Origin: TPA_inf: Saccharomyces
Taxonomy: Eukaryota
DNA: 64,000 nt
Direction: 5' to 3'
NCBI GenBank assembly: GCA_000146045.2
Contig: BK006948.2
Coordinates: 1 to 64,000, forward strand
Part shown: one piece after another, positions 1-64,000 of the stretch
How the letters are laid out: each line of letters opens with the position of its first letter
Position numbering within the stretch: the stretch's first letter is position 1
Translations under genes and position numbers: made by a program
The notes under the pieces: generated by a model
Database searches by the model: none
What the model was told of the DNA's origin: nothing
Seen by the model: only the letters and a program-made list of their open reading frames with translations

Positions 1-117
1 ACACCACACCCACACCACACCCACACCCACACACCACACCCACACACACACACACACCACACCCACACACACCCACACACCACACCACACCCACACACCA
101 CCCACACACACACAACA
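1..117. repeat. TEL15L: Telomeric C1-3A/TG1-3 repeat tract at the chromosome end
   Basis: Irregular (CA/CCA/CCCA)n repeats typical of S. cerevisiae telomeres occupy the first ~115 nt. Confidence 0.95.
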
Positions 118-960
118 CTACCCTAATCTAACCCTGTCCAACCTGTCTCCAAACTTACCCTCCATTACCTTACCTCCCCACTCGTTACCCTGCCCCATTT
201 AACCATACCACAGCGAACCACGATCCACATCTCTACTTCCTACCACCAACCCACCGTCCACCATAACCGTTACCCTCCAACTACCCATATCCTACTCCAC
301 TGCCACTTACCCTGCCATTCCTCTACCATCCATCATCTGGTACTCACTATACTGTTGTTCTACCCACCATATTGAAACGCTAACAAATGATCGTAAATAA
401 TACACATATACTTACCCTACCACTCCAATCCCACCACCACATGCCATACTCACCTTCACTTGTATATTGATATGCCATACGCCCACGGATGCTATAGTAT
501 ATACCATCTCAAACTTACCCTACTTTCACATTCCACTCCATGGCCCATCTCTCACTAAATCAGTAAATATGCACCCACATCATTATGCACGGCGCTTGCC
601 TCAGCGGTCTATACCCTTTGCCATTTACCCATAAATTCCATGATTATCTACATTTTAATATCTATATCTCATTTGGCGGCCCAAAATATTGTATAACTGC
701 CCTTAATACATACGTTATACTATTTTACACCGTATACTAACCACTCAATTTATATACACTTATGTCAATGTTACAGAAAAATCACCACTAAAATCACCTA
801 AACATAAAAATATTCTATTCTTCAACAATAATACATAAACACACTCAATTACGTATCAATACCACCATGACGTCATTAACGTATAAGTTCCTTAATATTA
901 CCATTTGCTTGAACGGATGCCATTTCAGAATATTACGTACTTATGCAGACCATACATTAG
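118..960. repeat. Subtelomeric X element (combinatorial repeats followed by core X), approximate bounds
   Basis: Position immediately internal to the telomere repeats; non-coding; contains a perfect ARS consensus; matches the organisation of yeast X-only chromosome ends. Confidence 0.55.
799..809 (-). other. ARS consensus sequence (WTTTAYRTTTW) inside the core X element; putative replication origin
   Basis: taaacataaaa on + equals TTTTATGTTTA on the minus strand, an 11/11 ACS match. Confidence 0.5.
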
Positions 961-999
961 AATAATATGCCACCTTACTGTCGTAACATTCTTTATTCA

Positions 1000-1338
1000 C
1001 TAAGTTATAATATAGTAGTGGCTCACATTCATGCGGGTGTAATGTTTATCTGTAATATCGCCGGGATTTTCCACCGTTATATGACATATATATATATATA
1101 TATATATATAGGAATATGATATAATGTTATTCATTTTCTTGTTCTCTATCACCTTCGTCAAAGGGATGAAAGCATCTCTAAATATTATCATGTTTATGCT
1201 AAATCCTGCAATTGGGCCACTATGCAGTAATATTCCAATTATTGAAACTATATCAAGTCTTAACCAGGGCGTGCGGGCTACGTTAATATGCCTTCCGCTA
1301 GGAAGAATATGCGCGGATGTACTATACAGAACATGCAT
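1000..1338 (-). CDS. Hypothetical 112-aa subtelomeric ORF (corresponds to YOL166C; dubious)
   Basis: ATG-initiated ORF in the track; no recognisable domain; low-complexity Y/I-rich segment. Confidence 0.25.
   Translation of the reverse strand: MHVLYSTSAHILPSGRHINVARTPWLRLDIVSIIGILLHSGPIAGFSINMIIFRDAFIPLTKVIENKKMNNIISYSYIYIYIYICHITVENPGDITDKHYTRMNVSHYYIIT
1086..1111. repeat. (AT)n dinucleotide microsatellite
   Basis: atatatatatatatatatatatata seen directly. Confidence 0.9.
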
Positions 1339-1646
1339 TTATGAACTGCACATACGCCGTTAAGTAGCAGCAAAGAAGATTGTATTTTGGTACAGTTGCA
1401 AGGTTAATACAAACCTCATGTGCATATATACATATTTATGCGCATATACACCTTGTCTGAATAATAATATGTCAAGGGCGGATGGAACTGCTATCTAATT
1501 TGTAAATACCATGCTGTAAAACCATAGGAACGTTTTGTAAGCTACATGTCGTTAAGAGCATAGCATCATTACCTCAATACATGACATTAATACCAGCAGT
1601 AACGTATTTACTGCTTTACTTGCGTAGTTGATTACTGAAAAATTAT

Positions 1647-2078
1647 CTAAACATTATTCGTACCATATTTTTGAGTCAAGGAATTTAACACGATAAAAGT
1701 GTTAGGAAATCCGATGTCAAAAGGAACTACATTTTCCAAGTATTTTATATTGTCCGGCGTTAGATCGATACTGAGAGCCTTAATGTTCTCTTTGAGATCC
1801 TCAATTTTTCCTCCTTCAACCGACGGAAAAACATTTTTCGCCTTAGAGCGAACATAGGCAATAGCAATAGCAGTAACAGACTCAGTGCCATGTTCCTCAG
1901 CAACCTTGGCTAATGCTTCACTAATCTTGATTTCTGCATCTGTTTGTTCGGAGGCGCCAACGAAAGAACGAATACACTCTCCATTCTTCCTCCGTTCCTC
2001 CATTGCTTTTTTACTCTGAAATCTTCCACCTCCCATGACATCCCATGGGGCGAGGGCCATACCGAAATGCCTAGCCAT
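1647..2078 (-). CDS. AAD15: Truncated aryl-alcohol dehydrogenase (AAD family, aldo-keto reductase C-terminal portion), 143 aa from the first ATG
   Basis: Translation MARHFGMALAPWDVMGGGRFQSKKAMEERRKNGE...VRSKAKNVFP matches the C-terminal half of yeast AAD proteins; the ATG is at 2076-2078 (minus strand); the track ORF is extended by an alternative start. Confidence 0.85.
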   Translation of the reverse strand: MARHFGMALAPWDVMGGGRFQSKKAMEERRKNGECIRSFVGASEQTDAEIKISEALAKVAEEHGTESVTAIAIAYVRSKAKNVFPSVEGGKIEDLKENIKALSIDLTPDNIKYLENVVPFDIGFPNTFIVLNSLTQKYGTNNV

Positions 2079-2893
2079 TGGAATAATATCACGCTCAAAA
2101 TCTCTGTTCAACACGTTCCAGGCTGAACTCGAAATTGCTTACTATGTTCTATCCGTCTAAAAATGGCCTTTTCTATGAATGACAATGGTCCTAGTATACT
2201 TCTTGATGTGTCTTCACAAGGAATACCATTAGCATAATTGCTAAAGTCAACAAGCGCCATGCCGTACAACGAAGCACAAAGTGCCCTGATATAGTGGTCA
2301 TGTTGCGCCAGACTATGCGCAGCAAAAGGATAATCCAGAAATGTGACTAATCCTACTATAACTAGCATATCTTCGGCGTTCCATATCGACAGCGTAGTAT
2401 TAACGACACCTTCAGGCACTTGTAAGGAATATCTAAGCCCAGTCCTTTCAAGTACAGGTTGCTGTTCGAAATTGAGCTTATGAGAGGAATTGAATCCATC
2501 AGAGTCGTTTGCTGCAACATTGGCAGATAAATCTGTTCTCTCTTCATATTCACACCGTAATGAATTTTGTTGGCATCGCGAGCAAGCAGGCCGCAGTTTA
2601 TCACGTTTCCACTTAACCTTTTTTCACTGTGGTTGAATCCATGGCAGCATTTCAGCAGCCAATTTCTTGTACATGTGTTTTTCTACCGCTTACAGTAAGT
2701 ATTAGTGAATAGGATTATTAGTAATGGTGTCAAAATCTCATTCTCAATGATTTGTAATAATGAGTGTAATAGAGATCTGCACGGATCTTGAATAGAAAAT
2801 CTTCTGAATTCAAAAAGTTGAAGAATATACGCTTTATTATGTAAATTTTATTCTTCAGTTTATTTCAAACCATTAAATCTTCTTCTTTGATGG

Positions 2894-3223
2894 TGAGAAT
2901 TGGGTGAATTTTGAGAGAATTGTTGGGATTCCATTGTTGATAAAGGCTATAATATTAGGTACACAGAATATACTAGAAGTTCTCCTCGAGGATACAGGAA
3001 TCCTCAAAATGGAATCCATATTTCTGCATACTAATATTACGATTATTCCTCATTCCGTTTTATATGTTTCATTATCCTATTACATTATCACTCCTTGTAT
3101 TTCATTTTCCATTAGATTGGACGACTGTTTCTCAATCTTTATGTCATCCTCTTACACCGCACGTGATAATATACTACTAAGTATATGACACTAAATAGTT
3201 GATATTGGAATTTCGTTCCAACA
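2894..3223 (-). mobile_element. Solo Ty1/Ty2 delta LTR (~330 bp)
   Basis: Begins tgagaattgggtgaattttgagagaattgttgggattccattgttg and ends ttccaaca, which is the reverse complement of the delta consensus TGTTGGAATA...CAATGGAATCCCAACAATTATCTCAAAATTCACCCAATTCTCA. Confidence 0.85.
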
Positions 3224-4129
3224 TCAATACCTCTAGAATTTCCATTTTGCGTTGGCTAACGGTAGTAACTATCCTGATGTTGATCCTAGTTTTGAAATCT
3301 CCAAAAGCAATTGTCTTCGACTGAGGCAGCAATTAGTACTTCTCTAAAAGGGTCAGGCGACTCCAAATAGCACTTTTTGTGTTCAATCACCTCCCAATAT
3401 GCATTGTAGAATTTACTGCGCATATCTGAAGAAAGAGAACTATCGAAGAACAAAACAAAACGATAAGCCAATCATCCGTCCGACATGCTCGCTTAACTAG
3501 TCAACTTTGAAACAGAAGAGAACGAATGTCAATTTTAATGTTAATTACATGTCTACAAAGGAAACGAACAGTGCAAAAAGTCATACAACGGCCCAATTGG
3601 CCTCTATTTTGATCACGCATGCAATTGCACATAACATTGCCGTTAGAATATAGTGTCCTATTATTCTTCATAAGTAATAAGTGATTATATGGAGTAATCA
3701 GGCGTGTTGTGTCATTGATGTTTCAGGATAGAGAATGATATGTGACTATGCGCTAATGTGGACACAGTAAAGACAAAAGTTCATTACCTGGAAGATTAAC
3801 TGGACGTTTACGTATATAAAGATATCTGTCCCTTCATTAAGACTATAGTAAATGGTGTTATCATTATTAAACTGTCATGTTTAATATGACCAATTGGCTT
3901 GTGTTTTATGTACTCCTCTTTTAGAGTATAAGAAAATCTGCTTTTATACTTAAATAATACTACAACTTAACTACCAATTATCAACAATAAGAGAATGTGC
4001 TACCCTGAGTGAGTGTATGAGAATGCTGATAATTGCCACAGTTTCTTTTTATGTTCCTTCCTTTTTTTCTAAGGATGTTTATTGTAGCAAATATAAATAT
4101 ATAGCTCAATAAAGAAATACAAAGCTCCT

Positions 4130-4312
4130 ATGTTTGCTAAGCTTTATCGCGGTCTTACTTACGTTACCAACAAAATTCTATCTACATTGCTATCACATCA
4201 TTCCATACATTATTGCATAAATTCCTTTAAGCCGACTACATTGGCAATTATAATTCTTCTACACCCCTGTTGCCGTTGTAATGTTTACATTATTAGATGC
4301 ATCCACCATTAA
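4130..4312 (+). CDS. Small 60-aa ORF of unknown function (possibly the annotated YOL164W-A)
   Basis: ORF track only; no domain recognisable. Confidence 0.2.
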   Translation: MFAKLYRGLTYVTNKILSTLLSHHSIHYCINSFKPTTLAIIILLHPCCRCNVYIIRCIHH

Positions 4313-6174
4313 GACAAATTGGGCTGCAAACTCTTGGAAATATTCGGCGAAGTTACGGCAGAACGGGTGATTAATTGTTTTATTGTTCCAGGAGACTTTT
4401 CTCATTCCCTAAAAACATGATTATTACACAGCTTTGATCTAGAGCCGGTATTCGAACTAGTCAGACCATTTTTCACGAAATATAACAATATAGCCGCTGC
4501 TGCTGGCAATAACTATTGTGTCTTGACGTTTTAACAGCTGATAACCGCCATTTTTGGTGCTACCGCTAAAATCCTTTCGCGTATACAAAAAGAACCTTCT
4601 TGACTTACGTCAGATTTCTCATCAAGCAAAAATTAGCCGGTAACAATATCACCCAAAAGGTTCTTTTATATAAGAATTAGGGGTGGTTTTTTGGGACAAC
4701 GGCTAGTATAGCAAACGTAGTAGCTAATATCGGACGTAGCGGTAGCTTCCTTTTAGATCCCTCTTTGTAGTGTCGCATGCTTGAGTGGTGCCACATCTAA
4801 TAGCAAACACATGCCGACCCACTATAGTACTATAGAAGAAATACCTGCCGTTCACAACTTATTTGTTGTTGTAGATTGCGTTTATTCATTCGATTCTGAT
4901 AGCGCCGGAATACTTACGTAAACATCAATCCATAAACTCCCTTGAGAGTAACTTATACTCCCTTTTAGCAAGGAACTGCTGTCGCCAAGTAGTGCTCTTT
5001 TAGGCGATGTAATCTCACCAATGGCAAGTAGTTAGGTAAGGATACGGGGATATGGGACGTATACGACTGGTAGCAGGATGTGTGAATGCTCCTCTGACGT
5101 TTTATTAATGGAGTCCACTACGTGGAATTAACTAATCGTTATGACTAGAACGTTGACAGAAATCTTGCGTTCAGTGTTGGAACAGCTATGAAAACACCTT
5201 CAGTCAAATTCGATCCTGGTCACTACGTGTTTTTCTTTCTTGGGCTGAGCATACACACTTTACTCGGCGTATCTCGGTAATCCTCCTTGCTAAAGTAACA
5301 GTCAGTATACTGTACTATTAACCCTACTGCACGGCAGGTAGTATGCAAAATACTAAATACACGAGGTAATGTCGCTTCCAATTGAAAAGGTTCTGTTTTC
5401 AAGATCAGTGCTTCCCCCAACGGGGAATGTCTCGCGGCTCTTGCTAGCATGAACCCTGAGTTGCGAAACGAAACTTTCTTATTAAGAGATTACAAACCAT
5501 TAAAATAATTAATAAAAAATTTATGTATAACCTTCACTTGTGAGTACTACACTTCATTATTAGTCACCAATATATATGTCCATTCTGACAGCATTTAGAG
5601 TCTCGAGACCTCGGCTAGAACCTATATTAGTTATACAAGGCCACCAACTCATTCTAATCATGCGTCCCGTAAATCTATCAGTATTCTTGTGAACGTTTTT
5701 TACTTGGGAAGAAGTAGGTTCAATTTGTTCTTAGCATTCCCTAATCTTACTTCATGCCGATTACTATCTTAACTTTTTTTCCGATGACTTACGAGGTGAG
5801 CGTACCAACTAAGCATATGAACACGGAAGTGTGGCTTCTTCAACGCGACGTTACAAAAAGATATGATATCATTCCCTGTCCTTTCTTATGTATATTACAG
5901 CAATTTTGGACATTCTCTCCACTAACGAAGTGACATCATGGTAAATTCATTACGAGGATAAAACCATCGTGCTTACGGTGGCTTTCGTTTTAAAACTGTA
6001 TATTTGTGTATGTTTGCCACAGTAATGTAAAGTGATTATAAAAAGCAGCTTATATTCACTCCTATTACGTTGCTTGCACAAATTAATGACAATTTTTAAG
6101 GCCCAGCAATTCATAAGTGAATTCTCCACCAGGATCAAATCGAAAAACATCACTGTCTCACTAAACAACCGGAT

Positions 6175-8115
6175 ATGATTGGTGCCTTTAAGAGGAACCG
6201 TGGAAGTTCTCAGTCTTTTGCGAAGGAATGTCAACCTTCTACGTTAAAAGCCAACCTTGAAGTGGCAAAAGAACTTCCATTCTCAGATCGTCGCGATTTC
6301 GAGGATGCCACTCAAGGTTACATCGGCTCCTTATCTGATGAGCAAATAATCGGCCCTGACGGCGGTGTAGTATGGTGTATGAAATCTTATGGCTTTTTGG
6401 AGCCTGAGACGCCCGCAAATACTGTTAACCCTAGCTTGTGGAGACAAGCGCAGCTGAATGCCATTCATGGCCTATTTAAAATCACTGACAACGTTTACCA
6501 GGTTAGAGGACTAGATATCTCTAATATGACTATAATCGAAGGTAATACTTCTTTGATAATCATTGATACGCTTTTTACCACAGAGACTGCCCAAGAGTCG
6601 CTTAAACTTTACTATAGACATCGTCCTCAGAAACCTGTGCGTACCGTAATATATACGCATAGCCATTCGGACCACTATGGAGGAGTTAAAGGAATTGTCA
6701 AGGAAGCAGATGTGAAATCCGGAGAGGTGCAAATAATAGCCCCAGTTGGCTTCATGGAAAGTGTTGTAGCAGAAAACATTCTGGCAGGGAATGCGATGCA
6801 TCGACGTTCCCAATATCAGTTTGGTATGTTACTTTCTCCCAGTGTTAAGGGTCATGTTGATTGTGGGATAGGGAAAGCTGCCTCTCACGGAACAGTTACA
6901 CTGATTGCACCAACTATTATTATAGAAGAGCCCGTCGAAGAACGGACAATTGATGGTGTAGATTTTGTTTTTCAGCTTGCACCTGGATCGGAAGCGCCTT
7001 CGGAAATGCTCATTTATATGCCACAACAGCGTGTGCTCAACATGGCAGAAGATGTGACACATCATATGCATAACTTGTATGCTCTTCGAGGTGTTGAAGT
7101 ACGCGACGGCAACCAATGGGCTAAATACATCGATGCAGCTCGAGTTGCTTTCGGTAGCAAAACGGACGTTTTAATTGCCCAGCATCACTGGCCCACTACA
7201 GGGCAAATGCGGATCAATGAATTGCTGAAGAAGCAGCGGGATATGTATAAATTCATTCATGACCAAACACTTCGATTGCTTAATCAGGGATATACCAGTA
7301 GAGATATCGCCGAAACTCTTCGTATGCCATCCAGTCTTGAGCAAGAATGGTCAACACGAGGTTACTACGGCACTTTGAGTCACAATGTAAAGGCTGTGTA
7401 TCAAAAATACCTGGGGTGGTATGATGCAAATCCGGCTAACCTAAACCCTTTGCCACCCGTAGCCTATGCAAAGAAAGCAGTCGAGTATATGGGCGGCGCT
7501 GATGCTGTATTGGCACGGGCTTATAAAGATTTCCAGAAAGGAGAGTTTCGTTGGGTTGCAAGCGTTGTTAATCAATTGGTTTTCGCTGACCCAAATAACC
7601 ATCAAGCTCGTGAGCTCTGTGCTGACGCATTGGAACAGCTGGGGTATCAAGCAGAAGCCAGCACGTGGCGCAACGCTTACCTTGTAGGCGCCATGGAGTT
7701 GCGCCAAGGTGTACCAAAAAGACGAAGTACTGGTAAGCGCAACAATATTGCCGTTTTGAATAACGAAATGTTTTTTGACTTTCTTGCTGTGAGATTGAAC
7801 GCTACGAAAGCAGAAGGTAAAATTATCGTTAGTAATTGGTGTTTCATTAATTCAAATGAACGGTTCGTGATCACTCTCGAAAACTGTGCCCTGACCTACA
7901 TTCAGGGCTGGCAGACAGATGCAGATGCAACAATTACTCTCAAAAGAACTACATTTGAAGCTTTATTGGCCAATGAAATTACTATGGTTGATTTTTTAAG
8001 ATCAAAAGAAGTCGAAATAGAGGGTAATCGACTCAGAATTGAAGAGCTGTTGAAGTTGTTTGACGACTTCGACCAGTCCTTTCCCGTCGTTGAGCCTATG
8101 GGGGGAAGCACTTGA
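6175..8115 (+). CDS. BDS1: Alkyl/aryl-sulfatase of the metallo-beta-lactamase superfamily, 646 aa
   Basis: HSHSDH metal-binding motif of the MBL fold plus a C-terminal SCP2-like region; matches yeast Bds1 (bacterially derived sulfatase); ATG at 6175, TGA at 8113-8115. Confidence 0.92.
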   Translation: MIGAFKRNRGSSQSFAKECQPSTLKANLEVAKELPFSDRRDFEDATQGYIGSLSDEQIIGPDGGVVWCMKSYGFLEPETPANTVNPSLWRQAQLNAIHGLFKITDNVYQVRGLDISNMTIIEGNTSLIIIDTLFTTETAQESLKLYYRHRPQKPVRTVIYTHSHSDHYGGVKGIVKEADVKSGEVQIIAPVGFMESVVAENILAGNAMHRRSQYQFGMLLSPSVKGHVDCGIGKAASHGTVTLIAPTIIIEEPVEERTIDGVDFVFQLAPGSEAPSEMLIYMPQQRVLNMAEDVTHHMHNLYALRGVEVRDGNQWAKYIDAARVAFGSKTDVLIAQHHWPTTGQMRINELLKKQRDMYKFIHDQTLRLLNQGYTSRDIAETLRMPSSLEQEWSTRGYYGTLSHNVKAVYQKYLGWYDANPANLNPLPPVAYAKKAVEYMGGADAVLARAYKDFQKGEFRWVASVVNQLVFADPNNHQARELCADALEQLGYQAEASTWRNAYLVGAMELRQGVPKRRSTGKRNNIAVLNNEMFFDFLAVRLNATKAEGKIIVSNWCFINSNERFVITLENCALTYIQGWQTDADATITLKRTTFEALLANEITMVDFLRSKEVEIEGNRLRIEELLKLFDDFDQSFPVVEPMGGST

Positions 8116-9353
8116 ATATATTATCAGAAATCGGCGAGAAACTTGATTTTTAGATGCCAACTTTTTTATCCACTATATTATATAATTTTTCAATAGTATT
8201 TCTTCAATACGAGGCCTTTTGTGAAGAAGAGAAATCATTCCTGGCCCACTGATTATCATATACGATATCGAGAATGATATAAGTTATAAAGCTTGTAAAG
8301 TGTGGTTCGAGGTGTTATCGTATTTACTACAATTGGAAAAGTACGGATTAATATACAGTGAAACTAATGAATCAGAGTGTTTAAAAAAGGAAGACACAGT
8401 AATCTATAATACTTTGGTGGAGCTACAGGTTTCTATTTACAGTCACCTATACTTCCGAAGAGAGCTTTTCGTATATTCTGTTTTCCTAATAACATTTACT
8501 ATTGTGAATTGAAATTTAAAGTTATCTCAAATTCAAATGAATCTGCCGTTTCGATTTACTTCGATAAAGTTTGCGTTCTTCAAAATGGTAGTTTCAGACC
8601 ATCTACTTTCCATCACCTGGTTTTCATCGACATTCCAGCTAATAGTGGAAAGATAGATTCACACTAACGGTGGAATACAAACTCATAGTGATTACAACTG
8701 TTTCGGGCTTGTGGCGTATATTGTGGCGCGATGTAAGAGAATACTCAGAGGACCCTGCGCCACAAGCTAAGACAAAACAAAGAGAACTTATCTGGCAGCT
8801 CGCCGAGTTTCGGTGTTCTTTAGGGTGACGCTCACCGCTTGTCATTGTGAATAGACCACAATTTTCCTCCGATTTCTTCACAATGGCTCTGATGGAAAAG
8901 CCATCTGCTGAAGATAATATACTCACCTAGACTATTCAACAGCAATCGGGGTGTCATAGAGTTTTTTATCCATTACACAGATATGTAAATCTTTATTGAC
9001 ACTGCTGATAACCGAAGGCAGCCTGAGCCAATATACTTAGTATATAAACGTACTATTTCAGACACAAATTAATATAGCACTCTCTAAACACTTTGTTTCG
9101 TATTTATGTTTGAGTACAAGCCTGAAAAAGCCTCTGTAGAAACTACAGTTACTCAGTTAGAGGAGTCCCTTTCTGATAAACCTCTCTATTCATTGGTGAA
9201 CATTCCCAATACCGACAACTCTCTGGAAAGCCTGAAAACCCCTTTTTAAATCCTGCTGTGGAAAAGTATTATAGACAGTTGTACGAGTCCACTAAGTATG
9301 AATGTCTTGAAAGATTTGATACAACATTTGAATGGACTAAGAAAGAAGAATAA

Positions 9354-10766
9354 AAAGTAGTGAGAAAGTTAGACTGGCATGTTACTCCCCTTTCATGTTT
9401 CCTATTTGTGGCCTTGCAGATTGATCGAGGTAATTTGTCACAAGCGGTCGCCGATAACTTATTGCATGATTTGGGTTTAAATGCTAACAATTATAACGTT
9501 GGAAACACCATATTCTACTTGACTTTCTTGTGTGCAGAATTACCCTCACAACTCATTTCGAAGAAACTAGGAGCTGATAGTTGGATTCCTCTGCAAATGA
9601 TAGCGTGGTCCCTAGTGGCTACGTTGCAATGCAAAATGACAGGGAAGAGTTCTTTCTATACATGTAGAGCACTTATGGGCCTATTTGAAGGTGGTTTTGT
9701 GGCTGATTTGGTTCTCTGGATGTCGTACTTCTACAGCTCTTCAGAATTGTCAATAAGACTGTCGTTCTTCTGGGTGACACTATCTCTAACACAAATCATC
9801 ACTTCAATTGTGGCCTTCGGGGTTTTTCACATGAGAGGGATAGGTGGCATGGCAGGGTGGCAATGGCTTTTTTTGATAGAAAGAATTTTCACTTTAGTCA
9901 TCGGTATCAGTGCATACTTCTTGATGGTACCCTCCGTAGTTCAAACGAAGAAACCTTGGAGCAAGAAAGGATGGTTCACTGAGAGGGAAGAAAAAATCAT
10001 CGTAAACAAGATTCTGAGAGATGATCCGACAAAAGGGGATATGAACAATAGGCAAGGTATGTCACTTAAAATGTTATGGCAGGGGATAACAGATTACTAT
10101 ATATAGCCTATCTACTTGATGGGCCTTTTGGCTTATATCCCTACGAACGTTTTGGCCACATACCTGACTTTGGTATTGAGAAGTATCGGTTTCACAACCT
10201 TTCAAGCCAACCTGCTAGCTATTCCTAACTTTGTTCTTCATATTCTCCTGCTGTTTGGTTTAACATGGTCGACAGAAAAATGTAATAACAGGCTAGGTTT
10301 GAGTCTGTTACAACCGTTGTACACTGTTCCTCTTCTTGCAGTTCTTCGCTTTTGGAAAGGTACAATGTTTAATAAATGGGGAACTTATGCAATTATTACC
10401 TTAATATTAGATAATCCGTATATCCATGCAATTTGTGTATCCTTGTGTTCTAGAAACTCCCAATCAGTTAAAACAAGAACAGTATCTACTTGCTTGTACA
10501 ATATGTTCGTGCAAGCAGGTCTCATCATATCCTCAAACATTTATGCGAAAAGCGATGCCCCACTCTATCGTAAGGGAAATGGAGTTCTTTTTGGTTTGGC
10601 ACTTTTTATGTTTCCAATATTAATTGGTAGCAAATTGATTTATGTCTATATCAACAAGCAGAGGGATAAGAGGTGGAATGCAATGTCAGAAGAGGAAAAA
10701 GACCACTATCTAAGTACTACTAGTGATGCTGGTTCACGTAGACTCGATTTTAGATTCTATCACTGA
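9354..10766 (+). pseudogene. Relic of a Dal5-subfamily MFS permease, 5'-truncated and split by a single in-frame TAG (10104-10106); S288C annotates the pieces as YOL163W (9597..10106) and YOL162W (10119..10766)
   Basis: Both track ORFs (9360..10106 and 10116..10766) are in the same frame, separated only by TAG followed by cct atc tac ttg atg; the translation has MFS/allantoate-permease-like transmembrane segments; the frame opens just after a TAA at 9351-9353 with no plausible N-terminus. Confidence 0.8.
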
Positions 10767-11548
10767 ACTATGTAGAAATATGGATACAATCTCCATGTTA
10801 TGTATTTTTTAAGTTTGTGAATCATTTTTTTCATTTAATGTTCTATACTATTTTCAATAAGATGGATTAAGGACTTATATTTACCCTATTGCCGTTGGTG
10901 TTTATGAACTAATCACTCTTTTTCCTTAATTATATGTTTAGGTGATTGCTTAGGTTTGTTTAGGGTATGATGAGCTTATTCACTATATTGTTGAGTTAAA
11001 TATTCGAGATTTGAAATTTATAATTTGCTATAAATCTTGGTTTTCTTGGTCGGTTCCACAAAAAACTGTGCCAACCCAAAAATTTTGATATTTTACGTGT
11101 CGAAAAATGAGGGTCTCTAAATGAGAGTCTGATACCATGACTTGTAGCTCGCACTGCCCTGATCTGCAATCATGTTCTTAGAAGTGACGCATATTCTATA
11201 CGGCCCGACGCGACGCGCCAAAAAATGAAAAAAGAAGCAGCGACTCATTTTTATGGAAGGACAAAGTGCTGCGAAGTCATACGCTTCCAATTTCATTGTT
11301 GTTTATTGGACATACTCTGTTAGCTTTATTACCGTCCACGCTTTTTCTACAATAGTGTAAAATTTCTTTCTATGTTTATCATATTCATAAAATGCTTCAC
11401 GAACACCGTCATTGATCAAATATGTTTATAATATTAATATACATTTATATAATCAACGGTATTTATATCATCAAAAAAAGTAGTTTTTTATTTTATTTTT
11501 CATTACTTTTCACTGTCTATGGATTTTCATTCGTAAAGGCATCAGTCT

Positions 11549-11911
11549 CTAGTTTGCGATAGTGTAGATACCATCTTTGGATAGAGCCTTGGAGATAGCT
11601 GGCTTTAATCTGGTGGAGTACCATGGGACACCGGTGATCATTCTGGTGACTTGGTCTGGGGAAATACCAGTCAACATGGTGGTGAAGTCACCGTAGTTGA
11701 AAACGGCTTCAGCAACTTCGACTGGGTAGGTTTCAGTTGGGTGGGCGGCTTGGAACATGTAGTATTGGGCCAAGTGAGCTCTGATATCAGAGACGTAGAC
11801 ACCCAATTCCACCAAGTTGACTCTTTCGTCAGATTGAGCTAGAGTGGTGGTTGCGGAAGCACCAGCAGCGATGGCGGCGACACCAGCAGCGATTGAAGTT
11901 AATTTGACCAT
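11549..11911 (-). CDS. PAU20: Seripauperin (PAU/TIR family cell-wall protein), 120 aa
   Basis: [53 protein letters not shown]... is canonical PAU sequence; subtelomeric location. Confidence 0.9.
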
Positions 11912-13997
11912 TATATTTGTTTTGTTTTTTAGTGCTGATATGAGCTTAACAGGAAAGAAAGGAATAAAAAAATATTCTCAAAGACATACAGTTGAAGCAG
12001 CTCTATTTATACCCATGCCTTCATCAGTCATCACTACTTAAACGATTTGTTAACAGATGCTCATTTATCACTTCACACCTTTCATGTTTCATCTTTCGCA
12101 CCATCTTCATCATTAAAAATAAGATGCACTTGTTCCTGAACGAGGCATGCATATATCATGAATTTCTTATGCGAAGGTATTGTTCTATGGTGCCTATGTG
12201 TATTCGTATGTGGGGGAAGTGAGAATGCCAATTGTAGGGGTGTCGAGATGTGCCTTGAAAAAACCCTTTTCGCGTGCCTGTGATGCTTCCATTTTGGTCA
12301 AAAAAAGAACGTCTGAATTGAACGCTCATTCAGAAGCTTATTGTCTAAGCCTTTATTCGGTGTTTTCTAAACGATCTCCATGGAAGAAATATTTCTATCT
12401 CTTGAAATCCGTACAAGATATCAGACGTGTGTCGGGAGTCGTATACTGTTGGGGTCTGCAAATCTGTGAACTCTCGGCGATTATCTTGGTGCAATTACGT
12501 AATTGTAGCCGCTGAAGGCGGATGGTATTGACAGAAGTTGATATTCAAAGAATCGTGTATGATAAAAATAAAACTGTAACCATTTCTTAGTGGCAGAATT
12601 AACTCTACACAGAGGGAAATATTTGATTCCGAGATGCAATCCCCCTTTTCTAGCCAGATATGAAGGAGAAAAGTGAAACGGCAATAGATAGCGCTACTTT
12701 ATTTTATTCTATTTTAAAAAAGTTCTCCAGGAGAAATACATTAATTATTGATACTCCTTGTAGCTTCTACGTCAAAAGAAATGTCTCTATCTTTATGGTA
12801 ACGGCTCACCGTCAGAGCTCAATTGTGCTTCTTGAATGTATTTCCAAAGTTCAACGTTTAATGATCTAGGCGACAGGGATTTCTTTGAGAACAAAAGGCC
12901 ACGAAAGCTCCGTTCAAAGAATGCCTGACAACCAGCCCCACTATAGAGAAACTCTTTTTTTTTTCTAAACCCATGAAATACAGTTCCTTTTCCATACCAA
13001 AAAATGAGGAAAGAAGCATGTGTTGGGAGTCGCAGGCAGTCGTAGAGGTTTACAATTCTAACCATTTTGTGATTCGTTGTAAGTCACCGTTCCATGGTAA
13101 ACGTATTCTTAATTCTGCTTTAAAAAACAGGCACATATGTTATCGCTCTGATTTTCGTCATCCAAAAACATATGATAGCAATAATTTACTACTCGTTGTT
13201 GTGTTGATATGGTTAAACCACTCCTTGGAAACACAGGCATAGAAAAAGTAGGACAGATTCTTCTTCATTATGATTTAACTTAACATAAACAGGGTTTTTT
13301 AAAAAGAATTTATTAATGTTGAAGATTTATATTGTATAACATTGGACGGTAGTCAGTATCGTTCAACTTATATAAAAATAATTAGAAATAAGTGAGACAA
13401 ACATAGGTTTATTGGTATCTGTCAGACTAACGATAAACTTAAGGTTTTATGAGGTTTGAAGCTTTCAATGCGTAAAACGATCCCAAAAAATACAGAAATT
13501 TGTATTGCATTCAAACATCATATCTAAAAATAACCAAAACAATTTTAATTGTGAAACAGTCACTATTAGCAAATTGATCAAGAGTTTCGACTGTAGAGCT
13601 TATCACCAAGTCAGTTTAATTCTACCGGGTCTGTATATGTACAATCTGAAGGGAATTATTACTGACAAAATCGTCCTCTTTTTATCACACTTGGTCTTTC
13701 GTAGTCCACAAGAAATATATGATTTTACTATGTGGTACTTTTTAAGTGCAAAAGGTACACGGGAGCTGGACACTCGCATATTTTTATAAAACTCTCTGTA
13801 GTTCTAAGCTTCTGATAAGAGCATCAGTACATCTGTTTTTATCGTATTATAGACACGATTTGAAATCTTTAAACTTTATTCGATTAGTTGATCCTGATGA
13901 TCATGGACCTTTACCATATGATCCAAAATAAAAATGAAAATTGAGTATAGAGGAATAAACAAACAAGTTATACGTCATAATAACTCAAGTAGAGATC

Positions 13998-14028
13998 AAA
14001 AAAAAAAAAAGAAAAAGAAAAAAAAAAA
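13998..14028. repeat. A-rich homopolymer tract, (A)13 G (A)5 G (A)11
   Basis: Seen directly. Confidence 0.9.
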
Positions 14029-14312
14029 CTTTACCTCATTGAGAACTCAGAATAGCTTGTATTTGATAGTCTTTTTATAAGAAGGATTTAAGAATTAAGA
14101 CGAAGATAATCTTCCAATCAGCAATTTTATCAGTGTGTGGGTGGGCATTCTGCTAAATACTCTTCAAGAATAAACATGCATGCACCAAGAGCTTTAATCT
14201 GTTTCTTAATAGAAGAAGTACTGGTATTTTAAAAATTAGCAATTCTAAAAACATTACTATTAGACATAAGGGGGTGATTTCTTTCTTGCACGATTCTATA
14301 TGACAGTTTTGT

Positions 14313-14654
14313 ATGGAAAATATAGCATTCATTTGTCTTCAGAGCTGCACAAGAGGTATATACGGCTGCCAATTTTATAGCGCTACATTGGAAAATTATC
14401 ATAACATATCATTTCCAATATTTCTATTGCAGACCACCTTATTTAATCACTGTATCTCTTTAAACTGGTCTAAAGCTGTGTTTAATCGTATTAAGAGGCG
14501 AAAGTACATGATGGAACTGAAAAAGCACTGTTACAATTACCAGGTGAGTAGGATAGGAAATCGGAAAAAAAATGGGTGCTTCTTTCTAAAAATGGCCAAC
14601 AACAGAGTTTTCTCAGTCAAAAATAGCCCAAGATTATTGCTCTTCTTTATATAA
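14313..14654 (+). CDS. Hypothetical 113-aa ORF (corresponds to YOL160W)
   Basis: ATG ORF; no domain; subtelomeric. Confidence 0.25.
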   Translation: MENIAFICLQSCTRGIYGCQFYSATLENYHNISFPIFLLQTTLFNHCISLNWSKAVFNRIKRRKYMMELKKHCYNYQVSRIGNRKKNGCFFLKMANNRVFSVKNSPRLLLFFI

Positions 14655-14772
14655 GATTGAATAAGCCATCACATAGATGCGTGCTTTGGTGACTTTTTTT
14701 TCCAGCTTTTATTTTAATACGTTCTTGCTTGTATACTATCCCACTTTATATATATTACCTAAACTTTATTAT

Positions 14773-15045
14773 TTAAAGCTCATCATGGTGGTCATGGCCA
14801 CCGTAACATTGATTATTAAAGCAGCATCCACTCTCAAATCCCTCTTTTTGGACAGCGCGTTTGGATCCACACCACTCTTCACAGCAAACATGACCATTCT
14901 TCTCTGTGCACGTTTTAATGCATGAATAGCCCTTTCCACCGCAATTGTGTGCAGATGAATAGCCGAGCGATTTACCGCAATCAGTACAACCTCCAGTCGA
15001 GATACGATACCTTGCGTTAAGACACCCTTTTCCTCTTTTTAGCAT
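14773..15045 (-). CDS. Small Cys-rich protein, 90 aa with 12 Cys and a C-terminal HDHHDEL (corresponds to YOL159C-A)
   Basis: ATG at 15043-15045 (minus strand); cysteine spacing CxxC...CC...C...CC...C; ends in HDEL. Confidence 0.45.
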   Translation of the reverse strand: MLKRGKGCLNARYRISTGGCTDCGKSLGYSSAHNCGGKGYSCIKTCTEKNGHVCCEEWCGSKRAVQKEGFESGCCFNNQCYGGHDHHDEL

Positions 15046-17280
15046 TTCTTGGTTGACTTGTTGGCGAAGAAAAGAAAAGTCGGCGTCAAGAATATTAATT
15101 TTGGTAACGTTTGTATCAAAGCCAATGGTAGTACCATTGAATTCAGTTATGATTAGATTGATAGTACCATTGGTTTGCTGTAAGTTTACTGAGTCGACAA
15201 CAGAGCTAGCATACGCATGAATCTCGGTCTGATTACTGTCGAGGGTTCCAGCATGAACGCAAGATTATACCGTCGCCAACAAGCTCATTAATATCGTGAC
15301 CATGTTTTTTGAATTCATCTTCATAATACAAAAGTAATCTCTTATTTTCTAGTGTCCTTTTGGTGATATGTAAAGTATAACAATATATCTTCTCTTCAAA
15401 CTGTGAAGGATTTAGAAACTTTATAAAGACAAAGTCGGAGAAATTCTCTTCACAATATACTGTATCCAGCCACTGCCCTGATAAATCGAGTTCACAGTAT
15501 TGCATATGTGCAGTGATTCCACAAATGGTATTGGTTTGGTCCCAAACTCGACAAAACAAAGAAACTAGCAGCGTATATATAGTACTTATTCTATGGGGCT
15601 ATTCATTTAATATTTAATCTGTCTGACCTGGCATTCTGCAAACTGTCGGTAGGAAATTACGCGATCAATAAAATTCCTGTTGATGGGAGGGAGAAGACAA
15701 GCGAACTCTACGCTTTAAGCAGAGCTGGTGGAAAAACACCATAATAATCCGAGGCAGCAGTTACGCTAAATGGAAAGAAATCGTTAAAAATAAGGGGCAG
15801 GCAGGTGTGCTGCTGAAAAGGTAAATGAAAACCAGTGAGTACACTTCTGCATGGATTTTTTTGGCAACAAATCAACGAAAAAAATACTCACAGCTTCCGA
15901 ATAAGACGGCTTTCCATCAGTATTATTAGAGAATTATGTGGCTGTAACCTTGCTGTTTTTACACTCGTTCCAAGTAAAAAATGCTCATCTTACCATTTTA
16001 GATAGAAAAAAAAAATCCTACCTGCCATTTCTAGTCAGCAGAATCTTTACAACATATTGCGAATTTTCTTCAATATTGGTTTATTTTAAGTGTTTGATAG
16101 AGTTTGGAGTTCAATAATTTACGCTTGATGCTTAAGTTATTTTTAGTAATGGCACGATAATTAATGCTGTTGTTACTCCCTTATATGATACTACGCGGTA
16201 AATCATCATTATACGGAAACCTTTAGATATAGTGCTGTCAACTGGAATTATTATATGGGAAATAACAATTTGTGCATTTTGCATTGAACAGCTCAGGAGA
16301 AGAATTAAGTGTAAATTTGGGAGTTTGCTTTCAAATCACCGCCCTGAAAGTGAAGCAACAATCTTGAAGCCTGCTGTATTGGAAGCATTGGAATATACGT
16401 CACTCCCTGAACATCTTGAATCTTTTTTTTATTGCTAGCTACAGCTTCAGTTAATTTTGTCACCTTAGACTACCAATTGTTTTATTTTGTATCTTTGGTA
16501 TGATAATCTTATTCCGTCTCGTATTATACTTGTCCTGTTATGATCTCTCGAAGCAAGTTCTAAGAACTTGTGAGTTTTATAATACTCCTAGGTTTAGCCA
16601 CTTTCCAAAGATAGAGCAATCTTTTTGGAATTGAAATGTCAGAGGGATGATTCTGACGATAGACATTTTTCTGATGAACTGTTGCGTACGCACGCATAAA
16701 AACAGTATAACTTTAGGTGGTAGCGGTAGTGTCGACTTTTATTGGAATGAGAATTAACTATCATATATCGACTAGTATCCATAGTACGTGTATATTATCG
16801 TATACAACGTAAGAAAGACATAAATATTGAGAAACAGTCAACGATTTTAGTAGAGGTTGAAACGCGAGGCTTGATAATTTCATGGGATAATGAATGACGG
16901 TATATAAAATGAAAGAAGATGTAATAATATTCATTATCATTCAAACTTTATCTCAGCCCATCCTCATCTTTTTCAGTACTGTATGTGAACTCGTCCACAA
17001 ACACCGTATAGCTACGTCCTCTTTCATTTTCAGGTATGTATCAGCTTCTTGCATCACGCCACCACTAGCACAACGAAAGTATACAATACAATGTCATTAA
17101 CCCTAGATGCTGTTGTTCCTCGATGTTGTGTATACATACATTAACTCGAAAGTGCGATGTTAATGATGTCCCAGTGCTATATAATAAATCTACAAACTAA
17201 AAAATCTTGATCACATCAACCAAAAATGTATCTTACTGCTAAATGTGTCATAAAAGGGTTCCAGTATCCTTACTACACCA

Positions 17281-17796
17281 TTATATAGAAGACTCTTTAT
17301 AATTTCTTCCGTCAGAATAATTACTTATCAATAGATTGTTTAACGTAGGAGGAGTTGGATGAGCGCAAGCATTTGTTGAGTTATTCGCAACTGGATGAAC
17401 ATAATGTCCTTCTTCATCATATACACGCATTACCAAATCCATTATATCTGTACAATAATCAGTCTCAGAATTATATGGCTCAGGTCCGTTATAAGTCGAT
17501 AGATCTAGGTTACTGTACTCATAAGAATCTGTAATAGCCTCCAACTCAACTAAGGTATCCCTATAAATCAAAGATTGCTGATCGCCGGGTTCAAACCGTC
17601 CCGTTCTAAGTGTTCTACCACTTTTATCAGAATAAATATCATAGTAAGATGCTTGGAATAGCCAGCATATTTGATTGTTTGTCATATTAGTTGGCAAGTT
17701 GAAAAATACTTGGTAACCGCTGGTGATATCAACATATGCGGAGCATAATGAGTACAATTGAGAAAAAATGCAAAATAAACCAAATAAGGGAACCAT
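17281..17796 (-). CDS. Protein of unknown function, 171 aa, hydrophobic N-terminal signal-like segment (YOL159C)
   Basis: ATG ORF MVPLFGLFCIFSQLYSLCSAYV...; matches YOL159C in length and position. Confidence 0.6.
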   Translation of the reverse strand: MVPLFGLFCIFSQLYSLCSAYVDITSGYQVFFNLPTNMTNNQICWLFQASYYDIYSDKSGRTLRTGRFEPGDQQSLIYRDTLVELEAITDSYEYSNLDLSTYNGPEPYNSETDYCTDIMDLVMRVYDEEGHYVHPVANNSTNACAHPTPPTLNNLLISNYSDGRNYKESSI

Positions 17797-18304
17797 TTTT
17801 TACTAAGCCTCTCTACCCTTTTAAAAATGGTTTTGACTTCAAACGCTTAGGAAGCAAACATGCTACTGCTATTTTTTGTCCAAAATTTTTATCCTTTATA
17901 GTTAATGTTTTTAGATATTGCGCGGATCCATTTAAAAGCAATTTTAGTTTGGTTACATAATGTTCAGACATGTATTTTAAAAGGTTAAGCGGCGTGCCTT
18001 AAAGCATTTTACTCCCGAGTTTGATTGACTCGCTTATGTTCATAGGTATATTAAACAAGAATTATGGAGAAAACAGTCTTTAACGTGTATTTTTAAATCT
18101 ATATACATAAACCGTAGGACGCGGCATTCGACTGCTTTGATAAGAATTCAAAAGTTAGTGTCCGGAAATCTATTTTTAGTAAAAGTAATAATGTTATTTG
18201 TACAGAGTATTGCAGAAGTTCTCTTTTAGAGTGTTATGAATTCATGAAATCGAATCTATAGCTTGCAATATAATCAATGCCATAATACTACTGTTGAAAT
18301 AGAG

Positions 18305-18650
18305 AATTTGGTGAATAATTGGATAATTGTTAGGATTTTCATTATTATTGAAGGCTATAATATTAGGTATGCAGGATATGCTAGAAGTTCTCCTCAGATA
18401 TATAGCAATTCATGAAGGATCGTCGATTATTCTATAGAATAGTATTATTACTTCACTTTCCATTTTATATGTTGTGATTCATTATCTTATTACATTCCTA
18501 ATTCTTGAGTGTCAGCTTTCACTAAATTTCATGGCTGTTTCTCTATCTTTATGTCGCCTTCACTTATTTCTACACTCCTCAAGATTAAGTATCTAATTTT
18601 TGTAGGAAAACGACACTGCAAAGAGTGGATCAATATATAATAACATGTTT
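18305..18650 (-). mobile_element. Degenerate solo delta-like LTR remnant
   Basis: ttgttaggattttcattattattgaaggctataatattaggtatgcaggatatgctagaagttctcctc... aligns block-by-block with the delta at 2894-3223 but with many substitutions and indels. Confidence 0.55.
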
Positions 18651-19490
18651 TAAATAAACGTCTACTTATGATGGAAAACATTAACTTGTGAGTTAGGATT
18701 TTTTGTATATGAGATATTTTAAAGAAAATTTAGTTCCAAAGGAGAAAATGACTTGCACAAAAATGACATGGGCAAAATACCTAATATTAAATGAGCTCTA
18801 TCTACAATCCGTGCAGCTATACATACTTTCACGCTTGTTATACATTAATCAGCGAACCATTATAAGTATGGGGCCACTAATATTTCATATATTCTCTGAT
18901 CTGAGACTGTTGGAGTCGATTTCTCGCACAATCAGCACTGGTTAAAATTTCGTGGGGTTACTGCTTCTTTTAAGTCGGTCAATGTTTTCTTCATTCTTTC
19001 GAACTTTGAATATTTTTTATGACGTCAATTATAAGAAGTATGAAAGTCAGGTTAGCAACAGCTAAAACTAAATAATAAAGGGCTCAAGCAGGCTTACGGC
19101 AGGTGGTGATTATATTTACACTACTAATTTTTTTTAATTCGTTTACGCTCTAGTAAAAGTTCTTCGCAACATTTTTTTTTATATTTCTTTATAAAAACTA
19201 CGGGAAATGACAGGTGCGAATAATCTCATTGATTTTTGTATTGTCAAGCCCATTTAAGACTATAATATTGCTGAAATAAACGTAACAAACGTATGGATAT
19301 TCACTTAGTTAGAAAAGAAAAATAAAATAAAACTAATTCGAACTTTTTGTTGTTTTTTATTTCAGACAACAATATTATACTGTTACACGCCATTATTGAT
19401 TACTACTTACATTAACAGTGATTATTTCAAAGAGAATTCTAGTTCAGGAAAGAGCTTAACACTATATTTGTATCGCTAGTACTCTCCAGC

Positions 19491-21311
19491 TCAATATCCA
19501 ATTACACGACGGAGCCATGATTGTTGTTTGATTTTGAGCTTCTCTTTCTCTCGTTCTTCTGCGGAAAGACTTTGCTTCTTGTTTACAGTAAAGCCACGCA
19601 AGAAAAAACAGAGAACAGCATTGAAAGCCGCAAACGAAATGGACACAATTATCAATAAGCGTTGAATCTTCGAATAGGATTCTATCATCTGAACACGAAC
19701 CTCTGATCCAATAGGGTATTTTTTTAGATAATTGAGTGGTGATTTGTAGATTGCCATCCCTAAACTAGAGCCGAGTCGCTGTATCAACTCCTTTGCCAGA
19801 CGCTGAGTCCATATAGCACCAGCGATGGAAGCACCTACTGCGTCTCCGATTTGATAAACGGACATTAGTAACCCAGTGACAGTTGCCATCTCATTGTGGG
19901 TGGTTGAAGCGTGCACTAGCGTCCACATAGGAAAACGTATCATACCACCAGCTATACCGACCACAATCTCAGCGCCAATAAGACCCGAAATCCCGTCATA
20001 TACCACCCTGTATTTGTACAAAAGACCCATTCCGATGACACCAAGAAGCGACCCAGCGACTACAAAGACTTTCGGATGAGGATAGAAATGCAGCATAATG
20101 CCGACAACAATATTAGTGCATGACTGTAGAAAATTGTAAAGCTGAGCTATCCGCTGCGCACTTAATGTTGATTCTCCGAATGCTACCATTAACACGGTGA
20201 CCAAATACTCTAACTCAATCTGCAAACCTAGACGCCATACAAATTCCATTAGCAATGCAACGTAGATGGTTGGATCACCTAGATATACTCGTGGGATAAA
20301 TGGATTCTTAGCAAATTTTAATTCCCAAATTAGAAAGATAAAACCTAAGCAGCCACCAACCACAATCATTGCAATAATGTGACCCTCTCTCCATTTGGAG
20401 GTGGCTCCACCAGCTATTGTGAGAGGTAATAATACTAAAACTAAGAAAGCAGTGAAAAGAATGACTCCAATTAAGTTTATGTCATCCGCAAATTTCCAGA
20501 GCGTTTGACGCAGGGTCTGTCCTTTTTCTTTCAATTTTAATGGTGGTAACTTACCGCTGCGCCAGGAAATGTACTGAGCATACACATAGGGAAGGACCAA
20601 TATTAGGGTGGAGATGGGCACAATGATGCAAAAAATTCCATAGCCCCAACGCCATTTATATGGTGCAACATTACCAGCAACTGAGCTAACAATATTTCCA
20701 CTTACCCATGTGTTTATAATCACGGGAATCAGAAATATGTTCATCGCAAATGTACGATCTCTCAATCCAGACAGATCACCAGTCAGTGCTGTAGCAAGAA
20801 GACGAAATCCAGAATAACCGAACTGTTGTATAACAATACCTGCAAAAAGTCCGGAAAACGTTGGAGTAGCAGCAGAAATAATTTCTCCAATAGTATAGAG
20901 CACAAGCGCAAAAATCCAGCATTCTATACGTCCAAACCGATCAGATATACGTGCGTATGGCACTGCGACAACAGAGGCTACTATTGATTTGACGGTATTG
21001 ATCGATCCTACTTGAGAATGCTTTCCAAAACTGTTAGCGGCATAGGTTTGTATTGATTGCGAAATCTGCCCTCCGAGTCCAGTACAGTAACCCTGCAAAA
21101 ACAGAGCCACCAGTAGGGCGGTCTTGAGTGAACTAAACGTAACTCCAAAAGCTGTGAAAGAGCTGTAGTCAGACAAGACCTTGTTGACAGCGTCTATACG
21201 GCGCAAGCCAGACGTGGTAGACTTCTCAACATTGCTATCTGTCTTTTCGCTGTAGCAGACAGTGCTTTTATCGTCTAAATTGTCATTCCTAGAGTGATCA
21301 GTTTCCAGCAT
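19491..21311 (-). CDS. ENB1: Enterobactin (siderophore-iron) transporter, ARN family MFS, 606 aa
   Basis: Translation [18 protein letters not shown]... with 14 TM-like segments matches Enb1/Arn4; the track ORF carries 8 extra residues from an upstream alternative start. Confidence 0.9.
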
Positions 21312-21441
21312 TTTCAGAGAGACATTCACGAGCACTTTTTTGCTATATTAGAGTTCTGCTAGGACCCAAACCATCATTTCAATTAAATAAGTCATCTCTA
21401 TTATCCAAACATAGACCCTTCGCCACTCAAAAGCCACAGAG

Positions 21442-21448
21442 GGGTGCA
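21442..21448 (-). promoter_or_regulatory. Aft1/Aft2 iron-responsive element (TGCACCC on the ENB1 sense strand), about -107
   Basis: gggtgca on the + strand. Confidence 0.6.
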
Positions 21449-21497
21449 ATTGTAAGCCGTGGCAGCCTCTATAATAGTATACATTTGTATCACATTT

Positions 21498-21504
21498 GGG
21501 TGCA
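21498..21504 (-). promoter_or_regulatory. Second Aft1 site (TGCACCC on the ENB1 sense strand), about -163
   Basis: gggtgca on the + strand. Confidence 0.6.
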
Positions 21505-22524
21505 ATAATTTAAACAGATTTTTGCAGTTGACTCAGGACTAAGGGCAATTCTTGCCCAAACTACGGAACCCTGTTTCTGATCCGAAGGGCTTATAATCCA
21601 TAGAAACCCTTACATTTGCTCACTGAAAACCCTGTGTCCTTATTTGGTATATATGATGCGAGGATTAAACGAAAACGGAAAATTTTAGGTTTGAGGGTCC
21701 CATTAGTTCAACTAAAAAAGAAAAACGAAAAAAAAAAAAAACAAAGTCAAACCATAAAAAGTTTTGAACTACAGAAAATGTAGGCTTGTCTATTCTCCTG
21801 AATTTGACTTTTTTTTTTTCTAACTTTTTCACACCCCTTCATTAACTAATTAAAACTGTCGTAGAATTTCCCTTCATTTTTATTCAGCCATCCTCAGTTA
21901 GGAACGATTGATACAGCCTTCATTCGTCATTTCGTGACTTGCATGTTGGATTGGAAAATTTGCTGGCGGAGCAAAGTCAAGACGTTCAGAGGGAATAGTA
22001 AATGAGATTGTACGAACCGGTGAATATATTTTGCTGGCTAGATTTTAAATGGCCATTGTGTTATTGCTCTATCAACATAAAAGAAAGTATATGTGTTTTC
22101 AGAATCGTAAAATTTGTGACAAACTAAAAATCAGTATCTTCATAAAAGTAGTAGAGACATTTCATAGGTACGTTCCGCCCTTAGATAAATGTGGCTGCAG
22201 TTCATAATGCAGTGTGTAGTAGAGATGATTCTGTTGATCATAAACAATAATATATAATTTCACTAGTACTTGTTCTTATATGCACATAACTCGCCGTATT
22301 ATCTGGCCAAATGAGCTATAGAGTAACCCTTCTCTCAGCATTATTATAATACAATACCAATGCAAGGACATATGGAAAATGCTACACAAAACTATACTTT
22401 AGTGTATTACATAACTCATACCGCACTACCAGATATATGTCGTTACTATTTAAAGTGCGGTATGTAACATAGATAAAAATAAGTATATGTATATGTATAA
22501 AAATCTTGTCGTCACAATCATCAA

Positions 22525-24294
22525 TCATTCAGATATGTAAATTCTGCCCTCCCATGGCTTCAATGTTCTGGAAGACGCATCAACTTCGCTTCTTGGGTAG
22601 TTTCCGAATTCCAACTTAAACGACGAGCTATTGTTTGGAATCGTGAAGTCAATCGAATCAGAGCTGAAGTTCAAAGCAGCAAACAATGTTTTGTTGTCGT
22701 ATTTCTTTGTGAAGCTGAACAGTTTCTTATTGTCCAAATCAATAAACTCAAAATCATATCCATATACAGTAATATCCTTGTGTGCCTTTCTAAATCTCAA
22801 GGCCTCCTTCCAGAAGTTCAAAACCGAGTTGGGATCCTTGGATTCGTCTTCAGCGTTAATTCCTTCCCTGAAAGACTCGTTCAAGTAAAACCATGGTTTA
22901 GCATTAGGACCAGAAAAACCAGCATTTGGCTCCTCACGAGACCATTGCATAGGTGTTCTAGCATGGTCTCTGGAAATAAGGGCAATTGCTTCCAAAAACC
23001 TCTTCATCTCCTTCGAGTTTTCTCCATGCTCTTCCTTGATCGCATCATAGTTATTTCTAACTTCGACATCCTCGTATTTTTCGATAGGCCAGTTCTTGAA
23101 ATTGATTTCACCCAGTTCCTGTCCTTGGTACACATATAGAGTACCGCTCAGTGACACCAACAACACAGACAACAACTTACCAGAAATAACACGGTTCTTA
23201 GGAGAATCGTCACCAAATCTGGTAATTGAACGAGGTTGGTCGTGATTTTCCAGATAAATTGTTGACCAACAATCAGTTCCGTTAACGTATCTGAAAAGTT
23301 CAGCAAGGGCAACCTTCCAATCCTTTAGTTCATATGGGATCAAATTTTGACGGAACTTGGGCGAAGTCCCGACATCAGTGTGGGAAAAGTTGAATAACTC
23401 ACTAAGTTCGTGTCTTGATGCACTTGTATACAACCTCTTGGTTTCATCAGTAGCATGTTGCATTTCACCAACTGTCATAATTTCTCTGCCATCCTTCACT
23501 CTGTTTCTGATGAACTTGTTCATTTCTTGATGAAACTCATGGATACGTGGTCCGTTCATTGTGAAAGGATCACTGGGTTGCCACTTTGAGTTTTCGTCAA
23601 TCACAGGAGCGTCTGGTAGACCAGCAACCTTGGAGTACAAGCTTCCCACATCAATTCTAAAGCCGTCTACACCATGGTCTAACCAGTATCCAACGGCACT
23701 TTCGTAGATTGCCTTTCTACAGTCCTCATTCTCCCAATTCAAATCAGGTTGGGTGGAGCAAAACAAACGCAAGTAAAACTCTTGTGTCTTTTCATCGAAC
23801 GTCCATGCAGAACCACCGAAGTAAGACCTCCAATTGTTTGGAGGAATTGGCTTGCCTTCGGCGTCATAACCCTTAGGAGGTCTCCAGAAGAACCAGTCAC
23901 GTTTTGGATTGGTTTTTGAGGATCTGCTCTCTTTGAACCATTCATGTTCGCTCGAGCAATGGTTGATGACTAAGTCGGTGATAAATTTCATACCAAGCTT
24001 ATGTGTCTTTTCGATCAAGGCAAAGCAGTCCTCGTTCGTACCGTAGGTTGGCCAGACCTTTTCGTAGTTGGCAATATCGTAACCCATATCATCTTGTGGC
24101 GAGTCGTAGAATGGTGAGATCCAAATGGCATCGGCACCAAGCTCTTTGATATACTCCAACTTGGAGGCAATACCCTTCATATCACCCCACCCATCGTTGT
24201 TGGAGTCTTTGAAACTTGCGGGATAAATTTGATAGATTGTGGCCTCTTTCCACCACTTGGGTTCTGTTTCTGGATGTGCAGAAGAAATAGTCAT
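22525..24294 (-). CDS. IMA2: Isomaltase / oligo-1,6-glucosidase, GH13 alpha-glucosidase, 589 aa
   Basis: [73 protein letters not shown]... has GH13 catalytic motifs; sits adjacent to an HXT gene, the subtelomeric IMA-HXT pair. Confidence 0.9.
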
Positions 24295-24718
24295 TGTACG
24301 TTGCTTTCTTTTCTTTATGAAAAAACTTTCACTTTTGTTTGTGTGTTTGGACTGGTGAATGGAACATATATTCTAGTACAGCTAATTCCTCGAGTGAAGA
24401 AGTCTTTCTTACTTATATATGTCTTTTACGTGCCTATGGACGTCTTACGAATGATCGAAAATAAGAAAAGAACAAAGTAAATTTAGGATCTGGAAGGAGT
24501 GCTGTATGTAAACGAAGCTTTCAGTTTTAGGTAATGTTTGCACAACCTACATGATATAACATGGTATGTTCTGCAAGAGCGTGCCTGGCCCTTGGCCCGT
24601 TATAGCAGATCATACCATCTGCAAGCAGACCCCATTATTGCACTGCCTCCGCAATCTTGCGTATACGTAGTCCCACGACAAAGTACGAAGCGTAAACTGA
24701 CCTTGTTCAGTTCCCCAC

Positions 24719-24795
24719 AAAAATTACATAACCATTTCTCCGCGGAATTACATAATCATTTCTCCGCGAAAATTACATAATCATTTCTCCGTGCG
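24719..24795. repeat. Three tandem ~24-bp repeats (AAATTACATAAYCATTTCTCCGYG) in the IMA2-HXT11 divergent promoter
   Basis: aaattacataaccatttctccgcgg / aattacataatcatttctccgcg / aaaattacataatcatttctccgtgcg seen directly. Confidence 0.85.
24739..24746. promoter_or_regulatory. Perfect Pdr1/Pdr3 response element (PDRE, TCCGCGGA) inside the first repeat unit; a degenerate copy TCCGCGAA lies at 24763-24770
   Basis: tccgcgga seen directly, about -530 from the HXT11 ATG. Confidence 0.65.
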
Positions 24796-25272
24796 AGTTA
24801 TAAGTGCTTTTCTCGTGCATCCCTTGGCACTTCACAAAACCTTCTTTTTCTTTTTTTTCTTTATTTCAGGGGAAATCAGTGCAAAACTAAAAAAGAAAGA
24901 AATTTTGTGAAATGTAAACTCCAGGTGTCAAAAAATAAATTATATCCGTGGAAAATCAGGCGTCGGAAATTGTAGATGAAACCGCCTCCTCCACAATAAA
25001 TGCTGACCACACGAACAATGCATACACTCGGACACCTTCGTTCAAAGTATCAGTAGCAGTTCGACACACCGTATACTACTTAGCTCTTAAGGTCTAGGCT
25101 CATCTTTCTCAGTTCCTCTTTTTCGCTAATTAAAGGTATATAATGTCACAGTTGTGTAACTAGAGAAGAGCACACTTGTTCCTATCTTTTTCTTCTTCTT
25201 TTTTTGGTATGAGTTGAAAAAAATAATCATTGCACAATTTAGTTCTAAACGCTTTTGTTATTACTCAATATC

Positions 25273-26976
25273 ATGTCAGGTGTTAATAATACATCCGCAA
25301 ATGAGTTATCTACTACCATGTCTAACTCTAACTCAGCAGTAGGCGCTCCCTCTGTTAAGACTGAACACGGTGACTCTAAAAATTCCCTTAACCTAGATGC
25401 CAATGAGCCACCTATTGACTTACCTCAAAAACCCCTCTCTGCGTATACCACCGTCGCAATCCTGTGTTTGATGATTGCATTTGGCGGCTTCATCTTTGGT
25501 TGGGATACCGGTACCATTTCTGGTTTTGTTAACCTTTCTGATTTCATCAGAAGGTTCGGTCAAAAAAATGACAAGGGAACCTACTACTTATCGAAAGTAA
25601 GAATGGGTTTGATCGTCTCAATATTCAACATTGGCTGCGCCATAGGCGGAATTGTCTTGTCAAAAGTCGGTGATATATATGGTCGTCGTATTGGATTGAT
25701 TACAGTTACTGCCATTTACGTTGTAGGCATCCTAATCCAAATAACTTCCATAAACAAGTGGTACCAATACTTCATTGGAAGAATTATTTCTGGCCTAGGA
25801 GTGGGAGGCATTGCTGTCCTTTCCCCAATGTTGATATCTGAAGTTGCTCCCAAACATATCAGAGGAACTCTGGTCCAATTGTACCAGCTGATGGGTACGA
25901 TGGGTATTTTTCTAGGATACTGTACCAATTACGGTACCAAGAACTATCACAACGCCACTCAATGGAGAGTCGGCCTTGGTCTTTGCTTTGCCTGGGCTAC
26001 ATTCATGGTTAGTGGAATGATGTTTGTACCAGAATCACCACGTTACCTGATTGAGGTTGGTAAAGATGAGGAAGCGAAACGTTCACTATCGAAATCCAAC
26101 AAAGTCTCAGTTGACGATCCAGCCTTGCTAGTTGAATATGACACTATAAAGGCAGGAATTGAACTTGAAAAGCTGGCAGGTAACGCATCATGGTCTGAAC
26201 TACTCTCCACTAAAACAAAGGTCTTTCAGCGTGTTCTCATGGGAGTGATGATCCAATCGCTGCAGCAATTAACCGGTGACAACTACTTCTTTTACTACGG
26301 TACCACCATCTTCAAATCTGTCGGTCTAAAGGACTCCTTTCAGACTTCGATCATTATCGGTGTGGTTAATTTTTTCTCTTCATTCATAGCGGTATACACC
26401 ATTGAGAGGTTTGGACGCCGTACGTGTCTATTGTGGGGTGCTGCTTCTATGCTATGCTGCTTTGCTGTGTTTGCCTCCGTCGGTGTGACAAAGTTGTGGC
26501 CTCAAGGAAGCAGTCACCAAGACATTACTTCTCAGGGCGCCGGTAACTGTATGATTGTGTTTACTATGTTCTTCATTTTTTCGTTCGCCACCACTTGGGC
26601 AGGCGGCTGTTACGTTATTGTCTCAGAGACGTTTCCTCTTAGGGTCAAATCAAGAGGAATGGCAATCGCAACAGCTGCAAACTGGATGTGGGGTTTCCTG
26701 ATTAGTTTCTTTACCCCATTCATTACCGGGGCAATCAACTTTTACTACGGTTACGTATTCTTAGGCTGTCTGGTTTTTGCATACTTTTATGTCTTTTTCT
26801 TTGTCCCAGAAACAAAAGGCCTGACACTGGAGGAGGTGAATACTATGTGGCTGGAAGGTGTGCCAGCATGGAAATCGGCCTCATGGGTGCCACCGGAGAG
26901 AAGAACCGCAGATTACGATGCTGATGCAATAGATCATGACAATAGACCAATTTACAAGAGGTTCTTTTCCAGCTGA
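25273..26976 (+). CDS. HXT11: Hexose transporter, sugar-porter family MFS, 567 aa
   Basis: [17 protein letters not shown]... with 12 TM segments and PESPR/PETKG sugar-transporter motifs; the track ORF begins at an upstream TTG. Confidence 0.9.
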
Positions 26977-28702
26977 TCTTCTAGTTTTCGGTAAATTGGT
27001 AAAAAAGCAAAAAAAAAAATTGACGAAACTAATTCTCTATTATACATAATGTTTTTACTTTTGTACCCTTTAATTTCTAATGAATGTTTTATGGAAGCTT
27101 CAATAAATGCGTGACTGGCTATAGTTGTCGGATGGCAATCCATTATTATGTATACCGTATTATTAAGAGTGCAACTAGGCCCGACTATAAATCTAACACT
27201 CAGATCCTTGTACTGTAATGCATATTTATTTTTTCACAAGTTGCATGCTAATAATACCATGATATTTTTTGAAGCCTTGAAAAATAGTTCAAGCAGCTAC
27301 GATATCATGAATCAATATACTCATTGCAGCCTATGTAATATATATAGGTTCCGTGTTACCACTCGTTTCTGATATTTTCGATATGGCTACACTGGGTTTT
27401 TCATGATGGAAATGTGATACTACCAGTTCCAATATATTTATCTTCCTTATCTATATGACACGCTGTTATTTTAGTTCAAGTCAGTGTCCAATTGGGGTGA
27501 GTGTCACGTGCACAACGACGGTAGTCGTTGGATGTGCTAAATGATGTTCTACTGCCAATGACTGCAAATACGTTCGAAGAGTATAAAATCGAAGGAAACG
27601 AATTAAGTTGCCAATCCTTACTGTAACTATAGCATGTTACATATATGTACCATAAGTATCACATTAAGGTTTCGCCATAGCCATGTGCCTATATTAAATA
27701 GAAATATCACATGGCGATCCACGGAATGTTTATAGATTTTCTTCTTTTGTCTATGGCCCGGGCGAGACATTAATTTATCTTGCTGAAAAATTCGAAAGTT
27801 AAAACTCAATTATGCGTGGGATTTCTCAATTAGGTTACCAGAATTTCAATCTGCTGAAGAATTATGTCTTAAAAAAAAAAGTCCCGCCTCAAAAAAGCCA
27901 AAAAGGGTGTGACTGTAGATTGTGGGTTACTTGCTGTCAAATGACATGAAAATCTCTGCCTGCATGATCCCTGTCAAAATTCGAAAACACGCGGTCATAA
28001 AATTGTGCCTCAAAAAGATATCTTTTCCTGCGGGTTCTCTTAGTAAATGAGGTTAGGTTGTTTCCTATTCTTACGAGATTTCCCTTGTTCTCGCCGCTCA
28101 CATCATTGTCGGTAAGATCTTCCGTAGTGGCAGGTCAAGCAGTGAGGAAGAAAGATCGGCAGTAAACTGATAAGAGCCAAACCGAAAAGTTTCTTATACG
28201 CAAAAACGCTTTGAAAATTCTCCAAGAATCCTATTTGAAACTCTTATTAATAAATAAAGTATAAATATAATAAAGTTTATTGTGAGACATGTCGCGATAA
28301 GCACCCCTTGTCTTTCTTGGAAGGGAGAAATTTGTAATATAAAGCCAAGTGTTCAGAACTCGATTTTTTTCTGACCAAAGAGCGGAAGCTCCACTATAAA
28401 AGTTGGGAGGTACTTTTAGGTTCTCTTAAGTTCGCATTTAATTATGGCCTGAACGATTTTACTGTGGACAATAAGTGAAATAAGTGTCCTTAAAATGTGT
28501 ACGATGTGTACACATCAACCTAGTCTCCCCTTCATTGGCAGAAGAGGGAACCATTTCATCCAAAAAGAATAAAAAAAATAAAAAAAATCCAAATATTAAG
28601 CTAAAAAAATACTTAACTGTTTACACAAAGCGTATATAAAACGCATATTAAGAACCTATCTCGTTTCAGAGGAATAAACTTTTAATTCCTCAGTTAAAAA
28701 AA

Positions 28703-31606
28703 TTAGTTAAAGAAAGCAAGAACGAAAATACCGACCAATGCATTCAAAGTATTGGCATTCAAACCTGCGGCAATACCCTCGGACTGGACAATGATACCAG
28801 TAGAGGTCTTTATTGGAGCTGCAGATTTGGAGTATGTGGAAATTGCACTAGAAGCCTTGGAAATGGCAGTAGTCAATGAGGTTGCTTTAGAACCCTCAGA
28901 AGTGACAGTAGTGTATGACTTTGGAGAAGCACTAGTTGCGGTGACGGTTGAAGTAGCTTCAGGTATTTGAGAGGTGATTATCTTGACGTTACAACCATTG
29001 TCATCACATTGAGTAACAGTGGCAGTAGTGTATGTCTTAGGGGCAGCACTGGTTTCTGAAGTTTCTGAAGTTTCTTTAGGAGCTTCAGAAGTGACAGTCT
29101 TGGTGCTACATCCATTGTCATCGCACTGAGTAACAGTAGCGGTAGTGTATGTCTTTGGAGAAACAGTAGTGGTTGTGGCTTCAGGGGCCTCAGAGGTGAC
29201 AGTCTTAGTGTTACAGCCGTTGTCGTCACAGTGAGTAACGGTAACAGTAGTGTATGATTTTGGAGAAGTAGTAGTTGCTGAAGTTTCTTCAGGACATTCA
29301 GAAGTGACAGTCTTGGTGTTACAGCCATTGTTGTCACAGTGGGTGACGGTAACAGTGGTGTATGATTTGGAAGAAACGGTTTCAGTGGCGACGGTACCGG
29401 TAGACGTAGTTACATGACATCCGGTCTCATCGCAAGAAGTGATAGTGGCGGTGGTAGATGAACATGGTACGGTTGTGGTAATGGTATAGACGTTACCGTT
29501 CGAATCAGTTGTTTCTGAACAGGAGACAACTACTGTGCTTGTGGTTGTTGCATATGTTAATGTTGTGGTATAAACAGATGGGGAGCCGGAAATCAAGGTG
29601 GAAGCCGTTGAACCAGTCACGGAAGCACCGAATGAAGTGGAAGCGGTTGAACCAGTTACGGAAGCACCGAATGAAGTGGAACCGGAAGTAGAGTTGGTAG
29701 CCCCTGATGTGGTAGATGTGGATGAGGGTGTAGCGCTGGAAGCAACAACACCTCCGTAATTTAGATAATAAGCATAGGCACCAGCAAATGTTCCTTCGGA
29801 GACGTTGAAGCCAGAACTGGAGAACCCAGTACCAATAGAGAAGGAGAATTGTGAGTTGCCTTGTGTTGCAGTTAAAACACCAGTAGCACTGTCGTAAGAA
29901 AGAGCAGTGACATCTGCTGTAATGGCGATTTGGTTTTCACCAGTGTATCCAACCACAGGGATAGGAGTAGTGTTGGTTTCGGTTGGGTCAACGGCAAGAA
30001 CACCTTCACCCTTGAATACAACAGTTTGGCCAGTAAAGGTGTCTGGATAGTGCAAGTAAAGGTTGCCAGAGATGATGTTGATTGTACCACTTCCAGAAAC
30101 TGGTTCGACAACGACGTAGGTACTGCCATTCTCAAGATTTATCTCACCGTTGTTGACAGAACCTGATTCAGCTCTACGCTGCAAACCAGAGACGGAACCA
30201 CCATTGAGAATAGCATTTGAGAAAGAGAAAGCACCAGAGTTAGAGTAGGGAGAGAATGTGACTTCGCCCTTTGTGGACTCTGATAGACTCAAAGAAATAT
30301 CACCACTGTTATCGAAAGAGCCTGGAGTGAAGGAGTAGGCAGATGCGGAAGAAGCAGCAGGCTCTTCAGCGTTAAAGGTACCAGATACATCAAAGTTTTC
30401 ACCAGAAATGTCGAATTCGGTACCTGGGTAAGTTGGCTTAGACTTTTCTACGAAAACGCCACCATGGATTATGAAATCAGCAGAGAAAACGTATTTGTCA
30501 CCATCAAGTAGGGTCAACTTACCACCTGCAGCGACTTCGACAGCTTCAGTTGCAATGACTGAACCGGTGAGTGTGATGTCACCACTGATGGTTGTAGAAG
30601 GCAAATAAATAGTACCATCGCTGGAAGAAAGAGAGTTGGAAGCAGTTGCAGTTGCACTAGAAGCCGAAGAGGTAATAGAACTTAAGGTACCGGAGGTGAT
30701 AGAACCAGAGGCAGTGGAAGCCGATGAGGTTGATTGAGGAATTGAACTCGAGATACCTGGAGCAGAAGAAGCTGATGAACCGGAAACGGAGGAACCAGAT
30801 TGTGTAACAGAACCGGACGTGCTGGAGGCTGATGAACCGGAAGCGGTACCAGATTGTGTGATAGATGATTCAGATGCTGATGAGGATGAGCCTGATTCTG
30901 TGACAGAACCGGATGAGCTAGGAACCGAAGAAGCGGAGCCTGATTCTGTGGCAGAAGATGAACCGGAGACTGATGAGCCTGATTCTGTGGCAGAAGATGA
31001 ACCGGAGACTGATGAGCCTGATTCTGTGGCAGAAGATGAACCGGAGGCGGATGAGCCTGATTCAGTGGCAGAAGATGAACCGGAGGCGGATGAGCCTGAT
31101 TCAGTGGCAGAAGTTGAACCGGAGACTGATGAGCCCGATTCAGTGGCGGAGGATGAGCCTGATGTAATGGAAGTAGATGAACCGGAGACTGATGAGCCCG
31201 ATTCAGTGGCGGAGGATGAACCGGAGGCGGATGAGCCTGATTCAGTGGCAGAAGATGAACTGGAGACTGATGAGCCTGATGAAGTAATAGAAGATGAGCC
31301 GGAGACTGAAGAGCCTGATGAAGTAATAGAGCTCGAGACTTCAGAGGACGAGGTTGATGGAGCAATGGAGCTCGAGACTTCGGTGGAGGATGACGTTAAC
31401 TCAGTGAGAGAGCTCGAGACATCAGAAGTAGATGAGGTCAACTCAATAGAACTACTGATGGAAACGGAACCTGATGAAGTTGACGAAACGGCGGTGGAGC
31501 TGTTACTAGCGATTGAGGAACTGTTGGTATAATATTGGCCCAATGCACTTTGGGAGTAAAGGACCAAAGCCAAAGCGGCTTGAAGTTTATTAAAGCGATT
31601 GAACAT
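28703..31606 (-). CDS. HPF1: Ser/Thr-rich GPI-type cell-wall mannoprotein (haze-protective factor), 967 aa from MFNRF...
   Basis: N-terminal signal peptide [24 protein letters not shown]; long [12 protein letters not shown] repeat array; C-terminal Cys-containing ~36-aa repeats; hydrophobic C-terminus. Confidence 0.88.
28990..29480 (-). repeat. Intragenic ~105-115-bp (~36-aa, [25 protein letters not shown]...) tandem repeats in HPF1, ~5 copies
   Basis: Visible in the translation ([27 protein letters not shown]... repeated). Confidence 0.8.
30780..31340 (-). repeat. Intragenic 39-bp (13-aa, [13 protein letters not shown]) tandem repeat array in HPF1, ~12 copies
   Basis: Periodic gatgagcctgattctgtggcagaagatgaaccggag... 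on the + strand; the protein repeats are visible in the ORF track. Confidence 0.85.
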
Positions 31607-33613
31607 CTCTTTGACAGGCGAGATCTTACCAAAAAGAATCAACGATGGGTATTTGTTGTTACTGACTTGAGAACCAGAAAAGGCATAAACCTAAGATAAT
31701 GGGATGGCAGAACCGATACTAATGAGATGAATATGAAGCTTTTTATATGCTTTTTGCAAGTGTGAGCGGACTCCGAATACGCAACTGCGTAGATTAACCG
31801 CTGGGCTAGCTTAAATCTCCTACGGGCACTTCTGCGGAAGCATCCGCAAGTTCTGTGCGCGCGCGTTCCTTGCAACGAACGGGGGGGCATTTTAATGAGT
31901 AAACAAAGATATTCCGCTGCTAATAACAACAAGAGACCCCCTAAGCAGTCTGCAAAACCGTGCAGGACGTGGTCTAAGCTACTTTGATAAGATAGTCACA
32001 GGAACCTTTTTGGAAAATTAAACTATTACCGAAAAAAGCCACAACACAGGGCCTAGCACCAAGCATTTTCACCCAATTCGTCATGAAAAGTCATTATTAC
32101 CTTATTTCCAATTGGAGAGTTAGCCAGGAATCTCCGCTCAGAATGAACTAGCAGTATAAAGAAAAATATACGACTTGGATAAAGAGGAATGCTTTAGTAA
32201 GCTACACCTCACTTTTCGATGAAAAGGAGTTAGTGGTTGCCTTCCGTGAGCGCGAGATATTTATTTTTATGTTCCTAAGGCGCGTGTCTACCTCGTATTT
32301 CTGCAACGCGAGCACGGTTTTCTGTTGAGGAGTGGCTGGTAAAGGCCCTTTAAAAATACCACGCCATTTTAGTAGGCCCTACTAACTAATTCATAGCAAA
32401 ATTCAGAACTTATCCATTAGAAATAAATTGCGGTGCCTACGAAAAGAACGTTCCCTTGGCAAAATTAAAGAAAAATTAAACGTGATCGGTCTATCGAGCA
32501 GGCCATTGAAGCATATGTACAAGCACGGTTTGAGTGCTTAGAATTGAACAGTTATTACAGTTCTTAACACTGTTTCTCTAAAAGTGCAAAAAAGGCACGG
32601 TCACATAGACTAATCTTGCAGCGGTTCCAAGGCTTATTTGTTGAGTTGGGTTAGTGGAACGAAGTAGCAGTCAATTCCAACGTAGATCGGTATATACGTT
32701 CAAGCCCCCCTGAAAGTTGCCGAGGCCAAATGGAGAAAATAAGTTGTTCCCCTCTTTTTATTAAGAATTAAAGTGTTCTATTTTAGATTGATTTCCTACC
32801 ATTGGTTTCAACTTCTCTCTCTGATTCAGTTAAGCGACGGTGTTTTTAATTCAGATTTGATTGTCCGTCTCCATTTTTTGGTAAGATAAGTGTGAGCAAG
32901 TTTGAGGGGTTACTACTGACTCAGAAACCGTACTGCTATGTAGTACTTGCCTTCGTCCTACCTAGTAACTATTATTTCTACCTAGGAAACATTTTAGGGT
33001 ATGATCTACCCCATTGCGGGGTGCCTTTTTCTTACGTTAGCGAGTACTCGAATGAGGGTGAAATGGCATCGTCATTGATTGCCGAGGACAGACTCCCCAA
33101 CATTGAGGTGTTTATGGTTGGCCTTACTGATAAACCATAAAAATACGGTCCGATATGTGTAGTGGTTCCGTTATATTTTTGGCATGGTAAGCATGTATAG
33201 GTATATGCTACATTCAATTATCTGGAAAGGCGGTTTTTTAAGCTCATTTTCTTTTTTGAGCTTATTCTTGAAGATAATGCTATCACACGTGCATAATAAA
33301 ATAGTAGCTTTTTCTTGTAACTGCGCTCTTTTTTAGCCGCATTCCAATTTAGCCTTAAATCGTGAACGTGGAGATGATTATTTCATCTCAACTAACTTGT
33401 ATAACCTTATTTGCGTAGTCTTCGCGGGGTAATTTTTGATGGTGTAAACTTTTACCATAGAAATACGATACTCTACATGTAGTTTTGTCTATTTAGTGAA
33501 ATCCGACAAACTGCGACGGCTAGCAAGTTCTTGCTTGTTTCTCACTAACAGCTTATTCTTTCAAGGAAAGGTGTATAATTAGTTCGACAAAATTCAGTCC
33601 GATTCCAAAAATA

Positions 33614-33931
33614 TGGTTGCTGAATCGAGAATCAACTATTGTTAATTGACTAGCAGTCTTCTTGCTAGTATATATGACATACTGGTGCAAATATGGCATA
33701 ACATCAAGAGGCAGTCATCATATCTAAAGGATACAGAAATGGAAGGATTGATAATGTAACAAGGTAATGAACGACAATATGTAAAATGAATGAAAGCCTC
33801 AATAATATCATACAGACAAAAATCGATTCCCTTTTGTGAATTTTTTTTTTTGTATCCTCCAGGAGAAATTCATACCTAATGAGAACAGTGGAATCCCAAC
33901 ACAATTATCTAATTTTTTCATCTATTTCTCA
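33614..33931 (+). mobile_element. Degenerate solo delta LTR in the HPF1-ZPS1 intergenic region
   Basis: tggttgctgaatcgagaatcaactattg...ggaaggattgataatgtaacaagg...gtggaatcccaacacaattatctaa parallels the delta consensus TGTTGGAATAGAAATCAACTATC...CAAGGATTGATAATGTAATAGG...GGAATCCCAACAATTATCTCAA. Confidence 0.6.
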
Positions 33932-34328
33932 TAGATAAAATGAAATTTCAATAATTGACCAATATTCACCTGGCCCATAATCAATCGCTGTAATAAAATC
34001 TCCAAAAAGGGTAAAACTAAACAACTTTTAAAATGTGAAAAATTAAGTAAAGAAAAAGATAAGAATAAAGTCCAACAAGAGTCAACTGCTTGAAATTTTC
34101 AGCTGAAGTGGAAAAGAGGTGCTGATCATTGAGTGCCAAACGGAAGTTTGTTGCTGCCGCAATGTCAATGAAGCATTAAGCTCTGACGTTTTGCCGTTTC
34201 TTTTTGGGCAGTATGCGATCAATTTATGCTAGCCAAAAGAAAAAAATCGTATGCGCGCTGAATCAGCCGTAGCTAGCTGTCGACAATGACATGGCGGAAG
34301 CGCTGTTTTTAAAGGCTTCTTATAATTG

Positions 34329-34354
34329 ACCTTCAGGGTTAGGACCCTGAAGGT
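34329..34354. promoter_or_regulatory. Inverted pair of Zap1 zinc-responsive elements (ACCTTCAGGGT ... ACCCTGAAGGT), about -330/-305 from ZPS1
   Basis: The second copy matches the ZRE consensus ACCYYNAAGGT 11/11; the first is its exact reverse complement (10/11 to the consensus). Confidence 0.7.
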
Positions 34355-34657
34355 TTTTTGTAGCCATACTGCTTACAAGAATGTAACCTCTTTGGAGGAA
34401 AAAGAAATTATACTTTCTTTTCCAGATCACGAATCTGTTGAAGTACTGTTCTTTTCCGTGGCTTGAACCCTCTACAAGAGATCTATAGACGCCGCACATG
34501 CTTTCAAATAGAGCTACATTCTGGTCCTTCAATATATCAATTAGAAACGTATAAAAACAAGACAAAATTACTGTCATTGGGGGAGAACAACCCATCTAGG
34601 AATTGGGATTGAGCAATTAAGATAGAAAACCAAATCCACACACAACTACTAAACATT

Positions 34658-35407
34658 ATGAAGTTCTCTTCCGGCAAATCTATCATCTTTGCAACTATTG
34701 CTTCTCTAGCTTTGAGTGCTCCTGTCACTTACGACACCAACTCTACTGCTGAGTTACAATCTCCTTCATCTCAAGAAATTCTGGGTTGGAGTCACGCAAC
34801 TTTTCCTACCATTTACCAAACCTGTAATGAGACGAACGCAAGAATGTTGAATGCAGCTTTTAAGGATACCGCTGAAATCACCGCTTATGGTAAAGATAGA
34901 CTTTTGAACTATGGTGTCGATGACGTTTACTACAAAAGATGGTTTGGTAATGGTAGTATTTTCACCGTCATGGGTGTCTTTGAGCAATTGATGGAGGCTT
35001 CCAAGGGTGCCATGCTCATGAGATGTGATGATATTGATGGCTTGTGTGCAGCTAATCCAAACTATTACGCTGGTCATCACCGTCAATCTGCTCCAGCTGA
35101 AACTGTTATTTGTGATTACTTCTACACTTCCAAAAAGCCACTATCAACAATTTGTTTCGAAGGTACTATTGTCGATGTCGGTCCAAAACATTATGCAGGT
35201 ATTGATATGTTACATCGTTACTTGCACGTCCCTACCATGAGTATGGATGGATATGTTGGCGAGTACGCGGAAACTCTTGAAGAAGTTGTGGACTACACCC
35301 AGAACAATGCTACTTACGCAGTTAGAAACACCGACAACTATCTTTACTATCTCGCTGACGTTTACAGTGCTTCTGTTATACCTGGTGGCTGTCTAGGTAA
35401 CTTGTAA
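34658..35407 (+). CDS. ZPS1: Zinc- and pH-regulated surface protein, Pra1/zincophore-like (HRxxH), 249 aa
   Basis: Signal peptide MKFSSGKSIIFATIASLALSAP; HHRQSAP and HYAG motifs; matches Zps1. Confidence 0.9.
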   Translation: MKFSSGKSIIFATIASLALSAPVTYDTNSTAELQSPSSQEILGWSHATFPTIYQTCNETNARMLNAAFKDTAEITAYGKDRLLNYGVDDVYYKRWFGNGSIFTVMGVFEQLMEASKGAMLMRCDDIDGLCAANPNYYAGHHRQSAPAETVICDYFYTSKKPLSTICFEGTIVDVGPKHYAGIDMLHRYLHVPTMSMDGYVGEYAETLEEVVDYTQNNATYAVRNTDNYLYYLADVYSASVIPGGCLGNL

Positions 35408-35716
35408 TAACCACATCATTACTTCCACAGAATATGTTTTCTATACCGTAAATATTAGTTCGTTTATGTTTTTAAAATAAATTGGAGCTATTCTTTTTCA
35501 TTGAATTAGATGGTATTTTTTATATGATTGCAAACTTTGACGAGAATGTACTGCTCATTATTTTTCGTAAACTGCAAAAAATTGAGCACAATATAAGTAT
35601 CTCAGTGCATTGTATACGTGTCGAGTAATGAATCAAACAATAGCATTCTTCTTCTCAATTTTACAATAGTCTGAAACAATTTAATGACAAGTTTATCATA
35701 ATTGTGTTATTATTAT

Positions 35717-35727
35717 ATTTATATTTA
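35717..35727 (+). other. Perfect ARS consensus match (ATTTATATTTA) 3' of ZPS1; candidate origin
   Basis: 11/11 match to WTTTAYRTTTW; such matches are common by chance in AT-rich DNA. Confidence 0.25.
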
Positions 35728-36821
35728 GAGGCCTATATTGCGCATCGAACTTTTCAAAATCCGCGCAAAATTATAGAATTCATCATATATAATGAAGGAA
35801 CTGTGTTCCTGAAAAGAACAAAAAAAGGATTAACTACAAAATGAAACATAAATATGTCTTTTATCAATTAAATTAATGATAATTTATTCTTACCGAACGT
35901 TTTCTTCTACCAAGTTTTTCGCCTACGCACCTACATTTCCTCTTTTGAATTTCATGGCAATAAATAGTAAAGAAATCAATGATCGTCTTGGTTTTATTAA
36001 AAAACTTGAGAATAACATAACCCTTTAATAGGCCAATGCAACTGATAGAACACCAGAAAAAGTTGTAATGCCAGTGCGGCTGAACAGAATCTGTGGTAAT
36101 AGATTTCGGGTATAATGCGCAAATTAGGAATACTCATATGTTCAGATAGAATAAATAATAAAGAGACCTTCAACATAAAAAACTAATAGGACCTTCATGG
36201 GCAAAAAGACAGGATTACGCTAAAATATACTTCAGTGATTTTCTGTTAATATGCGAAAGAAAGACACATAAAATATTGGTGAACAGGGCAAAAAATTTTA
36301 GATTTGTCAGTCAGTGAACAATATTTCAATTGGTCACTTATAGAAAAGATTATTATAATTACCCATGTTAGTGTCGCCAAACACTATTATGAAATAAAGA
36401 TAATATTCTATTAGCAATGGTCTCAAATTAATATGAACGGGCATCATTGGCACAGAGTAACCATTTTAAAATAAAAAGAGGGCAGGAACTCTCACACATT
36501 TCGGTACGAACAAACTGATATACTATATCTATTAAACCGTAATTCCAGACGCGTAATACTACAGCATAATCTTCAATATAGATATGACAAGAAAAGAACA
36601 AGTTTTTCCATAATAAGTATCCCATTTTACCTACATTTCCCTTCTTCGGTATGTTAAATTATTAATATTCTTTGCAATTGTTGGCCGTTGAGTAAAGTTC
36701 TAATTTCAAAAATACTAGACTTTGACTGAAACGTTATAGGAGTTTTAATATCAATAGACCGTTTGGCCAAGACGCGTTCAACATATACACTGGTCTACCA
36801 TTATATAAAAAAATTCGCCCA

Positions 36822-38567
36822 TTAATCATGGCCATACTCGTTGACATTCACAATATATTCATAGACAAATGCTACTGCTGAAACGTGTGAAGATGCTGAA
36901 ATATGTTCATTAACAGAATGTATTGTCCTTAGTTGGTCAAATGGAAAGATACCTGCAACAAATCTATAGATGTTTTTGCTTAATCCCCAGTAATACTTGG
37001 TATCGGTATTACCAGAAAACAAGCCACCCGTAACGTAGACATCTGCATCTTTCTGCTCAGCCAAAATTTCGTTTTGAAACAAGTTTTGAACAGTACCTGC
37101 AAAAATCTCCCAGACATGTCCTGAAGTTGGCGATACTGGTGCTGGTTCTAACATTTTTTCACTTGCTAAAGAAATGTGGCCAAGTTTTGTTTCCGGGATG
37201 ATAATCTCGTCATGGAATGTCAAACCATACCCGTGCTTTTCAGCAATAACTCTGGCCCAATACAAATCATTTTACACAGTTTCGTTCACAGATGAATGAA
37301 TATCCACTCTATGGTTAACAATAAAGCTGGTCAATCCTGGCAATGCATTAGCCTTGACACCGCCATTAATGACATCGACTGCTCTAGTTGTTCTTATTAG
37401 GTCACGAATGTCAGGGTGCGATGCAGCAAATTCCGTCAAAACCTTCCTTTTCCCTTCATCCACAGGTGCTTTTAAGATTGCCTCCCTGACATGTGGTGGC
37501 AGAAAACCTGAATGCTCGGCAGCACATTGTAATACATCATAAATGGGGTTATCAAGTGAGAAATTATAATCGAATGGGTGATTTTCCATCATATATATCA
37601 ATTCTGATGCAACACCAATGGTAGTATGGTCAGGTTGTACGGATGAATGACCACCATGACCATGGATACTAATCCTTACGTCAACGTAACCCTTCTCAGC
37701 ATTTACAGCAGCTGCAATGTAAAGGTTTTTATCCAGTCTTAGGAGTCCAGCACCTTCATCAATAATGGAAAACATGCTATCCGGGCCATACCTTTCCAAC
37801 AGAAATGGTGCCAAGACTTTAGCGCCCATAAAACCGCTTGACTCCTCATCAAAGCCCAGAGATAATATAACGGTCCTTTCAGTCTGATAACCATCGGCAA
37901 GCAGTTGTTCTATACCCTCTAACTCAGCGAGCATTAAGTTCTTACAATCATTGGAGCCGCGACCCCAAACATAGTCCGTTTCTTGATCATAGTGACCCGA
38001 CAATGGTGGATACTGCCAAGAATCCCATATTTCCCTGTTAACTGGCACCACATCTTGATGTGCCATAAATAATATTGGTTTCAAACTCGGATCTGTACCT
38101 TCCCATGTATATAATAGACCCAATTGGTTGACTTTTTCCACCTTTAGATGAGAGTGAACAAGAGGAAAAGTCTCTTAGAAATATTTGTGAAGTTTGAAGA
38201 ATTCTGAATAGTACTCTGGGTCATCGTTTGGAAGCGGGTTTGTGTCACTAATTTCTGTAGGAATTTGAATGGCACCAGACAACTTTCTTATTGAGTCTAT
38301 TTTGAATTGCTTATCGTTCAGAATCAAATTCACAGACTTGTTAAACGATGGACGATATACTTGAGGCTTTTTACATTGTGGAGAGGCAGGAACGTCAAAA
38401 GTGGAATTTGGGACGGGTTTGGTAAAGCTGCTGATATAAGCTAAGAGCAACGTCAATAAACCAATTAATGGCAGACCAAATTTTTTACACTTAGAATAGG
38501 TAGAGGAGGTTGGCTGCTTAGAAGAAGGATACACATCCGGAAGCGGAGCGTGATGAGTCTCTGTCAT
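36822..38567 (-). pseudogene. CPS1-like (M20 Gly-X carboxypeptidase) pseudogene, reading frame blocked by two in-frame TAA stops (YOL153C)
   Basis: Three track ORFs (38175..38567, 37272..38141, 36822..37265) all share one frame, separated by TAA at 38175-38177 and 37272-37274 (minus strand); the translation has M20 peptidase motifs (HGHGGHSS, DxxR..E). Confidence 0.85.
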
Positions 38568-40400
38568 ATAAGCGTTTTAGTATATGGGAGGAATGACAGA
38601 GTATAAGCCGTTATGGTATACTACTACGAATACATAATTAAGAATAGGGTTTTAATGTAGTTGCTTGTATATCTTCTATGTTCCCCTTTTTAAGCACCCC
38701 TTAGAAAATATATATTGTCGAGGATTTTTCTCCAGAGACCATGAAATGAAAAAGAATCCGAAATATGCACTCCTTCGACCAAGGCTTTAGAGCACCCTCA
38801 TTTAAAGCCCGACCTGTAGTGCATATGCAAGATTAAGAAAAAGAACAGAGAGAAAAGTCCGCTTTACCATAATGTTAATTTATTCTAAATGCTCTCATTG
38901 ACTTTTATTTCACCGACCCTGAGTCAAATTTTCGACCATGTTATATACATGCTATTTAGTAATCAAGTGATTAATTTTACCGAACTCAAAGTTGCAGCCG
39001 CAGAAAATAGTCATCTGATAATCTTATATATAGATCCGACTTATTAAAGGACATAATTTTCAAAGAATCGGGTACGTGCCTAATGCAATCATGTCGTGTC
39101 AATCAACTTCCCCCATACTATATCATTGTTTTACGCCACGTTAATAGGAACCAACGAATTTCTTAAAGCCAATCCTTACTGCTATTTGCAGATGGACTGA
39201 CGGTTATGCATTCACTAACACCCCAGGTCTTACCGTACCACATATTTAGGTGCAATACTAATCAATTGTCTCTTGAACAGTAACGACGAAAGTATGAACT
39301 TCTTATCTATGCTATCTTCAACGTGATAGTTTATGCTACTTTGCAGATGTTTGAGTTAACCTGCTAAAATATATTAAAGCAGCTATAGTTATTTTGAGTT
39401 GGTCTATACAACTTCAGGAAAATGTCGTTTGAATATTCCTGCACAACGCTGGGATATTTACAACCAAAGATGCCACTACAAATAATAATGACATGTATAT
39501 GAGAACATTGCAAACGATTAACGCTGCTCACTTAATGCTATGTAGACTTCAATATATGTCTTTGAAAAACGCTTTTCCACAATCACAGGATAGCAGAGGG
39601 ATGCCTAGAGGAATACTCCCCGGCTAAAAATGCCTGAGACTGCCCATATATTCCCACGGTAATTATCCATATAATAACGAAATTGAGTTTTCTATAAGTA
39701 ACATCAGCCCATCACCCATTTATTTGTTCTATAGAATACTATACTCTTTTGCTCCAGTGTCTTACCTCAAGTGGACGCGCTCTCAGTGCCAAATACAGAG
39801 ACAACAAGGACCTGGAGAGTTGTTCATAACAAAAGTTTCATCATGCCACCAGCGTAATGACAGCCGCAGCAGTGTTTGACCAATTGAACTATGATAAAAC
39901 TACATTATGGTTTCTGACTATGTCTGTACATCCATGCATCATCTTTTGAAGTTTTTATTTTGATAGCATCCTATTTTGTGACTCTTACTTTACAAGAACG
40001 CCAACATAGGGAGTGATTGATATTCTCTGAATTTATCTGGATACAGCCAATGACATCCTGAAATACCTATAGTGACAGTAGCGCATTTCCTGGTCATTTA
40101 TTAATGGTTTTAGACACAAAATGAAGATAACAGATAATACGAAAGTATCTTAAACTGCAAAGGGGATCTATACGCCACGACTTACTGAACATCTCTGACC
40201 AATAGAAGATCCCTCAAGTTTATTAGGCAACTACAGTATGTTATTACAAGAGCATACGCCTGTATTTGGATGGCCAATGAACAAGGAGGATATTTTTTCC
40301 ACATATAAGTGACCGCCATTAAACAAGACATGTTTGAAATAACCTCCTTCTGTCATACTATGTGCTCACTATTTTCAGAAAATGCGGTTGAAAATCCTCG

Positions 40401-40410
40401 TCTGCGCAAA
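40401..40410. promoter_or_regulatory. Mac1 copper-response element (TTTGCGCA on the minus strand) at about -345 from FRE7
   Basis: tctgcgcaaa on the + strand. Confidence 0.55.
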
Positions 40411-40570
40411 TTGAAAAAGTCGATATACGTTTCAAGTAACGCAGCCGAAATGCCCGTTTGCCAAGCTTATTATATTTGGAAAAGTGTCAAATTATAGTGC
40501 TCGCATCTGGATGTACCGCGCATATTTCTTAGTTAAGCAGGATGTATAACTGCGCATTAATACGTGAGCA

Positions 40571-40580
40571 TTTGCGCAAA
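40571..40580. promoter_or_regulatory. Palindromic Mac1 CuRE (TTTGCGCAAA, reads TTTGCKCR on both strands) at about -175 from FRE7
   Basis: tttgcgcaaa seen directly. Confidence 0.6.
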
Positions 40581-40747
40581 TTCACTTCTTAAAATCTCTG
40601 AAGTACTTCTTCATTATGCACTCGTTTGTTCTCAAGATCATATAAACCATGCCTTTATTACCAATACTAAAAGTTTTTTATTGCAAGTAAAGGGATATTT
40701 CAAATTTTTATTTCAAAGTTTATTTATATACATCGATAAATAATAAA

Positions 40748-42610
40748 ATGATTGAAGAAAGAGATTTGGTTTTAAGCAATGGTATCCATTGTATTGCTGA
40801 CATCCACTCCGAACTATACGCCAGGTTAAAAAAAGAATCGCAGGCAGCGACACCATGGGTGTACCAAAAACAATACGGAAAATTCGTCACTTACTTTGTC
40901 GCTGTGATAATTTTTTTGTCTTTGATAAAAAAGCTGGCATTTATGTATTATGATTCCAGTGAGGAATTTCTTCCAGAAAAGAAGAACTCGCCGACTACCC
41001 CTTCTGTATTCCTTGCTCGAATAATGACGAAACTTGTCGCATTCAACAGATACATTTGCTACAGGAAATTTCCCACGTTGATATTTTCTTATTTAGGTAT
41101 TCCGACATCTGTGGGTACTTTTTTAGTAGTAATGGCTACCACTTTATACACACTTCTATACTGCTTTGTTCCTCATCCATTCTACAGACCTTGTGCAGGA
41201 TTTGGTTCGCCGCCTTTGTCTGTTCGTGCAGGCATAATGGCAATATCTTTGGTTCCGTTTGTATTCTCACTTTCCGGGAAGATCAACGTTATAGGTTGGT
41301 TGGTTGGGCTTTCGTATGAAAAAATCAACATATACCACCAATGGGCATCCATTCTTTGTTTATTCTTTAGCTGGGTTCATGTCATTCCCTTCCTACGTCA
41401 AGCACGACATGAGGGAGGATATGAAAGAATGCATCAACGGTGGAAGGCATCCGACATGTGGAGGAGTGGTGTCCCACCCATCTTATTTTTGAATCTGCTA
41501 TGGTTATCTTCGCTGCCTATTGCTAGAAGACATTTTTATGAGATTTTTTTGCAACTTCATTGGATTTTAGCTGTTGGATTTTACATTAGTTTGTTCTATC
41601 ATGTATATCCCGAATTGAATTCCCATATGTATCTGGTTGCTACAATTGTGGTTTGGTTTGCACAACTGTTTTACAGACTAGCTGTGAAGGGTTATTTAAG
41701 ACCTGGTAGAAGTTTCATGGCCTCGACCATTGCAAATGTCAGCATAGTCGGCGAAGGATGCGTAGAATTGATCGTCAAAGATGTGGAAATGGCCTATTCC
41801 CCAGGTCAACACATATTCGTGAGAACTATTGATAAGGGCATCATTTCCAACCATCCATTTTCTATCTTTCCGAGTGCAAAGTATCCCGGAGGAATAAAAA
41901 TGCTGATTAGAGCCCAGAAAGGGTTTTCTAAAAGGCTATACGAAAGTAATGACGACATGAAGAAAATTCTTATTGATGGGCCTTATGGTGGAATCGAGAG
42001 AGATATTAGAAGTTTTACCAATGTCTACTTGATTTGCTCTGGTTCAGGTATATCTACATGCTTACCTTTCCTGCAAAAATATGGCCCCATACTCCATAAG
42101 ACAAACTTAGAAGTTATTACATTGGACTGGGTGGTAAGACATAGGGAGGATATATCATGGATTAGAGATGAAATGTGTACCCTCTCAAATAATTTGCGCC
42201 AGTTATTTTTAGATGGGAAAATTGTGGTTAGAATTTACGTCTGCTCGGACAGTACCGTCCCTGGTATTATTAAAACTTTCCCTCAAACAATAGACACCGC
42301 CAGTGACCAATCTGATTTAGCTAAAAGAGAAAAAGATACCGAATTCGGCCAGGATGATACTGAGTCAAATTCAACTTTCGACAAATCCAATAACGAATAT
42401 AAAGGTCTCATCACCATTATTCCTTCCAAACCTGATTTGAATCAGGTCATTAATGATTACCAAATTGGGTTCAGGAACTGCTTCATTTGTTCAGGTTCTG
42501 ACAGCCTAAGGTATACCGTCGGAAATTCCGTGGCAGGTTTACAGGCCAAGGTTTTTTCTAACAAAAATGTCGAAGAGTGCTATTTACACAGCGAGAGTTT
42601 TGGCTACTAG
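40748..42610 (+). CDS. FRE7: Ferric/cupric reductase of the NOX/FRE family, 620 aa
   Basis: MIEERDLVLSNGIHCIADIHS...; heme-binding His pairs in TM helices; HPFS FAD-binding and GSGISTCLPF NAD-binding motifs. Confidence 0.9.
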   Translation: MIEERDLVLSNGIHCIADIHSELYARLKKESQAATPWVYQKQYGKFVTYFVAVIIFLSLIKKLAFMYYDSSEEFLPEKKNSPTTPSVFLARIMTKLVAFNRYICYRKFPTLIFSYLGIPTSVGTFLVVMATTLYTLLYCFVPHPFYRPCAGFGSPPLSVRAGIMAISLVPFVFSLSGKINVIGWLVGLSYEKINIYHQWASILCLFFSWVHVIPFLRQARHEGGYERMHQRWKASDMWRSGVPPILFLNLLWLSSLPIARRHFYEIFLQLHWILAVGFYISLFYHVYPELNSHMYLVATIVVWFAQLFYRLAVKGYLRPGRSFMASTIANVSIVGEGCVELIVKDVEMAYSPGQHIFVRTIDKGIISNHPFSIFPSAKYPGGIKMLIRAQKGFSKRLYESNDDMKKILIDGPYGGIERDIRSFTNVYLICSGSGISTCLPFLQKYGPILHKTNLEVITLDWVVRHREDISWIRDEMCTLSNNLRQLFLDGKIVVRIYVCSDSTVPGIIKTFPQTIDTASDQSDLAKREKDTEFGQDDTESNSTFDKSNNEYKGLITIIPSKPDLNQVINDYQIGFRNCFICSGSDSLRYTVGNSVAGLQAKVFSNKNVEECYLHSESFGY

Positions 42611-43469
42611 TAGGAAACAGATGGCATCCACCATGTGAAATATCATTCAAGCATTTCGGCAAAACCATGTAAATATTTGATTATTAGCGGGTAAATATGT
42701 AATAGTTATGCACTTTAATTCTTTTGTTCATCTAGAAGACAATACAACGCATTTCTTGGCTAACCATCTTACAGCCTTGAGGGTAAAGGGCGGGCAAACG
42801 AACAAAAGTACAAAATTTCCATCCTTGTTTGATAATCATTTCCTCGGACCAGATAAGAATGAGCAGCCGAAATAAACGGTAACGTGATTAAAACCGCTAG
42901 AAGAGTGTTTTTGTAAGGATGAAAACCTCAGTGAGAAAGTTGACAATATAAACATTATCAGCTTTTCTCGCCCTCTTTTGCACTTCCTGCAACATTACTT
43001 GTTCTGCAGCTTGTTTCTTCCAAATATATCCATGCTCTCGGTGTGCCACTTCTGGGGTTTCTCACCAATAACAGAACATATCCAGTATAATACATACACC
43101 ATATTCACACCCTATTTCATATCATTAACCTCTTCATTTTTAAATGCCAGCGATTACTTTGACTTCTAATCAAGAACGCGAAAAAAAATTACCGCGTGAA
43201 CTATGTCATATTTGCGATTTTAGGTACAATAAATATTATCATTATTATATTATGTTTGCATGTAGGTTCTACAAATACATTGTTGTACGCTATAGTTTCC
43301 TTTCAAAACTAGAAAGAATTCGTAACAAAATAATCTCCAATATTTTATAGCACCTTATTAATATCAATGCTGCAATACCTTCTCATTTCAACAATTGGCC
43401 CTCACCTCTTTTGTACAAAAAACGTCGCCATTGATAAAATAAGTAAGAAGCATATAATTGGAATGTCCA

Positions 43470-43477
43470 TTACGTAA
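43470..43477. promoter_or_regulatory. CRE/ATF site (TTACGTAA; Sko1 and Yap-family target) at about -224 from GRE2
   Basis: ccattacgtaaaag seen directly. Confidence 0.6.
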
Positions 43478-43501
43478 AAGAAAAAAAATCATGTGTACAT
43501 A

Positions 43502-43509
43502 TTACGTAA
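43502..43509. promoter_or_regulatory. Second CRE/ATF site (TTACGTAA) at about -192 from GRE2
   Basis: tattacgtaatag seen directly. Confidence 0.6.
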
Positions 43510-43542
43510 TAGAATACGGAATTTTCTCGCGGAAGTAGATCT

Positions 43543-43550
43543 TCCGTGGA
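43543..43550. promoter_or_regulatory. PDRE variant TCCGTGGA (consensus TCCGYGGA) at about -150 from GRE2, inside the imperfect palindrome tcgcggaagtagatcttccgtgga
   Basis: Seen directly. Confidence 0.45.
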
Positions 43551-43693
43551 AAAAAAGGAAAAAGTCCGATCAATATTGAAAAAGGGATCCTTAGTTTCCC
43601 AACTATATAAGGAGGAAAAGTCTATCTCTGTAGCGTTGATATAACGTGTACGATTTTCAAACAAACAGATAGCAGTATCACACGCCCGTAAAT

Positions 43694-44722
43694 ATGTCAG
43701 TTTTCGTTTCAGGTGCTAACGGGTTCATTGCCCAACACATTGTCGATCTCCTGTTGAAGGAAGACTATAAGGTCATCGGTTCTGCCAGAAGTCAAGAAAA
43801 GGCCGAGAATTTAACGGAGGCCTTTGGTAACAACCCAAAATTCTCCATGGAAGTTGTCCCAGACATATCTAAGCTGGACGCATTTGACCATGTTTTCCAA
43901 AAGCACGGCAAGGATATCAAGATAGTTCTACATACGGCCTCTCCATTCTGCTTTGATATCACTGACAGTGAACGCGATTTATTAATTCCTGCTGTGAACG
44001 GTGTTAAGGGAATTCTCCACTCAATTAAAAAATACGCCGCTGATTCTGTAGAACGTGTAGTTCTCACCTCTTCTTATGCAGCTGTGTTCGATATGGCAAA
44101 AGAAAACGATAAGTCTTTAACATTTAACGAAGAATCCTGGAACCCAGCTACCTGGGAGAGTTGCCAAAGTGACCCAGTTAACGCCTACTGTGGTTCTAAG
44201 AAGTTTGCTGAAAAAGCAGCTTGGGAATTTCTAGAGGAGAATAGAGACTCTGTAAAATTCGAATTAACTGCCGTTAACCCAGTTTACGTTTTTGGTCCGC
44301 AAATGTTTGACAAAGATGTGAAAAAACACTTGAACACATCTTGCGAACTCGTCAACAGCTTGATGCATTTATCACCAGAGGACAAGATACCGGAACTATT
44401 TGGTGGATACATTGATGTTCGTGATGTTGCAAAGGCTCATTTAGTTGCCTTCCAAAAGAGGGAAACAATTGGTCAAAGACTAATCGTATCGGAGGCCAGA
44501 TTTACTATGCAGGATGTTCTCGATATCCTTAACGAAGACTTCCCTGTTCTAAAAGGCAATATTCCAGTGGGGAAACCAGGTTCTGGTGCTACCCATAACA
44601 CCCTTGGTGCTACTCTTGATAATAAAAAGAGTAAGAAATTGTTAGGTTTCAAGTTCAGGAACTTGAAAGAGACCATTGACGACACTGCCTCCCAAATTTT
44701 AAAATTTGAGGGCAGAATATAA
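43694..44722 (+). CDS. GRE2: NADPH-dependent methylglyoxal / 3-methylbutanal reductase, extended SDR, 342 aa
   Basis: MSVFVSGANGFIAQHIVDLL... Rossmann motif GxxGxxA and YxxxK; matches Gre2. Confidence 0.92.
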   Translation: MSVFVSGANGFIAQHIVDLLLKEDYKVIGSARSQEKAENLTEAFGNNPKFSMEVVPDISKLDAFDHVFQKHGKDIKIVLHTASPFCFDITDSERDLLIPAVNGVKGILHSIKKYAADSVERVVLTSSYAAVFDMAKENDKSLTFNEESWNPATWESCQSDPVNAYCGSKKFAEKAAWEFLEENRDSVKFELTAVNPVYVFGPQMFDKDVKKHLNTSCELVNSLMHLSPEDKIPELFGGYIDVRDVAKAHLVAFQKRETIGQRLIVSEARFTMQDVLDILNEDFPVLKGNIPVGKPGSGATHNTLGATLDNKKSKKLLGFKFRNLKETIDDTASQILKFEGRI

Positions 44723-44937
44723 ACTTTAAATGAAAATAGATAATATTTATATATATTAACGTTATTACAATTATTTTTTATCATCTAGTACATCTCTGCG
44801 CATTTTTCTCTTCTATATACAGCTTAATATGTCGAAAACGCGAAGCAAGAAAGAAAAGAAAATTGACGAAAAAACAATAGAGAAACGTTCAGATAAGCAT
44901 TTATCTTTGCAACACATCACAAGAAAAGCTGTGCACA

Positions 44938-45633
44938 ATGACCGGAGCAGCAACTGCAGCAGAAAACTCTGCCACACAGTTAGAATTCTATAGAAAAGCT
45001 TTGAATTTCAACGTTATTGGGAGATACGATCCAAAAATAAAGCAACTACTTTTTCACACACCACATGCGTCACTGTATAAATGGGACTTCAAGAAGGACG
45101 AATGGAATAAACTAGAATATCAAGGTGTTTTGGCCATATATTTGAGAGACGTCTCGCAAAATACAAATCTTCTACCCGTCTCCCCACAAGAAGTAGATAT
45201 TTTTGATTCACAAAATGGTAGTAATAACATTCAAGTAAACAATGGTTCTGACAATAGCAACAGGAATAGCAGTGGAAATGGGAACTCTTATAAAAGTAAT
45301 GATTCGCTAACATATAATTGCGGCAAAACTTTAAGTGGAAAGGACATATACAATTATGGATTGATCATATTAAACCGAATTAATCCTGACAATTTTTCTA
45401 TGGGCATTGTTCCCAATAGTGTCGTAAATAAAAGAAAAGTATTTAATGCAGAAGAGGATACACTTAACCCACTAGAGTGCATGGGGGTAGAGGTGAAAGA
45501 TGAATTGGTCATTATTAAGAACTTGAAGCATGAGGTCTATGGTATATGGATTCATACAGTTAGTGATAGACAAAATATCTACGAACTAATAAAATATCTT
45601 CTGGAAAATGAGCCAAAAGATTCTTTTGCTTGA
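44938..45633 (+). CDS. DCP1: mRNA decapping complex subunit (EVH1-like), 231 aa
   Basis: MTGAATAAENSATQLEFYRKALNFNVIGRYDPKIKQLLFHTPHASLYKWDF...; Asn-rich insertion; matches Dcp1. Confidence 0.9.
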   Translation: MTGAATAAENSATQLEFYRKALNFNVIGRYDPKIKQLLFHTPHASLYKWDFKKDEWNKLEYQGVLAIYLRDVSQNTNLLPVSPQEVDIFDSQNGSNNIQVNNGSDNSNRNSSGNGNSYKSNDSLTYNCGKTLSGKDIYNYGLIILNRINPDNFSMGIVPNSVVNKRKVFNAEEDTLNPLECMGVEVKDELVIIKNLKHEVYGIWIHTVSDRQNIYELIKYLLENEPKDSFA

Positions 45634-45689
45634 GCACAGAGGTGAGATGCCCAAGTGAGAATTTTTTTTAAATAATGATGTACTTTAAT

Positions 45690-45692
<3 letters not shown>

Positions 45693-45733
<41 letters not shown>
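45693..45733. repeat. (AT)~20 microsatellite in the DCP1/SPT20 convergent 3' intergenic region
   Basis: Seen directly. Confidence 0.9.
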
Positions 45734-45736
<3 letters not shown>

Positions 45737-45759
45737 AATGATAACTCTATTTAAGTAGA

Positions 45760-47574
45760 TTATGACATTGTAGTAGAAGAGGGCGTGCTACTTGCGCTCT
45801 GTTTCTTCTTAGTCATTCTTTTCTTTTTAGGAGCTGGTGTACCGCTCTCGCTTTTTTTTGCATTTTTTCTAGGTCGCTTAACCTTTGGTTTATCTAAATT
45901 ATTATTATTATTATTATTGTTACTGGTGGCATTGTTACCACTCCGTTTATTTGCGTTTTTCATGGCTCCACCATTCTGTTGTTGCTCCAAGGCCTGCTGT
46001 TGTCTTTGAAGTAGCTGTTGCTGTGGAGTCAATGGTGCTGTCATCGATATTCTAGCGTTGAAGGGGGTTGGATTGATGTTTGCACTTAAAGCCTGCTGTT
46101 TTCTTTTTTCTTTATTTATTCTCCATTGTTCAATAAATTTCAGCCTGCTAAATTGATTATTATCGTTACCCATGGTAGATCCCACTGCAGCCGCAGCCGC
46201 TGCCGCTGCCAAAGCTACTTGATTGCCATTAGCCAAACTGTTATTCCTTGTATTTGATGCGGAATTCGAAGTTGAGGACGAAGCTCCACGTACCCCGTTG
46301 GAACTGGAGCTAGCAATCTCCATCGCATTCTTGGTTAACGAAACAGCAAACGTGGAGTTGGTTATCGTTGTTGTGCGTTCATTCATGATCAACATCAACT
46401 GTTCATAATTTGAACTATGTTGCGGAAATTCATCGCGTTCTTCGATATGCCCTACAACGCCCTTCGTGCCTTCTCTCGTAGACTCAGCACGATGTTCGTG
46501 AATGAAGGATTTTTTTTCACTATCCCAATGAGGTTCTGAAAAAGCTGTTTCCTCCAACATGTCTCGGTGCTCATATGGATTTAATGGCACACTTAGTGAC
46601 AAGTTCCTCTTGGTAAGTGTTAAAATTTCAGATTCAAACTGTTGATAAATGCTATCAGAAAACCTGGCATTATCTGCATAAGACATCATGTCATAATACG
46701 TCGTCAAATCATTAGGCTTCAACAATGTTCGATATACTCTAGGTCGTTTGAAGGATGCCTTCTTATTTGCTGTGTTTGCGCCTGTATTTGCCACACCACT
46801 ATTAGGTTCGGATGGTTGTTGAATCTTGGAATTGTCCTGTGTGCTATTATTATTTGAAGGGGAAGAAGAGCTGTTCAAATTAGGCTTGTTCTCTTTGGGG
46901 GTGACATCAACTGTATTAGTATGGTCATAAACCTGTAAAATAAGATTTCCTTCGTAAAATTGGATATTACAGTCCCTTAAGACTTCCATAATAGCATCAG
47001 GAATCCTTCCTCTTGCGACGTACTCTAAAAATTCTTTCAAAGTTTCGTTATTTTTGGTTAATATTAAACCGTCACTAGTCAGCTCGGGTTGCTTTTGCTG
47101 CTGTTGTAACCTGCTATTTGCAGGAGCGCAAATCTTATAATTATTCTCATAAATATGAAATTCAAAACTGTGTAAATATTGCTCATATTTTTTCAAAATT
47201 GAGTCTGCATCTTCCACAAAATTGTAAAGTCTTTTAGGTCTTTTGTTTAAGGTCATAAGCATTTGATAAAACTGAGCCTCATAGTTTTGGAGTGCTTGCT
47301 GTTTTCTCTGTTGTTCGAGTAGTCTTTGCTGTAGTAATAATCGTTGTCTTTGCTGCAATTGCTGTATTTGCTCCCTGGTTAAAGTCCTAGTACCTTCATT
47401 GGCATTACTATTACTGTTTGTCCTCATAACAGGATGATTTACATTTGCTACCGCTGGGTTCATAGGAGGTGGTACATTAACTGGACTGCCTGGCGAACCC
47501 ATATTGGATGGTGTTGCGTTCACAGGAATACCAAATACATGGGGATCGTTTCCTGTCGGGCTATTGGCACTCAT
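45760..47574 (-). CDS. SPT20: SAGA complex architectural subunit, 604 aa
   Basis: MSANSPTGNDPHVFGIP...; Q-, N- and A-rich tracts; matches Spt20; the track ORF carries 7 extra residues. Confidence 0.9.
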   Translation of the reverse strand: MSANSPTGNDPHVFGIPVNATPSNMGSPGSPVNVPPPMNPAVANVNHPVMRTNSNSNANEGTRTLTREQIQQLQQRQRLLLQQRLLEQQRKQQALQNYEAQFYQMLMTLNKRPKRLYNFVEDADSILKKYEQYLHSFEFHIYENNYKICAPANSRLQQQQKQPELTSDGLILTKNNETLKEFLEYVARGRIPDAIMEVLRDCNIQFYEGNLILQVYDHTNTVDVTPKENKPNLNSSSSPSNNNSTQDNSKIQQPSEPNSGVANTGANTANKKASFKRPRVYRTLLKPNDLTTYYDMMSYADNARFSDSIYQQFESEILTLTKRNLSLSVPLNPYEHRDMLEETAFSEPHWDSEKKSFIHEHRAESTREGTKGVVGHIEERDEFPQHSSNYEQLMLIMNERTTTITNSTFAVSLTKNAMEIASSSSNGVRGASSSTSNSASNTRNNSLANGNQVALAAAAAAAAVGSTMGNDNNQFSRLKFIEQWRINKEKRKQQALSANINPTPFNARISMTAPLTPQQQLLQRQQQALEQQQNGGAMKNANKRSGNNATSNNNNNNNNLDKPKVKRPRKNAKKSESGTPAPKKKRMTKKKQSASSTPSSTTMS

Positions 47575-47932
47575 CCCTGAAATATATAGGCGCAAATTAA
47601 CCGTAACTATTCCTTCCTAATCCTCTTGAAGGCTACTTTTCTCATTCTTTTATCTCTGCTGGTCGATCATCTTAACACTTCTTCATGATTAATGGTCGTC
47701 AGGTATCACGAGCGGGTAACAGAACTAAGCAGTTATAGCGATCCCAGTTTTACTTTAAAGATAGTTAGTTAGTTATTAATGGTGCGGATAACAAGAACTA
47801 TTGTCACTCAGAATCTTATACAGGTATGGACATGGAACATTGGGTCATATACATAAGAAATAAATTATAAAGAAGGGTCGAATCAAACATAAGCGGAGAA
47901 TAGCCAAATAAAAAAAAAAGATGAAAAGAAAG

Positions 47933-48643
47933 CTATGTAGCTTTCCACATGTCTTGCATACCAAGGATAGATGTGACAACACCGGATAGCGCAACATACT
48001 CTTCGTTGCTAGACAAGTACCCTAGGTTGTTGAGGACGATGAACGAATCTGCAGCATCCCAGAATAGTCTTCTTAACGCGGTGTACCTGTCTTGGTATGC
48101 CTTCCCTAGTACCTTCTTGTGATCCTCATGCTCATCGCCTTGGCTTTGTGATTTTGCCTTGACAAACGCAGCAATCTGGGCATGAGATGTTTGGATCTTA
48201 CGAAGATCCATAGCCAGACCACTTAGGAGGCCGAACAGCCAACACCAATTGGACCAGCGAGGTATTTTCTTACCGGTAAGAACGGTTACAGGAATCACTT
48301 TCAAAATTCTCAAAAGATTGACTTGATCTAACGACAAATATGCAGCAAAGAAGATGTTTTTCAAAACATTGCAGACTCTAACGACGTTGTCGCTGGCCAA
48401 CTTGTTATCGTAGAATTTAGCAGCTGCCTGCAAGTGGTTTAAAGGCTTCAGAAACCTCAGAAATTTTCTGACTGTGGTAAATTGAGCTTGTAATTGCCTG
48501 GCCAAGAGAGATGAGTTCTGTACTGCTAAAAATCTTGCTAAATACTGCAGTAATCTGAGAACCTTTTCTCTGCCAGCTGAGCCATCTAGAAATTTGACGA
48601 ATCTCGTCACGGAGGGATGATATACCAGTGTATCACAGACCAT
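47933..48643 (-). CDS. PEX11: Peroxisomal membrane protein, peroxin 11, 236 aa
   Basis: MVCDTLVYHPSVTRFVKFLDGSAGREKVLRLLQYLARFL...; the track ORF is extended at the 5' end by an alternative start. Confidence 0.9.
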   Translation of the reverse strand: MVCDTLVYHPSVTRFVKFLDGSAGREKVLRLLQYLARFLAVQNSSLLARQLQAQFTTVRKFLRFLKPLNHLQAAAKFYDNKLASDNVVRVCNVLKNIFFAAYLSLDQVNLLRILKVIPVTVLTGKKIPRWSNWCWLFGLLSGLAMDLRKIQTSHAQIAAFVKAKSQSQGDEHEDHKKVLGKAYQDRYTALRRLFWDAADSFIVLNNLGYLSSNEEYVALSGVVTSILGMQDMWKAT

Positions 48644-48863
48644 ATTGATTATACTATTACTTGATGAAGTCTTTGAAGTAGTAGATGGAGACAACGGTTT
48701 TTCAGTTGTTGGAGTCACTTCCCTTTTATATCTATAAATGATATACCCATCGCTTCGGGTTCTCCGAGATAAATGCCGACGCGTAGTGAAAATCGCAATG
48801 GAATTGATGCCAACTTTGTTCTTGGTATTATATTTTTACAATAGAAGGGCAAGCATAGAAAGG

Positions 48864-49448
48864 ATGGGTTACTATGACATTGATGATGTCCTAGCAGATG
48901 GGACAGAGTTTCCTTGTAAATTTCAATATGATATTCCTGGTCTTGGTTATTTGGAAAACAACCCAGGACGACCCATAACGAAAAACACTAAACTAAGCCT
49001 GCCACTATGGTTAGCAAGAATCCTTGCAATTGTGGGTGGTGACGAAGCCTTGGTAGATGAAGAACCTGTACCTTTTGTGGAACTCCTGCCACCAGATATG
49101 TTTTCTACGAAAGTTATGAACGCTATAAAGACCGATCCGGTGGCTCTGGACTTGCATTCCATAAATTCGCATTTCTTCAGTCTAGCCATAAAATGGATAA
49201 TGTTGTTTAGCGAAAAAGAACTGGCCAATGTCGTTAGTGAGCTACTTTTGCAACGTGCCCAAGAACTTAATCATCATGCTAGTAGTTTATCGATTGATCT
49301 CAATGCAGACTCGACCGGAAAAAATTCAGCGAACACTAATATAGCAACTAGCACATTTTTACTGAAACTAGAAGAAATGGAGAAGGAGATATATAAAAAG
49401 TCTCATGAATCTTATAAGGACACGAAAAGGTGGATGTTTAAAAAATAA
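48864..49448 (+). CDS. PSF3: GINS complex subunit, 194 aa
   Basis: MGYYDIDDVLADGTEFPCKFQYDIPGLGYLE...; the track ORF is extended 42 codons upstream through a non-ATG start. Confidence 0.88.
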   Translation: MGYYDIDDVLADGTEFPCKFQYDIPGLGYLENNPGRPITKNTKLSLPLWLARILAIVGGDEALVDEEPVPFVELLPPDMFSTKVMNAIKTDPVALDLHSINSHFFSLAIKWIMLFSEKELANVVSELLLQRAQELNHHASSLSIDLNADSTGKNSANTNIATSTFLLKLEEMEKEIYKKSHESYKDTKRWMFKK

Positions 49449-49554
49449 CACATCTTTTTCTTTAGAAATACACTATATAAAATAACTATAAAAAAAAGGC
49501 AACAGTATAATATTAAGTTTCTTTAAAAGTCTTGATTCTAACCCTCGCCTCTTC

Positions 49555-52500
49555 TTAGAACAATCCGTCGTTATCATCATTATCATTGTTTTCGTCGTTG
49601 TCATCGTTTTTATTTTGTTCCGAACCGCTCATTTGAGCTTCTTCCTCATCACTATCTTCAATAAATTCATTCGATAGTTGAGATTTTTTGCCCTTATTGT
49701 GAGAAGGCTTTTTCACCACATCATCGTCATCCTCGTCGCTGTCGGAAAGAGTTTTTTTAGCAGCTTTCCTTCTCTTAGATTCACCGCTATTTTTAGTTTT
49801 TGTTGACCTCTTTCTTTTTTGTCTTGGCTTTTCTTCGTCATATTCATTGTCTTTATCAGACAGATCTGAATCATCTTTAACATTATGTTCACTTATGGCC
49901 ATGGCTTCTCGCTCCTGGATTAACTTTTGTGCCTCATCTTGTAGTTTCCTATACTCCTCTGCCTGTTTTTCTAACTTCAAACGCCTGGCTTCCTCCTCCT
50001 GCTTCATCCATCCTTGCTCTTTTAATTCATTTTCTTCCAGAATTTTACGTGCTTCATCAATTTTGGCGCTTTGTTCCTTCTCAAATTCTTCTTGCTCATT
50101 CAAGGAACGTTCTAATGCACTTTTCATAGTAGTTTCACCCAATTGTATACGTTGTTCTAGTTCTTCCTTAGGAATCATATTGAATTCTTTTAGGTCGTTC
50201 AATTCTCTAAATAGTTCTAAACCTTCTTTTAAGCCTTCCAGGGAATCCTTGATTTGTTGAACCGTCCTAAATTTGGGATTTGATCTTCTTAATGTCTCTG
50301 CTATTTGAAAATGCAACAAAGCTATATTAAACTTAACACTATGAATGAACTTGCTCTTAGAAGACTCCTTCACGAAAAGATCCAAAGCAGTTTTGGCATT
50401 TTCCAAGGCTTTTTGATAAAAATTCACAGACCTTTCCTTAATGGCACGTGCGTACCAAGCTCTACCTAATAGGTTCAAAATATGTGGTCTTGTCTTTTCA
50501 TTGTCAAATTTTTTTAGAACTAATTCATAATTTTCGATCGCCTTACCATATTCACGCATTTCCAGATAACAATGGGCAAGGTTCAGTTGAACATCTTCAT
50601 TGTCTAAAGAATCTCTTACCTTCCTTAAAATTTCTAGAGCTGGTCCCAATCTTTTGCTTTCTGCAAAAATTATGGCAAGACCTTGAGCAGCGAAAATATT
50701 AAATGGATCAACTTGTAGAACTTTTTGATACAACTGGATGGCTTTCAAATAAGAATGCTTTGATTTTTCCTGTTCCTTTGGATTCCTGGACTTTTTACCG
50801 TCTCTGGCAATTGTCACATATAGATTAGCTAGAGAAATTAAGGCATATGCATCGTGAGAATTATACTTTACCAAAGTTTCCTTGTTATGGGTCGTACTCT
50901 TTTCATTGTTTTTTCTTTCCTTGCTGTTTTTCAAGTACCAACCATAAAATGAACGAATCTCCAGATCAGACTTGTTCAAATCTAATAGCTTATTCATTTC
51001 TGTACTCATATCTGAATCTTCTATCTTAGATTGTGCAAACTTGAGATATAGATTTCTTATTCTTGCCGCAATGTAAGCTGGATGTAAAGACGTCACCTGG
51101 GAATATATAGATTCTGATTTTTCACAGTCGTTTTTCTCATTAGTTCTTGCTATGTTATATTCAAGTGTAATATTGACACTTTCATCTTTATCACTCACTT
51201 TTGCCTTTGCTTGCTTAAAGAGATCATCAGCCTTTATAAAGTCACCGTTAATGAAGTGGTAACATGCCAAATTATTGAGCACTTCCAACGGAATTTCCTT
51301 TTTAATGAATTCCATTTCCTCCAAAGCTTTGGAAAGATAATCCAATGAAGTTTTATATTGGTTTTGTAATTCATACAGCTGAGAGATAACTAGGTAAGCT
51401 CTAGATATAACTAATTGGTTCTTTGTGGCAAGCGTTAATTTTAGGTATCTCTCCAAATACTTTAGAGCTTTTTCATTTAAGTTGCTTTGTTCTTTTGCTG
51501 AAGTGTTTTTGGCTGTCTTGGCATCAAAGGCCTTGCCTGCATAAAGCATACCCAAGATATAGTTTAATTCTTGTAAACTTTCATTTGTCTTGTAAAGATT
51601 CTCGAAAGTGATGATACTTTCCTCCAACAAGTTATTTTTAATTTGGGTTTGACCCAGCCCTAATTTCGCGAGCAGGTTATCTTCATTTTTCTTTAAACTT
51701 TCTTGAAACATGATGAATGATTTACGATAATCACCTAATGCATAATGCGCTCTACCACACCAAAATGAAGATTCAGATAGAACAATTTTGGCTATCATCG
51801 GACTCATTTTTAAAATCCTATGGTGATAAATATCCAAAACAGTTTGATAATCACCTTTGAAGTAGTAGTACGTTTGTAATAACGTCAATAAAACAGGATT
51901 ATGCTGGTTTTCGGAGAAAATGTTGTTCAAGTCACTCAATGCCTTTGTAAAAGCCTCCTTGAATGTTTTATCGTTTGTAGAATTGGTGAAAGATTCGCGA
52001 AATTCACCCAATAATACTAAAATGGAGGCACTCGTATTTTTTGGATTTAGTTGTAAGGCTCTCTGCCACGATTTGATAGCCATCTTAGAATCCTTTAATT
52101 GCCAAAAACACAGACCAATTCCAATACGAGGATCTGGTTGCAAAACAGGGTTGATGACCAGCAATTCTTGAAAAATTTTCAGACTGGCCATATAATTTTT
52201 CTTCTGATAAAGCAATTTCGCTCTTAAAAGTAAAAACAAGCAATTGGGTTTGGATTGCCTACCAGACCTGTGGTCTTCAGCATGAATACTCTTTACAAAA
52301 AGGTCGGATGTTTCCAAAGCCTTGTCATAATGACCGCGCTGGTAGTATAACTCGACCGTGGCTAGCATATTTCCAATCCATGTGGGGTCGAACCCAATAG
52401 CATCCTTTAGGTTTAATTCAGCCTGTGTCAGTTCATGCTCTTTCGTTTCCACACTCAGCGATTGTCCCTTTGCTAGATTTAAATGTGCCCAGGTCAGAAA

Positions 52501-52788
52501 AGTGTGTAGTGAAGCCCTTTCAGAGTTTTGGAAAACATCCAAGGCCATTTCAATTAGCTTAATACCTTCGTTTGTTTTTCCGTGGTTGCAATAAGCAAGT
52601 GCAATGGTCAACCAATGTTCTTTTTCAGAATTTTCCTCAACTAAAAGAGTCTTTAAATCTGTTGGATCATCCGGCAAGTCGGTTTCTAAATCGATACCGA
52701 CCAATTCTTCTGAAGCCTTTAATGGAATATCTAAGGACGTTGGCCATTCCATAGAAGGGTAGCCTTCCACCTTCATTGCGTTTGTCAT
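49555..52788 (-). CDS. CTR9: Paf1 complex subunit, TPR-repeat protein with acidic/basic C-terminal tail, 1077 aa
   Basis: MTNAMKVEGYPSMEWPTSLDIPLKASEELVGIDLETDLP...; many TPR-like repeats; Lys/Glu/Asp-rich C-terminus. Confidence 0.92.
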   Translation of the reverse strand: MTNAMKVEGYPSMEWPTSLDIPLKASEELVGIDLETDLPDDPTDLKTLLVEENSEKEHWLTIALAYCNHGKTNEGIKLIEMALDVFQNSERASLHTFLTWAHLNLAKGQSLSVETKEHELTQAELNLKDAIGFDPTWIGNMLATVELYYQRGHYDKALETSDLFVKSIHAEDHRSGRQSKPNCLFLLLRAKLLYQKKNYMASLKIFQELLVINPVLQPDPRIGIGLCFWQLKDSKMAIKSWQRALQLNPKNTSASILVLLGEFRESFTNSTNDKTFKEAFTKALSDLNNIFSENQHNPVLLTLLQTYYYFKGDYQTVLDIYHHRILKMSPMIAKIVLSESSFWCGRAHYALGDYRKSFIMFQESLKKNEDNLLAKLGLGQTQIKNNLLEESIITFENLYKTNESLQELNYILGMLYAGKAFDAKTAKNTSAKEQSNLNEKALKYLERYLKLTLATKNQLVISRAYLVISQLYELQNQYKTSLDYLSKALEEMEFIKKEIPLEVLNNLACYHFINGDFIKADDLFKQAKAKVSDKDESVNITLEYNIARTNEKNDCEKSESIYSQVTSLHPAYIAARIRNLYLKFAQSKIEDSDMSTEMNKLLDLNKSDLEIRSFYGWYLKNSKERKNNEKSTTHNKETLVKYNSHDAYALISLANLYVTIARDGKKSRNPKEQEKSKHSYLKAIQLYQKVLQVDPFNIFAAQGLAIIFAESKRLGPALEILRKVRDSLDNEDVQLNLAHCYLEMREYGKAIENYELVLKKFDNEKTRPHILNLLGRAWYARAIKERSVNFYQKALENAKTALDLFVKESSKSKFIHSVKFNIALLHFQIAETLRRSNPKFRTVQQIKDSLEGLKEGLELFRELNDLKEFNMIPKEELEQRIQLGETTMKSALERSLNEQEEFEKEQSAKIDEARKILEENELKEQGWMKQEEEARRLKLEKQAEEYRKLQDEAQKLIQEREAMAISEHNVKDDSDLSDKDNEYDEEKPRQKRKRSTKTKNSGESKRRKAAKKTLSDSDEDDDDVVKKPSHNKGKKSQLSNEFIEDSDEEEAQMSGSEQNKNDDNDENNDNDDNDGLF

Positions 52789-52976
52789 GTTTTTTTTTCT
52801 TGCTCTCAACACAAATGGACCAGACAATTAGAACTTTGCACAGAAGTGATTGTTAGATAAGACACTATGGTACTAATAACAACTGTCTATCTACCGTAAT
52901 ATTATCTTTTCCTATAAAATGAATAATTTTTCATTCAAAAAAAGTTCGATTACGGGTAACGAGCAAATAGTTACTG

Positions 52977-52987
52977 TGAAAATTTTT
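52977..52987. promoter_or_regulatory. RRPE motif (TGAAAATTTTT) upstream of NOP8, about -120
   Basis: Seen directly. Confidence 0.55.
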
Positions 52988-52996
52988 AAGAATTGA

Positions 52997-53004
52997 GCGA
53001 TGAG
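52997..53004. promoter_or_regulatory. PAC motif (GCGATGAG) upstream of NOP8, about -100, ~10 bp from the RRPE
   Basis: Seen directly. Confidence 0.6.
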
Positions 53005-53097
53005 CTAAAATGTCAATGTCAGTCAATTAACAAAGTATACAATAGGCCCATATCATTTTAGATTGTACCTGAAGTGAGAACTAGGTAATATACGACG

Positions 53098-54552
53098 ATG
53101 GATAGTGTAATTCAAAAAAGAATTTTTGTCGGAAATATTTTCCATAATGCAGATGATTGTTATTCAGAACTACTAGATCGATTTGGAAAATTTGGTGATT
53201 GCCAAGATTTTCAGTTTGAAAAACACAACCACTTTGCATTTATCGATATAAGGTTTAATGATGAGGCAGATTTTAACAAGCTAAGAAAGAGCTTTAATAA
53301 TGTTAAGTTTAAAGGGAACATTTTGAAGGTTGATGAAGCAAAGCCGAATTGGGAAAGCACCTGGGCGGTACAACATGCAAAGGACCTTAAAGAAGATATT
53401 ATACTAAATGCTAAAATGAAAAAAAAGAATTGGCAACATTATAAGAAAATGGAAAATGTAGCGAAAAGTTGGAAAGATCATAAGGAAGTTATTGCTGGCA
53501 GAATGAGGGAGGCGCCGAGAAAAAGGAGTCAATTGAGGAACATTACATTCAGGATCAATGTCAATGGTTCATTGAAAGTTTACAAATGCTATAAGACTAA
53601 ATTATGGGGTTATGAAAGGAACAAAGAATTGAATGACCTTGTGTACAAGTTTACAAATAATTTCTGGAAAAACGGATACAACCACATTGTCGATAGATTG
53701 GATTACAGTCGTGCTGTTAAAACTGTTCGATTCAAAAATGGGCTGAAACAGTTAACAGTGTCAAAAGATGAAAACGTTTGCAGTGGAGAGATGGACAGCG
53801 ATGAGAATATGTCAGAAGAGGAGAAGGAGAAAAATAATGTTATTCTTAATGACCTATTAAAGGACTTTGACTTCGATAAGCCAATGACGTTGAATGATTC
53901 GGACGAGGAACTTCTGACAGAGCAACGTAAAGGAGAGGAAGAAGAAGAAGAAGAAGAAGAAAAAGAAGTAAACGCTCCCGAATACGAGAATGTTAATAAG
54001 ACGAAGGACCAGAGCACCCTACCACAAGAAAAACCAGAGGAAAGGAAAGAACAGGACGAGGGCGACGGGCAGGAGGATAATGAATTTATTCCGACTTTCA
54101 CCAAGGAAATTGGTCAAGGTACAATAAGCAACACTGAGACGTTAAGAAACCTATTCAACCCCAACGAGGCAGAACCTGTATCACAATTCAAATTGATTGA
54201 AGATTCTGATAATGATATTGATCATGCGAAAGATGTTGATGTGAACCAACTGGAGGAAGAAGTAAGTAAATCATCTGACACCCTAGGTTTGACATCGGCT
54301 CCCGTACCACATGTATCTAGAGATAAAGATAACAAAAATTTCTTGTTTTTCCCTCATTTGCAATCGCCATTTTTAGTAGGACAAACACAGTTGAGTAAAG
54401 TAAGGGCTCCTGGAAGAGAAACAATGCTATCGAACTGGGATGAGGAGTTCTGGGCTAACAGAGGTAATTGGACCCGTGATATGAGGCGCAAAATGAAAGA
54501 TGCATTGAAGCACCGTAAGAGGAAACAATCAAAGAGCGGGCTTCTTCTATAG
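53098..54552 (+). CDS. NOP8: Nucleolar protein required for 60S ribosome biogenesis, RRM-like N-terminus and acidic stretch, 484 aa
   Basis: MDSVIQKRIFVGNIFHNADDCYSELLDRFGKFG...; poly-Glu encoded by (GAA)n at ~53938-53960. Confidence 0.9.
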   Translation: MDSVIQKRIFVGNIFHNADDCYSELLDRFGKFGDCQDFQFEKHNHFAFIDIRFNDEADFNKLRKSFNNVKFKGNILKVDEAKPNWESTWAVQHAKDLKEDIILNAKMKKKNWQHYKKMENVAKSWKDHKEVIAGRMREAPRKRSQLRNITFRINVNGSLKVYKCYKTKLWGYERNKELNDLVYKFTNNFWKNGYNHIVDRLDYSRAVKTVRFKNGLKQLTVSKDENVCSGEMDSDENMSEEEKEKNNVILNDLLKDFDFDKPMTLNDSDEELLTEQRKGEEEEEEEEEKEVNAPEYENVNKTKDQSTLPQEKPEERKEQDEGDGQEDNEFIPTFTKEIGQGTISNTETLRNLFNPNEAEPVSQFKLIEDSDNDIDHAKDVDVNQLEEEVSKSSDTLGLTSAPVPHVSRDKDNKNFLFFPHLQSPFLVGQTQLSKVRAPGRETMLSNWDEEFWANRGNWTRDMRRKMKDALKHRKRKQSKSGLLL

Positions 54553-54594
54553 TGAGTATATATACATATATAGTATAGATTTCTCTGCGCTTAT

Positions 54595-55150
<556 letters not shown>

Positions 55151-55557
55151 CCTTTTCATGCTTTTGAACCCACTCTCTGGGGCAATATTTCATTGTTCTC
55201 TTTTATATGGCTACTTTTCTCTTATTAACGGGGACCTCCGAAAATATCTCCGCTCCCAGAATATGTCATAGAGCCTTAAGAATTGACCTACGGGAACCTC
55301 CGAAAACCTCCCAGAGTTTTAATTATACGTCATAGAACCCCAGACCTCTTCGATGAAGTTTCGTGGAAACTAGTTCCATCCACCTCACTTAAAGTTACCT
55401 TAATGAAAGCCATCATTGTTTACTAGTAAGGGTAGTGGTGTGACCCGGACCTGATCGGCTGAAATTTTTTGGTTTAGAGAAGCATATTAAACCAACAGCA
55501 CAAACGGATGCTTCAGCAGCTCATCTCCAGCATTTCGACTAACCAAGAGCATACAAG

Positions 55558-56280
55558 ATGTCTACGTTCATATTCCCTGGTGATAGCTTTCCTGTAGACC
55601 CTACTACACCTGTTAAACTGGGCCCTGGCATATATTGTGACCCCAATACTCAAGAAATACGACCTGTTAATACAGGTGTTTTGCATGTTTCCGCTAAGGG
55701 TAAGAGTGGTGTTCAGACCGCATATATAGACTATTCTAGTAAGAGATACATTCCATCTGTAAACGATTTTGTAATCGGTGTCATTATAGGGACATTTTCA
55801 GATAGCTATAAGGTTTCGTTGCAAAATTTCTCCTCCAGTGTTTCACTATCGTATATGGCTTTTCCCAATGCTTCAAAGAAAAACAGGCCAACTTTGCAAG
55901 TGGGAGATCTAGTGTATGCGAGAGTTTGTACCGCAGAAAAGGAACTAGAAGCCGAAATAGAATGTTTTGACTCAACTACAGGACGCGATGCTGGTTTCGG
56001 GATATTGGAAGATGGTATGATCATTGACGTGAATTTGAATTTCGCACGCCAGTTGCTTTTCAATAATGACTTCCCGTTATTAAAAGTGTTGGCTGCACAT
56101 ACCAAGTTTGAAGTCGCCATTGGTCTCAATGGGAAGATCTGGGTTAAGTGCGAGGAATTATCTAACACTTTAGCTTGTTATAGAACCATAATGGAGTGTT
56201 GTCAAAAAAACGACACGGCAGCGTTCAAGGATATAGCAAAAAGACAGTTTAAAGAAATACTTACGGTCAAGGAGGAGTAG
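55558..56280 (+). CDS. RRP40: Exosome non-catalytic subunit (S1/KH), 240 aa
   Basis: MSTFIFPGDSFPVDPTTPVKLGPGIYCDPNTQEIRPVNTGVLHVS... matches Rrp40. Confidence 0.9.
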   Translation: MSTFIFPGDSFPVDPTTPVKLGPGIYCDPNTQEIRPVNTGVLHVSAKGKSGVQTAYIDYSSKRYIPSVNDFVIGVIIGTFSDSYKVSLQNFSSSVSLSYMAFPNASKKNRPTLQVGDLVYARVCTAEKELEAEIECFDSTTGRDAGFGILEDGMIIDVNLNFARQLLFNNDFPLLKVLAAHTKFEVAIGLNGKIWVKCEELSNTLACYRTIMECCQKNDTAAFKDIAKRQFKEILTVKEE

Positions 56281-56376
56281 ACTACCATGTATAATTAAAA
56301 TATATAAACACATAGATATCATCAATATTTCACGTCCTTTTTTAATGTCCTTTGAAAAAGCGAAGGAAAAAAAGTT

Positions 56377-56402
56377 TCATCTCATCTCATCTCATCACAT
56401 CT
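56377..56402. repeat. (TCATC)n pentanucleotide microsatellite upstream of PPM2
   Basis: tcatctcatctcatctcatcacatc seen directly. Confidence 0.85.
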
Positions 56403-56451
56403 AACATATGGCCATAAAATTTCGACAACTATAGTGCACATATCTAATACG

Positions 56452-58539
56452 ATGAAGAATCTGACCACTATAAAGCAAACGAACAAGAATGTCAAACAAG
56501 AAAGACGTAAAAAGTACGCTGATTTGGCGATTCAAGGCACAAATAACTCCTCAATTGCTTCTAAAAGATCGGTAGAGTTATTGTATTTGCCAAAACTGAG
56601 TTCGGCTAATAATTTCCAAATGGATAAGAATAATAAACTGTTGGAATATTTTAAATTCTTTGTTCCTAAGAAAATTAAAAGATCTCCCTGTATTAACAGA
56701 GGTTATTGGTTGAGGTTATTTGCCATCAGGTCAAGATTGAACTCCATCATTGAACAAACGCCACAGGATAAAAAGATAGTTGTTGTTAACCTTGGTTGTG
56801 GGTACGATCCATTACCATTTCAACTATTAGACACCAATAACATACAAAGTCAACAATATCATGACCGAGTTTCCTTTATTGATATTGATTACTCTGATTT
56901 ATTGAAAATTAAAATTGAGTTGATCAAAACTATACCCGAGCTTTCGAAAATTATTGGTCTTTCTGAAGATAAAGATTATGTTGATGATAGTAATGTTGAT
57001 TTTTTGACTACTCCAAAGTATCTCGCCCGACCATGCGACTTGAACGATTCTAAGATGTTCAGCACATTGCTAAATGAGTGTCAATTATACGATCCAAACG
57101 TTGTCAAAGTATTTGTTGCTGAAGTATCACTGGCGTATATGAAGCCGGAGCGTTCTGATAGTATAATCGAGGCAACTTCTAAGATGGAGAATAGTCATTT
57201 TATTATTCTTGAGCAGTTGATTCCAAAGGGACCTTTTGAACCCTTTTCTAAGCAGATGCTAGCTCATTTCAAGAGAAATGATTCTCCGTTACAGTCTGTA
57301 TTAAAGTATAATACTATCGAGTCACAGGTTCAACGATTCAATAAGTTAGGTTTCGCTTACGTTAACGTGGGTGATATGTTTCAACTGTGGGAAAGCGCAG
57401 ATGAGGCAACCAAGAAGGAACTTTTAAAGGTAGAGCCTTTTGATGAACTAGAGGAGTTCCATTTATTTTGTCATCATTATGTTTTATGCCACGCTACGAA
57501 CTATAAAGAATTCGCATTTACTCAAGGGTTTTTGTTTGACAGATCAATATCTGAGATAAACCTAACTGTGGATGAAGACTATCAGCTTCTAGAATGCGAG
57601 TGCCCCATCAATAGAAAATTTGGCGATGTAGATGTCGCTGGAAATGATGTGTTTTACATGGGAGGTAGTAACCCATACAGAGTAAACGAAATATTACAGT
57701 TGAGTATACACTACGACAAAATAGACATGAAGAATATTGAAGTAAGCAGCAGCGAGGTTCCTGTAGCAAGAATGTGTCACACTTTTACAACTATTTCTAG
57801 AAATAACCAGCTACTGCTTATTGGAGGTAGAAAGGCACCACACCAAGGTCTCTCTGATAATTGGATATTTGATATGAAAACAAGAGAGTGGTCGATGATC
57901 AAGAGTTTATCACACACGAGATTCAGACATAGTGCATGTAGCTTACCGGATGGAAACGTCCTGATCCTTGGTGGGGTTACAGAAGGACCTGCCATGCTGC
58001 TATACAATGTCACCGAAGAAATCTTCAAAGACGTAACTCCAAAAGATGAATTCTTCCAAAATTCGCTAGTATCAGCGGGTCTAGAATTTGATCCGGTTTC
58101 CAAACAAGGCATAATATTGGGTGGTGGATTTATGGATCAAACAACTGTCTCGGACAAGGCAATTATTTTCAAATATGATGCGGAAAATGCTACTGAACCA
58201 ATTACGGTGATTAAGAAGCTCCAGCACCCCTTATTTCAACGTTATGGATCCCAGATAAAATACATTACTCCAAGAAAGCTATTAATAGTCGGTGGAACAA
58301 GTCCTTCCGGGCTATTTGACCGGACCAACTCTATAATCAGCCTTGATCCGCTGAGTGAGACGCTAACATCAATTCCCATATCAAGACGCATATGGGAAGA
58401 TCACTCACTAATGCTTGCTGGATTTAGTTTGGTGTCCACTTCTATGGGCACCATACATATCATTGGAGGCGGTGCCACTTGCTACGGCTTTGGATCAGTG
58501 ACTAATGTAGGTCTTAAGCTCATAGCAATCGCGAAATAA
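56452..58539 (+). CDS. PPM2: tRNA(Phe) wybutosine-synthesis methyltransferase (LCM-type SAM-MTase N-terminus, kelch-repeat C-terminus), 695 aa
   Basis: MKNLTTIKQTNKNVKQERRKKYADLAIQGTNN...; VVNLGCGYD SAM-binding motif; matches Ppm2/Tyw4. Confidence 0.9.
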   Translation: MKNLTTIKQTNKNVKQERRKKYADLAIQGTNNSSIASKRSVELLYLPKLSSANNFQMDKNNKLLEYFKFFVPKKIKRSPCINRGYWLRLFAIRSRLNSIIEQTPQDKKIVVVNLGCGYDPLPFQLLDTNNIQSQQYHDRVSFIDIDYSDLLKIKIELIKTIPELSKIIGLSEDKDYVDDSNVDFLTTPKYLARPCDLNDSKMFSTLLNECQLYDPNVVKVFVAEVSLAYMKPERSDSIIEATSKMENSHFIILEQLIPKGPFEPFSKQMLAHFKRNDSPLQSVLKYNTIESQVQRFNKLGFAYVNVGDMFQLWESADEATKKELLKVEPFDELEEFHLFCHHYVLCHATNYKEFAFTQGFLFDRSISEINLTVDEDYQLLECECPINRKFGDVDVAGNDVFYMGGSNPYRVNEILQLSIHYDKIDMKNIEVSSSEVPVARMCHTFTTISRNNQLLLIGGRKAPHQGLSDNWIFDMKTREWSMIKSLSHTRFRHSACSLPDGNVLILGGVTEGPAMLLYNVTEEIFKDVTPKDEFFQNSLVSAGLEFDPVSKQGIILGGGFMDQTTVSDKAIIFKYDAENATEPITVIKKLQHPLFQRYGSQIKYITPRKLLIVGGTSPSGLFDRTNSIISLDPLSETLTSIPISRRIWEDHSLMLAGFSLVSTSMGTIHIIGGGATCYGFGSVTNVGLKLIAIAK

Positions 58540-58568
58540 TGCTCCTATCGGGATTCGAATGGTTGCCA

Positions 58569-58575
58569 GCTCGCT
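58569..58575. promoter_or_regulatory. Gcn4 response element (TGACTCA) about -190 from ARG8
   Basis: gctatgtgactcacttaaag seen directly. Confidence 0.6.
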
Positions 58576-58758
58576 ATGTGACTCACTTAAAGTACATGAT
58601 GCGTCATTGTGCACTTTTTTACGAAATAATGGCCTTTTTCCGCTCTATTTAAAAGCGTGAAAAAAAAATTGCAACATGAAGAAAATTCGACTCTTAAGTG
58701 CAAGTGACTGCGAACATTTTTTTCGTTTGTTAGAATAATTCAAGAATCGCTACCAATC

Positions 58759-60030
58759 ATGTTTAAAAGATATTTATCCAGTACGTCATCAAGAAGATTT
58801 ACAAGCATTTTAGAGGAAAAGGCCTTTCAAGTGACCACTTACTCTAGACCTGAAGATCTATGTATAACTAGAGGTAAAAATGCAAAGCTGTATGATGACG
58901 TGAATGGTAAAGAATATATCGATTTCACCGCAGGTATTGCGGTGACCGCATTAGGCCATGCAAATCCTAAAGTGGCAGAAATTCTGCACCATCAGGCTAA
59001 CAAACTGGTTCATTCCTCCAACCTTTACTTCACTAAGGAATGTTTGGATTTAAGTGAAAAGATTGTTGAAAAGACCAAGCAATTCGGTGGTCAACACGAC
59101 GCCTCAAGAGTATTTTTATGTAATTCTGGTACGGAAGCAAATGAAGCTGCTTTGAAGTTTGCAAAGAAACATGGTATAATGAAAAATCCTAGCAAGCAAG
59201 GCATTGTTGCATTTGAGAACTCTTTTCATGGCCGTACTATGGGCGCTTTATCTGTCACTTGGAATAGTAAATATAGAACTCCTTTTGGGGATTTGGTTCC
59301 CCATGTCTCATTCTTAAATTTGAATGACGAAATGACCAAACTACAAAGTTATATCGAGACCAAAAAGGACGAGATTGCTGGTTTAATTGTCGAGCCCATA
59401 CAAGGTGAAGGTGGGGTTTTTCCCGTAGAAGTTGAAAAGCTAACCGGATTGAAGAAAATATGTCAAGATAATGATGTGATTGTCATTCATGATGAAATTC
59501 AATGCGGTTTGGGCCGTTCAGGTAAACTATGGGCTCATGCTTATTTACCAAGTGAGGCTCATCCGGATATTTTTACATCTGCCAAAGCATTGGGAAATGG
59601 CTTCCCCATCGCTGCCACCATCGTCAATGAAAAAGTTAATAATGCTTTGAGAGTTGGTGACCACGGCACCACGTATGGTGGTAATCCGCTGGCCTGTTCT
59701 GTAAGCAACTATGTTTTGGATACCATAGCAGACGAAGCTTTTTTGAAACAAGTCTCTAAGAAGAGTGATATCTTACAAAAGCGCTTGCGCGAAATTCAAG
59801 CCAAATATCCAAATCAAATAAAGACTATCAGAGGAAAAGGTTTGATGCTTGGTGCTGAGTTCGTCGAACCACCCACCGAGGTCATCAAAAAGGCCAGAGA
59901 ATTGGGACTTTTGATCATTACCGCTGGTAAGAGTACCGTTAGATTTGTTCCCGCATTAACGATTGAAGACGAACTAATCGAAGAAGGGATGGATGCTTTT
60001 GAAAAGGCTATTGAAGCGGTTTACGCTTAA
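58759..60030 (+). CDS. ARG8: Acetylornithine aminotransferase (class III PLP aminotransferase, arginine biosynthesis), 423 aa
   Basis: [16 protein letters not shown]... mitochondrial presequence; PLP-lysine motif around [15 protein letters not shown]; matches Arg8. Confidence 0.93.
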
Positions 60031-60213
60031 ATATACTTTGTAAATTGTCATGTATAGATTGTTTTTTTTTTTTTCATCTTTATATTGTAGTATAAAAAAT
60101 GCCATTCGGTCAGAGACACATAGGAACATCTTACGTGATATGTACATGTGGTGCGTCTTTCATACCTTGAATGATATAATTAATAAGAGTTGTCCTTTTA
60201 ACGTCATCCTCTC

Positions 60214-60237
60214 TTTTTTTTTTTTTTTTTTTTTTTT
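60214..60237. repeat. Poly(dT) tract of ~24 nt (poly(dA) on the CDC33 sense strand) in the ARG8/CDC33 convergent 3' region; a second (T)13 lies at 60062-60074
   Basis: Seen directly. Confidence 0.9.
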
Positions 60238-60382
60238 CTCCTTCATTTTGACTTTTCCTTCTGTGTTAACATGATGAGTTTATACGTGCATCCTAACTAG
60301 TAGAATGTATATATATTATATTATGATTATATATATAATTTTGATTAAAATAACAATTATCTTAAGAAAAATTCAGACTATC

Positions 60383-61024
60383 TTACAAGGTGATTGATGG
60401 TTGAGGGTGTCTACCATTGGCACTGGAATGTGGAAAGAATTCCAAATGCCCGTCATCGGTTAATTTTAAAACTTGCTTGAATTTACCACCAATTCTCAAT
60501 AGTGGTTCTTTGTCTTCAGATTTAGTCCATAAGGCAAACTTGTTACCACCTTTTCTAATGCTTAAAACGACACCGTTAATTTGGGAGTCGTCTTCATCAA
60601 TTGTTTCACCAATAACTGCTAGTAAAGTTCTTAGCCATAATTCATCAATATCAGCACCTTTTCCTCTAAGTTGGAAAGACCATTTACCACCTTTAGCATT
60701 GGCTTCATCTTCCCATTCAGGTCTAACGTCATTACGGAAGACGTGGTAATCTGATTTCAATGGTAGTTCGTGTGGCTCAGGAATATTTTGAATGATAGCC
60801 CAAAATTCTTCAACAGTTTGGAATGAAGTGACGGGACGTAATAGATCAGACCACGACTCAGATTTATCGACGGCTGGCTTTGTGTACCATAAAGTCCATT
60901 TGGTGTTCAATGGGTGCTTGACATCGAAGTGAGCACTGTCACTTAAAACAGTCTTTGGAGTAGCTGTGGTATCATCGACTGAAACGTTTTCTTCAAACTT
61001 CTTGCTAACTTCTTCAACGGACAT
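60383..61024 (-). CDS. CDC33: Translation initiation factor eIF4E (mRNA cap-binding protein), 213 aa
   Basis: MSVEEVSKKFEENVSVDDTTATPKTVLSDSAHFDVKHPLNTKWTLWYTKP... has the conserved cap-binding Trp residues; the track ORF carries 5 extra residues. Confidence 0.93.
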   Translation of the reverse strand: MSVEEVSKKFEENVSVDDTTATPKTVLSDSAHFDVKHPLNTKWTLWYTKPAVDKSESWSDLLRPVTSFQTVEEFWAIIQNIPEPHELPLKSDYHVFRNDVRPEWEDEANAKGGKWSFQLRGKGADIDELWLRTLLAVIGETIDEDDSQINGVVLSIRKGGNKFALWTKSEDKEPLLRIGGKFKQVLKLTDDGHLEFFPHSSANGRHPQPSITL

Positions 61025-61324
61025 TTTTCTTCCTTTCACTAGTTTTCAGACAAAAATGCTTTTATTTTTCGTAAAACTCCTAGGAAGTACTCAAGCACTA
61101 ACACAAACACATATGTACAATATAAATCCAGAATTAACACTACCTCTTGCAATGTAAAACTCTCTTTATCAGGTATTGCATTAAACTCTATTGACGACGA
61201 AAAAAATTTTCTTTTCGGAGAGGGTAATAAAATTTTACCCGACCTTTTTGACGGGTAATATTACTCTAAACGATTTAACTAAACAATGGTGATGATATGT
61301 TAAACTATACATTATGTGGAGAAC

Positions 61325-64000
61325 CTAGATGAATGCAACACCGGGGCAACCGCCGGGACATTCTTGTTCATTCTCATCGAGAAACCATTCTTGTATGCAC
61401 TGGAAGTGACCTTCGTGTCCACAGGGGAGGATGACCATGGTCAGTTTCTTTAATGGTCTTTCACATAGAACACAAGATGTATTCTTCTTCTTACAAGAGT
61501 CACAATACCAGTATCCAAACTTGTCCATGATCTTCTTATTGCCCGTCTGCTGAGCTTCCGCTCTGAGCTTTTCTTTAGAACTTTCGTTAGTGATTAACTC
61601 ACCACAGCGTTCGCAAAACAACCGAATGGAAGATTGGTCACCCTCAGAACCCATGATATCTTCGAATGGGCAGTATTTTAAGACGTCTGCAGCAATGCCG
61701 AAGAGTTCGTATCGATGTAATAATAACAAGAAGTGAGCGATTGCGTCCTTTGCAATGTCGATTTCTGTTATTTGGTATATCGTTTGGAAAAGAAATAAAA
61801 TATTCACCGTCAATACGACGTTCCCAGTCTCAGTAGCTTGATTGTAGAGTTGTTTGATGAGTTTTTTCGTGTCCCAGGGTGGGTCAGCGATAATTTTCTT
61901 GCATTTGGCAAGCTTTTTCGTCAATGAAGAAGACAGTTGTTCCCTACCAATGCTATCTGGCCGTGATGGCGCATGTCTGGGCGATCCGATTATTGGTGCT
62001 GTATGGGAAGAAAGCTTTTTAAAAGTTTCTAGTTGCGAGGTTGTTGTGGCATAGCTTTGTAGCGACGAAACCTTACTGCGTGGGCTTACGCTGTTGTAAG
62101 TAAACCTAGGAGATATATTGTCATCTTCGTTACCTATGTCCGTATCTCCATTGTAACCGTTGGGAGAATGCAACATGAAAGTATCTATGAATGACTTGCG
62201 GTGCTCACGTTTCTGCAATATTGGTATACTTTTCGCGATAGGAGACGCGTGAAATTGTGCTGACTTAGTCGGTGAGTCATGAGGCTGTTCTTCTTCTTGA
62301 TGTTCATGTTCGTCTTCCTCTATAATCACATCGTCACTCACTGTTTCTCCCATTTTAGTCCTTGACTCCAAGCGTTGGTTCTGTAGCTCTTTTAGCTTAG
62401 TTAAAACTTCATCTGAATCCTCATTTGGCTGCGCATAGGGGATTATTTCCGTGTTTTTGAGCTGCTCTTTGAGCTTAGAAACAGGTTTCTTTTCGGCATC
62501 ACTTGGTTCATCAGAGTTAGCACGAAATGCCTGCGGCCTTTCTTCAACTAACGACTCAGCCCCACTTGTCCCTGCACCATCCTCCTCTGGGAACTCTTTT
62601 CCTGTTTTCAGATTTTCTCCAGCTTCGAAATCGGAGCTTTCATTGGCATCCATATTAGATGCGTTATCTGATGAAATTTGGGAGGAGGTCATCCACTTCA
62701 AGTCCCATAACAATGAATCTCTTATCAAGATCCAGATTTTGAAGTTGGTTAGATCATCTATGGATAGATAAACAGATGCGTTATGCGTTGCAATAGATAT
62801 CAAATCTACCAGTGTTTGTATTTTTTCTTGCAGTTCTGCTTCCACGTTCTTGTCGATCTTCCTAGCTCTGTCATGACTTTGCCTACTTGCAGAAATGGAA
62901 GATATACTTGATCTGACATCCTTCTCGTCAAACTCCCTCGAACTACTGGAATTTCTTTTGGATTTTTTGTTATTTACTTTTTCATTCATTAAGGTAGCCC
63001 ATGTATTATTTTCTGGAAAATTGTATTTTTTCAAAAGGTGACTTTCGATTATTTTGTCATCATCATCATCATCATCATCATCATCACCATCATCATTATT
63101 ATTGGTAGTAGTAGTATTATCACCATGTGTTTCGGTTGCGTTTTTAACGACGTCAATGTTCTCTATATCATTTTTATATGCAGTGTCTGCACTGTCTGAA
63201 ACATTATGCTCTCGAATATACGAAAACTTGAGCTGTCTCGCCAAATATTTGAACTTTTCTACTGGAGAATTTTTCATAGAAGAACTTTCGGAAATGACGT
63301 TCTTTTTTCTTGAATGTGCGATTTTGGTTAATCTTATGTTATTGAAGATCTGCGGTATATCCAAAGTGATGATACAAGGCGGTTCAATGGCGATTTCTTC
63401 TCTATTTTCAGTTTGTGGCGTCAGGGATGTCAATGATGCGGAAGAGCTGTTAAAAGAAGATGCTCCAGATGCTAATGTTAAGCTTTTTGTGCTAAACGTT
63501 GGGCCTGCTTTTAAAGTAGGCGGCCTCTCTGGCGTAAAACTTGTTAATCCAGTATGGCTAAATCCTTTTTTTATCCCTCCAATTATTCCCTGGTTCTCTG
63601 GATTGCCATTCTTCGGGTTTTTTATTGTACCTGGATGCTTCTTGCATGTGGTACTTGAGGTAGGTTGAAGCTCCGGTTCTACCACCTCATATGAGCCTAT
63701 CTCTTGGTCAACTGAAAGTAAACCGTTACCATCCAAATCTCTCCAAGTTGTTGTATTTTTGCTCAAATTTTCGAGCACTGTTGGTTCTTTGTTAATGTCC
63801 CAGCCATTTATACGGGTCCCCTTATCGATATTAAAGATCAAGTTTTCGTCCCACCATACTAATCCTAAAGAAGGCGTTTCTGATAGGAGAACATGTTTTG
63901 GAATGTACTTTCTTGCCAAGGAATAGATGCGAACTTCAGCTTCGTCACCCATTGACGATATTCCTAGTAATGAATTATATATATTACTACTATAAGCAGG
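61325..64000 (-). CDS. RTC1: C-terminal ~890 codons of an RWD/WD40 and RING-H2 vacuolar-membrane SEA-complex protein; the 5' end lies beyond the window
   Basis: C-terminal RING-like CxxC...H..C motif (CVLCERPLKKLTMVILPCGHEGHFQCIQEWF); poly-Asp tract encoded by (ATC/ATG)n at ~63054-63090; the ORF remains open to the window edge. Confidence 0.85.
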   Translation of the reverse strand, partial: PAYSSNIYNSLLGISSMGDEAEVRIYSLARKYIPKHVLLSETPSLGLVWWDENLIFNIDKGTRINGWDINKEPTVLENLSKNTTTWRDLDGNGLLSVDQEIGSYEVVEPELQPTSSTTCKKHPGTIKNPKNGNPENQGIIGGIKKGFSHTGLTSFTPERPPTLKAGPTFSTKSLTLASGASSFNSSSASLTSLTPQTENREEIAIEPPCIITLDIPQIFNNIRLTKIAHSRKKNVISESSSMKNSPVEKFKYLARQLKFSYIREHNVSDSADTAYKNDIENIDVVKNATETHGDNTTTTNNNDDGDDDDDDDDDDKIIESHLLKKYNFPENNTWATLMNEKVNNKKSKRNSSSSREFDEKDVRSSISSISASRQSHDRARKIDKNVEAELQEKIQTLVDLISIATHNASVYLSIDDLTNFKIWILIRDSLLWDLKWMTSSQISSDNASNMDANESSDFEAGENLKTGKEFPEEDGAGTSGAESLVEERPQAFRANSDEPSDAEKKPVSKLKEQLKNTEIIPYAQPNEDSDEVLTKLKELQNQRLESRTKMGETVSDDVIIEEDEHEHQEEEQPHDSPTKSAQFHASPIAKSIPILQKREHRKSFIDTFMLHSPNGYNGDTDIGNEDDNISPRFTYNSVSPRSKVSSLQSYATTTSQLETFKKLSSHTAPIIGSPRHAPSRPDSIGREQLSSSLTKKLAKCKKIIADPPWDTKKLIKQLYNQATETGNVVLTVNILFLFQTIYQITEIDIAKDAIAHFLLLLHRYELFGIAADVLKYCPFEDIMGSEGDQSSIRLFCERCGELITNESSKEKLRAEAQQTGNKKIMDKFGYWYCDSCKKKNTSCVLCERPLKKLTMVILPCGHEGHFQCIQEWFLDENEQECPGGCPGVAFI

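What the first reader, a model, noticed from the sequence alone, without database searches (positions are those of the whole stretch)
24719..24795. A perfect PDRE (TCCGCGGA) embedded in a 3x tandem 24-bp repeat in the IMA2-HXT11 divergent promoter
HXT11 (with HXT9) is a reported Pdr1/Pdr3 target. The perfect PDRE is in repeat unit 1, and units 2 and 3 carry decayed copies (TCCGCGAA, TCCGTGCG). This suggests the element was amplified by tandem duplication and is now eroding. Copy number here could be polymorphic between strains and between the paralogous IMA/HXT subtelomeric cassettes (HXT9, HXT12), and could modulate drug-responsive expression.
Basis: partly seen in the sequence, partly recalled or inferred. 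Interest (0 to 1): 0.5.

Follow-up and report, generated by a model that had tools for sequence, protein, structure and literature searches.

The report
Known Pdr1 site on a variable promoter repeat
The repeat and the drug-response (Pdr1/Pdr3) binding site are real, but the site is already documented as bound by Pdr1; what is new is that it sits on the joint between two repeat units, so gain or loss of units sometimes deletes it.

Summary
Observation confirmed. Window 24720-24795 holds about 3 head-to-tail units (spacing 24 and 25 bp). The only TCCGCGGA in 64 kb lies at 24739-24746. It is flanked by IMA2 (22525-24294, minus strand) and HXT11 (25273-26976, plus strand).

The core interpretation is already known. 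A 2023 Pdr1p CUT&RUN study lists HXT11, IMA2, HXT9, IMA4 and IMA3 among promoters with a bound type A PDRE. Other papers treat HXT9 and HXT11 as Pdr1/Pdr3-controlled.

Three points emerged here:
- The octamer spans the unit 1/unit 2 junction (TCCG|CGGA).
- Across 37 related loci the array has 1, 2 or 3 units in at least 7 junction configurations. Four loci have no type A PDRE in the array, each through a different unit or junction arrangement.

"Amplified, now eroding" is only partly supported. The single-unit eubayanus-type ortholog ends in TCCGCGCG, so the unit 3 end (TCCGTGCG) looks ancestral, not a decayed PDRE. For unit 2 the direction of change is ambiguous. A sister-species-level haplotype keeps 3 units with TCCGCGGA at junction 1, so the array is old and the short alleles are probably contractions.

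This is ordinary biology with a neat evolutionary detail. Interest is low to moderate.

The parts
22525..24294 (-). IMA2 coding sequence (589 aa isomaltase, alpha-amylase family); left gene of the divergent pair
   Evidence: ORF list. Pfam PF00128, E=3.6e-177. The gene name is from my own knowledge.
24720..24795 (.). Three-unit minisatellite. The cores ATTACATAAYCATTTCTCCG lie at 24723-24742, 24747-24766 and 24772-24791. The linkers are CGGA (24743-24746) and CGAAA (24767-24771). The right end is TGCG (24792-24795).
   Evidence: Tandem Repeats Finder score 123. Three matches with none expected by chance. In register with D1/D2 of the repeat finder.
24739..24746 (.). Type A PDRE, TCCGCGGA (palindromic). 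It spans the unit 1/unit 2 junction. It lies 445 bp from the IMA2 ATG and 527 bp from the HXT11 ATG.
   Evidence: Only match in the window. Pdr1p CUT&RUN peaks with type A PDREs are listed for HXT11 and IMA2. Present and identical in 33 of 37 non-redundant loci, counting the window, including the sister-species-level L044.
24763..24770 (+). Unit 2/unit 3 junction, TCCGCGAA. It is one mismatch from type A and is not one of the four PDRE types. It keeps a CCG half-site followed by an A-run.
   Evidence: It varies between haplotypes: TCCGCGAA, TCCGGGAA, and TCCGCGAT in L044. Half-sites with AA flanks are bound and can boost a nearby PDRE, according to the preprint. A role here is inferred.
24788..24795 (+). 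End of unit 3, TCCGTGCG. This is probably the ancestral right flank of the single unit and not a decayed PDRE.
   Evidence: The same ending occurs in the 1-unit alleles L038 and L045. The eubayanus-type single-unit ortholog has TCCGCGCG.
24841..24866 (+). T-rich tract between the two PDREs, typical of a yeast promoter nucleosome-free region
   Evidence: Tandem Repeats Finder period 9 and sequence. The function is inferred.
24945..24952 (+). Second PDRE, type B TCCGTGGA, 321 bp upstream of the HXT11 ATG. A CGG half-site (TCGGAAA, 24963-24969) follows it.
   Evidence: Found in 33 of 38 rows scanned. At this position L044 has type A, L028/L029 have type D on the other strand (CCCGCGGA), and L027 has the non-canonical TCCGCAGA. 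L032's contig ends before the site. Types are as defined in the preprint.
25273..26976 (+). HXT11 coding sequence (567 aa hexose transporter); right gene of the divergent pair
   Evidence: Pfam PF00083, E=4.3e-176. The exact protein is found on chrXV-sized contigs. Cluster members are named Hxt11p.

Best explanation
The interval is a short minisatellite (units of 24-25 bp) in the shared IMA2-HXT11 promoter of S. cerevisiae chrXV. Its first unit junction forms a canonical type A PDRE, the binding site of the zinc-cluster activators Pdr1 and Pdr3.

Together with a type B PDRE 206 bp further towards HXT11, it links this subtelomeric transporter/isomaltase pair, and its chrIX and chrX paralogs, to the pleiotropic drug response. 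The other two unit ends are not PDREs. At most they offer CCG half-sites that could modestly raise occupancy (inferred).

The array arose from a single unit after the split from the eubayanus-type lineage, and the junction 1 site has been kept since. Unit number now changes by slippage, unequal exchange and conversion among the three cassettes. Most changes keep the PDRE. Some remove it, leaving only the downstream site.

Shown: the sequence anatomy, the polymorphism, cross-haplotype retention, and (from the literature) Pdr1 occupancy and Pdr1/Pdr3 control of HXT9 and HXT11. Inferred: the order of evolutionary events, any contribution of half-sites, and any expression effect of copy number.
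For: Anatomy.

Binding and regulation:
- Pdr1p CUT&RUN peaks with a type A PDRE are listed at HXT11, IMA2, HXT9, IMA4 and IMA3.
- An 'HXT9_2' PDRE, chosen from highly occupied sites, drove Pdr1p-dependent reporter activity.
- HXT9 and HXT11 are described as transcriptionally controlled by Pdr1p/Pdr3p and were induced together with PDR genes.
- Two PDRE-type sites lie in 978 bp, against about 0.03 expected.

Population:
- Of 38 rows, 34 keep an identical TCCGCGGA at junction 1. The junction 2 octamer has three variants.
- In the three loci that kept a junction but lost the site, it reads as the junction 2 form (octamer TCCGCGAA, linker CGAAA, period 25), not as a lone substitution.
- Array columns are less variable (8 of 76) than the flanks (25 of 120 and 47 of 149).

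Age and polarity:
- L044 (IMA coding 90%, HXT coding 86%, intergenic 79% identity) has 3 units with TCCGCGGA at junction 1.
- L042, the eubayanus-type ortholog, has one unit and no type A site. It has a type B PDRE about 40 bp upstream, where S. cerevisiae reads TCCCACGA.
- On the flank tree, the PDRE-less arrays (L007, L043, L045, L038) nest inside 3-unit clades.
- The 1-unit allele occurs in an NCBI assembly on a 736-kb contig as well as in a metagenome contig.
Against: - No binding or expression experiment was done here. Occupancy comes from one preprint, and reads in three near-identical cassettes map ambiguously.
- The table in that preprint does not say whether the peak summit sits on 24739 or on 24945.
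- Polarity rests on one clearly single-unit outgroup and one unnamed 3-unit outgroup.
- Neighbour-joining trees of recombining subtelomeric DNA can mislead.
- The loci were retrieved by exact-protein look-ups, so allele counts are not population frequencies.
- Low variability of the array could reflect homogenisation and not selection.
- One TCCGCGGA in 64 kb is not significant by itself (p about 0.16).
Confidence: 0.75

Rival explanations
1. A unit carrying a perfect PDRE was duplicated to three copies, and copies 2 and 3 are mutational wrecks of TCCGCGGA.
For: - When a 2-unit array became a 3-unit array, the two junctions must have been identical at birth.
- Junction 2 is one mismatch from type A and is the most variable octamer (TCCGCGAA, TCCGGGAA, TCCGCGAT), as expected for a copy released from constraint.
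Against: - The unit 3 end, TCCGTGCG, shares bases 7-8 (CG) with the single-copy eubayanus-type ortholog, TCCGCGCG. The same ending occurs in the 1-unit alleles. It is therefore flank sequence, not a decayed copy.
- The single ancestral-like unit has no PDRE of types A to D at its end.
- My hand count from the alignment gives about 4 steps if the first junction was TCCGCGAA-like, against about 5 if it was TCCGCGGA. That is a weak preference against decay.
Confidence: 0.2
2. The minisatellite is neutral subtelomeric repeat noise. Pdr1 control runs essentially through the downstream site at 24945-24952, and the junction octamer is a dispensable bystander.
For: - The downstream site is kept as a canonical PDRE type (B, A or D) in nearly every haplotype, including all four that lack the junction PDRE.
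- About a quarter of yeast promoters contain tandem repeats (Vinces 2009, as cited in PMC3516485).
- A single TCCGCGGA is not significant by chance alone.
- Alleles lacking the junction site exist in apparently normal strains.
Against: - The CUT&RUN table files HXT11, IMA2, HXT9 and IMA4 under type A and not under type B, so those peaks contain the junction octamer.
- Junction 1 is unchanged across about 21% intergenic divergence in L044.
- Type A is the highest-affinity Pdr1p site in vitro.
Confidence: 0.2
3. The repeated unit exists to multiply a site for another factor, for example a Yap-type bZIP protein at the TTACATAA in each unit, or a MAL-type activator acting on IMA2. The PDRE would be secondary.
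For: - Each unit carries TTACATAA, one base off the palindromic TTACGTAA Yap site (sequence; the motif is from my own knowledge).
- The unit core is better conserved than the linkers.
Against: - No literature support for TTACATAA as a yeast site in the searchable library.
- The motif is broken in L044 unit 1 (TATCATAA) and in the eubayanus-type unit (TCACATAA).
- By eye I found no match to the MAL-activator pattern in the units. That check relied on my recall of the consensus and is not a formal scan.
Confidence: 0.08

Closest known systems
PDREs of the S. cerevisiae pleiotropic drug resistance regulon (PDR5, SNQ2, YOR1, PDR3; types A-D bound by Pdr1p/Pdr3p)
   Same: Canonical type A octamer plus a type B octamer in one promoter. 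Reported Pdr1p occupancy. A nearby CCG/CGG half-site arrangement like the one described for YOR1.
   Different: The targets are a hexose transporter and an isomaltase in a subtelomeric divergent pair present in three paralogous copies. The type A site lies on a minisatellite junction and can be removed by copy-number change.
Variable tandem repeats in yeast promoters (Vinces et al. 2009; SDT1 and MET3 examples, as summarised in PMC3516485)
   Same: A head-to-tail repeat inside a promoter whose unit number differs between strains.
   Different: Long units (24-25 bp), only 1-3 copies, and a transcription-factor site at a junction, where the classic cases are long AT-rich tracts. No expression effect has been measured here.
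Binding-site turnover and birth of sites through local tandem duplication in cis-regulatory DNA (described mainly for Drosophila enhancers; from my own knowledge)
   Same: The PDRE position differs between lineages. The eubayanus-type has TCCACGGA about 40 bp upstream of the single unit. S. cerevisiae has TCCGCGGA on a duplication junction.
   Different: Only two outgroup sequences are available. The order of events is inferred and not reconstructed on a full species tree.

Membership tests
PDRE (Pdr1/Pdr3 response element) | Octamer equal to one of the four accepted types (A TCCGCGGA, B TCCGTGGA, C TCCGCGCA, D TCCGCGGG) | tested here: met
   24739-24746 is type A and 24945-24952 is type B. 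Types are as listed in the preprint.
PDRE (Pdr1/Pdr3 response element) | Lies in the upstream region of a gene, within about 1 kb of the start | tested here: met
   445 bp from the IMA2 ATG and 527 bp from the HXT11 ATG.
PDRE (Pdr1/Pdr3 response element) | Occupied by Pdr1p and/or Pdr3p in vivo | not testable with these tools
   From the literature only. Pdr1p CUT&RUN peaks with a type A PDRE are listed at HXT11, IMA2, HXT9, IMA4 and IMA3. Multi-mapping among the paralogs is a caveat.
PDRE (Pdr1/Pdr3 response element) | The adjacent gene's expression depends on Pdr1/Pdr3 | not testable with these tools
   From the literature only. HXT9 and HXT11 are described as controlled by Pdr1p/Pdr3p. The primary paper, Nourani 1997, is not held. 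I found nothing on IMA2 expression.
PDRE (Pdr1/Pdr3 response element) | Retained across diverged haplotypes or species | tested here: met
   Junction 1 is identical in 34 of 38 rows, including L044 at 79% intergenic identity. It is absent from the eubayanus-type ortholog, which has a type B site elsewhere.
Variable promoter tandem repeat (minisatellite) | Head-to-tail copies beyond chance | tested here: met
   Tandem Repeats Finder score 123 and three matches with none expected.
Variable promoter tandem repeat (minisatellite) | Unit number differs between strains | tested here: met
   1, 2 or 3 units in 7 junction configurations. Two cassettes of one strain differ: L009 versus L030.
Variable promoter tandem repeat (minisatellite) | Unit number changes expression | not tested
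   Needs reporter or allele-specific expression assays.
   Only junction 1 is a PDRE type. TCCGCGAA and TCCGTGCG are not among types A to D.
   The single-unit eubayanus-type ortholog ends in TCCGCGCG, and the 1-unit S. cerevisiae alleles end in TCCGTGCG. Neither is a PDRE. However, there is only one true outgroup.

The most novel reading that the evidence does not exclude
The type A PDRE was created on, or just after, a tandem-duplication junction, replacing an older upstream type B site still present in the eubayanus-type lineage. Because it sits on a repeat joint, the array then works as a reversible genetic switch or dial. Recurrent contractions uncouple individual HXT9/11/12-IMA cassettes from full Pdr1 control and so change drug sensitivity between strains.
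Probability: 0.2. Interest if true: 0.45.

Novelty: already known. Interest (0 to 1): 0.3.

Why it matters
The site itself adds nothing to the known PDR regulon. The repeat context is a compact natural example of a strong transcription-factor site that sits on a minisatellite joint. It can be lost or kept by simple copy-number change, and this happens in three exchanging subtelomeric gene copies. If copy number or PDRE loss alters HXT9/HXT11 induction, it could explain some strain differences in drug sensitivity. Naturally occurring alleles (1 unit; 2 units with or without the site; 3 units with or without the site) are already available for testing.

Tried and rejected
- **Papers not held.** Nourani et al. 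1997 (pmid 9271421, PMC232394) and Vinces et al. 2009 are not in the library. I therefore could not check whether the repeat was noted in 1997.
- **Duplicate look-up.** The IMA protein of L007 is identical to IMA2, so duplicated.
- **Metagenome scan.** Seven of the 11 hits were unrelated single-copy chance matches.
- **Fourth unit.** A possible fourth decayed unit at 24796-24821 scored only p≈0.03 against shuffles. The left flank scored p≈0.43. I do not count either as a unit.
- **TTACATAA as a Yap-type site.** I found no supporting paper and the motif is not conserved in the outgroups. It is kept only as a weak rival.
- **Species of L044.** Naming it failed because all IMA2-like proteins collapse into one 90% cluster.
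- **IMA gene regulation.** A search for Pdr1-dependent expression of the IMA genes found nothing useful.

Full report
**What is there**

The interval lies between a 589-aa alpha-amylase-family gene on the minus strand (22525-24294) and a 567-aa sugar-transporter gene on the plus strand (25273-26976). These fit IMA2 and HXT11 at the left end of S. cerevisiae chrXV. The gene names are from my own knowledge. The exact HXT11 protein is found on chrXV-sized contigs, and cluster members are named Hxt11p.

Tandem Repeats Finder reports 2.9 copies of a 24-bp unit at 24720-24791 (score 123). The unit 23-mer matches three times with at most one mismatch, against zero expected, and occurs nowhere else in the 64 kb. 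Spacing is 24 then 25 bp.

TCCGCGGA occurs once in the window. By itself that is not significant, since 0.19 are expected and 16 of 100 shuffles have at least one.

The octamer is not inside a unit. It is made of the last four bases of the conserved unit core (…TTTCTCCG) plus the four-base linker CGGA that joins unit 1 to unit 2.

A second PDRE, the type B form TCCGTGGA, lies at 24945-24952. That is 206 bp nearer to HXT11, and a CGG half-site follows it. Two PDRE-type octamers in 978 bp compare with about 0.03 expected. The window as a whole has 7 against about 1.9 expected.

**What is already known**

A 2023 preprint on Pdr1p/Pdr3p specificity (10.1101/2023.08.11.553033) defines types A to D. 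[quoted passage not shown] IMA3 is also listed under type B.

The same study chose an 'HXT9_2' PDRE from highly occupied sites and found its reporter activity to be Pdr1p-dependent. It also shows that single CCG half-sites, preferably followed by AA, are bound. A half-site next to the YOR1 PDRE raises transcription.

Other papers state that HXT9 and HXT11 are transcriptionally controlled by Pdr1p/Pdr3p and are induced along with PDR genes. All of them cite Nourani et al. 1997, which I could not read.

The core of the finding, a functional PDRE upstream of HXT11 that is shared with the paralogs, is therefore established knowledge.

**Related loci**

Exact-protein look-ups and one metagenome pattern scan gave 37 related IMA-HXT loci from about 34 assemblies or samples. 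The eubayanus-type ortholog L042 is separate and not counted among them. Typing every array gave 38 rows, which include the window and one duplicate locus (L018, the same record as L001).

| Array | Linkers | Rows |
|---|---|---|
| 3 units | CGGA, CGAAA (reference form) | 19 |
| 3 units | CGGA, GGAAA | 8 |
| 2 units | CGGA | 6 |
| 1 unit | none | 2 |
| 2 units | CGAAA | 1 |
| 3 units | CGAAA, CGAAA | 1 |
| 3 units | CGGA, CGAT (L044) | 1 |

- In one strain, the chrXV-sized contig has 2 units (L009) and the chrIX-sized contig has 3 (L030).
- Contigs of chrX type carry 3 units with the PDRE (L028, L029), 2 units without it (L007) and 3 units without it (L043). L045, on a chrX-sized contig, has 1 unit.
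- The same array types occur on contigs of different chromosome sizes, which points to exchange among the three subtelomeric cassettes.
- The sample is not random, so these counts are not population frequencies.

**Conservation**

TCCGCGGA at junction 1 is identical in 34 of 38 rows. Four loci have no type A PDRE in the array. In three of them a junction survives but reads TCCGCGAA, with the linker CGAAA and a 25-bp period. That is the form of junction 2, not a lone base change. In the 1-unit alleles the junction is gone altogether.

The junction 2 octamer exists in three forms. Among S. cerevisiae haplotypes, 8 of 76 array columns vary, against 25 of 120 and 47 of 149 in the flanks.

The downstream site is type B in most loci, type A in L044, type D on the other strand in L028 and L029, and non-canonical (TCCGCAGA) only in L027.

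**Polarity**

L042 comes from an S. pastorianus assembly. By divergence it belongs to the eubayanus-type subgenome (IMA 85% and HXT 81% identity; the subgenome assignment is inferred). It has a single unit, CCCCGCAATGTCACATAATAATTTCTCCGCGCGCAAC, and no type A site. It has a type B PDRE (TCCACGGA) about 40 bp upstream, where S. cerevisiae reads TCCCACGA at 24671-24678.

L044 is diverged at sister-species level (IMA 90%, HXT 86%, intergenic 79% identity). It has three units that carry their own substitutions, and TCCGCGGA is intact at junction 1. I could not name its species.

On a neighbour-joining tree of the flanks with the array removed, L044 and the deepest S. cerevisiae haplotypes have three units with the PDRE. 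The 2-unit forms appear at several places, and the four PDRE-less forms nest inside 3-unit clades at three places.

The simplest reading has three steps:
1. A single unit without a PDRE at its end.
2. Expansion to three units, with a PDRE at junction 1, before the split from the L044 lineage.
3. Later contractions and re-expansions by slippage or unequal exchange.

Recombination can distort such trees, so this is a moderate inference.

**Amplified and eroding?**

For unit 3 the answer is no. Its end, TCCGTGCG, shares bases 7-8 with the single-copy ortholog (TCCGCGCG) and is the ending seen in the 1-unit alleles. It is ancestral flank sequence.

For junction 2 I cannot decide. The two junctions must have been identical when the third unit was made. 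A hand count of changes slightly favours a TCCGCGAA-like starting junction that was perfected at junction 1 (about 4 steps) over a perfect junction that decayed at junction 2 (about 5 steps).

Either way, the PDRE's second half (CGGA) is not present in either flank of any single-unit form. The site was therefore gained in the repeat context and was not simply copied.

**Mechanism**

Shown by the literature: Pdr1p occupies this promoter at a peak containing the type A octamer, and HXT9 and HXT11 respond to Pdr1/Pdr3.

Inferred:
- Dimers bind 24739-24746 and 24945-24952.
- The CCG half-sites at the other unit ends (TCCGCGAAAA or TCCGGGAAAA) may add weak occupancy, as described for YOR1.
- The site probably serves both divergent genes. 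I found no expression data for IMA2.

**Verdict**

The feature is real and the element is already known. The repeat context is a modest and, as far as the searchable literature shows, undescribed detail. Tandem repeats occur in about a quarter of yeast promoters, so the repeat itself is not surprising.

Noticed in passing
window 24945-24969: A second PDRE (type B, TCCGTGGA, 24945-24952) followed by a CGG half-site (TCGGAAA, 24963-24969). It is kept in nearly all haplotypes and switches between types B, A and D in diverged ones.
   Followed up: yes
L042:3045-3052; window 24671-24678: The eubayanus-type ortholog has a type B PDRE (TCCACGGA) about 40 bp upstream of its single unit. The matching S. 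cerevisiae position reads TCCCACGA. This looks like binding-site turnover between species.
   Followed up: partly
window 1310, 17919, 35760, 27718, 43543: Five further PDRE-type octamers: type C at 1310 (-), 17919 (-) and 35760 (+); type B at 27718 (-) and 43543 (+). With the two sites in the IMA2-HXT11 promoter, the window total is 7 against about 1.9 expected under a first-order model.
   Followed up: no
window 24561-24618: An inverted repeat with 25-nt arms, 80% complementary, 8 nt apart (ATGGTATGTTCTGCAAGAGCGTGCC / GGCCCGTTATAGCAGATCATACCAT). It lies on the IMA2 side of the array. Its 3' part (about 24590-24618) is largely conserved in L044.
   Followed up: no
L009 versus L030 (both from GCA_947369795.1); L004, L019, L020, L024, L028-L030: Two cassettes in one strain carry different arrays. 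The same array types appear on contigs of chrIX, chrX and chrXV size, so the three subtelomeric cassettes exchange sequence.
   Followed up: partly
L024, L025 (HXT); L004 (IMA): In some strains the HXT gene is split into two ORFs, or the IMA gene is truncated to 312 aa. Cassette copies are therefore being pseudogenised.
   Followed up: no
window 24724-24731, 24748-24755, 24773-24780: Each unit contains TTACATAA, one base off the palindromic Yap-type site TTACGTAA. I found no supporting literature, and the motif is not conserved in L044 unit 1 or in L042.
   Followed up: partly
window 25255-25272: The ORF tool starts HXT11 at a TTG (573 aa) because it uses bacterial start codons. The 567-aa product from the ATG at 25273 is the form found in public assemblies.
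   Followed up: yes
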